Shown here: piece after piece, positions 1-64,000 of the stretch | How positions within the stretch are numbered: the stretch's first letter is position 1 | Layout of the letters: every line of letters begins with the position of its first letter | Source of the DNA: Enoplolaimus lenunculus | Taxonomy: Eukaryota | Length of the DNA: 64,000 bases | Assembly (NCBI GenBank): GCA_030248215.1 | Contig: JASANG010001204.1 | Location: 310,001 to 374,000 of the forward strand | Direction of reading: 5' to 3' | Translations under genes and position numbers: made by a program | Notes under the pieces: model-generated | Seen by the model: only the letters and a program-made list of their open reading frames with translations | What the model was told of the DNA's origin: nothing | Database searches by the model: none

Positions 1-21
1 TCCGGTTGTACCCTGCTAAAT

Positions 22-350
22 ATCAATTTCCCGGGTAATATCCCAATTTCACAAAATTCCAATTTCTCAAAATACCGAGCGAAAAGGGCTGTGCCCAAAA
101 CACCGAGCGAAAAAGGCTGTGCTTAAAATCCCAATTTCCCGGGTAATATGTTCCCGAATTTCCCAAAATCCCAATTTTCCAAAAATACGAATTTCCCAGA
201 ACCCGACCGAAAAAGGCTGCACCCACAATCCCAATAATATCCTGGGTTAGGTAATATCCCAATTTACCAAAATCCCGTGCGAACAGACTGCGCCCAAAAT
301 CTCAAATTCCTAGCTAAATATTCGAATATCCGAAAGTCCCAATTTCACAG
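22..350. repeat. Degenerate tandem repeat built on the AAAATCCCAATTTCC motif
   Basis: Recurrent tcccaattt / aatttccc / ccgagcgaaaa motifs at irregular spacing. Confidence 0.5.
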
Positions 351-539
351 ATATATCCGTTGAGTATTCCAAACATTGAAGATGTTTTATTTTACAACGA
401 GTGTCGCTTGAAAGATGCAAATATTCACCATGATTTTTAACATAAAGAAAAAATTCGCATACGCGTAAAGTTTTAATATTTTTAGATGAATTTGGCATTC
501 TTAGTATCGCACAGTTGGCCCACGTTACGCTGAGGGCCG

Positions 540-2385
540 TCCCGCTGTCCCGGGACAGTGGGACAGTGGGACAGCGGGACAGTAGGACAGCGGGACTGTC
601 CTACTAACCCATTGTCCCGCTGTCCTCCGTCCCACTGTCCCATTGTCCCGCTGTCCCACTGTCCCTCTGTCCTACTGTCCCACTGTCCCGCTGTCCTACT
701 GTCCCACTGTCCTACTGTCTCACTGTCCTGCTGTCCCACTGTGCTGCACTGTGAATTTCAGTGAGTTGATTTTAACTCAGAATGAGTTAAATCACTCAGT
801 CTGAGTTAGGACTATCAGAACTCAGAATTTTCGGTTGATTCAATTCATTCTGAGTTAATTAATTAACTCGCCCAGAGTCAACTCAACTCACAGTGAGAAT
901 CAAGTCAACTCAGAGTGAGTTAAAGCATTCTGTTATTAACTCAGAAATAACTAACTTTCCGCCCGAGTTAATCAATTAACTCATTGGAATTTACAGTGTA
1001 CTGTCCCGCTGTCCTACTGTCACGCTGTCCTACTGTCCCGATGTCCCACTGTCCCGCTGTGCCACTCTCCTACTGTCCCGCTGTCCTACTGTCCTGCTGT
1101 CCCGCTGTCCGACTGTCCCGCTGTCCTACTGTACCGCTGTCCCACTGTCTGTCCTACTGTCCCGCTGTCCTACTGTCCCGCTGTCCCACTGTCCCACTGT
1201 CCTACTGCCCTACTGTCCCGCTGTCCTGCCGTCTTACTGTCCCGCTGTCCTACTGCCCCGTTGTCCCGCTGACCTACTGTCCCGCTGTTCCACTGTCCCG
1301 CTGTCCCACTGTCCTACTGTCCCACTGTCCTACTGTCCCGCTGTCCTACTGTCCCGCTGTCCTACTGTCCCGCTGTCCTGCTGTCCCGCTGTCCTACTGT
1401 CACGCTGTCCGCTGTCCCACTGTCCCGCTGTCCTACTGTCCCGCTGTCCTACTGTCCCGCTGTCCTACTGTCCAGCTGCCCTACTGTCCCGCGGTCCCAC
1501 TGTCCTACTGTCCCACTGTCCCACTGTCCCGCTGTCATACTGTCCCGCTGTCCTACTGTCCCGCTGTCCCACTGCCCCGCTGTCCTACTGTCCCGCTGTC
1601 CTACTGTCCTGCTGTCCCACTGTCCTACTGTCCCGTTGTCCTACTGTCCCGCTGTCCTGCTGTCCCGCTGTCCCACTGTCCCGCTGTCCACTGTCCCGCT
1701 GTCCTACTGTCCCGCTGTCCTACTGTCCCGATGTCCTACTGTCCTGCTGTCCCGATGTCCCGCTGTCCTACTGTCCCACTGTCCCGCTGTCCTACTGTCC
1801 CGCTGTCCCACTGTCCTACTGTCCCGCTGTCCTACTGTCCCGCTGTCCTACTGTCACGCTGTCCTACTGTCCCGATGTCCCACTGTCCCGCTGTGCCGCT
1901 GTGCCACTGTCCTACTGTCCCGCTGTCCTACTGTCCTGCTGTCCCGCTGTCCGACTGTCCCGCTGTCCTACTGTACCGCTATCCCACTGTCTGTCCTACT
2001 GTCTCGCTGTCCTACTGTCCCGCTGTCCCACTGTCCCACTGTCCTACTGCCCTACTGTCCCGCTGTCCTGCCGTCTTACTGTCCCGCTGTCCTACTGCCC
2101 CGTTGTCCCGCTGACCTACTGTCCCGCTGTTCCACTGTCCCGCTGTCCCACTGTCCTACTGTCCCACTGTCCTGCTGTTACGCTGTCCTACTGTCCCGCT
2201 GTCCTACTGTCCCGCTGTCCTACTGTCCCGCTGTCCCTCTGTCCCGCTGTCCCCCTGTCCCTCTGTCCCTCTGTCCCGCTGTCCTTCTGTCCCGCTGTCC
2301 CACTGTCCCGCTGTCCTTCTGTCCCGCTGTCCTTCTGTCCCGCTGTCCCACTGTTCCGCTGTCCTTCTGTCCCACTGTCCCGGGA
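540..2385 (+). repeat. Tandem 8-bp satellite CTGTCC(CG/TA/CA), interrupted at 747-998
   Basis: Directly visible ctgtcccg/ctgtccta/ctgtccca units, with a higher-order internal duplication (about 1005-1330 vs 1835-2170). Confidence 0.95.
747..998. mobile_element. CACTG...CAGTG MITE (EnSpm/CACTA-like termini) nested in the satellite
   Basis: TIR cactgtgaatttcagtgagtt / aactcattggaatttacagtg and internal aactca/tgagtt repeats. Related copies end at 4572 and start at 46814. Confidence 0.7.
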
Positions 2386-2635
2386 CAGCGGGACGGCCCT
2401 CAGCGTAACATGGGCCAAGGTTACGAACTAACATGGCTCATCACCATTCCGCCCACAGTTAGGTGTATAGTGGCTAGGGTGCAATCGGAATTAAAAACCA
2501 GAGCCAAAGGTCAATAAATTTTGCCTGAGCTGCACGTACCATACCATATGATGACGGACGGCACTGTACGAGTGACCAACGGCGACGTATGAGAAGTATA
2601 GCGCAACCCTAAGACGAACACAAAGACTAAGCGTA

Positions 2636-3073
2636 CTGTAGTGACCCTAATAAGAAGGGGGGACTGATATTTATTTGGCCTCTCCAGAGGGTACCCCCCT
2701 TGTTATTCGGTTACGGACTGTTATTTATTTTTAACCCATGCCCCGTTGCCCTTTGTTACTGATATATATATCCGGTACTGCAATTATCCGTTGAATTAAA
2801 CGTTGTCTTCTGCCAAAAGCTTGAGCGATAATAAGGTTATACTTAGGAATGTACTTTCAAAATTTAAGTACGCTTTAAAGTTTCGAACTCAAATAATTTG
2901 GTCCTGGAGTCATTCATCCGCTACAGTTAGGATTAATTGATATTTACGGACTCTAATTAGGGTTTATGGACTCTATCCGCTTACGGACTGTTATTAGGGA
3001 TACGGAATCCTATTGATTCGTACTCAAAATGGGGACCCCCTCTTATTACCCCCCCTTATTCGTGTCAATACAG
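2636..3073 (+). mobile_element. TA-flanked MITE (CTGTAGTGACCCGAATAAG TIR; Tc1/mariner-pogo-like)
   Basis: TA|ctgtagtgaccctaataag ... cttattcgtgtcaatacag|TA, internal acggactc repeats, multi-copy in window. Confidence 0.8.
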
Positions 3074-3131
3074 TATTTCATTGATCCAGTCATTATGGGT
3101 AAGGAAAAAGTAAACTAGTACCACCACACAG

Positions 3132-3487
3132 TGGCTGGGTTTCTGAAACCTTACTTAAGTAAGTGTACTTAAGTATTTGCTAAGGAATTACTTAGCCCAA
3201 TTTGGTATTTCGAAAAATCTACAAAAGTTAAGTAGCTAAAGTCACTAAAAGTTTTTAGCGCGGGGCATTCCAATCCTTCTAGACTATTGTCCTCGGTCTA
3301 AATTAAAATTGCACACCCAAGGTAACTCTTTAACTTGAAATAAACGTTCGTGCTTGTCGCACTAGAGCGAAACTACCATCTCTTTGTTTTTATCCAAAAA
3401 GGTAAGTATTTAAGTCGGTAGCTTAAATAAAACTTAAGCATATCTTAAGTAGATACTTAAACAAATACGATTTCAGGAACCCAGCCA
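3132..3487. mobile_element. MITE with TIR tggctgggtttctgaaa and internal acttaag repeats
   Basis: tggctgggtttctgaaa ... tttcaggaacccagcca inverted termini. Confidence 0.6.
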
Positions 3488-3586
3488 ATTCTACTCATAC
3501 TATATATACATTCGAACTTCTTTAAGTATACATAACTGACATCACAAATGGCACGGCTAAAATTGTAGAGCAACGTCGAATGCATT

Positions 3587-3754
3587 CGGGCCCGTAGCCA
3601 GAAGAAGGGCAGGGGAGCGGTCAGACACCCTCTAAAAGAATTTTTAGCCTCAGCTAAAAAATTTTCAATATTGCTTGTAAAGTCATTGAAAGCCCTTTTA
3701 TGCTCCACCTGAAAAATGTTTAGCCCCAAGCAAGGTGAGCTTGCTATAGGTCTG
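3587..3754. mobile_element. hAT-like GC-rich MITE (ggcccgtagccag family)
   Basis: Termini cgggcccgtagcca ... gctataggtctg. Homologous to 57255-57426 and 7615-7946. Confidence 0.6.
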
Positions 3755-4344
3755 CTTACTGTTTTTTGACGCAATATCGACAAATCGTTGATGTCAAATT
3801 TTACAAAAAAACGACATTTACAACAATTTACTCTATTTTAAAAATCATATTATTTTACTTGTAAAAATTTTATGTCATAACAAAAATAATTGTGTATAAT
3901 AATGTGTTTAATAAGCTATAGTCAAAGGTCATTTTGACGGATATAAAGACAAATTTCACTACGGTGCATATATGAGCTAATATTGAAGCGCTATTGCGCC
4001 GTTTTATTGTTCGTTGAGTACAACAAATTTCGCAAAAGAAAATAAACAAAGTGTGAATTGGAACTTTTTGAAAATTAAAATATAGCCGTTTTAAATGCGT
4101 AGTAATTTGTAAAATTCTCTACACCTTTGTATCGTTTTGCAGTGTTCTTAGCAAAAATTTAATACAGGTCCAAATGAGTTTCAATCGTGTTGCGATAAAT
4201 AAAATTATAAATTATGCCACATGCGGGTAGCTATGTCATCATTTGTGAGTAGGCGACTGAAACTAAACCGAACCCACTTGCGGTAGATATTGTAGTACTT
4301 GTACCAATGTTTTTTTGACGTCAAGACGGAATTAGTTGGGTTTT

Positions 4345-4572
4345 ACGGGTTCAACTTTAGTTGAAATTCTGCAGATTTAAATCAGTCTGAATTAGGACTT
4401 TCAGAACTCAGAATTTTGAGTTGATGCAATTCATTTTGCGTTAATTAATCAACTCACAACTGATCTCAGAGTGAGAATCAACCCAACTAAGAGTGCGTTG
4501 ATGTTTACTAAATTCAAAAATAACCAACTCGCAAGCTGAATTGCTTAATCAACTCATTGTATATCCACAGTG
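4345..4572. mobile_element. CACTG-family MITE copy (left end decayed)
   Basis: Shares agaactcagaatttt...aactcattg...acagtg with 747-998. Confidence 0.6.
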
Positions 4573-4924
4573 TATATATTGTCTGCGACTGCAGCGTTTG
4601 AAGACCGAAAACAAATTTGTATACAATTTTTTAATTTAGGAAACTTTTCAAATATAATTTTTTTCTTTCTAAAAATAAAGCAAAGCGCTCGTTGCGGTTG
4701 TTGTTATCGTTTCGATGCTTTGCGCATAATTAATGTTTTGTTTTGACTACAGCTGATATTTTAAAACCACAACTGCTCAAAACACTTCGTGGGTAGGGAA
4801 TTTAAAAAATTTTGAGTCTATTAAGTAGCTGTACTTGGCTTTGGCTGTTGCGAGTGAGCGCCATGCGACTCTATTCTGGGTTTGCGGCAAGTCCAAAGAA
4901 AGCATTATTAATTGTTCGGTTTTT

Positions 4925-5049
4925 TGGCCAATGTAAAAAACAGCAGTGGAACAGTACAATAAGCATATTCCTAAGCCTCAGCCTAAGCTTAAGCCACACT
5001 TTTCTAGTCCCGCAGAAAAACGTTCCGCTCCTGATCTTTACATGGGCCG
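4925..5049 (-). mobile_element. YGGCC/TTAGGC MITE, short copy
   Basis: tggccaatgtaaa ... tttacatgggccg with cctaag repeats. Confidence 0.75.
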
Positions 5050-5304
5050 GTGTTTCTAAAACGCAACCAAAACTCACTACAGAGGTTATAGGGCTAATTG
5101 ACCCATTGGTATACGATTTTTGCGGACACAAATGAAGACAGAATCGCGATGATAATTTCGTGAGCGAAACACGTGTACCAAAACGCTATTGTACGGAATG
5201 GTACATAATCTCAATACAAAAGTTTTTTAAGCAACGATTGAACAACAGAACTCATTTTCTTCGAAAAAATTTGTTTGCTTAGCAGTACAGTTCCTCTATA
5301 ATAT

Positions 5305-5744
5305 CTGTAGTGACTCGAATAAAATTTGGGTAATAAGAGGGAGGGTCTCCATTTTGAGATCCAATCAATAGGATTCCGTAACCCTAAGAAGAGTCCGTAA
5401 ACGGATAGAGTCCCTAAACACTAATTAGAGTCCATAAGTGTAAATTATCCCTAATTTTGTGTATAAATGACTTCAGGCTAAATATAGTTGAGTTGGAAAC
5501 TTTAAAGTATACTTAAGTTTGAAAGCATATTCCTAATGTTATAACCTTGCATGATCACTTAAGCTTTTGATACAAGACAAATAAACGTTTAACTCAACGG
5601 ATAGTTGCCATACCAGATATACATCTGCAACGAAGGGCGGTGGAGTGTGGGTTAAAACGAAATAACAGTCTGCAACCGAGTTACGGGAGGGGCTATTTTC
5701 TGCAGAGGCCAAATCAGTCTCCCCTCTTATTCGGGTGGCTACAG
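5305..5744 (-). mobile_element. TA-flanked CTGTAGTGACC MITE
   Basis: ctgtagtgactcgaataa ... ttattcgggtggctacag|TA. Confidence 0.8.
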
Positions 5745-7095
5745 TACTTATCAATTTTAAATTTAAGATAACGTCAAACTCAAAAATTTATACCTTAAGA
5801 AAGTGACAATATGCTTACCCAAGGTCTAATGTCGTTTGAGGCAACGGGAAACTGCTGCTTAGTTCTCCAAAATAAAAAATTTACAGTTTCCTACGCCATC
5901 CCTATTAGCTTTGCTCCATTCGCGTAACAATAATCAACCCGGACGCCTAAGCAAAATGAAAAATCTGGGCAACGCAGCGAGTAAACAGAAACTGCAGTTT
6001 ACAGCAATTAAATTCTGTATTTGTGATTTACAATTTCACTAGTTCACTAAACAAATATTTCATTTCACATAGACTGCAAGCGGAATTGCAACAAAACAAG
6101 CAAGTTGTTTACGGTTTGAAGCACAAAATATTTTAGTGATTTCGGTTGCGAAACAGTCAGTTTAATGTTTATTGTACTAAATTGCGTTATTAATAAATTG
6201 CTGTTTGTTGCAAGCGAGTAATGTATTAGCAGGATGTAACCTGATATCCGCATCAGGTAAAACTCTGTCACTGTTTCTATTTTGGCTACGAATTAGTAGA
6301 AATTCCGTTATGTTATGCTCATACTAAATCGATAAACAATTTAGTATTATATATTTTGGCAGCAGAGGATACAGAAATTTCTGACGGAGGGCGGGGTGGA
6401 AAAACTTATGAAATGCAATTTTTACTCCATGCTATGTATTTGTGGTAATTTTCTGCGGGGCAAAATTTGTCGTTACAATTTGTTTTCAAATCATATAACT
6501 GTCCATATCGAAGTAAAAATCAACAAAATCCATCCTAAAATCCGAAACATGGCTGTTCGCTATTTGTTCGCAAAATTTTACAAAATCCTGTAAATCCTTT
6601 CAATTCTGTTGGCATTGAAAACAAACCAACATTATGCAACTTCCACAATAACATGCGTACACCAGGTGACTTTTGAGGGAGTAGTGTCATGAACACTGAA
6701 GCTTTTTTAGCTTCAGTATCCTCGATATCAGCTTTGTTATTTTGTCCATTATACGTTTCCTGTTTGTTTTAATACTCTTATCCGTTCAACATTGTAGTAT
6801 AAACCTATTTTATTGTAATGAATGAGCCAATAGATGAAGCATTTTACCTAATATTTCTTGTAAGAAATTCAATGAAAGCGTTAGATCCTTTAGTCTACCA
6901 AGACGACCGAAATTTTTTTCAAATTATACACTCCTGAAAATACACCCTCGCTCCTTGAGAGTACAAATTTTGCACAGACACAAAGCGTGAACACATATTA
7001 AATGTGACAGATTGCATGCATTGTTTATCGAGTTTACGTTTTATATATACTTGGTTTGTGAAAAACTTTTTCGACTGGTTTTTTGGTTTTTGAAA

Positions 7096-7293
7096 CAGCC
7101 CATGTTACTTTAAGGGGCTTCAGGTTTCTGGTGGGTCTATAAATGAGTAGGTTTAGATTCTAGATGACATGGTTTTGCTTAGGCTTAGGCTTAGGCTTAG
7201 GCTTAGGTGCACACTTTTGCAACGCGTAGGCTTAGGCTTAGGCTTAGGAATACGCTTAATCTACTGTTACGCCCCTTAAAGTAACACAGGCCT
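7096..7293 (+). mobile_element. YGGCC/TTAGGC MITE (gttac subfamily)
   Basis: TIRs, (ttaggc)n core, perfect 6-bp TSD ttgaaa. Confidence 0.85.
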
Positions 7294-7614
7294 TTGAAAC
7301 TATACACCAAAACAATTCACGTAGGTACACTGACAATTTGACAAATTGTATTTTTTATTGACATAATTTAAATTTTAAAACATATAATCTACTTTTTACT
7401 AATTAGTGTTACGCGGTCGCAGCCACCAACCACCGCTTCCATGCTGACAATAGTTTTAGAGGAAATTTTTTTCTACGACTAAATAATATTTTTCATGCGT
7501 AAGGTTTTCCGGAAAACATACAAATATATACAAAAAACAATTAATGGGATATTAATATAAAATAAACGGATTTATTTGAAATCTGAATATAAGTATATAA
7601 ACCAAGAGCGCAGT

Positions 7615-7946
7615 CAGGCAGGGCTGAGGGGGGCTAAATCCGTTTTGTGGCTTTTGTCCAGGGTAAATTTTAGGAACCTTTCAATTGGCAAACACCAAAA
7701 ACCGACGCATAATACCTGTATACCGTGATCTCACCTTTCCGAAATCTTAACAACCACGTTACGGCTACGATCCTGTACAAACTGCAAAAATCATTTTTGT
7801 TTTACATCGCAGTCCCTTGGAAAAATTTTGCCCCCCCCCCCCAGAAAGTTTTCAATCTTGCTTGTAACTCATTGAAAACCTTTGAATGCCCATCCTAAGA
7901 AATGACTAGCCCCTCCTAGCAATAAGGCGAGCTGGCTACGGGCCTG
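7615..7946. mobile_element. hAT-like GC-rich MITE
   Basis: Ends gagctggctacgggcctg, homologous to other ggcccgtagcc copies. Confidence 0.55.
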
Positions 7947-10900
7947 TTTTTACTGGATGAATAGTTTTTAGGGCCAGTATAGAACAAAGCAAATTGGAAA
8001 CCTTCTATAAGCTGGATTATTGATTAATTTATACAACATTTATCACCAGTTAGCGATAGGTTTTCATGCACTGAACAAAACTGCTGCGAATTGTGGATCT
8101 ATAAAATTGATAAAAAGTAGGACAAATCAAATTTGTTCAAATCTTGCTGAAGTTCGAACCTCATCGTTAATTGGATCGAAAACTACAAGTTTGATTACAA
8201 GCTGATAATAGATGCTGCACATATTTGCGAACGCCGGCGTAGATCAAACACTGTTACTGTTAGCAAATTAATATCAGTTTAGTTATTGAAATAAACGCAG
8301 ATTGCAAAAAAAGTTTGCTGGACGAATGTTCTAGAAGCCCACTTTGAAAACAGAACATCACCATCCTTGTTAATATTTGTCAAATATGTTGCATTCGGTT
8401 AAGTGTGTGTTCTATTTTCAAATAGGCTGCATGAACAAAAATAGACGATGATTTTTGGTTGTTCAAAAGCTAAACTACAATCAATATTGATAAGTTAACT
8501 CATCGAAAGCAATTTAATAGAGAAATAATACCGAATTTTTACGCAAAGTATCACAGCAAGTAGGATTAATATTAAAATTTCGAAATTACGACTCCGATTG
8601 ATTGTGCAGTCGGAAGTGGAATCAGAACTCGTTTTGAATCTAAATTCTAATCCAAATCGAAAATTCTGACTGCACAATATGGAGACGTTTTCCAATTTTT
8701 TTTATTATCCTCTTGCTGTGATACTTGCGTAAAATCAGTATTCTCTATAAAGCTTCATATTAACTATCGATATGATTATTAGCTTGAACAACAAAAATCA
8801 TAACTTTATGTCATGCAGCCTATTGAAAATCAAACACACACTAACCGAATGCAAAATATGAGCAAATATAACAAGGATGATAATGCTGTTTCAAAGTGGG
8901 CTTCTAGAACATCGTCAGCAAACTTTTGCAATCTGCGTTATTCAATAACTAAACGAGATATGCTAGACGACAGTGTTGATCTACGCGCCGGCGAGCCAAA
9001 TGCAGCATCTATATCAGCTGTAATGCCGAACTTAGTTTTCAATCCAATAACGATGAGTAAAACTACAAGCAAGATTGAACAAATTGATTTGTCCCTTTTT
9101 ATCAATTATAGATCCACAATCGCAGCAGTTTGTTCAAGTGCATGAAAACCTATAGCTAACTGATCAATTAAATTTGTATAAAATGGATAATGGGGCTTAA
9201 AACCCTCTATACTGGCCTTAAAAACTATTCATGCCAGGAAAGGCGCGTAGCCAGCTCGGCCTTATTGCTAGGAGGGGCTTGTCATTTCTTTGGATGGGCA
9301 TTCAAGGTTTTATCAATTATTTACAAGCAAGATTGAAAACTTTCTGGGGGTCAGGGATAGTGTAAAATTTTTCAAAACTTGATTTTTGCAGTTTGTACAG
9401 GATCGTAGCCGTAACGTGGTTGTTAGGTTTTCGGAAAGGTGGGGGGTGGCGGTATACAGGTATTATGCGTCGGTTTTTGTGTTTGCCAATTGAAGGTTTC
9501 TAAAATTACCCTGGACAAAAGCCACAAAACGGATTTAGCCCCCCTCAGCCCTGCCTGACTGCGCTCTTGGTTTATATACTTATATTCAGATTTCAAATAA
9601 ATCCGTTTATTTTATATTAATATCCCATTAATTGTTTTTTGTATATATCTGTATGTTTTCCGGAAAAGCTTATGCATGAAAAATATTATTTAGTCGTAGA
9701 AAAAATTTCCTCTAAAACTATTGTCAGCATGGAAGCGGTGGTTGGTGGCAGCGACCGTGTAACACTAATTAGTAAAAAGTAGATTATATGTTTTAAAATT
9801 TAAATTATGTCAATAAAAAATACAATTTGTCAAATTGTCAGTGTACCTACGTGAATTGTTTTGGTGTATAGTTTCAAAGGCCTGTGTTACTTTAAGGGGC
9901 GTAAAAGTAGATTAAGCGTATTCCTAAGCCTAAGCCTAAGCCTACGCGTTGCAAAAGTGTGCACCTAAGCCTAAGCCTAAGCCTAAGCCTAAGCAAAACC
10001 ATGTCATCTAGAATCTAAACCTACTCATTTATAGACCCACCAGAAACCTGAAGCCCCTTAAAGTAACATGGGCTGTTTCAAAAACCAAAAAACCAGTCGA
10101 AAAAGTTTTTCACAAACCAAGTATATATAAAACGTAAACTCGATAAACAATGCATGCAATCTGTCACATTTAATATGTGTTCACGCTTTGTGTCTGTGCA
10201 AAATTTGTACTCTCAAGGAGCGAGGGTATACTTTCAGGAGTGTATAATTTGAAAAAAAATTCGGTCATCTTGGTAGACTAAAGGATCTAACGCTTTCATT
10301 GAATTTCTTACAAGAAATATTAGGTAAAATACTTCATCTATTGGCTCATTCATTACAATAAATTAGGTTTATACTACAATGTTGAACGGATAAGAGTATT
10401 AAAACAAACAGGAAACGTATAATGGACAAAATAACAAAGCTGGTATCGAGGATACTGAAGATAAAAAGCTTCAGTGTTCATGACACTACTCCCTCAAAAA
10501 AGTCACCTGGTGTACGCATGTTATTGTGGAAGTTGCATAATGTCGGTAAATGCCAACAGAATTGAAAGGATTTACAGGATTTTGTAAAAATTTTGCGAAC
10601 AAATAGCGAACAGCCATGTTTCGGATTTTAGGATGGATTTTGTTGATTTTTACTTCGATATGGACAGTTAAACGATTTGAAAACAGAAATAAACTAGCGG
10701 ATCACAAGATACGAACGTCAGAAAATTTTTTTGAGATAAAATGGTAACGATAAATTTTGCCCCGCAGAAAATTACCACAAATATATAGCATGGAGTAAAA
10801 ATTGCATTTCATAAGTTTTTACACCCCGCCCTCCTTCAGAAATTTGTGTATCCTCTGCTGCCAAAATATATAATACTAAATTGTTTATCGATTTAGTATG

Positions 10901-13900
10901 AGCATAACATAACGGAATTTCTACTAATTCGTAGCCAAAATAGAAACTGTGACAGATTTTTACCTGATGCGGATATCAGGTTACATCCTGCTAATACATT
11001 ACTCGCTTGCAACAAACAGCAATTTATTAATAACGCAATTTAGTACAATAAACATTAAACTGACTGTTTCGCAACCGAAATCACTAAAATATTTTGTGCT
11101 TCAAACCGTAAACAACTTGCTTGTTTTGTTGCAATTCCGCTTGCAGTCTATGTGAAATGAAATATTTGTTTAGTGAACTAGTGAAATTGTAAATCACAAA
11201 TACAGAATTTAATTGCTGTAAACTGCAGTTTCTGTTTACTCGCTGCGTTGCCCAGATTTTTCATTTTGCTTAGGCGTCCGGGTTGATTATTGTTACGCGA
11301 ATGGAGCAAAGCTAATAGGGATGGCGTAGGAAACTGTAAATTTTTTATTTTGGAGAACTAAGCAGCAGTTTCCCGTTGCCTCAAACGACATTAGACCTTG
11401 GGTAAGCATATTGTCACTTTCTTAAGGTATAAATTTTTGAGTTTGACGTTATCTTAAATTTAAAATTGATAAGTACTGTAGCCACCCGAATAAGAGGGGA
11501 GACTGATTTGGCCTCTGCAGAAAATAGCCCCTCCCGTAACTCGGTTGCGGACTGTTATTTCGTTTTAACCCACACTCCACCGCCCTTCGTTGCAGATGTA
11601 TATCTGGTATGGCAACTATACGTTGAGTTAAACGTTTATTTGTCTTGTATCAAAAGCTTAAGTAATCATGCAAGGTTATAACATTAGGAATATGCTTTCA
11701 AACTTAAGTATACTTTAAAGTTTCCAACTCAACTATATTTGGCCTGAAGTCATTTATACACAAAATTAGGGTTAATTTACACTTATGGACTCTAATTAGT
11801 GTTTAAGGACTCTATCCGTTTACGGACTCTTCTTAGGGTTACAGAATCCTATTGATTGGATCTCAAAATGGAGACCATTCCTCTTATTACCCAAATCTTA
11901 TTCAAGTCACTACATATATTATAGAGAAACTGTACTGCTAAGCAAACAAATTTTTTCGAAGAAAATGAGTTCTGTTGTTCAATCGTTGCTTAAAAAACTT
12001 TTGTATTGAGATTATGTACCATTCCGTACAATAGCGTTTTGGTACACGTGTTTCGCTCACGAAATTATCATCGCGATTCTGTCTTCATTTGTGTCCGCAA
12101 AAATCGTATACCAATGGGTCAATTAGCCCTATAACCTCTGTAGTGAGTTTTGGTTGCTTTTTAGAAAAATCGGCCCAAGTAAACATTAATAACGGAACGT
12201 TTTTCTGTGGGACTGAAAAAGAGTGGCTTAGGCTTAGGCTGAGGCTTAGGAATATGCTTATTGTACTGTTCCACTGCTGTTCTTTACATTGGCCAAAAAA
12301 CCGAACAATTAATAATGCTTTCTTTGGACTTGCCGCAAACCCAGACTAGAGTCGCATGGCGCTCACTCGCAACAGCCAAAGCCAAGTACTGCTACTTAAT
12401 AGACTCAAAAATTTTTAAATTCCCTACCCACGAAGTGTTTTGAGCAGTTGTGGTTTTAAAATATCAGCTGTAGTCAAAACAAAACATTAATTATGCGCAA
12501 AGCATCGAAACGATAACAACAACCGCAACGAGCGCTTTGCTTTATTTTTAGAAAGAAAAAAATTATATTTGAAAAGTTTCCTAAATTAAAAAATTGTATA
12601 CAAATTTGTTTTCGGTCTTCAAACGCTGCAGTCGCAGACAATATATACACTGTGGATATACAATGAGTTGATTAAGCAATTCAGCTTGCGAGTTGGTTAT
12701 TTTTGAATTTAGTAAACATCAACGCACTCTTAGTTGGGTTGATTCTCACTCTGAGATCAGTTGTGAGTTGATTAATTAACGCAAAATGAATTGCATCAAC
12801 TCAAAATTCTGAGTTCTGAAAGTCCTAATTCAGACTGATTTAAATCTGCAGAATTTCAATAAAGTTGAACCCGTAAAACCCAACTAATTCCGTCTTGACG
12901 TCAAAAAAACATTGGTACAAGTACTACAATATCTACCGCAAGTGGGTTCGGTTTAGTTTCAGTCGCCTACTCACAAATGATGACATAGCTACCCGCATGT
13001 GGCATAATTTATAATTTTATTTATCGCAACACGATTGAAACTCATTTGGACCTGTATTAAATTTTTGCTAAGAACACTGCAAAACGATACAAAGGTGTAG
13101 AGAATTTTACAAATTACTACGCATTTAAAACGGCTATATTTTAATTTTCAAAAAGTTCCAATTCACACTTTGTTTATTTTCTTTTGCGAAATTTGTTGTA
13201 CTCAACGAACAATAAAACGGCGCAATAGCGCTTCAATATTAGCTCATATATGCACCGTAGTGAAATTTGTCTTTATATCCGTCAAAATGACCTTTGACTA
13301 TAGCTTATTAAACACATTATTATACACAATTATTTTTGTTATGACATAAAATTTTTACAAGTAAAATAATATGATTTTTAAAATAGAGTAAATTGTTGTA
13401 AATGTCGTTTTTTTGTAAAATTTGACATCAACGATTTGTCGATATTGCGTCAAAAAACAGTAAGCAGACCTATAGCAAGCTCACCTTGCTATGGGGCTAA
13501 ACATTTTTCAGGTGGAGCATAAAAGGGCTTCCGATGACTTTACAAGCAATATTGCAAATTTTTTAGCTGAGGCTAAAAATTCTTTTAGAGGGTGTCTGAC
13601 CGCTCCCCTGGCCTTCTTCTGGCTACGGGCCCGAATGCATTCGACGTTGCTCTACAATTTTAGCCGTGCCATTTGTGATGTCAGTTATGTATACTAAGAG
13701 GAGTTAAGTATATATAGAATGTGAGGAGAGGCTGGGGCCCGTGAACGCGCACTTGTTTAAGATCTTCCTTAGGTGGCTAGTTTTTTAGCCCCGCCTAAAT
13801 ACTTACCTTTTTGGATAAAAACGAAGGGACGCGATCTTGCCCCAGGGGCCAGCCCGACGCTTTTTCAGAAAGCTACCTGGGGGCAAAATTAGACCGAGGA

Positions 13901-14720
13901 CAATAGTCTAGAAAAGGGTGAATGCCCCGCGCTAAACCTTTGGCCTTGCCCCTTACCTTGTGGCTTCGGAACCAAAGGGCTAAGAATCCCCCACAACTCA
14001 GCACACCTCAGGCCAGACCCCCACCCCTGTGGCTCTTTCTCTTTCCCCCCCCCAGCGACTGGAAAACAATCCCGGAACGGGGGGGAAAAGGGGGGGTCCC
14101 CTTGAAAGGAACAAAAGAATCCCAACCCCAAAACCGCCGAAGGGGAAAAGTCCAACCCCAAAGCGCCCAAAACAACAATCCTAACCAGCGCCCAGTACTC
14201 AGCCAAAAACAATAGTAAACAAACGCAAAGAAACTAACTAAGAAGACACTCCGAAGAATACCTTATCGCCGCTCCTCTCGGCAGACAACACAATACTACG
14301 GCAAAGCTGCACCACAGAAAACAGAACCGAAAGGCGAGGGGGCGGGGCTAAAAAAAAACAAACCGCAAACCGAGCAGAAAGCAAACCCCACCACACCAAA
14401 GCCAAGTCCCCCCCCTCCCATCACACGCTCCACGCCTCCTTCCTCGTGCGCTCCCTCTCCTCACCCGCGCCCCCTCCCGCCTGCCTCCCATGCATGCACC
14501 AACTCAACCTGCCCCTGGCTCTTTCCATTCCACCCCCCCCAACCCCCCTACCCAGCCGAACGAAGACAACTTCGTAACCTTAGTGAATTAAATGTCTGTT
14601 TTGATTATTAAATACATATTTACGCCAACTAAACGTGAAATTTTTGAATTTGTACCCTATCATAGACGCTTCTGTATGGGAGTGCACGCTATATTTTGCA
14701 TCTGAAACTAACGGTTATGA

Positions 14721-14940
14721 ACCCTATTGACACGTGAAAGTTTTCGCTGCGAGAACTTGCAGCTGCAACTTGGAACTTGCATGGTGGTTGTTCACAGATG
14801 TGAACTAAATTCCTAGCTACGATTTTAATCAATTATTTACAGCTGTATTAGTGTTTCGAACGGGATTTTGGACAAAACTTGCAACTGCAAGTTGCAGCTG
14901 CAAGTTTTTACAGCATAAACTTGCACGTGTGAATAGGACT
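14721..14940. mobile_element. Palindromic MITE (PIF/Harbinger-like)
   Basis: ccctattgacacgtg ... cacgtgtgaatagg, internal aacttgcagctgcaacttg inverted pair. Second copy at 41888-42173. Confidence 0.65.
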
Positions 14941-16298
14941 TTATGTTAATTTTTACAATATTAATGACGATTATTGAAACTTTAAAACTTGGTTATCAAA
15001 AAACCAACGAAAATAAACGACAAAAGTATGCATATAAACGAATGAAATATTATCATAATTAATAAACAATTGGCATCGATTTGCAAGTATACGAAGTGTT
15101 TTTTGCGTTAAATATACCTTGCAAACACAGCAATTAAATAAATAAATGAGCGCCACAACAAAGAAAACCGCTATTTTAATGTTTTGCCAAACAAGTTCTG
15201 AGACGTAGGCCAAACTGCTATTCAATGAACTATTTCTAAAACATTTGCTAAAAATAGAAGTCGGATCTATTACTCATTCAAACCAGAAACAGATGTTGCT
15301 GAAGCTGACTAAATTCTGCTTGTTCAAAGTTGAATTCTAAACCGAATCTGAACCTTTAAAATATTAAGCTATTCAAACTGTTTCGATGTCACGAAAATTT
15401 TTTTGTCTCAATGAAAATATGCACCCCCCCCCCGGGCAAATTTTATTCAAAACCTGTTCCCCCAAAGGCAAATTTTCATAACGAAACTTAATGAAAAAGT
15501 GCCCCTTTCATAATAAAGTGGCCCCTGCCACCAGGCAAATGAAAGTGGTCCTGACATAAAGCTACACTATGACCAGCAGCGGTTTAGAGGTTTTAGAGTG
15601 GTGTATTTTCATTTCTGACTCGTCGAATTGTGTTTCAAATGCGCCTCTTGGAAAGTGTGGTCAAGATTTTTGCTTCAGGCTTATTTTAAAGACATGCCGG
15701 GAACCGAATGCCCTAAAATATTCCAAAAATTGGACATAACCTTAAGGCCATACTCTCACTGCACAATTCAATTTTTGTAAAACAACAAATTTCACGGCCA
15801 AAATTGCTGGATTCTCCGGCAAAAGTTTTACTCTACTGAAGCCGGAAGTCAATCGTTAAGTCGCAACCGGAAGCAGACCTCTGGTTGTACCCGGATAAAT
15901 ATGGCCATAATTTGAAGGCGGATCATTTTTTCGCAGACTATAATACAGTAAGCTTAACGTTTAGAATTATTTTATAATTAGGCTTTAGGAATATGCTTAA
16001 TATACTACTGTTACGTTTTTCAGAATAAACAATGGCCAAAAATATTGTGGCATTTTGCACTGCATAGTGGGTTGATTTCTTTCAACAAATGCTGAGATAC
16101 TACGTCTAAATCAAGTAGTTTTCTGGAACTGGTGTAAGTCCGTTGAAATTTTAATGTTTTGTGCAATTCAGTGTATATTATCCGGTGTCAGGTGAAATTT
16201 AGTCAAGTCTGTGACTTGTTGTTTATTATTACACATTACTTTTAATGTTTAGTTTATACCAAAAGCGATGAAATCATGAGCTATGAATAGAGATATAT

Positions 16299-16699
16299 CA
16301 GAGTTCAACCGAAATTCCTGTTCTGGGCGGAATTGTTTAACAAATTCAATTCCTGTTTGCGTTCCTGCATTCAAAGATGCAGGAACCGGAATTTTTACGG
16401 TGTTTGAGGCATATTGTTTATAATAATTTTCAATATTCGAAGCTTTATTTTTGAAAAAAATTTATTTCGAAATGAGTGTTTTTGCAGCTAGTTCAGTAGC
16501 GTTAATAAACTGTTTCTGTCGTGTTTTCGCAAATCTTGATGATTAAACAGCTCCAAATTCACGTTAGCCGTTTTTTGGAAAGTTTTCTGAAAACTCCACA
16601 GTAAATGCGGTGATGAAAGTCATTTTACACTCCGGTTACTGCATAGAAATGCATTTGCTGTTCTTGTTCCTGCAAAATTGAGTTCCTGTTGAAACCCTG
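16299..16699. mobile_element. hAT-like element with CAG...CTG termini
   Basis: cagagttcaaccgaa ... ttcctgttgaaaccctg with internal ttcctg repeats. Related ends ccggttgtaccctg at 1-15 and ~60990-61002. Confidence 0.5.
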
Positions 16700-18645
16700 A
16701 TGGTATATACGGTGTTATTTTTTTAATTTTCAGTGTTATAGTTTATACTAAAAGCGTTAAACGATTGGTAAAGAATATAAATTGTACAACCAATAACGAA
16801 AAAAATTATATGTAAGTTAATTAATTGATAGCTGTACCTTTTAAATTTTTTATTGGTAAGTCGTTTTCTTTGAAATATATAATCATTGGCTCGCTGTATC
16901 GTTGTAGAGTGTAGCATAACTGTTCAGAAAATTGTGTTTAGTGTGTACATCATAAGCACATATATTGTGAACAAATCCTGAAAATTTGTACTCAAAATTG
17001 TACACAAACTTATATAGCCAAACGAACTGAACGATATAATTTTTGTAAATCTATAAAAAAATTTCACTACCGAAACTGCCGAAACCTCCAGCAAGAATTC
17101 TACTGGAGTCAATGGTCGATTTTTTGCCGGAGCCGGGGCAGACCTTTAGTTGTATCTTATATATATATTGGTGTTTTTCATATTGCACTGCTTTAATAAA
17201 CTGCACGAATTTGAGTTAATTCACCGGGTGAATTTGGTCAACATACATACACGCTGGACGCCATTCGGAGATAAATTATGTTAATCTCTTCTTTCTTTTT
17301 AGCAAAATGGGATTTTCAGCCAAATGGGATTTTCAACACTTTTTTTGAAAAAGCCCAATGAAAATAAATTCACTCAAACGTCCAAATAGTAACGCAGGAA
17401 CATAGGACCTGGCTGACTCTTCATTTTTGCAATGCAAAAATTTGCATACAAACTCATGAATATTTTTTCAGTGTCGTGAGCAGAGCTGTACGTTACCCGC
17501 GTTTAACCCGGGTACCGGTATGAAACTGTTATCGCGGGTAAGGAATTGCAAAGCCCGGGTGAACATTTGTGGTTCTTTACCCGCCGGATATCCGATTACG
17601 GTAAAAATCTATCCGTTTCCGTAACAGAAATACCGGAAATTCTGTTATTTTTACGCTCAAAATTAGTTGTAAATTATGGATCTCGCAATTTTTCATTATA
17701 CAGATATGTTGCAAGCCAGGGTGTCAATAACTGAATCGGGTGGTGATCAAAATAACGGAAAACGGATATTTATAGCATAATAGTTTCAAAAACGTTTTAT
17801 TTTTCTGCCAACACAAGGAGCAAATATTCACTAATTGCGGATGCATCGAAACTCGTGCAGCATATCTGTAAAAAATTGCGAGCCTCCTGAGCGTAATGCA
17901 GTCTAAAACAGAGCTTAAGCCTAAGCCTAAGCAAAAAAAAATCGTTCAAAATTTAAGCCAACTCTACTGCGGTCTTGTGAGAAAATTGGCACTAGTGGAT
18001 GCAGAGGAAGGCGCGCGGGCGTATGTCCTCGACAGAAATTTTTTGTGATGAAATGGTAAGACCCCTCCGAACCTTACGGTACCTGCCTTACAAATTTCCT
18101 CGACAGGATATTTGTTCAGTATGTTTCAAAATGATTCTTTCTTCTCGTAACGTAAAACGACTTATGTATTTGTAGTTCGAGGGAAAGTGTGACATTCGAT
18201 CAATCACTGTTGCAGAGGTTTAAATCAGACGTGAACACCAAGTCAACTCATATTCAGGTATGGCCAACGCAAGTATTTACTAGTAAGTAGCAATCTTCTA
18301 AACCGAATACCCAGCACTGCTGAAGCAGTTGCATAAATCGTAAATACCCATTTATTTCTGGTTCGAGCAAAACCATAATAATGAAAAAGGTATTATTGTG
18401 CCTTGTTAGCTTTCGGATATCTTCAATAAATCAAAAATTTTTCGACAAATTTTTAAGCCATTTTAGGTCGCGTTAAGTATAGATATTTAATAACACGAAA
18501 CAATGACGAAGTTCACAATTATTACGTAAAATACCTTATAATGGTCTCGGGTTTAGTTTATAATCGCAGTTTATAATACACGATTCTTCCCGCAGTGTTG
18601 CTATCAGAGCATGGCGGTGTAACCAAAAATAGATTTTCAAAAATT

Positions 18646-18800
18646 TGGCCAATGTAAACAACAGGGGATGCCTGAGAGCGTAAGAATGAGTTTATTCCTA
18701 AGCCTACGGCTAAGCCAAGCAAAAAAATTAGTCTAAGGCTTAAGCTTGTTCTATTCTAGTCCCACAGAAGAACTTTCCGCCCCTGATATTTACATGGCCA
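18646..18800 (-). mobile_element. YGGCC/TTAGGC MITE
   Basis: TIRs and perfect 6-bp TSD aaaatt. Confidence 0.85.
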
Positions 18801-19084
18801 AAAATTTTAAGAAAAACCCAACATCATACAGTCGCAACTGGAATATGTTTCATTTTTTAATGTTTTTGTCAAATTCTGACCATAAAATGCGTTTTGAGAG
18901 GAGTGGCATTTTGGTATCAGTTTTCACATATGAGCTTCATCGCAGCAGTAACTTTCAGCCAATCTAAGTCAAAGGCTAGAGTTAAAAGCATTCGATTTTA
19001 CTATTTAACCTAAATACTCACCTGAATGTCTTTCGTTCAACACTAATGTTAATCGGTATCAACATGCAATTTTGTTTGAAAATC

Positions 19085-19301
19085 CGGCCCATGTAACGAT
19101 CTCGGGCGGAACGTTTTCATGTGGGACTAGAAAAGAACAAGTTTAAGCTTTAGACACATTTCTTTGACACTTGACTTAGGCGAAGGCTTACGCTTAGGAA
19201 TACGCTCATTCGTACGCTTAGGCTTAGCCTAGGCTTAGCCTTTAGGCTTAGGAATATGCTTATAATACTGTTCCGTCCCTGTTCTTTACATACTTAGGCC
19301 G
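19085..19301 (+). mobile_element. YGGCC/TTAGGC MITE
   Basis: TIRs, ttaggc core, TSD aaaatc/aatatc. Confidence 0.8.
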
Positions 19302-20231
19302 AATATCCTACGAGGCAAATGCATGGTTTTTGAAACTCCGTGGGAATTAAATGAAAATTGGCATTCCGCGGAGACCTTCACGTGCTAAGTTCGTAGCTGC
19401 GATTTATTGGGCTGTGTTGCTTCCAGCTCGGAAATTACAACCCAAGAAAGTTTTAGCGCTAACAGCGACTGATTTGAACTACTGCTAGCTGTTTTCCATG
19501 ATTGTAAAATATAAACTGTACAAGGTTTATTATCTGAACCAGCTTGGAAGGCGGTTTGTCTATGTTTAATATTTCCAAAAATGATACAGCCGTTTAACTA
19601 TTAAACCAGCAACGTACCAATGGTGCCAATATAAGGCAAAAATTTTTCAAAATACGGAATTTGAACGGCAAACTTCTAATTTGACTAGCAATTGAAATAT
19701 TAATACGTCCGTCTTTTAAGCTTGTTAACGCTACGCGATTTTCCTAGCTACAATGAAATTTTGTTTAAATACGTTTCAATATTTAACATCAGATGCGTTT
19801 GATTGTATTTCATTGGACGGTCCATATTCCGTACTTTGGGTGTTTATATTTGCCATCAGTGTAGGATCAATCAAACGGCACCAGATCTGTTCGGTTAAAA
19901 GCGTTGTGTTCACTTTTACTGCACAAGACGTTGTGTATAGAGTGAATATAATATGTACATACCGTGTTTGAAACTGTACGCATGGGCAGATCGCAATTGA
20001 ATTTGCGTCAAAATTAATTAATAATTCATAAATATAATTTTACCATGGTCCACTTGCTGTGGTGAGACGTACTCGTACGCTCACCGCTAAACCAGGCCAG
20101 TAAACGCAGTAGAAATAGTCTACACAGAAAGATAGCTATCACAGTGGATTGCAACCATACCGGAAAATAGGTTTCAAGCCAATAATTATATAATACGGTT
20201 TTTCGACACAACCGCTTGGACGTTGCTTTAA

Positions 20232-20494
20232 CCCCTTCTCACATTGAGTTGCCTATAGGCAACTCAGCGCAGTGTATATACGTTAAATAATATATATCGC
20301 ACCGTGTTTAACAACTGCAACACGTATACATAGTACTAAATCAGCACAAGACGTGAGAGCCCCCTCGGGCTCGAGCGTCAAGCTCCTATAGCTGAGTGGT
20401 GATGGTATACGCCTCCCACTCCAGTCACCGGAGTTCGAATCCTAGCATAAAAGTAGGTCTCAGGGGAAATTGAATATATTCATGTGAGAAAGGG
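20232..20494 (+). mobile_element. TTAA-flanked piggyBac-like MITE containing a tRNA-like A/B-box segment
   Basis: TTAA|ccccttctcaca ... tgtgagaaaggg|TTAG. Internal tagctgagtgg (A box) and gagttcgaatcc (B box). Confidence 0.75.
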
Positions 20495-20771
20495 TTAGAA
20501 TATATTTTCATTGCATCAAGAACTCCGTGGCACTTTTGTAGGCATTAAATCAAAACATAATAAGAATAAAAATAACACAATATGTAAAAGTATATACATT
20601 TATTGCGAATTTTTACCAGATTTACCATTACTTTTTGGGCAATACATCTTCGAAGTTTAGCCAATATAACTTAGTTTACATAATATTTCAGCCGAGGTTT
20701 ATTGAGTCACTTACATACAACAGCCGTTTGTCTTCAATAATACGGTGATTTTAATAACGTCATTGCTACAT

Positions 20772-21012
20772 TTAATCAGCGTCCGTACAAATAGTTACAA
20801 AGACAGAAACAGAGTGAACTTGCACTCTAAGAAATCTATTAAGGGTTGCACTATACTTAACGTTCGACGACACTGTGCGTCCCTCGTACGGCGCCGTCCG
20901 TCGCTCGTACGGCGCCGTCCGTCACCATCTGTCACCATCCGTTAATCAGCGTCCGTACAAATGGTTACAAAGACAGAAACATAGTGAACTTGTACTATAA
21001 GAAATCTATTAA
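20772..21012 (+). repeat. 170-bp tandem duplication including the left end of the PIF-like element
   Basis: ttaatcagcgtccgtacaaat...gaaatctattaagggttgcac starts at 20772 and again at 20942. Confidence 0.85.
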
Positions 21013-21307
21013 GGGTTGCACTATACTTAACGTTCGACGACACTGTGCGTCACTCGTACGGCGCCGTCCGTCACTCGTACGGCGCCGTCCGTCACTCGTA
21101 CGGCGCCGTCCGTCACTCGTACGGCGCCGTCCGTCACTCGTACGGCGCCGTCCGTCACTCGTACGGCGCCGTCCGACACTCGTACGGCGCCGTCCGACAC
21201 TCGTACGGCGCCGTCCGTCACTATCTGTCAGCATCCGTTATCGTTACGTAAACGGTGACAGACGGCGCCGGACAGCGCCGCACGTCAACAAAAGTATAGC
21301 GCAATCC
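21013..21307. mobile_element. PIF/Harbinger-like MITE with 8 x 21-bp internal tandem repeat
   Basis: TAA|gggttgcactatactt ... aagtatagcgcaatcc|TAA, unit cactcgtacggcgccgtccgt. Related right end at ~2595-2610. Confidence 0.75.
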
Positions 21308-21508
21308 TAATGATATTTATTCATTTACAGCGAAAGATACGTAATATGGATCGCGTTTTATTAACTTTGCGGATTATGATTTCGTGTGACGAGTGACAGA
21401 ATACGTTAATTTGCAGCGTCCGAATGTGCAAGACTGTTGACAAACATACAAAACCGTTTTCGCGTTTTGAAATAAGCGGTTATTGATGCTGAAATGTTAT
21501 TATTATGA

Positions 21509-21910
21509 CCAAGAGTTACTAATGACTAGAGTATGCAACTCCTGGGGTCCCGCATGGTACATGTAACAACCGGGCGTGGCATTTTCGGTTCACCCCTCCC
21601 CCTTGCTCAGAAGGGGGTCGCTATCACATTAATACCCCTGAATTAAACTGTAAGGGGAGTATGTTTGACTTTGCAAGTTGAGCGACTGTCTGTGAAGTCC
21701 CGAAATTTCATTTGTGTGATTTTAAAGATGCACAACTTGTCAGCTTATTTTTGAAGTGTCGGTGTCTTTAAGTTGGTAATTAGAGCGCCATGGTTCGTTC
21801 CTGTTGTACCCCCGTTTAAATAAACGAGGGTAGGGGGCAAAACGCAACGCGTACCGAGTATATTCTTTTCTATACAGATGTGCGAATGTTCCCAGTTGCA
21901 TACTCTTGTT
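21509..21910. mobile_element. Putative MITE (agagtatgcaact TIR)
   Basis: agagtatgcaact / agttgcatactct inverted pair. Shares the aaa(c/t)gcaacgcgt motif with 42448-42768. Confidence 0.45.
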
Positions 21911-24191
21911 AAATATCGATTCTTGATATGACACACATTTCAAAGCGATTTTACTAGCGGTACTTAATATTTGCAACCATTTTGGCTAAAGCTTATGAAA
22001 TGACAAATAATTGTTCATTTTTACTCGAATTACCAAACAAATACAGTTGTTAATTTGTTCGAATTGCAAACAAAACAAAATAAAGATATTAATTTTGCAG
22101 TAATTCCTCAAATTATATACATATACAATTAGCACAATACCCAGCTACCATATGTGCTATGTGAACCTATGCATGGAATTAAATATTGCCGGCGATCTTT
22201 GATGTATATATGTACGTTTGGTTTGTCTAATGATGATAAATTACTCTTAGGTACCCTATACATCCATTCAGCGGAAACAGTTCATCTCAGGTTGGACCAT
22301 ATGGTATGGCAGAAAACGCGTTGAAAGTGTAAAATCAAATTTTAAATATTTTTGAAATGTATACTGACCTATTAAATTGGGTGTCATGAAATAAAATCCT
22401 TCATTAATTGCTAATTTTGAAGTCATATTAAAATGATGTAACTGGAAACCTTTGACATGGAAAAATTTTGAAATACTAAACTGTAGACCGGTTCTAAAAG
22501 TTCGATAGAGGTTACTGAATCTCAAGTACCTGCCTTATGCATGTGACCCTTAGAAGCATATGCTATTTACGAAGTCACCCGTTCGCTTACAAGCTTATGC
22601 CTTACCATACAGTTATACGAATAACCAAAGTCTAAGAAATGCTTAAATTTGGAAATATCAAAACCTCTAAGAGTTCACACGAGTCCTCGAGTTTATGAGT
22701 TTACTTTTGCCGAGGAGGGCTGCTGAGAGAGCATATGCAACCTCGAAATACCATGCGATACTTGAAGACCTTAAATTTGTATACATGGTCCATGACCAAC
22801 AGTTATATAGTGTGCGTGTTTTAAATATTTAATGCGTTTAAACCATTAATTGAATATATTTCTTGTTAAATAATAATAGCATTCGAACGCGTTCGTTTTA
22901 CTTTTGTAGAACAGTGGCCTCAATATATTTTCCACAATGAAAATTGCCTATATATTTCATGAATATTGCTGCGCTTTATACTGCAGAAATGCTATTTTCT
23001 ATTAATATCTAGTGTTTAGGTCGTTTACGTACTCGTTCGCACACTTCTGCAAGGCTCTTATACACTCTCTCCCGTAATTTTGGGAAATTTTCAAATTTTG
23101 GCATAACTTAGGCATGTGTTTTAGGCGTAGACTATGGTTTAAGCTTAAGCTAAAGCTTTTGCGGAAAGTTTTCAAGTGCCTCTAGCTATCTCTGGTTTTT
23201 TATAGACTATTAAGTAAAATTGTGTCCAAAATAATGCATAGAGATTAGAATGTAAACAAATAAATTATACATGGTGATAACTTTGATTTTGGCTTTCACT
23301 CTGGCATGCGGGCCCGTAGTCAGCGAAAGGTAGGATGCTCAGCCTCCCATCGAAAAGTTTTCACCGCGCTAGAAGATTCAAAACCTTTCTTGTAAATCTA
23401 CAAAAACCCTTGTATGCCCCTCATGAAAATGTTGTTCTAGCTATTACCCCGAGCAATGTGAGCTAGCTACGGTCTTGCTCAGCGGTGATGCTATAATTTA
23501 ATCAACTCGTGTTTGACCAATTTTCCTTCAATAATATAACGGATTTTTTGACCAAAACAATATTCAAAAGTGTGTATATATTTTGGTAACACAATTTAGG
23601 TTTGGTCTTTGATCAATTAATAACCAAACGTAAATCGTGTGTCAGTTAAAAATATTAAACTTAGGTTTCTTGATCATGTCCAAACTTAAGCCTAAAATTG
23701 AAGTTCGGACGTCTTTGCTGGTTCGACAAAGCGTGAAAACTTAGTTTTATTCAGCTGTTCCTACTTGCTGTTTTTCAAACAAATGTATCTGATACACGTA
23801 GACTAATCGACTTTTTTCGTTCACTGCCAGCCGGTGTATGCTGAAAGATGGCCTGGTTTTAAATTGTTTTCTTAATTTGAGCTTCTCATGACCTCATCTG
23901 ATCATATTACATTAATGTTTGAATTTTTTGACATATTTCTCAAGCGCTCTTTGAGTGCTCGAATGTTTAATAAAGAGCCGGTTTTGAACGAAGCACCAAA
24001 GTCTTATTTCCTTGCCAGCTTCAACGCTACATTGCAGCGAAAAGTCAACAGAGTTACGAGTTTGTTAGTAACATTTGATGCTCAGGGAAGGGAAGTAAAC
24101 CTTAAGGTAAGCTTTAAACATAAACATAATACTATAATCCTAAACATCGACATAAACCTTAAAGATAGTAAACTGAAAATTTTTCGCTTAA

Positions 24192-24454
24192 CCCTTTATC
24201 ACGCGAATATTTTCTATTTCATCTGAGACCTACTTTTATGCTAGGATTCGAACTCCAGTGACTGTAGTGGGAGGCGTTTATCATCACCATTCAGCTATAG
24301 GAACTTGCCGCTCGAGCCCGAGGGGACTCTCACGTCTTGTGGTAATTTATTACTATGTATACGTGATGCAATTGTTAAACACTGTACGATATATATTATT
24401 TAACGTATATACATTGCGCTGAGTTGCCGATAGTCAAACCTATGTTAGAAGGGG
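24192..24454 (-). mobile_element. TTAA-flanked piggyBac-like MITE with tRNA-like segment
   Basis: TTAA on both sides, CCC...GGG termini, reverse complement of 20232-20494. Confidence 0.8.
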
Positions 24455-24880
24455 TTAATTTAAGCCTAAACGCCAGCATTAATCCAGTGTTGTTAAGATT
24501 TCGGTTAGAGTGCGTATAACGTTTTATATAAAAGAAATTCTTAGTCTCTTTTCTAAACAATAGCTCAAATGCCTGTTGAAAATGTTAATTCTAGTCTTCC
24601 GAAATTTCACGAAGTGATATATTCCATCTATCTCTCCCTTGCTACACACACCAATGAATTAATGCTTATAGACAGGGCCGGCGGTAATATAGTCAGAAAC
24701 CCCCAAACAGGTCCAAGGGGTCCCAAATAAAATGTTTTACAACTCTATAACTTCGTGGTCAACCAAAAAATTTTAGTTTGCCAAAGTGGGGTCACCCAAA
24801 ACTCGACTACCCCAACTGGGGGTTTGAGAGGACACTTCCGCCGCCACTGTTTATGGAACCGAAAAGTTTTATTAAAAGAT

Positions 24881-25048
24881 GGGCCCATGCAAAGATCAGG
24901 AGCGGAACCTTTTTGTGTGGCACTGCAGTAAAGTAAGTTTAAGCTTTAGACTAATTTTTTTGCTTAAATTAGGCTTAGGATTAGATTTAGGCTAAGTCTT
25001 ATGAATAGGCTTATTATACTGTTCCGCCTCTGTTTTTTACATTGGCCA
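24881..25048 (+). mobile_element. YGGCC/TTAGGC MITE
   Basis: Perfect 6-bp TSD aaagat. Confidence 0.85.
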
Positions 25049-26460
25049 AAAGATGCAAGTTCACAAAAGTTCAACACAACATAAATAACCGCTTAGTACG
25101 CCTATTCTCAAATCAGTGTAGCACTTAACACCAGTTAGTAATAGGTTTTCAAACAAGCGAACTGAAGAGGCTACAAATGTTCAACTTGGCTCACAAGCGA
25201 AATTAGAAAAAAAGGCACTAAAGTTTGATGCTCTACTTTGTCTGGTTCGGAATTTACCAGTCCTTTCGTCCACTGGCGATCGGTGCTACACACATTTGAG
25301 ACTACTGCGGCCATTGGTTGTCGATGCTATCAGGTTGAAGCTTCACATTTTCCCATCTCATCACCAGCCTATTTTAGTTTATTACTCTCCTCCTTTATGC
25401 TTCAAGAGCAAAGCCGTACTAGTAGCATTCAATATTAATTGTTATTGCAATCATACAAATAAGGCGGTACAATTTTTAAATATTATTCACCGAATCAAAT
25501 TGCACATTTGCCCACGGTAGTGCGTGCGCCAATCGCTTTTCTGCGTCATTTGTTTGTAATCATCTTAATCGTATCATACTTTCAACGCAATTGATTCGTC
25601 ATGAGCATGTTCCTCAATCTAATATGAGAGAACGTTGAGATTAACCGCTTTGTTAGGTAAAAGAAACCTATATATGTTTTGTAAAATATAACCAATAGTT
25701 CACGTGATACCAGACAAAATACAACTAAACACACGAGCCCATTCCTGTGTTACAAACTGAAAAAGTAGCTGAAACCCCATTTAAATGCCTCAAAAGCAAC
25801 GTTTGACCCTTGACTTTCCCACCGTGGCTACACGTTTAGACTAAAACATTCCTCAGTAGCCGAATATGTACTGGTAATTTCAAAAGTATATATATCTGTA
25901 ATTTAAGATATACCAAACCCGTTCAACCACGAATTTAGCACTAAAACAGTTCGAAGTGCCTTGTGAAATTGATTTTTTTTAGTTTTCCATTGTTAAATTT
26001 GAAACATTTAATTAATCATCATATATAGGGATGTCAAACTTACCAAATGGACCAAAATTTACGTAATATGCCTGATCTGCCTACGGCACAATTTGGCGAC
26101 CCTCACATTCAATCTTGTCCCAGCCCTTGGTTGAAAATCCTGCAAGCACTCAACATTAGAATAATCGCATCAAATAACCATTTACTTAATGAAACCAAGC
26201 AATTCGTTCTCTTGCGATTACGCATTGGTGAAAGATATTTGGTTGGTCACAAGAAGTGTTTGGAATGTCGTTAGTTTAATTACAATACTGGAGACCTGGA
26301 AAGGTTCTTTCGAATACCAGCGAATGTACTACAAGAAGTAAGATACTTGGCATAAATATATATAGAGAGTGTTGAGGTTGACAAATAGTATATGAGGCAA
26401 ATGTGTACCTGTGATAAGCTTGAAAATGAGAAAATGCACTGCGCTTTATTATAGAACAAA

Positions 26461-26830
26461 TGGTCCATGTATAGAACAGGGCCGGAACAGTAGTATAAGA
26501 ATGTTCCTAAACCTAAGCCTAAGGTTAAGCGTATGGATGAGCCTATTCCTAAGCCTAAACCTAAGCCTAAGTCTAAGCAAAAAAAATAGTCAAAAGCTTA
26601 AAGAACTCATATAGCTCCTCCGCACACGTCCTCCCCTTTTTAAAAAAAAATAATCTATACTTAAACACTCTATTATATCCCTCCAACCCCCCTGCCTACG
26701 ACAACAAAAAAAAAAAAAACAAAAAAAAAAACATTAAAAAAAACAAATAAACAATCACACACAGATAACTTTAGCCACAACTATTATAGCTCCTCCGGAA
26801 CACGATATCCTTGTACAAGTTGTGCTCATA
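26461..26830 (-). mobile_element. YGGCC/TTAGGC MITE broken by a low-complexity (probably low-quality) tract
   Basis: tggtccatgtatagaacagggccgga start and cctaag repeats. Poly-A/C tract 26620-26770, then a partial repeat of the element tail. Confidence 0.6.
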
Positions 26831-28438
26831 CCTCGAAATCTTTATTCAAATAAGAAATACAAAATTTTTCCCCTTATGCTACAAAAAAAATTAAATAAAA
26901 AAATAATATATAACATAACAGAAGTTATATTATTTGAGTCTAGGTTGTTTTGCTGCATGCATTGGAGCACCAGTTACCTAACTTCCACCCGGCTCCACAT
27001 AGGGCCAATGTAAGGAATAGGGGCGGAAGCCTAAGCCTAAGCCTAAGCGTAAACAATGAGCATATTCCTAACCTAAGCCTAAGCCTAAGCCTAAGCGTAA
27101 CGATGAGCATATTACTAAGCCTAAGTCTATGCCTTATCAACAAAAACGAATTCTAGTCTAAAAATTAGTTGCGCCATATTGAGAAATATTCACGTAGCCG
27201 AAGCTACACAACCGTAATTTAAGGTGCCAATTGCAACTGCAGTTAATTAATATTGTATTACAATGTCTAAACAATATACGTACGCATAAAATGAATTGTC
27301 AAGAATAAATACATTTTAATGTATTTATAAACATGAAGGGTTCACGGGTTACACCCCCACTTTCCTCGAAATAACCGACCATTGTATATTCCATTTGTTT
27401 GCTGAAAGCTGTGGACCTACAACCAGATTGGGGGGTCAGGCGGCCTCAACCTTTACTGCAAGAACGTTGGAACCTTGGCAACCCTAGAAATTGTTCAACC
27501 TTGCGCGCAACGTTTCGTATAAGTTAACGAAACCCTTACATGCGCCTGCTGAAAAATATTTAGTCGCTATAGCAAAGGTGAGCTGGCTATACGCCTGTAA
27601 AGTTGACATATAACAGTTAAAAATTAGATATTTTGGCTTTTGACGTAAAAAAACGTTTGTTTTGTATCTTTTTTTGTGCATTTCAGGCGCAATCCACACA
27701 ATATCGTAAAGCCGAATGCTTGACAAATCCAGCGGAAGACAGTGCAAGGAAAACAAACGGTAACGAAAAATGACTATTTCTGCAAATGTTAATTGGTACA
27801 GTTTTTTTATGAACAAATTCGTGCTTGAATATATATTATTTGTTTATGAATTGTTTTCTGTTGTTAACGTATGACGACAAACCCTAGTTAAATCGTATAA
27901 TAAGGAACCATAACGTCGGGGCGTTTCTTCGAATAATCCGTTAAACATTAAAGGATCGCTTCTGCTATGCTCGCTGAGACCGTTCCATTCACCAGCTGTT
28001 CAATTTCCACCTTTTGACTCAGATACCAGTTATCGATGTCGCGAGCATTTGCTATGCGCGTTGCGCTTTAATAAATTAATTTTCAACCTTAAGCCATGAT
28101 AAAGTAAGCGTTCGATAGGTCAGGCGGCCAATGTGGTGATAGCGAGTGGAATGCAGCAATTTCCAATATTAATCAATGCAAATAGGCTTGCTTTCAAGCG
28201 GCTTCAACGGAATGTCGTATAAGTTGGTGGCTAAACTCGATGGCGTTCATAACAGTTTGATGTATAACTGCTACAGTAAACAAAGATTAATTACGATACA
28301 TTTTCACAAGTTATAGAGTACAGACTGAGATAAGTCTGAGTTGATTTACTGAGCGGGGGGAATAAACTACAAACGGCTTGGCGAGGTGTAAGCTAAAAAA
28401 CGTCACCGGAGTGTAACAGCTACGGTTATTAATAAAAT

Positions 28439-28649
28439 TGGTCAATGTATAGAACAAGGCCGTAACAGTAGTATAAACATGTTCCTAAACCTAAGCATAA
28501 AAATGAGCTCACACCGAAGCCTAAGCATAAGAATGAGCTTATACCTAAGCCTTTATCCTAAGGCTAAGCACAAAATTAGCCTAAAGCTCAGGTTTATTCT
28601 ATGGCAGTCCAACGGAAAACCGTTCTGCCTCTGATCTTTACACGAGCCA
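28439..28649 (-). mobile_element. YGGCC/TTAGGC MITE
   Basis: Degenerate TIRs, cctaag repeats. Confidence 0.75.
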
Positions 28650-28943
28650 TAAGCATGTTAGTAATTGGTTTACTGTATTTTAAAAGCATCATGAGTATAT
28701 TTCAACAGCGGAAATTGCGACACTTTTGGTGGTGCTAGAAAATATTCAGCTGAATCGAGATCGCCGTATCTATTGAATGGAAAAACAAAATCAAGGCAGT
28801 AAAATGTAAAAATGCGTTAAACACTCAATGTTTTTCCTATCATTAGAATTGTTTCATGGCTGACGGAAAACGTTTCTGGTCAGATTGAAACGATGTCGGT
28901 TGCGAGGGCCGCTTTGCCGCATGCATTTGATGCGTTAAATATT

Positions 28944-29133
28944 CGGCCCATGTGTTGGACAGAGCCGGATCGTTTTTCTCAGGAGAGTCAGTTTAAGCTT
29001 TAGACTAAATTTTATGCTTAGGCTTAAGCTTAGGCTTACGCTTAGGAATAGGCTAATCCTTACGCTTAGGCTTTAGGCTTAGACTTTGGAATATGCTTAT
29101 ACTACTGTTCCGGCCCTGTTCTATACATGGCGC
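28944..29133 (+). mobile_element. YGGCC/TTAGGC MITE
   Basis: cggcccatgt ... ggccctgttctatacatgg, ttaggc core. Confidence 0.8.
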
Positions 29134-29816
29134 CTTTTTTATCCTTGCTTATATAATAAGTTAATACATTCGGCTGATTGCATTAGGTTGTTTACATATT
29201 TTGCTTAGACTACTCTCATTGGTGCAGTAAAGAGTTTAGCTGCTGTAAAGCCTTTATATTATAGCTAATCGCAGCGTATTGCACATTTCAACGGTACGCT
29301 CCGCCCAAAGAAAATGAACAAAACTCAATTAGCGATCTTGTCGACTGAGAACGCGTTTAAATTTATAGCATTTATTAAGCAAGTCTTTTACACGGCTTAT
29401 ATACTTGAGTGCATTAGATATTAACACACGTGAACTAATTGCGTCTAGTACAAGGATATATATAAATATATATATATATTATATATTATATATAATATAC
29501 ACTTATAGCGTCATCTGTAACGCAGCAGCCAAACTGACATCATTAAACATTGCTAAATGCAAATGATGAAGTACGCAATTTCGATCCATCAAGCTTTTGT
29601 ATACTGAAATTTGGGAAAAAATTTGGAAGTTTATGCAGATTTCATTGGCCCTTTTCAAGCATATATTAGTGGAATTTCACTGGCAGACATCCAAACTTGG
29701 GAACTTGGGACTGGAAAACTCAGGTTCAGTGCTAGATTAGGCTTATAAAGCTGGGCTTATGTTTAGGTTAAGGTGCAGGTTTAGGCTTACGCTTATGCTT
29801 AGTAGACAGGCCCATA

Positions 29817-30025
29817 CACTGCAAAAAATGGTGAGTCAAATAGACTCTGTCCGAAATAGGCTTTTCCGGACTACACAAATTTAGTTAAATGCGACTCCAT
29901 CAGAGTCAAACGTGCGACTCAGAGAATTGAATTTGACTCGGGAAAAATCGAATTTAACTCAGTTTGTGTAGTCCCGTAGAGCCTATTTCGGAAAGAGTTA
30001 ATTTGATACACCATTTTTTGCAATA
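29817..30025. mobile_element. CACTGCAAAAAATGGTG MITE (EnSpm/CACTA-like termini)
   Basis: Long TIRs and internal gactc/gagtc repeats. Second copy 38750-39014. Confidence 0.75.
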
Positions 30026-30788
30026 GTATATTTGACATAGGTCATTTCGTTTGTAGCAGAGATAGCTCTTAACGGGAGAATTCAACTTAGATAGTGTTGA
30101 TTGGCAAAGAGTACACGTGTATAGGTACGATGCGTGTTTCAGTGATTGAGAAAGTACCAGTTCTTGCGGGCTTAAACAATCTTGTAAAGCTATTAATCAA
30201 AGTTACCACAATCATCGATATTTGACATCATTCCAGACCGAAATTTATGTGCAGTAAAATAGCGATTTCAGGCCGAGTTCAATTTTGTTTGTTAGCAAAC
30301 TTTAACCTTTGTTTACAAATTTAACTATCAAACTTCTACTAAAGATGACGCTGTAGTGTTTTGACCTTTTTAATGAAACAATGGCTAACTAATATTTCTC
30401 AATCAAATTTTTGTCAAATCATACTCAATGTGCGCTATAAGCTTGCAGTGGCGGATTCAGGCACTGCTGAAAGGGGTGGGCGTGTATATTTGGTTAAAAA
30501 TGGGGCACCCAAGGTGCCGCTTAGCTGTTGAGTTAGGCAAAAATACAGTTTCGCAGTAACATAACCATATCATATCCTGTCTGATGGAGGATATCAGATA
30601 TCTTTGGGGAGATTCGAGATTGGGCCGGATGTCAGTTCCGGCAAGGTTTCTTTGACGTCATCGAACTTTTTCATTGATCGTAAGCATACGTTTATCTAGC
30701 GGCTCATGGTCCATGACCAATCATTTACCACATTAACGCCAGTTGAAAACACATTGCTAGCGAAACGAGCGACAATCCAGTCGCATGT

Positions 30789-30991
30789 TGGCCCATGTCA
30801 AGATCAGGGACGGAACGTTTTTCGGTGAAACTAGAATAGAGTAAGCTTAGGCTTTAGTCTAATTTTTTGCCTTGTTTAGGCTTACGCTTAGGCTTACGAA
30901 TGTGACCATTCTTACGCTTAAGCTTAGGGTTAGGCTTATGCTTCGGAATATGCTTATAATACTGTTCCACCTCTGTTCTTTACATTGGCCG
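30789..30991 (+). mobile_element. YGGCC/TTAGGC MITE
   Basis: TIRs and ttaggc core. Confidence 0.8.
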
Positions 30992-32500
30992 TTACGTATA
31001 AATTACAAAGAAATCGGCCTTTGGATCGACTCAGGTTTGAAGTATCGTATAAGTCCAAGAGTCGCAACAAAAGTTAGGCAACAGGAAAAAGTTGGCGAGC
31101 GAAGCGAACGAGAAGCCAGGCGCAATCTTAGCTTATAAATACGTCTCAACACAAAAGTTAAGTTTAGTGAGTTAGAGAAGCAGTCCTTTTGTGTTTGTCC
31201 ATTATTTGAATAATGTGTGTAGATGACGGAAATATGTAAAATCTAATAAAAATGGCTTACCAGTTTCTAACAAACTACTTTTGTAGAAGTAAAATTGTAG
31301 AAAAAAACTCGCAAGGTAATCGAACGCGAAGCTAAAAGAAAACTCTAAAATTATAATTTTATACAACTTAGCTAATTGTTTTACTACTTATTGGGATTTG
31401 TGAAATTAGGTGGCTCAATGTCAACTCAGCTCGGGGTGGTTGAACGTTTGAATAACCAGAGTTCCTGCCGACGCCAATGTCCAGTTAATAGTAAACACGT
31501 TTGAAACGAAACGACTCATCATGGATACTTTATTCTCAACTGTACATGCACATTTAGAGGGCGAACAGTAGCGAATTAAGAAATTTCACTGAAAGGGGGG
31601 TGAAACGCAATTGTGGGCAACTTTCGCGAACGACAAGCTAAACGCAATTTTTTGTACTAAGCCTTAGTACAAAATCGTGGGTTTGAACCCTGTCAGAGGC
31701 GGGCATAGCTCGAAGGGGCACGTTTTGAATTCGACAATGAATGAAGTGGCACGTTTTGAATTCGACAATGAATGCAAACATTCAAATATCCACCGCAAAC
31801 ACCTAATATTAGCCCTCATAATAATGTGTTCGTGTTAATTTTGACACAATTTAACGCGAAACAATATTGCTTGTTTACATATTCTCGGTGTATTTGGTCA
31901 GTCTATAACCGGTATCCGGTGATTATTGTTCGCAGCTCATTGCAAGGGTTGCCATATGCAAACATTATGCCGGGTGACACGTGGCTTATTATAGTCATAA
32001 TTGGGTTATCGAATTCAACTATTTTATATTGACTGGAAGTGCGGATGTGGGGATCAACTTGGTATATTGAGCACATACCTATTAAAATAGTCACAATTTC
32101 ACATTTTGTCATTTATTGCATGGCTCATATTTAGATCTTGGGCTGATCGCTTTTCCGCGGAACGATCTTGGGCTGATCGCTTTTCCGCGGAACTGTAACT
32201 GAGTAAAGCTTAAACATTACTTATTTTTATATAAGCTTAGGCCGTGACAGCGTTGTAGATTTATCCTTACGCTGAGGTTTAGGCTTATCTTTTGGAAATG
32301 CTTGTTTATACACACTGTCATGGCCGTGTTCTATACCTGGGACGGCCAATGCTTTGCGTTCTTTGTTCTAAATGTATGATTACATAGATAGAATTTTAGA
32401 AATAACAAAGCAATATGAATTTGTTATGAATTTCAATTTCTGTTCCGTCATATTTTACCTTAATCTGGAATCGTGAATGACGCATTTTCTTACGAAAATT

Positions 32501-32709
32501 TGGCCAATGTAAAAAACAGGGACGGAACAGTATTATAACATTATTCCTAAGCCTAATCATAAGCCTAAGCCTAAACGTAAAAATGAGTTTATTCCTATTC
32601 TTAAGCCTAAACCTAGCCTAAGCCAAGCAAAAATATTAGTCTAAAGCTTAAGCGTATTCCATTCAAGTCCCACAGAAAAACGTTCCACTCCTGATCTTTA
32701 CATGGGCCG
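32501..32709 (-). mobile_element. YGGCC/TTAGGC MITE
   Basis: Perfect 6-bp TSD aaaatt. Confidence 0.85.
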
Positions 32710-34818
32710 AAAATTTAAATAACTTTCCCAAAAGAATTCCCTCGTTATGAACCCAATGGGTTCAGGCTCACGTTTAGGTTTACAATCGTACCTTGAGTTT
32801 CCACAACCTGGTTTAGGTGTACGGTACATATCACAGTCGTGCTGATCATTCAAAGTTTGCCAGACTGCGCATCATCCGTACGCCAACAAATTCTGTGGAA
32901 ACAATTAAAAATTATAAATCGTTGAAACAACAGCAACGTTTACCCTTGACCGTATTCAGCGGTGTTCGCGTAAAAATACGTCTGGGGGGGGGCAATGAAA
33001 AATGTTCAGATACCCCTACAATTTCAACTCAACATTGTTTACTTTTTTTACACCGAGTCATTTGGAGGTGGGTGCACCAGCCGAATTTGGGTGAGGGAGA
33101 CACAGCCCCCCCCATTGGCCCTCGTGGGGACGCTTGTGACAATATTTCTGCAAATGCGATGGAACACCGCCGCACGTGTCGCTCAGATCCATTTAAAATG
33201 GCATCGCGTCATACAGAAACTTTTATGTAACAACAAAAGTCTAAAAGCCGAATAACAGTAGTTGTTGTTGTTGCGTTCAATTGTAAATCTAATTATCTGC
33301 TTGATACTTGAGTCAATTATTTATTTATGACCGTTACAATGTGTGGCGTTAACATCTCCAGAAGGCTTTGTATCAATGCGCCTGGCGAATCCGTGATTGT
33401 TTCTCGAACGGTTTTCAAAAGGGGATCAGCGAACGTTTCTGCCTGATAAGAGTTTCCCATAAAGGTTAATAGATTTTTTTGTCAGGAGTTAAAGTGTAGC
33501 GGCTTTTAGGTGATGGAACAGTTGACTTTATAGCGGCTATGATATGTTCGACGTGAAAATGTTTCAAACTTGATAAATTGCGCACATTTTGCAGTAAATA
33601 TTTGAAGAAAGCAAAAATTGCTGCGTGATGGTTAAAATACGAAAACAAAACATTGTTCACTGCCTGTCGGCGGCGAACGAAAACTGAGGGTTTTCATTAA
33701 TTAGCTTATATCTGCAACAATGCTCTGCGATCAATTATTTGACGTCTCATCCAGCGTTGTTGCGATATTCAGTGTGGCGTTCAAACTATTTCCACTGACA
33801 GTTTAATAATAAATGTCACCGACAGGTAAATTAAATTTTTTTGACACACGCACATGACAGAAAGCTATCTTTCCATTGAATTGACTACAATTTTTACACC
33901 GATTACACGTTCAAAAAGACAACTTTTATGCTTATTCCTTATTTCAATTACGCCCCGTATCCATCTATAAATTTTGCATATGAACAAATTTTTTACCGAG
34001 TGCTTGCAAAATCATAAATGTACTATTTGCGATACATAGTTCTTGGACTCATGGCTTACAAACATATCCGTTGTGTTCTATTGGCAACATCGAGGACATA
34101 ACATCAACTTTCACTGTGATTCTTTTGTGAAAAATTTTCTGTCATGACGTTTCGAAAGCTAACTACTGCTAACTCGGCAGTGCCAGCATCTCAGTATATG
34201 CTTGTCCGTGTTCCTTCCAATACGACATTGCCGGCAGAACATATAATACTTGTCGACATAGCTAGTCGATGATGTCAACCGCAATTGAAGAGACAGCGTT
34301 CGCCTGCGGATCCGCAGGATGAGAGTTTAATCAGTCCTCCGTACGCCCGCTTTTCCGTCTGCTTAAATATGACCAAAGGGTCTGAAGTTTCCGATCGATC
34401 TTTGCATGCCGGTAAAGGCTGTGCCCTGTTTTTGTGACGCGCTTTGATTGGAATGTTCAAACTCAAACCAAACCGAAAATATTTTGATAAATTTTCATTC
34501 AGTTGAATTGGTGACATTTAATGATTTGACACGATACAGTACTTAGACGGATGTTCTCCCACAGGATCGCATTTATGGCCTATATATGTATGCATGCGTT
34601 TGACTTCCGTGACATACTTATAAACGCAGTCCATATTATAAAGGACGCGTGCCCAAGGTCAACCAGGAACATTCTGTTTTTTGAATTTCATCATAACAGT
34701 TGGATTTTGAACGAATGTTGGGGTTGTTTCGTCTCAATATTGTCAATAGATTATCGATTTTGACCAATTTTTTTACAACTTGAATTCGCTCTTGTAGTAA
34801 AATTAGCCACCAATAAAA

Positions 34819-34959
34819 TGGCTCATGTTACTTTAATGGGGCGTCACGGTTTCTGGTGGGTCTATAAAAGAATAGGTTTAGATTCTAGATTACATTCTTT
34901 TTGCTTAGGCTTAGGAATACGCTTAATCTACTGGTACACACTAAAAGTAACACTGGCTA
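34819..34959 (+). mobile_element. YGGCC/TTAGGC MITE (gttac subfamily)
   Basis: Perfect 6-bp TSD ataaaa. Confidence 0.8.
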
Positions 34960-35080
34960 ATAAAATTACGGGATGACAGTGTTCGTTAGTGCCGTTGTTT
35001 TGCCACGTAACTAATTGGGTTCTCTTAGTGCTAAGTTTTTTGGTTTAAGACAAAAATTCTTCCATTTGTTTTTTACGTTA

Positions 35081-35504
35081 CTGTAGTGACCCGAATAAAA
35101 GCAGGTCCCCATTTGGAGTCCCTATCAATAGCAGTCCGCATCCCTAATAAGAGTCCGCAAGCGGATAGAGTCCCTAAACCCTAATTAGACTCCATAAATG
35201 TCAATTATTTCTAATTGTAGCACATAAATGACTCCAGAACCAAATAAACTTGAGTTCAAAACTGGCGTACTTAAGTTTTGAAAGTAACATTCTAAAGTAT
35301 AACGTTGCATTAAATCTCAAGCTTGTAAAGCAAGGTAAAAAACGTTTAATTCAACGGATAGTTGAAATACCGGTATATCACTAAAGAAGTGTGGCGGAGA
35401 TCTGGTTGAAAATAAATAACACTCCATAACCGAATAACAAGGGGGGTGCCCTCTAGAGAGGCCGAACAAATATCAGTCCCCCGCTCTTATTCGGCTCACT
35501 ACAG
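35081..35504 (-). mobile_element. TA-flanked CTGTAGTGACC MITE
   Basis: TA|ctgtagtgacccgaataa ... ttattcggctcactacag|TA. Confidence 0.85.
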
Positions 35505-36225
35505 TATACCAGTTGGTATTGAAATTTTCAGAAACGGCTAACTTTTATTGCATTGATCATTCGTTTCAAAATGTCTTAGACTCAGCTCAGTCGTTAGACG
35601 ATCAAATTTCGGGTGTTACTTATTGTAAGTTTTTAGATAAATTGACCAAGTTTTCCTTGGATCGGAATTGTTGAACAAGATACCATGGACCGGCAGTTAT
35701 CATCACGGTTTAGAAAAATACAGTAGAACCCAATTTGCAATCCTTAACGAAATCCACCATGTAAAGGTTCAATGGCTATCCGTTAGACGAGAAGCAAATT
35801 AACCAATTCTTGACCTAAATCATCTTTACCCTGCCGTTTTGCTGTAGACGCCTTAATGTATAAAGCAGCATCGACGGATCCAAGTGTGGCAACCCCACTC
35901 CAGTCTAAAATTTCTGTGTTTTGCCACTGGTCGTAGCCGACTTGAAAATTAATTTGTCCATTTCTTGAGCGTATCTGCCAACTTATATTTTGATAGCATT
36001 ACTGTAAATTTGCGGTTCCGAGTCATCGCTGATTACTTTGCGGGATTAACTTAAAATGCTTTCATGTCTCAAATTTGTGTTCCAATATTCTACGAGCAAA
36101 TATCGGTCAGAAACAAATCATTAAATTGCTTCCTTGAATATTGATTTTGAGCAAAAGCGCCTACGGTTTTAACCTGAAGAGCCAAAATACGCGTTAAGAT
36201 ACATTTGATGAGTCTGTGAACACAT

Positions 36226-36530
36226 TAGCGAATCCGGAGGAGGTTGAGATAGGAGCGTACCCCCCATCGTCAGAAATGTGTTTGTGTTTAAATGATAAGG
36301 TCCCCACTTTACAATTTTTTCGCCTCAGAAATTTTGTTTTGTAAAAACACTATTTTTCCCGCAGAATTTCCTTTGAGATAAAATGGTAAGGTCCCCCTGT
36401 CTTACAATTTTTTGCTCTCAGAAAATTTTTTGCTAATAAAATGATAAGGTCCACCTTACAATTTTTGCGTTTCATAACATTTGCCAGCCAGCTCGCCCCC
36501 CTCCATCAAAACATTTTGGATCCGCCTCTG
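36226..36530. mobile_element. hAT-like MITE with internal direct repeats
   Basis: gcgaatcc ... ggatccgcctctg ends, three aaatgataaggtcc repeats. Confidence 0.5.
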
Positions 36531-37991
36531 CACGAACACACCGGGTTAAATACACTCGCGTTTCGATGGACCTACAGTAAGAAAATCATTATTGGATATC
36601 GCGACCGAGACTTATACCGTGTTTTGCTTTCATGCACTATTCTGTTGTCTATTTTCCTTTGCATCTTAGCATCACGCGTTTCATCCGTTATTCGGACATG
36701 GTGGCAAAGCTGTGTGCAAATTGTAAGAACGTTCTATTATTTGTGAATATTAATTTAGGGATAACTTTGTCGTTTAGGATTTTCATCCTGAAATCCTAAC
36801 GATGCCTCGACCGTGTTAGTTTAAAGCTTTTCAAAATTTTTTGACGTTAGTTTTGTTATGAAAAATTCTGACAGCCATGCAAACAAACTGACCCCACCAA
36901 CCCCCTTCGCTTACTAACTACATATTTATTTATGTGTGTCGAGAGAAAGAGTATATAATTATAGATTTCTTTTTCTTTGGTCTAAAGTTCTTATATCTAA
37001 CGATAAACTCTCGAGCGTTCGCGTTGTTCGTCAGAAAAGTGTGTGACAATGGGCGAAACTAACTCGTACGCAGTCTTCTTAGAGGTGCTGTGCCCTAGAA
37101 AGAGCCAAACAAAAACCTTATCCCATATACCATCTGGTGTTAATGTAAGTAGTACCAGTCGTAAGTATATATCGACAGACATACAATATGCTTATTTTCG
37201 TGGCCTTACTTTAATAAGCAACTTTGTGCTAAGAGACGAAAAGTGTTTGGCAAGTTGCTGTCAGGTTTAAGCTTAAAATTTATGCAAACACCGTCAGTTT
37301 GAGTTTTATAGTTGTGTATAATGTTTAGCCGATAAATGCTAGATTGACAATTGTTCAAAATATTTTAGTGCGGTATATTCATGAAAATGTTTCAAAACCT
37401 GCGTAATTTATTGCCGTAGATTAGGCGTGTGGTCGGTAGTATTTTTGAAAAATTATTAAGCAATACTGCTGGTTCAGTTCCGTTTTATCATAGATGTGTG
37501 CTACAGTAGTGTGCAAAAATCAAAATGGATCCCATAGTTTTTAGAAATATTATTTTTTTGCTAACTACTGTGATACCGAGTACGAAAGCATTGGCAAATC
37601 ACATTGCCGGTTCAAACCATCACCCCCCATAACTCCATTTGGAAGGATGTCCCGCATCAAAAGTAGCCCCCCCCCCGTCATAAGCGGTTAAAACCAAAAC
37701 GGACGAAGTTTTCAAACGCGTCTCACTCGGTATTAAACACCGACAAATTCTGGATCCACCTCTACGGTAGGGGGCCCCGCACCCTGGAGTTTCGACGCAG
37801 CCTCCACTGTGCGTGCTTCATCACTGGCTACTCACAAAGCACACCGACAATTGGACATTTTTTTCAAAATCTTTGAAATAAAAAAATCAACCAAATTTCC
37901 TAACCAAATGACCACAGTTGCTGCAGTGAGGTTTTTATGCATTGTTCTTAGCTAACGATTTGAACTCAAGCTTTTCACAATTAAACCATCG

Positions 37992-38300
37992 TTGAAAAAA
38001 ATTTTAGCATCATAAAACAAATTGTCTAAAATTTAACACAGAAACATTTAGGTTGAAAAAAATTTTAGCAGCATAAAACAAATTGTGTAAAATTTAACAC
38101 AGAAACATTTAGGTTGAAAAAATTTTTAGCAGCATAAAACAAATTGTGTAAAATTTAACACAGAAACTTTTAGGGTGAAAATTTTTTTAGCATCATAAAA
38201 GAAATTGTGTAAAATTTAACACAGAAACATTTAGGGTGAAAAATTTTTTAGCATCATAAAACAAATTGTCTAAAATTTAACACAGAAACATTTAGGGTGA
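37992..38300 (+). repeat. Minisatellite, ~60-bp unit x5
   Basis: Unit ttgaaaaaaattttagcatcataaaacaaattgtgtaaaatttaacacagaaacatttagg. Confidence 0.95.
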
Positions 38301-38749
38301 ATTTTGTAGACAAATTCAAAGAGCGAATGCTCACACCTGTCGCTCTGCTGCCTATACATGAATGGTGTGTGTGTGAGTATACGTTCCCGTATCTCCGGTT
38401 GTTTGCTTGAGAACAAGGCGCAAAAATGTGTCATATTTTTAGTCGTACCTCATTAATATTAAATGTTAATTACATGTAGAGAGACATATATATATGTATA
38501 TACTTGTACGTTAACTATTGTGTATGCAAACATGTTCCTAGTAGGTTTGGTATGTTACACAATCTTGTGAACCATGTGGTAGCCAATGCATAATTCAACA
38601 GCTTTACTTTTAGGCGAGTCCAAACCAGGATATACACACCATTGGACAACGATCTTAACGGACGTGTCTGTCTGATATTATACGTACAATTCACGAGTGA
38701 TAACGATGACAGAACTTTTCAGAGACAACAAAAAACTTCAGGAACTGCA

Positions 38750-39014
38750 CACTGCAAAAAAATGGTGCGTCAAATTGACTCTCTCCGAAATAGATTCTGT
38801 GGAACTATACAAACGGAGTCAAATTTGACTACGCCAGAATCAAACGTACGACATGAATCAATTCACTGGAATTTATAGTGTGTGCCGAAATAGCAATGCA
38901 ATTAATCAGGTGAGTCGAATTTGACTCTGACGGAGCCGAATTTGACTCAGTTTGTTTAGTCCCGTAGAGCCTGTTTCGGAGAGAGTCAATTTTGATTCAC
39001 CATTTTTTGCAGTG
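38750..39014. mobile_element. CACTGCAAAAAATGGTG MITE
   Basis: CA|cactgcaaaaaaatggtg ... caccattttttgcagtg|CA (2-bp TSD). Confidence 0.8.
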
Positions 39015-39163
39015 CATGTTTACAAAAGATTAGCAATTTTGAAGCAGTAATACTGCGCTGAATTTGGCCAAAGTAATTTTATGATGTTTTAATATGTTTC
39101 AGCGATTTTTCTGGTTTCTATCAAATTTATGGCAAACCATGTTTCTACTATTAATAACCTAAG

Positions 39164-39367
39164 CGGCCAGGTAGGTCTATAAAAGAGTAGGTTTACATTC
39201 TAGATTACGTTTTGTTGCTTAGGCTTAGGCTTAGGCGTAAGCTTCGGAATACGCTTTTGCAACGCTTAGGCTTAGGCTTAGGAACACGCTTTTGCAATGC
39301 TTAGGCTTAGACTTAGGCTTAGAAATACGCTGAATATACTGATAAGCCTCTAAAATAACATTGACCG
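39164..39367 (+). mobile_element. YGGCC/TTAGGC MITE (gttac subfamily, left-truncated)
   Basis: ggtctataaaagagtaggttt, ttaggc core, acattgacc end. Confidence 0.75.
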
Positions 39368-40649
39368 TCATTCACATTTTTCACAATTTTTAGCCTGAAT
39401 TTGTCAAATTTGTTACGTCAGCCTTTTTATGACCAATTCGCTAGCTGCTCACGGATTGTTATTCTGTATAGCTTTACCATTTGTTTTTTGTTCTTTTTGA
39501 TTATATTTAATTCCAGTTGAAGCTTTTGCAAACGCGTCTATGATATAAATTAGTCGTTGAAGGTTTAGCTAAGAGCGAAATTTCTACAGACAGAAATATA
39601 CACTTTTGTTTGAGTTGAATAAATATTACCGGACAGTTGAACATATACAATGAATGCATGTATTTGAACGGATTTTCACTCAAAATAACCGGATATGAGT
39701 ACATGATAATCACATCATTCAAATGCTTTAGCAATAATATTAGATCGCAATACATATATATGCAAATATATAGTACACTTTTACAGTCCCACGCTTAGTG
39801 GCTATGGTTACAATTTATTAGTTTAAATTAAAAGTGAAATTTAGAGGTTAATATTGTTTAATTTACTTTAAAATCAAAATAATAAACAAACGAAACGTAT
39901 ACGAATATAATGATAGCATTCAGTCACCAGTAAAAATTTGGACCAAATTGGCAAGTAATGTTTAGTATCGCACTTAATTTTTTATATTTAAGTCTTTATC
40001 AAGCCCGCAGCGCAGCTTACCATGCTTGTGGGGGCTAAAAATTTGACAGGAGGTACATACAAGGTGTTTCAATGACTTACAAGCAAGGTTGAAAATAATC
40101 GTGGGGGGCAAAATTTTAAAACGGAGTTTAGCCTCTCTGGTTCCCCCTGACTACGGGCTCGGTCTTAATATTTCTAAAATGTAACTTTGGGAGAAATCAG
40201 CTCAATTACAAGGCTTCTGTGATAAATCAGTCGTTAAATGGATGTTAGAATCGGATTAGGCTTTGGAAAATAATCGAAATTACGGATAGGTTTGCACGCT
40301 TTTAACGCTGACAGCCTGACAGCGAGAATTTGTTCTCTATTACGTATAAAAGCATATCTGTTCTCGAATGGACCTTGGAAGCGATGGCTGTACAAGACTC
40401 GCTCAGATCAATATGCGAACTTCTTATAAACTCTTTGCTCTTTGCATTTGCTTTTGCGAAAATTTTGTGATTGTGCCGGTAAAGACTCTGAGTACTTCGT
40501 ATGGACTCCGCTCTAAGGATAGCCCAAGTCAACTCTGAGTGCTCCGTATGGACTCCACTCTAAGGATAGGCGAAGTCAAGCCGGTGATTAACAGAACGCG
40601 TTAAATAAAACCAGGAAAGAGCTTAATAGCCTTAAGGATAGAAGTGTAG

Positions 40650-40829
40650 ACCCATATTACTTTTGGGCCGTCATAGTTCTTGATGGATCTGTATAAGACA
40701 AAGATTACATTCTAAACTACATTTTTTCGCGTAGACTTAGACTTAGGCTTAGGAACACACTTTTGCAACGGTTACGCTTTAGGCTTAGAAACGCGGTTAG
40801 TCTAACGGACGTAAAAGTAACAATTGCCA
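40650..40829 (+). mobile_element. YGGCC/TTAGGC MITE (degenerate)
   Basis: acccatattacttttgggccgtc ... aaaagtaacaattgcca. Confidence 0.65.
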
Positions 40830-41152
40830 AACTTGATATAACTGATATTTTTGGGAGTGTATATTGTATCCGTTTAAGTTTTGATTTTGACGAAACATTG
40901 GAAAAGGAATTTGACACATACAAGTTGACTGTGACGTTATAGAACAACACCAAGTTTAGTCTGCGCCCCTGCGTTAGCATTTTTCATAGTTTTACACAAT
41001 TCGAATGAACGCAAACGTGTGCTTTAATCTGACATTTTACTTTTGTACAGGATTTGAATTCTAAGCTTTACTTGTGAAAGTTATTTCAAGTAATTCTATT
41101 TGAAAACTAAAACCAAAATGTTTAACGAACTCATTTTTCTAATCATTATTTA

Positions 41153-41325
41153 CGACCCGTATATAGAACAGGGCCGGAACAGTAGTATAACCAAATTCCT
41201 AAGCCTAAGCGTATAGATAAGCCTATTCTTAAGCCTAAACCTAAGGAAAAAAATGGTCTAAAGCTTAAACTGACTCTATTATAGCCCGTCCTGAAAACGA
41301 TCCGGCCCTGTCTATACATGGGCCT
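41153..41325 (-). mobile_element. YGGCC/TTAGGC MITE
   Basis: TIRs, TSD tattta/tatttt. Confidence 0.8.
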
Positions 41326-41887
41326 TATTTTACTATCGTCCTGTTTTTCAACAGTACGCACCAGTCGCTCCCATACAGCATTCTGTCTCTTATATTGAAA
41401 TTTTGTCAAAATTCACCACCAAAAACCTACGTTTGCCAAATTATACAATTGTAGTCAAACGTGGAATTTTGGAAAAATTTTGAAAACGAAATTTTCAGTT
41501 TTTCCTATTTTCCAGCTCCGACAAATGATAGATCGATGTCGTTAAAATTTCGACGCTACATTGATATAATAAACCTAAAACTCAAAAATATCAACTCTCA
41601 CTGCAGCGCATGTAAATTCATTACATATAAACAGTTATGTACACATATAAATATACTTAAATTGTATGCATAAAATAGTATTTTTACAGAATAAATAAAT
41701 GGAAACGGTAATTTTCGAAATATATCGTACATCTTTTACCTGTGCCACACAGTGCCAGTGCTAACCAACTGCAGTTGTACTCGCATTAACGCTAAATAAA
41801 TTTTCGGCAATTTTAGTTTACATGTGACGGGTGAAATGTGTAAATTGTTTGGTGTCTTTTTAACAACTGAATTTTACTTACAATTAA

Positions 41888-42173
41888 GCCCTATTCACAC
41901 GTGCAAATTTTTGTAGTAAAAACTTGCTCGTGCAAGTTTGGTCACAAAGCAGCTTTGAAGTTCTTACAGTTGCAAATTATGCACTGGAGTTCATGCTATA
42001 TTGTTTAATTCACAGCTGTGAACGCAGTTGCAAGTCACTTGAATTTCTTGCACTTGCAGTTTGATTGGTTAATCAGAATGTTTCTTTGAAAATACTTACA
42101 GCTATAAGTATTTCATGGATGCTGCAGCTGCGAGTTCTTGCCGTAAAAACTTGTTCGCGTTAATGGGGGGGCT
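41888..42173. mobile_element. PIF/Harbinger-like MITE
   Basis: gccctattcacacgtgcaa start, homologous to 14721-14940. Confidence 0.6.
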
Positions 42174-42447
42174 TAAGTAACATTGTAGAATTTTTGTACG
42201 ACCTATTTTATTTGGCTTAAAATTTGCCTGCGTTTGCAAACTAAACTAAATTTTTTCAAGTGTTATAGGCAACTTTCACACTGCTGATTGGCCAAATTCT
42301 GTTTCCCTAAATCATGAACTGAGAATGCTCTTAAATTTACTACACAGTGTACTAAATTTGCAACGGCTTAAACTATTTTTAGGAATCATGATTTATAGCA
42401 TTGTAGTTTTAGTGTAAAATTTGCATTTATTTGCATAGACCAGTTTA

Positions 42448-42768
42448 AGCAAGAATGGATGATTTTCACAAGAGTGTGCAACTGAGTCCATTCTGTGCAC
42501 AAAACAATGTACCCAGTGCACGTTGTGTTTTTGGCCTTCCTTCCTTATTTGGGGGGTTCGTTGATCCAATATTTTGAATTTTAGCTAAAGCCACTCAGAT
42601 TATATTTTAACTCCTATGTTTACTATGTAGTTCAAGTGGTGACTACCACCCCCCCACCCAAACCAGGGGGGTCAAGCAAAAATGCAACGCGTGCTGGTGC
42701 ATTTTGTGCAATGCACTAGCGAGTCATTTGCACACTCTTCCGCAGGTGGACAGCATCCACTCTTGGTT
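42448..42768. mobile_element. Putative TTAA-flanked MITE ~0.5 kb upstream of the POU4 start codon
   Basis: caagaatggatg / catccactcttg and aagagtgtgcaa / ttgcacactctt inverted pairs. Confidence 0.45.
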
Positions 42769-43255
42769 TAAGCAACAATCAAATAAGTTGTTAACGATTG
42801 TCTTAGTGAGCTTACACCTTTAAATAGGACATCTAAGAACACAAGATTCAGTCAACCAAAATTTTTCGCAATTTTGTTGCTTATCTGTTAATATATGATC
42901 AAGCTGCAACTGCGCAAAACTATATTAAAATAGCAAAACTGGTTCTTATTTAAAACCAACGAACCCAAAATGTTTTACGCTTTCTTTTCAAAACATTTGG
43001 CAAATTTTTTAAACAACAGTTTATTTCATACTTACTTTCCAAAACTTTAAATTTAAGACAATTTTTCAGAAAACCGCAAACAAGTATTTTGCTAAATTGT
43101 GTAATTTGGAATGTTGTATGGCTTAAGTAAGAGTGTCTCGTGTAACAGTGTTATTCTTAAGACAAATGCTAATAAATTTATATACATTAGCAAATTTGCA
43201 ACAAAAAAATATTAAACAATAAAAGTCGTACTTCAACTGCAGTTTCGATGATATA

Positions 43256-43378
43256 ATGCAGGCGCCACAGCGATTGTACGCAGGATTTCCACCACCCCCT
43301 CCTGGTGCGATACCACACGATTACGCGACTGCAGCTCGAAGCGATTCAATGAGACGACACTGTATGACTAATTCTTCG
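43256..43378 (+). CDS. POU4: POU4 (Brn3) coding exon 1
   Basis: MQAPQRLYAGFPPPPPGAIPHDYATAARSDSMRRHCMTNSS then gtaagt (phase 0). SDSMRRHC resembles the SEA(M/I)RRAC first half of the POU-IV box. Too short for the ORF track. Confidence 0.85.
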
Positions 43379-43472
43379 GTAAGTCCGCTTTATTAAAAAT
43401 ATAACAAAAAATGTATTTCTAATTCTAAATACAATCTATAATGTTCTCTTAAAGTGCTATATCACCTATTTA

Positions 43473-43988
43473 CTGTAGTGACCCGAATAATAGGGGGACT
43501 GATATTTATTTGGCCTCTCCAGGGTGTACCCCTCCTGTTATTTGGTTACGGACTGTTATTTATTTTCAACCCGTCCCCCGCCTGAACTTGTTACTGATAT
43601 ATATCCTACCCCTCCTGTTATTTGGTTACGGACTGTTATTTATTTTCAACCCGTCCCCCGCCTGAACTTGTTACTGATATATATCCGGTATTGCTTATAT
43701 TCGTTGAATTATGTGTTTTTTGCCTTGCATCAACAGCTTGAGCGATAATACAAAGTTATACTTTGGAATGTTACTTTCAAAACTTAAGTACGCTTTATTA
43801 AAGCTTCGAACTCAACCTTAATTGGTTCTGGAATTATTTATGCGTTACAATTAATGGAAAATTAACATTTATGGACTATAATTAGGGTTTAGAGACTCTA
43901 TCCGCTTGGAATACGGACTCCTATTGATTGGGCTCTAAAGGGGCACCCACTCTTATTACCCCCCCCCGTCTTATTCGGGTCACTACAG
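43473..43988 (+). mobile_element. TA-flanked CTGTAGTGACC MITE with internal ~80-bp duplication (POU4 intron 1)
   Basis: TA|ctgtagtgacccgaataa ... ttattcgggtcactacag|TA. Confidence 0.85.
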
Positions 43989-44446
43989 TAGTACTTATTA
44001 GTTATGCGTTTTCAAACAAATGAACGTCCGTATGTATCACGGTGTAAAAGCGGATTTCCGTTTGCGTTCGCGATAAAAATCCGTATTCGTTTCTGGTATA
44101 TAAATCTTGGAAACTCGCGTTTCTTATACGCTCAAAATTAGTAAATAAACAACGAATATATCTCGCAATTTTTCATTACATGTAACAGTGCCGTTGTTAG
44201 TAATGAAATAAAAATTACGAAATTCAGCCAAAATCTTGAAAATTTCGCTGCATCCGCCAATTTTTTAATTATAGAAAGCCCCGCGATTATTTGTATGCAT
44301 CAATTCTGCTGGCATAAATATTTTTGAACCGTTTATACTGCAATGTCCGTTTTCTATTTCCGTTTCCGTTATTTTGTTCACTATCCGTTTCCGCAATTTT
44401 TACTATCCGTTTACACATTTGTTTATGTATGTGCAGTGTAGTGTTT

Positions 44447-44679
44447 ACCATTTCTCACAGGATTATATTCTATTCCGTGTAAAATCTTAATTCCACGATA
44501 GGGTTCGAAACGCAACCTCACGGGGGAGAGGCGGTTACGATCACTATTCAGCTGTATAAGAGCTTCACAGCTCGAGCCCGAGTGGGTTGACACGTTTCTT
44601 GTAGTTTTTTCGCTGTGCATCCGCGTATGTTAATAACTGCGCATTGTGTAACAACTGACGAATACTGTTTGTGAGAGGG
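44447..44679 (-). mobile_element. Divergent subfamily of the piggyBac-like tRNA-containing MITE
   Basis: ccatttctcaca ... tgtgagaggg termini, shared ctcgagcccgag and ttcga segments. Confidence 0.6.
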
Positions 44680-45842
44680 TTTATCTTTATTGGCAGCAAT
44701 CAAAAGTGGTCTATTAACCCTTTTTCCAATAATCAATGCGTATTTCATATAAAATATAATTCCAAGATAGGGTAGAATCTCAGCCTCAAAGGTGGGAGCA
44801 GCACCAGATTAAACGGAGCAGTTGGCCCGGGCCCCGGTCCTTTCACCAAAAGGGGCCACCCACTAACCGAAAACCGACGATATGTTTCAATGGATGGAAA
44901 GTCATCAAAACCTGTTTAGGATTTTTGGCGAGTACCGCTTGCCTTCTTCGGCGCGATTACATCCAATGGTGTGCAAAATACTTTCTCCGACTTATTCTAT
45001 ATGGTTTCAATAAGGTTGGGACCATGCAGCTAAGCCTATCCCACCTATCCTTGGCGATCCCAAGCAAAGGTATAGTAGTGCGATGGAAAGTTGAGTAGTC
45101 AGAATAGCTGTATTCGGGAATATTAGGCTTTTTTATTAAACAAACAGGCAACTTCTAACCGGCTTCAAGCTGCTGTCCACGGCTGGACTGCACTGCCACA
45201 AGTTTCGGGTGCGGACACTCATATCCTTGCGCATCGCTGCTCCTGGATAAAACCGCTAAGTACCGGGGTAGGCTTACTGATACTCGTCACACAACAGTGG
45301 TCCGAATCGGAAAGAAGGGTGTTTGGAAAGAAATTTTGGCTAAAATAGAATGGTCGAAAAAGTGAAAAAAGAAAAAAACAGGACGCGCACCGTCCGTTCT
45401 TGGATTTTAGAAAATTTTTCACTTCGGTGGAATTATAAGTGTCTTCTCTAAGTGCAAATTTAGAACTGTTCCGGAGCCGTACATTTGGTTTTGTACTTCT
45501 GGTACGTTATATATTAAAATGTGTTACTTTAAGCTCTGGTGTATAAAATAATGATGGTTAATAAAACGGTCTGCTACTCATAAATGGACCCCGGGCGTTC
45601 TAACACCTTATAGATAAGTTATGTTCCGAATACCTATTAATCTTAGATGGCAGGGTCACTAGATTTTCACGAAACTCGCATTGTTGTTTGGAATTAGCTC
45701 AAAACAGTACCCTGTTGTAAACACTACTTGCATATCTACAGCACCGCTATTTAATCGTGTTTGCAGTTGGCATGCCACAACTTTTAACATAATTTATATT
45801 TTATCAGCGAACCTCGTGTATTACAGGTGCCGCAACATCAAT

Positions 45843-46277
45843 TGACCCGAATAAGAGGGGGGTAATAAGAGGGGGCTCCCCATTTTGAGTCCCAATCAAT
45901 AGGAGTCCGTATCCCTAATAAGAGTCCGTAAGCGGATAGAGTCTCTAAACCTTAATTAGAGTCCATAAATGTCAATTATCGCTAATTGTAGCGCATAAAT
46001 GACTACAGGACCAAATAATTTGAGTTTGAAACTTTAAAGCGTACTTGAATTTTGAATATACATTCCTAAGTATAACGTTGGATTATCGCTCACGCTATTG
46101 ACACAAGACAAACAAAGTTTAATTCAACGCATAGTTGCAATACCAGATATATCAGTAACGAAGGGTGGCGAAGGGCGGGATCAAAATAAATAACAGTCCG
46201 TAACCGAATAACAGGTGGGGGTACCCTCTGGAGAGGCCAAATAAATATCAGTCCCCCTCTTATTCGGGTCACTACAA
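45843..46277 (-). mobile_element. CTGTAGTGACC MITE
   Basis: tgacccgaataagagggg ... ttattcgggtcactaca. Confidence 0.8.
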
Positions 46278-46479
46278 TATATCGCACAGTGTTTAACAAT
46301 TGCAACACGTACACATAGTACTAAATCGCCATAAGACGTGAGACCTCCCTCGGGCTCCAGCGTCAAGCTCCTATAGCTGAGTGGTGATGGTAAACGCCTC
46401 CCACTCCAGTCACTGGAGTTCGAATCCTAGCAAAAAGGAAGGTCTCAGGGGAAATAGAAAATATTCATGCGATAAAGGG
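46278..46479 (+). mobile_element. piggyBac-like tRNA-containing MITE, left-truncated
   Basis: Close match to 20292-20494, ends aaaggg|TTAA. Confidence 0.75.
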
Positions 46480-46813
46480 TTAATTATTTGGTTCATTGAA
46501 TATTTGGCAAATGTTATTTTCCGCAAAAGCTAAATGTATGCGAACATAGCACCAGATTGGTTGGTTATGCAACGATAGTATAGGCAATTAAGGCTGATTT
46601 CAACTAAATTTTACCTTTTGTGAAATTACCTCGCTTGGTAAATTCTTCACAAGTGTATGATCAGATTTTACAAGTCAGTCGATTACAAGAGCTTCTATCA
46701 GATTATTAGGTACGGTCAAATAGAAGTAGTTGTGTGATCCTAGAACGGTTCAAAATAACTGTGCCCAATTTTAACTAAGATGACTTGAAGTAAAAGTCAA
46801 TTTGATGCTAGTA

Positions 46814-46997
46814 CACTGTAAATTCGAGTGAGTTAATTATTCAACTCAGACGAAAAGTTGCTTATTCCTGAGTTTATTACAATATACTTTAACCCACGCT
46901 GACTTGAGTTGATTCTCACTCTGAGTAGAGTTTATTCCGGGGAGAGTTGACTAATTAAATCTCAGAATGAGTTGAATCAACTCAGAATTATGAGTTA
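46814..46997. mobile_element. CACTG-family MITE fragment
   Basis: TA|cactgtaaattcgagtgagtt, reverse homolog of 747-998. Confidence 0.6.
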
Positions 46998-47280
46998 TAA
47001 AATGTATAAAACTTCTCGCTAAATTGATTTGATTTGTTTAATATAAGCGTCAAAGTGTCGCAGAAACTACGATAAATCGGTTGTTTTGTTTAGGGCCGCA
47101 TCGTATAGCGACTTCCGCTTGAGTGTAGTGATCGCTGATTTACCAGATTTTGTGTAACACCCATTTGATTAGATATACTTAGCTTTTTGCTGATCGCGGT
47201 CACCGCACATACGGATGAAGTTGAATTTAATAACAAGTTCTGTTTTCTCAATCGAGGCCTAATTTTACTCACGATATTTT

Positions 47281-47480
47281 TGGCCCATGTTACTTTTAGG
47301 GCCGTCCTGGGTTGTGGTGGCTCTGTAAAAAAGTAGGCTTACATTCTAGACTACATTTTTTCATTAGGCTTAGGCTTAGGCTTTTAGGCTTAGGAATACG
47401 CTTTTGCAACGCTTAGGTTTAGGCTTAGGCTTAGGAATATGCTTAATCTACTGTTACGGCCCTAAAAGTAACATTGGCTA
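47281..47480 (+). mobile_element. YGGCC/TTAGGC MITE (gttac subfamily)
   Basis: TIRs, TSD tatttt/tgtttt. Confidence 0.85.
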
Positions 47481-47534
47481 TGTTTTTGATATATATGACC
47501 TTTTTAACACCCGACAATTTTTGTAGTGTTTTTA

Positions 47535-47924
47535 CTGAAGTGAGCGATTAAGAGGGGGACTGATATTTATTTGGCTTCTGCAGGAGGTACCCGGTGTTAT
47601 TTGGTTACGGACTGTTATTTATTTTTAACCCACCCTTCGTTACTGATATATATTCGGCATTGCAACTATCCATTGAATTACTACTAAGGAAGTTAGTAAT
47701 GTACTTCCAAAATTTAAGTATGCTTTAAAATTTCCAACTCAACTTTATTTGATCCTGGAATCATTTATGCACTACAATTAGGGATGATTGAAACTTATCG
47801 ACTCTAATTAGGGTTTAGGGACTCTATCCGCTTACGGACTCTTATTAGGGATACGATCTCCAATTGATTGGGACTCAAAATTTACACCCCTTCTAATTAC
47901 CCCCTCTTATTGCGGTTACTACAG
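47535..47924 (+). mobile_element. TA-flanked CTGTAGTGACC MITE
   Basis: Homologous to 43473-43988, ends tactacag|TA. Confidence 0.8.
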
Positions 47925-48842
47925 TAAGCTGTCCACATCATACGCTTTGCTAATGTTAAACAGTAAAATAGTAATAATTCTCTTTGGTGTTAGTTTGGCA
48001 CCAAACTTATAGCTTCCATTACCGTCTTAACAGTTATAGAAGCACCCGAAGATGCTTACCAAACCTTTGAGTTATTTTAGTATTATTTTCATTGTTCAAA
48101 AATAGCATTTTTCGTTTAACAATAAGCTTGTTCTACGACCAGTTCGTTGCTGCAGAATATTTTTCAGATTGTTCAGTTTGAACATTTTGACATAACATCA
48201 TCGACCGAAATTTAAGATTTTGTAAATTGAACACCAAACATACAAATAGGTACATACTGCAAAACCGTTTTAAACTGCAATAGTAAACTGCGTTAGTAGA
48301 ACGTTATTTTACAACGAAAGGCATTTTTAAGCATCCGAAACACGAAACTAAAACCCATGAGCTATATCTAATAAAACTATATAAGCTCAAACTAAACTAT
48401 TCTTCAAAAACCACCAAGCACATTAGTCGTATTCGAATATTTATAAAATATGCAAAAGGTTCTGCTATAGTCGATGTTTTCGATTTTGTTCAGACTACAA
48501 AATATAACACAACACACGCATACAAAATGTGCACTGAAACAACCGCAATTAATAATTAACATTCAAATAAATAAATAAATAAATAGGGGCATTCGAACTC
48601 TCTCTGTCTCTCGGTCGCTCGTGCGGCATGTGTCTCGCTCTCGCACTCTTAGTTTGAAAAAATTTTTTCAAAAGGGATACACAGCAAACTTACTTTCAAA
48701 TCGTAGTAAGTAGTCTTTTAAATATTTCCAAAGCTACTATAGTATACCGTTTTAGGCCGAATATGGTTCGTAAATTTTAAAATTTTATACCATTAGTTTA
48801 CGCCTATAATGTTACTTTTCATTAGCATAACGTTACATATTT

Positions 48843-49010
48843 TGGCCCATGTATAGAACAGGGCCGGATCGTTTTCCGGAGCGCCTATAATAGAGTTCGT
48901 TTAACCTTTAGACTAAATTTTTTTGCTTAGGCTTAGGCTTAGGCTTAGGCTCATCCATACGCGTAGGCTTAGTCTTAGGCTTAGGCTTAGGCTTAGGCAT
49001 AGGCTTAGGC
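48843..49010 (+). mobile_element. YGGCC/TTAGGC MITE, right-truncated
   Basis: tggcccatgtatagaacagggccgga start, long ttaggc run. Confidence 0.75.
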
Positions 49011-50095
49011 TTGTTAAGATTCGAACCCCGATCGCTTGGATGAGCAGCGTTTTATTGACATCATTCAGCTGGTCTTTTGAGTGACAGGCGTTTATTGGAC
49101 AATATTTGGGTAATGGCGTATGCCAATGCTTAGCGACATTTGTTCGCTCAGCAGAAATTTCGTATTTTTTTCACTCTTTGTACTGATGCCCAGCTTAATA
49201 TTTAGAATCAGTGGCATATTTTGTAATCTTTTTTTGTTCAAACTGCAATTTGAATATTATTTCAAAAAAATAATACGAACCATTTACTACTAGTCGCTAA
49301 ATTTCATATCCGAAAAGTAAGTCTGAACTGATGGTAATATCTTAACATAAAGGGGGGGGGGGGGGCGGGGAGACCGCTGTAATATAATTAATTCATGGAA
49401 TTCTGCGAAACCATACGGCGATGTAATCAAAAATTAAACTCGATCTGTATTAATGTGGAACGCAAATAGAGTGTGCTTGCATGTGACAGTTAAAGGCTGG
49501 GTATATTTGCGCAATACTCTGTGGCTTTTATGTCTTGTTATGTTTAACGTGTGTTATACCAGTGACAGCTGAATTTAAGCTTCACAGTAATGCATAAATT
49601 TATGAGCTACACAGCTAATGGTAATTATAAATTTATATATATATATTTATTTGTTTATTTATTTATTTATTTCTACATATACAGCATAGTACACTGTGTG
49701 TTTAGTGCGTACCGCGTTATACTTGCAACGTTTTGTTTTGTACTGAGCGGCCTAAATTGGTCAGATCAGGCTTAGCTTATTATGTATACTTTATCATTTC
49801 CCGGATTTCAAATTTAACAGTAAATTACAATCAGGAAATATTAAAGCTGGAACGCCACATATACGTATTTTGGGCACTGTTCCAGCGCAGGAGTAAACAA
49901 GTCTGACAGCACAGTTTCTTAATTAACTATAAGAAAAGTATGCGTTGAATTAATATTTCTACATAGTATCGTTCAAACCAGAATTTGTGCGTATTGGAAC
50001 GACTTTAGACTTATATTTTGTTTAGGCTTAGGCGTACGCTTAGGAGTAGTCTTAGCATAAATCCTCTCCGTATCCCATGTAAAAGAAAGAAACTA

Positions 50096-51012
50096 GGTAA
50101 AAGTGCCCCTAGAAGGGACAGATTGTGATATGTTTCGCTTGAAGCATGTAAAATAGTTTAAACAAGGGTTAGTTAGACCATTGATCAGTAGGTAATGCTT
50201 ATAATATTAGCTCCATAACTTCTATGAAAATAGTTGTCATCTATATCTTTGACGGTCGTGTTTCAGTGTTAACACGCTTGCGGTCAGTGAAACAAGAAAT
50301 ATATGGGCCCAACGAACTTTCATCTGTTAAGCTATAAATCGACACTGGGTTTTCAAGGCGTTCTAAAGTACAACTCTCAACATGCCTTTCGTATAACAGT
50401 CAGCTGCTTTTTAAACTTATCTCAACTGAGCGTCAGCAAAACATGTTCTTTGAAATATTTAGCAACGGTTGAATGGTATTTTCTAGATGAATAGCTTAAA
50501 TATGTAACGGCACAGAACACAATTTAGAAAAGTTTTTCGACTTCACATCAAATTGTCATGGTAAAGATAGGTAAAATAGTCGAGCATGTATGCGTGACAT
50601 TTTTTATTCCATAATCAATAGACGCAATTTATAATCTTGCAATATTGAAATATATACTAATCAAGTTTTAGAAACATAAATATTTTAAAACTCAAAAATA
50701 TCCTCTTCCTATGAAGAATGCTAGATTAGATCACTTATAAACTGAACATTGTAAAACCCAACAAACGCTAAAATTAAGCTGATAGGTGATGTCCGCTGTG
50801 TCCATATGTTTCTTGTTTCACCGACCGCAAGCGTGTTAACACTGAAACACAGCCGTCAAAGATATAGATGACAACTATTTTCATAGAAGTTATGGAGCTA
50901 ATATTATAAGCATTACCTACTGATCTATGGTCTAACTAACCCTTGTTTAAACTATTTTACGTGCTTCAAGCGAAACATATCACAATCTGTCCCTTCTAGG
51001 GGCACTTTTACC
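50096..51012. mobile_element. Long-TIR (~211 bp) fold-back element, TA-flanked, in POU4 intron 1
   Basis: 50096-50306 is nearly identical to the reverse complement of 50802-51012. acTA|ggtaaaagtgccc ... gggcacttttacc|TAgt. Confidence 0.75.
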
Positions 51013-51305
51013 TAGTAGCATATTTTAACTTGTCAAAGTTCTGTGGTCAGTAAGACTTGCTTAATAACATTTATGTTTAAGGCATAATATACCACCGGTC
51101 CGTTCATTACATTATGAGAGTTGCACAAAACTGTGTTGGCTACGTTGTTTTAATTTTCAAATTCTCATCCATAAAGCTCTTAAAAGTACAAAAGATATTG
51201 CTGCTCATACTTTTGTTTTACAAGTGTTGAATAAATATATTCCAATCACAGCGAGGTCTCCGTTTACGGTTCTATAAATACAACACGATTCAATGCAAAT
51301 GCTAC

Positions 51306-51486
51306 CGGCCAATGTTACTTTTTAGGGGCGTAACAGTAAATTAAGCGTATTCCTAAGCATATGCCTAAGCGTTGCAAAAATGTGTTCGTAAGCCTAAGCC
51401 TAAGCAAAAAATGTAATCTAGAATCTAAACCTACTTTTTTATAGACCCACCAGAAACCTGGACGCTCCTTAAAGTAACATGGGCCA
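51306..51486 (-). mobile_element. YGGCC/TTAGGC MITE (gttac subfamily)
   Basis: TIRs, TSD tgctac/tcctac. Confidence 0.8.
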
Positions 51487-51946
51487 TCCTACCAATGACA
51501 CTGTTTATGCTACGAAAATAACTTGGTTGTAGGAATCCTGTTTGTTCAAAAATATTGTGTTAGATTAATTTAGATTAAAATTTTAAAAATTAAGTTCCTC
51601 TAATGAACTTGCAACTGCTTTTATATCAATTTGAACGTTTGAGAAATATGAATTGGTACGTTGGTGTTATGACGCTACACAACATTTACGGTATTATATA
51701 TATAAATAAATATATATATTTATTTATTTATATCTATCTATATATATGTATATGTAGTTAATTTAATTCCATGTTTTCTGCAAAAATTTAGCTATATTTT
51801 CTTCAATTCTGGTATATTAGACCTTTAAATTCTGGAAATAGCGTTTGGCTTTAACCGAAAATATCATACCATTTAATTGTCCAATTTTTCAAACCACTAC
51901 CTTACTAGAATTTAGCTGTTTAAAGGGAGTGTAACTTATATTTCAG

Positions 51947-52171
51947 GCAAATCTGTTCTCTACAATCGACGATGGATTTTTTCAAGCTCGAGCGGAAGCC
52001 GCCTTGGTTGCCGGAATATCACCGCCGGATATGAAACCGGTATCAATGAGCGCTGCAGCAGCAGCGGCTGCTCATTCTGCGCATATGTTCAAAAATGCTG
52101 AAATGTGCATACCGACTTATCACGCAACGGCTGCCGCTGCACATGCATTTCCGCCGGGCACACACCCGCAG
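51947..52171 (+). CDS. POU4: POU4 coding exon 2 (POU-IV box)
   Basis: tttcag|ANLFSTIDDGFFQARAEAALVAG... resembles the POU-IV box NIF.G.DE.LL.RAEALAAV. Ends cag|gtactt, phase 0/0. Confidence 0.9.
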
Positions 52172-52653
52172 GTACTTAACTCTTTCATTTAAATACACAA
52201 TGCACAATGTTTAGCTATTGATACAGGCAGCCTCGTTTTAGCATAAAATCTTCAAGAGAACGCTCTCGTTCTTCAGTGTCAAGCTAGCATAGCTAAGTGG
52301 TGATGGTAAACGCCTTCAATCTGTGAGAGACTAATGTACGAAACTTTGGATGCAAAAACAGCAAATATTCATGTAAGAAACGGTTGAAAAATATTTATAA
52401 GACAAAATATAATTTCAAGACACTAATCTGGAAGTATAAATAAGCTAATTTTCGATTACATGTTTCCTGGCCATGTTTCACGTACAAGTCTATTTTTGAG
52501 CTAAATTACATTATAAATAAGCGCTAGTTGTCATATATAATGTTATGCTTGCAGGAAAAATTCCATGCTTTGGTTATACAGTGATATCTTTTTGCGTATA
52601 TTCCAATTTAACTTTTATAACAATTTTTCAACTTTGTAATTATTTTTTATCAG

Positions 52654-53318
52654 TACCCATCGATGCATCGGATTTCTGATACAATGACATTTTTCGCTCC
52701 GCCTGGTGTCGCCCCTGGTCCTGGTATGACTCCAGCAATGACACACCCTGCATCACATCTTGCTGTAGGATCGCTAACACCAACGTTATCGTCTGTGTGC
52801 GCCGCGGGTACCGATGGGTCTAATACGACGGGCCAGAATCCTGTATTGATTGGAACTAACGATAACTCTGATGAGACAGAGCATAAGCACTTGCAACACC
52901 AACAACAACAACAACTTCAAGCACCAACATCGCCAGAAACACAACAACATAACGTAAACAATATAAATTCAACGTCATCTGTAGTATCTAGCAGTTGTAC
53001 GCCTGCATGCACAACACCGTTCATTAGTGACAGCAATAACAATGGTAACAGCAGCAACAACATTATGACCCATCATCCGATCACTGGTCATCATATGATG
53101 ACATCATCGTTGCCATCGATGACGTCACCGATGGCAGCAATGACGTCACCATATCAAGCAGCAGCTGCTGCAGCAGTATCAGCGACGCCATACGCATCGC
53201 CGTATCATCATGCAGCAGCTGCCGCTGCAAGTATAGCTGCTGCGCCAGTACAAAGTCCTCATCATCATGCAGCGCTTGCCGCCGGCCATGCAGCTGCAGC
53301 GTTGTCTAGCCAAACTAG
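52654..53318 (+). CDS. POU4: POU4 coding exon 3 (low-complexity Ala/His/Gln/Ser region)
   Basis: tttatcag|YPSMHRISD...ALSSQT ag|gtaagt. 665-nt open frame, phases 0/2 fit neighbouring exons. Confidence 0.88.
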
Positions 53319-53998
53319 GTAAGTTATATTAAAGCGTACGTTAGGCTAAATTGATTGTTTTAACCGAGTTCAGTTTCAGAGCTTTTTTTACGAATATTCT
53401 GAAGCACTTAACGTTTAAGCATAAAAAAATTATTACGAAATTAGTCTGATTGGCTGAATTGCTCTGAGTAATAGGTTTTCATTAGGCAAAACAAAAGTAA
53501 TAAAACCAGTTCAAAGTTGGTATGCGAAAAAAATGTACGAAACTCAATGTGGGGGGATTGATTTGGATGTGTTTCATCGTCATTCAGCTGTGCAATCAGC
53601 AAACGCGTTATAAAGCAATAATAAGTTTCAACCAATTGCAGGTACGCAATGATTTCACTCAAATTAATACCCGTAGTGCGAACAAGAATTGTCCATCAGA
53701 GCGTCGTAATTATTTTATTGGATGCTAACCTTCTAACCCTGATTAGCTACGGAGCTACCGACGTACGATTACAACTTAATCTGCGGGCATGAGCAAAGGC
53801 GTGTAGCCAAGGCGTGCGGTAGGGATAAAATACCAACCTTTGAGATTGTTTGTGGACAGGTTTTAGCGTCCAGTTTTAGTTAGCAATACAACAAACCGTC
53901 TTCGAAATTTGTTAGACCGTAACTTTGTCGCGTTTCCAACATCTTGGCTATGCTAGTGAGCCGAAATTTTACAACAAAATTTCAAATTCATATTTCAG

Positions 53999-54240
53999 AA
54001 TGCATACAACTGGTGTCGCTGGGCCATCTGACCCAGACACCGATCCACGAGAGCTGGAACAGTTCGCCGAACACTTCAAGCAGCGTCGCATAAAACTTGG
54101 CGTCACACAGGCTGATGTTGGCAAAGCATTGGCGAACCTGAAATTGCCTGGAGTCGGTTCGTTGAGCCAGTCGACAATTTGTCGATTTGAGTCACTGACG
54201 CTGTCACATAACAATATGATTGCGCTAAAGCCTATATTGG
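53999..54240 (+). CDS. POU4: POU4 coding exon 4 (POU-specific domain)
   Basis: [68 protein letters not shown] is a class IV POU-specific domain. tttcag| and g|gtaaga, phases 2/1. Confidence 0.97.
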
Positions 54241-55356
54241 GTAAGAAAATGATTGCTGTCCAAAGTGGTCGCAAACAATACAAATCGGCCCCGTAGCCGG
54301 GGGGGAGGGCAGGGGGGTAGGTTTTCAAACTAACGAACTGCTGCAATTGCAGATTTCAAAATTTGCACTGAAGTAGCGAAAATCCAAAGCAATAAATGTG
54401 CTGAATTTCAAACCTCAACATTTCCGAGATTGAAAGTTACAATACCTATCACCAACTGGTAACCGGTGCTACTCACATTTGAAAATACGGGCTTAAAAGT
54501 CTCAAGCATATACTGCATTTAAGTTTCAACTGAGTGTATTGCTTTCGACCTAGCGCTAGCAGACAACGATTATAAAGTGCGTTTTGGAAATTACTTACTG
54601 TCCTCAAATGCATTACCAGGATAAGTTTAAAGCTACGCGAAATGTTGCTGACAATTTGTGGGGAAAATCAGGTGATAGTGCTTGAAACATATATCAAGAA
54701 CAAGTGAAAAGTTTTACGTTGTCAAGTGCAAAACATCTGTTTTCAGGTTTGAGCGGTAGTAGAGGGGGCGGGAGGAATACAGCCCTCCCTGGTGTAATTT
54801 TGGCCCACCCTAGAAAATTTTCACCCTTGCCCTTAAATCAACGAAGACGCTTGCATGCCCTTCCTCAAAATTTTTTTGCTCCATCCCTAGCAAGGTGAGC
54901 TGGCTACGGGCTTGGGTATGAGCAAATAAGTTCTCAAACGAAGCGCCTTGATTGCGATCAGACTAGTATAACTTTGTTTCGATAATAATCAGATAATTTC
55001 GTATTAACTTGCCAAATACACCGCCCATAGTTCAAGTAAATTTTTCTGCCACTTTCATTCTTTCGGCTTAAAATTACATTCTTATTAAGTTATTATTTCA
55101 GTCTTTTAAATAAGTTTAAAGTTTTTCCTACAAAAATTACCAAACATTAATGTATTTTAAAAATCAACGTTTACATAATTTCAGAATTCTGAAATTATGC
55201 AAATTGTGTTTGCGATTGTGGACGAGGGGTTACATCTTTATGAAATCAACCGTAAAAGTTAAAGCTCAAATTTGAGCTGTACACTTGCTGTTCATGGGCT
55301 TACTGAATGGAGCACACAACTATTAAATTGAAAATCGTTGAGTTATTAAAAAAAAC

Positions 55357-55567
55357 TGGCCCATGTAAAGATCATGGGCGGAACGTTTTTGTGTGGGCCT
55401 GCAATAGACTAATCTTAAGCTTTAGACTAAATTTTTTGCTTGGCGAAGGCTTATGCTTAGGCTTAGGAATATGCTCATTCTTACGCTTAGGCTTAGGCTT
55501 GGACTTCGGCTTAGACTTATAGAATATGCTGATAATACTGTTCTGCTCGTGTTCCTTACATTGGCCA
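55357..55567 (+). mobile_element. YGGCC/TTAGGC MITE 63 bp upstream of POU4 exon 5A
   Basis: Perfect 6-bp TSD aaaaac. Confidence 0.85.
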
Positions 55568-55630
55568 AAAAACCTTAACTACTATTTCACCGCTGTTACG
55601 ACGTATATCCTACGTCGCTACAATTTCTAG

Positions 55631-55926
55631 TTGCATGGCTTGAGGGCGCCGAATTGCGCCCGCGATGTTGTGCCGATAATATCGACTGCGGTGACGCGAA
55701 ACGTAAACGAACATCGATCCCAGCGGCTGAAAAGCGCAATTTAGAGACATTTTTTCGCGTTCAACATCGGCCATCGTCAGACAAAATTGCCGCAATTGCA
55801 GATCAACTGGAGTTGAAAAAATCCGTCGTTCGAGTTTGGTTTTGTAACCGACGACAAAAAGAAAAACGGCTCAAGAGTCAAAAAGCTGTGACGTACGGCG
55901 GTTGTGGCAGCTACGGATTGGGATAA
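55631..55926 (+). CDS. POU4: POU4 alternative terminal exon 5A (POUs tail + short linker + homeodomain A); predicted 516-aa isoform
   Basis: tttctag| phase 1 gives VAWLEGAE-LRPRCCADNIDCGD-AKRKRTSIPAAEKR...WFCNRRQKEKRLK...SYGLG*. Confidence 0.8.
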
Positions 55927-56281
55927 ATATCAACAACACTCGGTTGTCTAACGAAATGATTCTGGACGCTGTGATCAATACGCTGTAAAACTACATTCAA
56001 GCTACGGGATATGGCCGTGTAGAATATTGGAATCGCCCCAAATATACACCGTTTGACGACGAACGATAAATTGTGCCACAAATTGGGAATTGATCCACTC
56101 ACAGCTTTGATTTGTTTACTCCAAATCGCATACATTAAATGTCTACAACGCTGGTGTGATTTGTTTTTACTGTATACGTTGTCGGATTGTGGCAGCGGAA
56201 CACGGCCAGTTTCAACTAGCCACGGTCTATTGTTATTGAAAATATACTTTAATGCAAGATAACTTACTTTCAATGTGTCAA

Positions 56282-56287
56282 AATAAA
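56282..56287 (+). promoter_or_regulatory. Candidate poly(A) signal for the exon 5A isoform
   Basis: AATAAA downstream of the 5A stop, followed by a GT-rich tract. Confidence 0.45.
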
Positions 56288-56320
56288 TTTATGTAAATGT
56301 GTTTGTTGTTCTATTTGTAG

Positions 56321-56694
56321 AGTCGTGGCTAGTTGAAACTGAAGCCGCTGCGCGCAACCGTGCAATGAAAGCCGAACCGGGCATGAGCGGAAGCGCTGGC
56401 GGGTCGTGTGGTGCCGGCGGGCCAGGGTCACCAACTCCAGACGATCCACTCAACCGCAAACGGCGTCGCACGTCAATTCCGGCGGCTGAAAAACGAATGT
56501 TAGAGTCGTTTTTTCTCGCTCAACCTCGGCCATCAGGCGAACGTATCGCAGCGATCGCGGAGCGGCTTGAGCTGAAAAAAGGCGTTGTTCGCGTTTGGTT
56601 TTGTAATCAACGCCAAAAAGCGAAACGTCTCAAATTTGCACAGCATCATCATCATCATCATCATGCGACTTCGATGAGCGGATACGGACTGTGA
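56321..56694 (+). CDS. POU4: POU4 alternative terminal exon 5B (POUs tail + long linker + homeodomain B); predicted 542-aa isoform
   Basis: ctatttgtag| phase 1 gives ESWLVETE-37 aa-RKRRRTSIPAAEKR...WFCNQRQKAKRLK...GYGL*. Q52 is typical of class IV. Confidence 0.93.
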
Positions 56695-56844
56695 TATGCG
56701 AACAATCAAAAAAGTTCTCACAATTGTCACCGTTATAAATCTGCAGCAAAACACATTTTCATTACTAGAAAACGATTTTCATTCTCGTCGTCCAGCCGGA
56801 TCAATCGTTGTTGAGGGCAAACAAGCTTGCACGTCTTAATTTGA

Positions 56845-56921
56845 ACAAAAGTAAAATGACACCAATTTGCACATTATCATCGTCATGCGATATCGATGAA
56901 CGAATGCGAACTGTGATATGC
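56845..56921 (+). pseudogene. Decayed third copy of the POU4 terminal exon 3' end
   Basis: caaaagtaaaatgacaccaatttgcacattatcatcgtcatgcgatatcgatgaacgaatgcgaactgtgatatgc aligns with the end of exon 5B. In-frame TGA at 56857. Confidence 0.65.
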
Positions 56922-57254
56922 AAAAAATAGCTGCTCCGTCCCAAAAGTGACGTCACCAACTGTTACGAGACATGTATATGCAACTGCAAAAAAAAACTGC
57001 AAGATTAATTGAAGTAGTGGTTTGGTTATATGGACCAGTTATGTTAAACAACACTTGACTGTGGTTATGAATGCATGTGCTATACAAGCTCCAGGTGAGC
57101 AATTTAAATAAGCTTTGCTAATAGTTTACCCTTGAAAATGCAACATGTAGCTGTAAAATATCAAAAATCATTGCTGTGTTTACGCCCGTTCCGTATGCAA
57201 TTTATTTGCAAAAATGACAATTTAATGTTTACCGTTCAAATGTTATCGTGGATA

Positions 57255-57426
57255 AAGGCCCGTAGCCAGCTCACCTTGCTATTGGGGCGAAAAAATTTTC
57301 AAGAGGGGCATTCAAAGGTTTTTAATGACTTGCATGCAAAGTTGAAAATTTCCCAGGGGGGGCCGAATTTGTTCCAGGGTGGCTGAGCACCTCTTCCCCT
57401 GTTCCTCCATCCTAGCTACGGAACCG
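57255..57426. mobile_element. hAT-like MITE in the probable POU4 3' UTR
   Basis: aaggcccgtagcc ... gctacggaaccg with 8-bp TSD cgtggata/agtggata. Confidence 0.7.
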
Positions 57427-57659
57427 AGTGGATAATTTTTAAAATTATTTCAATTTTCAAGCTATAGTAGGGAACAAGATAGCTTCGAGTAAGTTTTGTA
57501 TATCGTACAAATTGCTAAATGCAAATTGCTAATTGTTGCACTGTGACACTCTAACTACGGCTGTGTTAAACATTGTGGCACGTAGGACGTTGATTGTGTG
57601 ACTAATTTAAAAATCGTGATCTCATTATTATAGTCTTGTATTTTTAATCTGCTCTTCGA

Positions 57660-57665
57660 AATAAA
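57660..57665 (+). promoter_or_regulatory. Candidate poly(A) signal for the exon 5B isoform
   Basis: AATAAA followed by T/GT-rich sequence. Confidence 0.4.
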
Positions 57666-58702
57666 TTTTGTGATTTTTCAAATGCTTGTTTATGTTTGCA
57701 GTTTATGCAGCTGTATATTCGCTGTAACATTTTGAATAGCAACATATTTCAACTTGTGGTAAAAAAACGTTGGTGTTATATGCTTGTCGTGCGGGTAGTG
57801 CGGTGACGTGCAGCGCTGGAAGTCAAAAACTTTTTATTCACAATTAATTTGCCCTTCCGGTCAGTACGGCAATTTTAGGACTGTTCCCGACTGTATCGGA
57901 AAGCATCGGAAGACATTATAATCATCAAATCACCTTAAACATTTACTTCATGTATATGACTGCAATGTATATGACTGCAAGCATTATCTGCGGAACATAC
58001 AACTATTTGTCTCTTACGTATAACTGCTTTTTTGCCTTTTTTGGATGCAACAGCAATTTCAAAACGTTCCGCTTCTGATTACGCAATTCAAACAGCGATT
58101 CTCAGCTTTAATTAACCAATTTTAACTTTTAAAAAATTTTAAAGTCACTAAGTTTAATTGCTGAAGTGTCCAGCATTTATGAGTTAAAATTTACGCAGTC
58201 AGTTAATATTGTACTGGTTAAATCAAGCTTGAACTTAAAACGGCATATACATGTAATTATTCAATTTAAATATTCGACAATGCAGAAATTGCTTCAATGA
58301 TGATAGTGGTGTATATATATAATTATGTCGCTCAGCCACGCGAAGAGATGAGCTATGCGAATAACGCAGTAAAATTGTACTTATAATAGCATTTTGCGTG
58401 TTTCTGCAACAATAGGAAGCCGAAATCCGCACGCAAAGTTCCGTTGCTGAGTCAGTCACACGATGTTGTGAACAGCGCTTGTGAGGAAGCTAACAAATAT
58501 AGCCTAGACTTTAGTAGGAAAATGATATGTCTGACTTGGGGTAATCATTTTCGACTATAAGTATGAATGACCAGGGACGTAGCCACAAGGGAAGAGGCTG
58601 TGGTCCCTCGAATCGTTGTGCCAAATTTAATATTTGCTAAACAACTAAGCGCAAGCTGAGACAAATAGACTTAAAACTAAAACAGTACGTAATTAAAAAT
58701 TT

Positions 58703-59068
58703 CGGCCCATGTACAGAACAGGGCCGGATCGTTTTCCGGAGGGGCTATAATAGAGTCAGTTTAAGCTTAAGACCATTTTTTGGCTTAGGCGGCCCATGTA
58801 TAGAACAGGGCCGGATCGTTCCCCGGCGGGGCTGTAGTAGAGTCAGATTAAAAGCTTTAGACTAATTTTTTTTTGCTTAGGTTTAGGCTTAGGCTTAAGG
58901 ATAGTCTCATCCATACGAATAGGCTTAGGCTTAGGCTTAAGCTTAGGAATATGCTTATACTACTGTTCCGGCCCTGTTCTATACATGGGCCGCTAGGCTT
59001 AGGCTTAGGCTTACGAATATGCTTATATATAGGTACTACAGTTCCGGCCCTGTTCCATACATGGGCCA
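58703..59068 (+). mobile_element. Nested YGGCC/TTAGGC MITEs (inner copy 58790-58992)
   Basis: Outer TSD aaattt is perfect. Inner complete copy sits in the ttaggc tract of the outer. Confidence 0.85.
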
Positions 59069-59297
59069 AAATTTCTATATACAAGATTGAGTTTTGCGCC
59101 GTGTACTAATGCTCTTTTTTGATATTAACTAAACAAAAAATGTAATTAGTAAATAATTTCCCTGTAACTAAACTTGAGAGTAATGACGATTTCGTTTAAA
59201 GCGGACAGCTTTTCATATTCATCGCCAGGCTGATTCAACGTCATATTCGATTATCGTAACCTCTTTCGGCAAAGTGAAATTCGTGTGAAGAATTTGC

Positions 59298-59479
59298 ATG
59301 CCCATGTATAGAACTGGGCCGGAGCAGTAGTATCAGCATATTCCTAAGCCTAAACCTAAGCATAAGCGTAAGGATGAGCCTATTCCTAAGCCTAAGCAAA
59401 AAAAATTAGTCTAAAGCTTAAACGGACCCTATTATAGCCCCTCCGGAAAACGATCCGGCCCTGTTCTATACATGGGCCA
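59298..59479 (-). mobile_element. YGGCC/TTAGGC MITE
   Basis: gcccatgtatagaactgggccgga ... tccggccctgttctatacatgggcca. Confidence 0.85.
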
Positions 59480-59866
59480 TTTTACTTTTATACAACCATT
59501 TGACAGATTTTGACTAGTCGCTTCCCGGTGGACTCGGGCTTTTGAGGGATTGGGATTATACCACAACGCAATTGCTATTATGGGCAGTTCGTTTTTCGCT
59601 CGATTTTGGGAAAGTGATTACTTGGGACGTTGGGATACTGTGCTAGGAAACTGAGAAATTTGCCATGCGCTTGTGATTTGGGGCATAATCGTTTTCGCTA
59701 AAATTGCAGAAGTAAACGGGTCGTAAGAATTAAACAGAAACGGATATTCCCGGATCTCTGGGCATCCTAAAATTATAAAAATAGCAGATGGTTCTTTTAG
59801 TTTCGATGAACTTTGTTCCACGAGTTTAAAGAAATATAACAGCGCAATTTAATTTATAAATGGGTA

Positions 59867-60150
59867 CTGTAGTGACCTGTATAAGAGGGGGGTAATATAA
59901 GAGGGGGTCCCATTTTGAATCCCAATCAATAGGAGAGTGTATCGCTAATAAGAGTCCGTAAATGGCTCCAGGACAAAATAATTTCAGTTTGAAACTTTAA
60001 AGCATACTTAAATTTTGAATATACATTGCTAGGTATAACACTGCATCATCGCTCAAGCTATTAACACAAGACAAAGACAAACAACGACAAACGAAGGGTG
60101 GAGAAGGGCGGGTTGAAAGAAAATAACAGTCCGTAACCGAATAAACAGGG
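59867..60150 (-). mobile_element. CTGTAGTGACC MITE, internally deleted/truncated
   Basis: TA|ctgtagtgacctgtataagagggg start, homologous body. Confidence 0.7.
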
Positions 60151-60161
60151 GCGTAAGTTAT

Positions 60162-60338
60162 TTGACCGGAACAATAGTTTAAGCATATTCTTAAGTCTAT
60201 AAGCGCCTTAGCCTAAGCGTATTGATGAGGTTATACCTAAGCCTAGCCTAAGCCTAAGCAAAAAATAGTCTAAAGCATGATCTTACTCAATTACAGTCCC
60301 ACATGCAAACGTTTCGGCCCTGTTCTATACATGAGGCT
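60162..60338 (-). mobile_element. YGGCC/TTAGGC MITE (truncated)
   Basis: cctaag repeats, ends ggccctgttctatacatg. Confidence 0.65.
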
Positions 60339-62327
60339 GGCTAAAGCATACCTAGTGTTAACTGCAATAAATAACTGGTAGCCTAAATGAAGTGAGGAAT
60401 ACTGTACAATACGATTCAATTTAATTGAATAAACATTCAAATTAAGCCTAAGCAAAAAAGTTTGTCTAAAGCTTAAACTTACTCACAGCCCCCCAAGAAA
60501 AAGCTGATATTTAACTTCCAGGAAGATTATAAAGATAGAAGATACTGGAGCCGGACAACCACTAGCGAGTTTACTCGAACACCGAAATACGAAATAGAGA
60601 GATCTTCTGCCGGAGGCAGTACTCCAAACATACGTTGATAGTAGCTAAACATCAGCGTACAACAGGAGTTCTGCCTCCGGCTCAGGCAGAAAATCGGCCT
60701 CCGGCTCCGGCAGAATTTTTGACGGAGGTTCCGGCAATTTTGGTTCCGCAGTAAAATTTTGTATAATTTTGCAAAATTTATCTGTTTTACGCGTTTCGTT
60801 TTACTTTTGTTACAATTTTCAGGAAAGAATTTCCGAAATTTCGCAAATAATTAGCGTAAAACCGAACAACTTTATAACATATTGCAGATATTGGCTCAAA
60901 TTAACTATTATATATTTTACTACCTAATTTCGCCTCACCTCCGACTCCGGCAAGTTTCGTTGACCTCCGGCTACGGTATTTTTCACCTCCGGTTGTACCC
61001 TGCTATGACCGTGCCTTGAATGCGTTTTCTTGCTAAATTTTATCTATGTCATAAGCTCCAGTTACAAATCGATTTAGGTTCGTGGCCACTGTGTAAACAG
61101 ATAAAAACAAGGGATCCGAACAAAATTTAAAAAACTTAAAGCGAAAACGAATGCGAAGCTATGTAGTTTCAAAGATCTTAAGTGTTTTCTGCGATGGCAC
61201 AAAAATGTATTAAAGAAGTGTTTCGATGAGCTTTGCCAATTTTGTTTCATATTGCACAATTGCAGAACATCGAAATGAAAAAAATTTGCTTGATGTATAA
61301 CAAATTTACATCATAAAACAACGGAACATCAAATACTTTTACAATGTAAACAAATTTTTGCCAAAAAGGAATTTAATCACCCTGTTCTGGCGGAAATTTT
61401 TTTCACTCCCTCTATTCAATGAAGATTTATCTGGGTTCCCGAGGTCACGTAAAGAAAACTATACTGCTAAAATGCTCATATACTCTCCAAGGAAACGGGT
61501 AAAATTTGCAATGGTAGATAACGTGAATGGTTTATCTTAAAACGTTTCTAATAGCTCAACGAAAGACACAAAGTATATTTACTTCAGCGACAAAATAAAA
61601 CAAACAGCAAAAAATTTAACCACCAATATAATTTATTATTTTAATAGCAATGTCTAATTATTAAATTATTAATATAGACGCTACTGCGTTTATATACTGA
61701 CACAACAAGACCAGAACACTTTCAATACGTTCGCACAGGTACAACAAAACGTACCCCAACGTGCTTTTGCTGTGACACAGCGCAGTTGCATTGTTAGTGT
61801 ACCATATTCATTGATATGCAGTAATTTCAATAAATTATAATATTTAATATATATTCTATAATTACGAATTTATGTTAATAACAGATTGTAATAAATTTAT
61901 TATAATATTGCGATAAGCAAAGAAGTAGTAATACACTGTGTTTCGGAAACGAAACGGATTCTACCTAAACTCCTACAATTAAAGCTAAACGGTCATACCT
62001 ATGGTTAAACTGAGAAACATCTCTGCGAACCGCAACGCAATGATACGCACCAAACAATCAATAAAATCCCGATGCCTCGACATTATCCAACACAACATAT
62101 ATATATATAATATATATACGCGCATGTTCTAAAGCACCAGTTACTTGAAATATATAATTAACCGTAAAACCTTTATAGAGTTTACAATGTTAATGCATCG
62201 GGAATGCAGAAAATCACAATTATAGTATAACCAAAATGCAATATATATCATTCATAAAAATTATCACTAAACGCTTTCAGTCAGATAGTTACCAATTTTA
62301 CAATACGAGCTGCTCACACTCTAGGCG

Positions 62328-62369
62328 TTACTTCTGGAAAAATGCTTCTGCCGGGATCGCCCTAGAAGC
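62328..62369 (-). CDS. NXF1: NXF1/TAP last coding exon
   Basis: tttcag|ASRAIPAEAFFQK* resembles the NXF1 C-terminus (IPEVAF). Confidence 0.85.
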   Translation of the reverse strand, partial: ASRAIPAEAFFQK

Positions 62370-62749
62370 CTGAAATACATAGTGTTCTCATGTTTAAATA
62401 CAATACCAACATACAATGCATAAATTAGTATATTGCTATAAAAGAAAACACTATGAATGCAAATGTTGAGCTCTGTTGACCATCTTTGATGGGACAGCAT
62501 TCGAAATTATATGCCATTAATCTGCTACCTGCAATCATATATCAGCGCTTTTAGTCGCTACTTTCCTCGAAGCAACGAATGTATTGATCACATTTTCAAA
62601 ATAAAAACAGATTATACATGTACACAAAAAAATCGCAAAAACTGCTAGAAAATTGTTAACACAAATTGCCGCTGTTGTAGTGGTTGAAACAAATTGTAGC
62701 ACCTGATTGGTTAGTTGGAAATTGCGCATGTTTAAAACTAAAAGCTAAC

Positions 62750-62810
62750 CTTCAGTTGTTCAAAAACTTTTGCGGACTCCTGAAAGTTCCATTCATTTTC
62801 AGCCAGGCAT
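62750..62810 (-). CDS. NXF1: NXF1/TAP exon, TAP-C (UBA-like) domain
   Basis: ttttcag|(K)CLAENEWNFQESAKVFEQLK|gttagc, 61 nt, phases 2/0. Confidence 0.9.
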
Positions 62811-63115
62811 CTGAAAACACAAGAAAATCTTTAAACAAACAATTCATCTTATCAGATGTTATTTTTACCAAAAAATGGGCTGCACTGGTTCGTAAAAACG
62901 CACTCTATTACAGCCAAACCGCACATTTCAACCATTTTGAATTATTTTAACACTAAAATTTGCCGTTAGTGTGGTACTTAAGTCCAAATAACCTTTTCAG
63001 TACTACAGGCCCAAACTACATCAGTTCATTTACAAACAGATCTTAACCAAATAATTTCACAAAATACAACAATGGCACCAACCAGTTTCACAAACCGCGT
63101 CCACTGCGAGCTTAC

Positions 63116-63456
63116 TTTTCAGCCCACTCGCGTTTCATTCCGCTTAGTTCCATAAACTTTCCAATCATCGTATCCTGCGACATCACACCCCCTGTATTCA
63201 CAGCTACTAATGCTGGATTTGTATTAACAGCGCCACCGGACGTCTCTGGCTGCGCAGGTGCCATTTCGTCGGGTAACGGCGTATCTAGGGCTGCTGACGG
63301 TACGCTCATGGCAGCGTCACCACTATGTTGCGCGACGAATTGTTGCTGCTGGAGCTGTTGTGTTGCCACTGGATGAAGCACTGGTTGTGGTTGTTGTGGT
63401 GGTAATGTGGCAACTGTTGCCGATTTGTTGGCCTTTTCAATTAGTGCCATATACGC
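63116..63456 (-). CDS. NXF1: NXF1/TAP exon, long linker plus start of TAP-C domain
   Basis: ttcag|AYMALIEK...QDTMIGKFMELSGMKREWAEK|gtaag. MxxxFxxxSGMxxEWxxK is the TAP-C motif. Confidence 0.88.
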
Positions 63457-63700
63457 CTGAACGAAAAAATTCAAATTAAAGTAAACAGCCTGCGTTGTTT
63501 GTGCGAGACCATTCTTTCCACAAACCTAAAGCAGGACAAAATCTTAAAGTTTTGCATTCCTAACAAAATTGAATTCTGTAAGAAACCTGTATCTTGGCAC
63601 CGGTATACTAAATAATCTGGTTCAAATATTATCAGGTCAAAACATTTAAAAGTCGATATCGCATAATCTTATAAAGTGTACATCAGCGGCAACATCTTAC

Positions 63701-63758
63701 TTTCATGTGTGCCTCAGACACTACAGAAATAAATAATTGCTCGTTGATAACGGCGACC
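63701..63758 (-). CDS. NXF1: NXF1/TAP exon, end of NTF2-like domain (gene continues beyond window)
   Basis: tttcag|g VAVINEQLFISVVSEAHMK|gtaaga resembles NXF1 LCIVNDELFV. Phase fits the next exon. Confidence 0.8.
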
Positions 63759-64000
63759 CTGAAACAAAATAAGCATGTGTACATTAAATAATATTCCAAA
63801 ATTCTAAACAATGCTGTTTTCTTAAAAAATTTTACACATATGCTAAAATACAAGTATTGCGTAATCCTTTTAAGTGGTATACATAAAAATAGTTAAACTT
63901 GCTTGGTGATGCTACTTACAATATACGTTAAGAATAATACATGCAGATATAGCATGAGAATCAGAAGCAAAATAATAAAGGGCGCAATATCGGTCAATTG

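What the first reader, a model, noticed from the sequence alone, without database searches (positions are those of the whole stretch)
54240..56694. POU4 gene with two mutually exclusive terminal exons, each encoding a complete and different homeodomain
Seen: after the single POU-specific exon (phase-1 donor at 54240) there are two AG acceptors (55630, 56320). Both restore the frame (GTT/GAG), both complete POUs helix 4 (AWLEGAE vs SWLVETE), and both carry a full 60-aa homeodomain ending in YGL(G)-stop. The homeodomains are 45/60 identical by my manual alignment. Synonymous sites are heavily diverged (6 of 11 conserved codons differ across TSIPAAEKR-LE), and neither frame is broken. Both share the derived IPAAEKR, where canonical POU4 has IAAPEKR. 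No second POUs exon lies between them. Established: POU4 genes normally have one homeodomain, and the alternative splicing I know of (Drosophila acj6 I-POU/tI-POU, vertebrate long/short N-termini) changes only a few residues or the N-terminus. Inference: an old, lineage-specific exon duplication kept under purifying selection lets one sensory-neuron terminal-selector gene make two factors (516 and 542 aa) with the same N-terminus and POUs but swapped linker and homeodomain. I do not know of this being described, but cannot search.
Basis: partly seen in the sequence, partly recalled or inferred. Interest (0 to 1): 0.92.

Follow-up and report, generated by a model that had tools for sequence, protein, structure and literature searches.

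The report
Worm POU4 gene with swappable homeodomains
A POU4 (unc-86) nerve-cell identity gene, likely from an early-branching roundworm, carries two old, intact tandem copies of its last exon, each with a whole homeodomain, so it likely makes two proteins with the same front but different DNA-binding ends, and a predicted RNA hairpin covers the entry to the second copy.

Summary
One POU-specific exon (phase-1 donor at 54240) can join exon 5A (55631-55926) or 5B (56321-56694), giving open 516- and 542-aa models. The homeodomains are 45/60 identical, with dN/dS about 0.13 and fourfold sites near saturation. They keep 23/23 and 22/23 pan-POU invariant residues, so both were long under selection. 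The host is likely an enoplean nematode.

New here: (1) a perfect 18-bp inverted repeat within a predicted 36-pair stem (z -6.9) covers the start of 5B, with the acceptor AG also predicted paired; (2) a third, decayed copy of 5B's 3' part lies at 56811-57013; (3) the isoforms differ in linker (22 vs 45 residues), helix-1 residue 22 (V/A) and helix 3 (5A has R52/E56, found in none of 48 POU4 homeodomains), while the recalled DNA-contact residues are identical.

Not shown: splicing (no reads could be tested), an orthologue, or 5A and 5B as sisters in trees. Duplicated last exons are a known architecture (FoxP, PGRP-LC); ten paper searches found none swapping a whole POU homeodomain.

The parts
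43256..43378 (+). Exon 1 (inferred start ATG; donor TCG|GTAAGT)
   Evidence: Open in the model; best hits among 359 held proteins are Trichinella POU4 N-termini, 42% over 40 columns
51947..52171 (+). Exon 2, POU-IV-box-like segment (label recalled)
   Evidence: TTTCAG acceptor; best hits are nematode POU4 proteins
52654..53318 (+). Exon 3, low-complexity Q/S/H/A-rich region
   Evidence: In frame in the model; no Pfam hit
53999..54240 (+). Exon 4, the single POU-specific domain exon, phase-1 donor
   Evidence: Pfam Pou E 1.4e-27; only copy in the window
55631..55926 (+). Exon 5A: end of POUs helix 4, short linker, homeodomain A (55696-55875), tail, TAA
   Evidence: model matches POU homeodomains in PDB
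56134..56139 (+). ATTAAA, candidate poly(A) signal for the 5A isoform (inferred)
   Evidence: Hexamer scan; untested
56180..56231 (+). 5' arm of the predicted hairpin (perfect core 56207-56224), in the non-coding spacer
56282..56287 (+). AATAAA inside the hairpin loop, about 33 nt before the 5B acceptor; candidate poly(A) signal for 5A (inferred)
   Evidence: Present at 1 of 9 acceptors; 7.6% of random 61-nt stretches hold one, so not significant alone
56317..56364 (+). 3' arm of the predicted hairpin: 5B acceptor AG plus the first 44 nt of exon 5B (perfect core 56324-56341)
   Evidence: Pairing probability 0.95/0.99 at the AG and about 1.0 in the core
56321..56694 (+). Exon 5B: end of POUs helix 4, long G/S/P-rich linker, homeodomain B (56455-56634), His-rich tail, TGA
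56811..57013 (+). Decayed third copy of the 3' part of 5B (helix 3, tail, start of 3' UTR)
   Evidence: Score 97 against a maximum of 45 in 500 shuffles; 137 of 226 columns identical, 11 gap runs; stops in all three frames of 56730-56941

Best explanation
The last coding exon of this POU4 (likely unc-86) gene is present as two intact tandem copies that have diverged under purifying selection, and they are likely used as alternative last exons, giving two proteins that share the N-terminus and POU-specific domain but differ in linker, homeodomain and tail. Shown from sequence: one donor, two in-frame acceptors, two full homeodomains, and a stop ending 5A, so one protein cannot carry both without an extra donor. 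Inferred mechanism: the donor at 54240 joins 5A when the transcript is cleaved in the spacer (ATTAAA 56134 or AATAAA 56282), and joins 5B when 5A is skipped. A predicted long hairpin over the 5B entry would hold 5B shut unless opened, protecting the choice of 5A. Inferred effect: the recalled base-contacting residues (R5, V47, C50, N51, Q54) are identical, so the two forms probably read the same core site. They probably differ in tolerated spacing or orientation of the two DNA-binding modules (linker 22 vs 45 residues) and in partner binding (residue 22, helices 1-2, tail).
For: Both frames open, 516/542 aa. pN 0.16, pS 0.63, dN/dS 0.13 (bootstrap 95% 0-0.29); 15 of 22 fourfold sites differ. 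In neutral simulations 5A stays open in 17% of 500 runs at 0.1 substitutions per site and 1% at 0.5, without indels. All 12 changes specific to 5A avoid the 23 invariant columns, P 0.0013. A third copy of 5B has decayed with 11 gap runs, showing what an unselected copy here looks like. Both exons keep the W-L-x-E/G end of POUs helix 4. Both acceptors end in TAG, while 7 of 7 other acceptors examined end in CAG. The hairpin has z -6.94 with 0 of 200 shuffles as stable. Longest exon-start complement is 18 nt against 0-8 nt at the other 8 acceptors. Residue 22 switches activator/repressor behaviour in POU4F1/F2 (PMC3692409, one passage).
Against: No spliced read or orthologue could be examined. 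Selection tests average over the past and cannot exclude recent loss of one copy. Trees do not recover 5A+5B as a clade (2% of 200 bootstrap trees; AU p 0.32 does not reject it). Flanks and UTRs of the two copies no longer align (p 0.95 and 0.78). The minus strand folds as well as the plus strand (z -7.14) and only 2 of 36 stem pairs are G-U, so the stem could be an unselected inverted duplication. AG pairing of 0.86 or more is also predicted at 4 of 8 other acceptors. 5A has P24H, absent from 48 POU4 homeodomains.
Confidence: 0.75

Rival explanations
1. Only one copy is used today; the other was functional for a long time but is now silent or a trace splice product. The hairpin could even be what silenced 5B.
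For: No RNA evidence in hand. Both acceptors depart from the local CAG pattern. A third copy did die here. 5A has substitutions absent from 48 POU4 homeodomains (H24, R52, E56). An exon dead for only 0.02-0.05 substitutions per site stays open in 39-69% of simulations.
Against: Both copies keep 22-23 of 23 invariant residues and have no indel in the homeodomain. R52 and E56 are the common state in other POU classes (43 and 42 of 52), which looks like tolerated change rather than decay.
Confidence: 0.13
2. 5B is released as a separate message: the RNA is cleaved after 5A near AATAAA 56282 and 5B is spliced-leader trans-spliced, giving a homeodomain-only protein from an internal Met, as in nematode operon-like arrangements (recalled, not read here).
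For: Likely nematode host. AATAAA lies about 33 nt before the 5B acceptor. 5B has in-frame Met codons before the homeodomain and 5A has none.
Against: 5B keeps the in-frame end of POUs helix 4 upstream of its first Met, which would be untranslated in this model. The AATAAA position is not beyond chance (7.6%).
Confidence: 0.06
3. A donor inside 5A joins it to 5B, giving one protein with two homeodomains in tandem.
For: Phase-1 GT sites exist after homeodomain A, at 55877, 55901 and 55904.
Against: These sites (GTCAAA, GTTGTG, GTGGCA) fit poorly with the gene's donors (GTAAGT, GTACTT, GTAAGT, GTAAGA). Both exons end in a homologous YGL tail and stop (p 0.02), and 5B starts with the helix-4 end that fits exon 4.
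Confidence: 0.03
4. The two exons come from different POU genes (exon capture, or the stub of a whole-gene duplicate), or the tandem is an assembly artefact.
For: 5A's helix 3 has the R52/E56 state of non-POU4 classes, its linker aligns to Pit-1 with a single one-residue gap, and trees do not group 5A with 5B.
Against: Both lie on the POU4 side with support 100/99. They share five departures from the POU4 consensus, including P9, found in 0 of 48. R52 and E56 are each one base from a Gln codon. Only 394 nt separate the exons, with no POUs remnant. dS above 1 and unrelated flanks exclude two haplotypes placed in tandem.
Confidence: 0.03

Closest known systems
POU4 class (unc-86, acj6, Brn-3/POU4F1-3), closest to Trichinella and Romanomermis POU4 in the shared exons
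   Same: POU-specific domain 97% identical to unnamed P0124 over 71 columns; exon 1 best matches Trichinella; both homeodomains fall on the POU4 side of the tree.
   Different: Both homeodomains are further from the POU4 consensus (17 and 15 changes) than any of 48 POU4 homeodomains (maximum 12). No fetched POU4 protein shows an equivalent of 5A or 5B. Genomic structures of relatives could not be inspected.
Drosophila FoxP isoforms A/B and vertebrate FoxP1 (PMC3002244; abstract and passages seen)
   Same: One transcription-factor gene with a tandemly duplicated exon giving two versions of the DNA-binding domain.
   Different: FoxP swaps the second part of one forkhead domain, changes a base-contacting residue, is shown by RT-PCR and is pan-bilaterian. 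Here a whole module of a two-part DNA-binding domain plus its linker is swapped, the recalled contact residues are unchanged, and use is untested.
3' variable tandem cassettes controlled by RNA pairing: Drosophila PGRP-LC, CG42235, Pip (PMC6191721; abstract and passages seen)
   Same: Duplicated last exons, splicing coupled to polyadenylation, RNA pairing next to splice sites.
   Different: Those use competing docking/selector pairings. Here there is a single local stem and no competing partner longer than 10 nt was found.
BTB-zinc-finger genes with alternative last exons (fruitless, broad, tramtrack, lola; recalled, not read here)
   Same: Common N-terminus spliced to alternative last exons, each holding a DNA-binding domain.
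   Different: There the whole DNA-binding part is variable. Here half of it (POUs) is constant and half (linker plus homeodomain) varies.

Membership tests
POU class 4 | POU-specific domain followed by a POU homeodomain | tested here: met
   Pfam Pou and Homeodomain above cut-off
POU class 4 | Homeodomain groups with POU4 | tested here: met
   Both copies on the POU4 side, SH-aLRT 100 (quick tree, 105 rows) and 100/99 (30 rows)
POU class 4 | Class-typical Q52 and Q56 in helix 3 | tested here: not met
   5A has R52/E56; 5B has Q52/A56. POU4 set: Q52 in 48 of 48, Q56 in 45 of 48. This is a class tendency, not a formal criterion.
POU class 4 | Neuronal terminal-selector role and POU4 DNA motif | not testable with these tools
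   Known for the family (PMC8846589 passages); not tested for this gene
Tandemly duplicated alternative last exons (3' variable region) | Homologous tandem exons with the same phase, each ending in its own stop | tested here: met
Tandemly duplicated alternative last exons (3' variable region) | Purifying selection on both copies | tested here: met
   dN/dS 0.13 between copies; invariant columns kept; no branch-specific test with orthologue DNA
Tandemly duplicated alternative last exons (3' variable region) | Both junctions present in mRNA, each with its own poly(A) site | not testable with these tools
   No RNA run was listed for the stretch
Competing docking/selector RNA pairing (Dscam, PGRP-LC type) | One docking site pairing alternatively with selectors of each exon | tested here: not met
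   Longest other exact complements 7-10 nt for the arm, donor region and 5A acceptor
Splice-site-masking local hairpin | Stable stem covering the acceptor | tested here: met
   Prediction only:
Splice-site-masking local hairpin | Conservation with compensatory changes, or an effect on splicing | not testable with these tools
   No orthologous locus found

The most novel reading that the evidence does not exclude
This is the first POU gene that swaps its entire linker plus homeodomain by alternative last-exon choice: a single unc-86 locus makes a short-linker form whose helix 3 has returned to the non-POU4 state and a long-linker form, the two specify different sensory neuron types, and the switch is an RNA hairpin that couples 5A polyadenylation to closing the 5B acceptor.
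Probability: 0.3. Interest if true: 0.8.

Novelty: new variant of a known kind. Interest (0 to 1): 0.6.

Why it matters
POU4 genes are among the most conserved neuronal terminal selectors, and their homeodomains barely change across animals (0-12 differences from consensus in 48 sequences). A locus that keeps one POU-specific domain but offers two fast-evolved linker-plus-homeodomain modules is a natural experiment. It separates the contribution of the two DNA-binding modules and of linker length, and it parallels within one gene what vertebrates did with three Brn-3 paralogues. The compact 1.1-kb region, with two exons and one stem, is simple to test in a minigene. Its reach is limited while it is known from one unnamed species without RNA data.

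Tried and rejected
No whole genome was held.

Orthologue hunts found nothing close. Three homologue searches gave at best 46/60 to homeodomain A and 47/60 to B. The profile search gave 2564 hits, of which the top 150 were listed; among 94 POU-type homeodomain rows from the 143 new proteins, none had P9 and the best identities were 45/60 and 47/60. The metagenome pattern scan gave 0 hits; the related-loci scan gave 322 pattern hits, 0 confirmed. The Atlas gave no usable hit for the NXF1-like linker.

My first guess that this was an ascidian (a recalled report of two Ciona POU-IV transcripts) was dropped. Searches did not show such a paper, and the sequence points to nematodes. The recollection stays unverified, so a precedent in subscription journals is possible.

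Trees did not resolve the sister relationship (P0283 was left out for lacking an ungapped homeodomain). Strand asymmetry and G-U content of the stem were uninformative. Rfam over 54200-57800 gave one chance-level match, mir-287 at 26.9 bits against a gathering score of 80. Pfam on 74 of the 109 ORFs of 72 aa or more listed beyond base 2600 found no hit above a curated cut-off. A 5' extension of the decayed copy into helix 1 is weak (p 0.046). Single-sequence structure models (pLDDT 66 and 67) only confirm three helices. Four papers asked for by recalled DOI were not held (acj6 splice forms, a POU-IV review, a Drosophila exome survey, a POU review), so they and their supplements were not seen.

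Full report
Observation. Exon 4 ends with a phase-1 donor at 54240. The acceptors at 55630 and 56320 both continue the frame, giving ...LKPIL-VAWLEGAE and ...LKPIL-ESWLVETE. With exons at 43256-43378, 51947-52171, 52654-53318 and 53999-54240 the two models are 516 and 542 aa without internal stops. Pfam finds Pou in exon 4 and a complete homeodomain in each last exon. tblastn finds no second POU-specific exon in the 64 kb. The spacer between the 5A stop and the 5B acceptor is 394 nt.

Host. No genome is held. Three lines point to an early-branching (enoplean) nematode; this is inference. TTAGGC occurs 120 times with 26 tandem doublets, against 30 and 0 for TTAGGG; TTAGGC is the telomere repeat of 64 of 67 nematodes with a determined motif (PMC10760449, passages). 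Five of 7 constitutive acceptors examined are TTTCAG. Exon 1 best matches Trichinella POU4, and the exon 4 signature occurs in 19 of 359 held proteins: Romanomermis, 15 Trichinella entries (14 fetched by me from one cluster, so not independent) and three unnamed.

Age and selection. The homeodomains share 45 of 60 residues and 130 of 180 bases; identity by codon position is 53, 48 and 29 of 60. Fifteen of 22 fourfold sites differ. Nei-Gojobori gives pS 0.63, pN 0.16, dS about 1.4 (near saturation) and dN/dS 0.13, bootstrap 95% 0-0.29. Of 23 columns at least 95% conserved in 100 distinct POU homeodomains, 5A keeps 23 and 5B keeps 22 (K4R). All 12 changes specific to 5A avoid those columns (P 0.0013). 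Neutral decay would have left 5A open in 17% of 500 simulations at 0.1 substitutions per site and 1% at 0.5. Flanks and UTRs no longer align, apart from a weak match around the final YGL and stop (p 0.02). So the duplication is old and both copies were constrained for most of that time. A very recent loss cannot be excluded: 39-69% of simulations stay open at 0.02-0.05.

Origin. Both homeodomains sit on the POU4 side of the tree with full support. Against the simple reading, the trees do not join them: 2% of bootstrap trees do; AU p 0.32 does not reject the clade, but p 0.39 also does not reject 5A branching outside all other POU4 rows (60 columns only). For a local duplication: five shared departures from the POU4 consensus (P9, A11, F19, E39, L59), P9 being absent from 48 distinct POU4 homeodomains and from 94 further POU-type rows; the same intron phase; and the shared tail. 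Both copies are further from consensus (17 and 15 changes) than any of the 48 (maximum 12), while the shared POU-specific exon is 97% identical to its nearest relative. Faster change is thus confined to the duplicated exon.

How the two proteins differ. R5, V47, C50, N51, R53, Q54 and K55 are identical; that these are the main DNA contacts is recalled knowledge. The linker, counted from WL to R5, is 22 residues in 5A and 45 in 5B; of 232 POU4 proteins 160 have 25 and 50 have 28, range 18-78. Residue 22 is Val in 5A and Ala in 5B; in mammals V22 versus I22 decides activation or repression by POU4F1 and POU4F2 (PMC3692409, one passage). 5A has R52 and E56, seen in 0 of 48 POU4 but 43 and 42 of 52 other homeodomain rows; that 'other' set holds a few POU4 rows missed by my filter. 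A near-terminal E-to-Q change is noted as a POU4 class feature in PMC4245813 (passages) and appears to be this position 56. 5B keeps Q52 and a tail that starts like the usual POU4 ending. I infer the same core site, with different module spacing and partners.

A perfect 18-bp inverted repeat joins 56207-56224 in the non-coding spacer to 56324-56341 at the start of 5B. Folding 56180-56365 gives -66.2 kcal/mol, z -6.94, with 0 of 200 shuffles as stable. The outer stem has 36 pairs, and the acceptor AG is predicted paired at 0.95/0.99 in three fold sizes. The other 8 acceptors have at most 8 nt of such complement. Of 3000 random 390-nt stretches, 24 reached 18 nt, about the number expected to overlap the real arm (not checked one by one), and the rest reached 13 or less. 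Only 4 of 1530 windows fold better after GC correction. The arms have no other copy in the window, so they are not the ends of a transposon repeated in the window. Against function: the minus strand folds as well; only 2 pairs are G-U; AG pairing alone is also predicted at 4 of 8 other acceptors; and no orthologue is available for covariation. No competing partner longer than 10 nt was found, so this is not a docking/selector system. An AATAAA lies in the loop about 33 nt before the acceptor, at 1 of 9 acceptors, but 7.6% of random stretches hold one. Both alternative acceptors end in TAG, while 7 of 7 others end in CAG.

A third copy. 56811-57013 is a decayed duplicate of 5B's helix 3, tail and early UTR: score 97 against a shuffle maximum of 45, 137 of 226 columns identical, 11 gap runs. 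Its tail matches 5B (0 of 1000 shuffles) and not 5A (p 0.91). It shows that this end of the gene duplicates repeatedly and that an unselected copy breaks up.

Mechanism. Shown: the layout, open frames, selection and the inverted repeat. Inferred: alternative last-exon use coupled to polyadenylation; exclusivity at protein level from the 5A stop; a stem that holds 5B shut until opened; isoforms differing in spacing preference and partners. I put 0.75 on both exons being used, and about even odds on the stem being regulatory.

Comparison and novelty. [quoted passage not shown] FoxP is the closest transcription-factor precedent I read (PMC3002244, abstract and passages). Ten searches of the open library were run (six aimed at POU or homeodomain splicing, plus one on ascidian Pou4); none listed a POU gene with two alternative homeodomain exons. 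Subscription papers were not searchable, and a recalled report of two Ciona POU-IV transcripts could not be checked. Earlier scan notes hold nothing for this place or sequence but describe analogous cases in other genomes; they are unchecked leads. Verdict: a real feature and a new variant of a known kind, interest 0.6.

Noticed in passing
window 62327-63759, minus strand: 3' exons of an NXF1-like mRNA export gene, tail to tail with POU4; two exon pieces match consecutive parts of Pfam TAP_C (E 0.005 and 1.2e-5). The name NXF1 is my reading of that domain.
   Followed up: partly
window 7177-59398, many sites (e.g. 47287-47474, 58789-58993, 55332-55574): Short dispersed elements of about 190 nt with inverted ends and degenerate TTAGGC runs inside, MITE-like; one such TTAGGC-rich repeat sits just upstream of the 5A acceptor.
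   Followed up: no
window 552-742 and 999-2382: 8/16/24-bp satellite array of about 1.4 kb, with a short inverted block before it.
   Followed up: no
window 55170-55203: Near-perfect 34-nt palindrome in intron 4; weak chance-level Rfam match to a microRNA family, 26.9 bits against a gathering score of 80.
   Followed up: partly
window 2600-43255: About 40 kb upstream of POU4 with no ORF of 72 aa or more matching Pfam above cut-off among those scanned; probably a large regulatory region. Intron 1 is 8.6 kb.
   Followed up: partly
window 56635-56640 versus proteins P0343, P0345, P0353, P0126: Trichinella, Trichuris and Romanomermis POU4 models change sequence right after helix 3 (suggesting an intron there), whereas both window exons run on without one; this may help place the host outside that group.
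   Followed up: no
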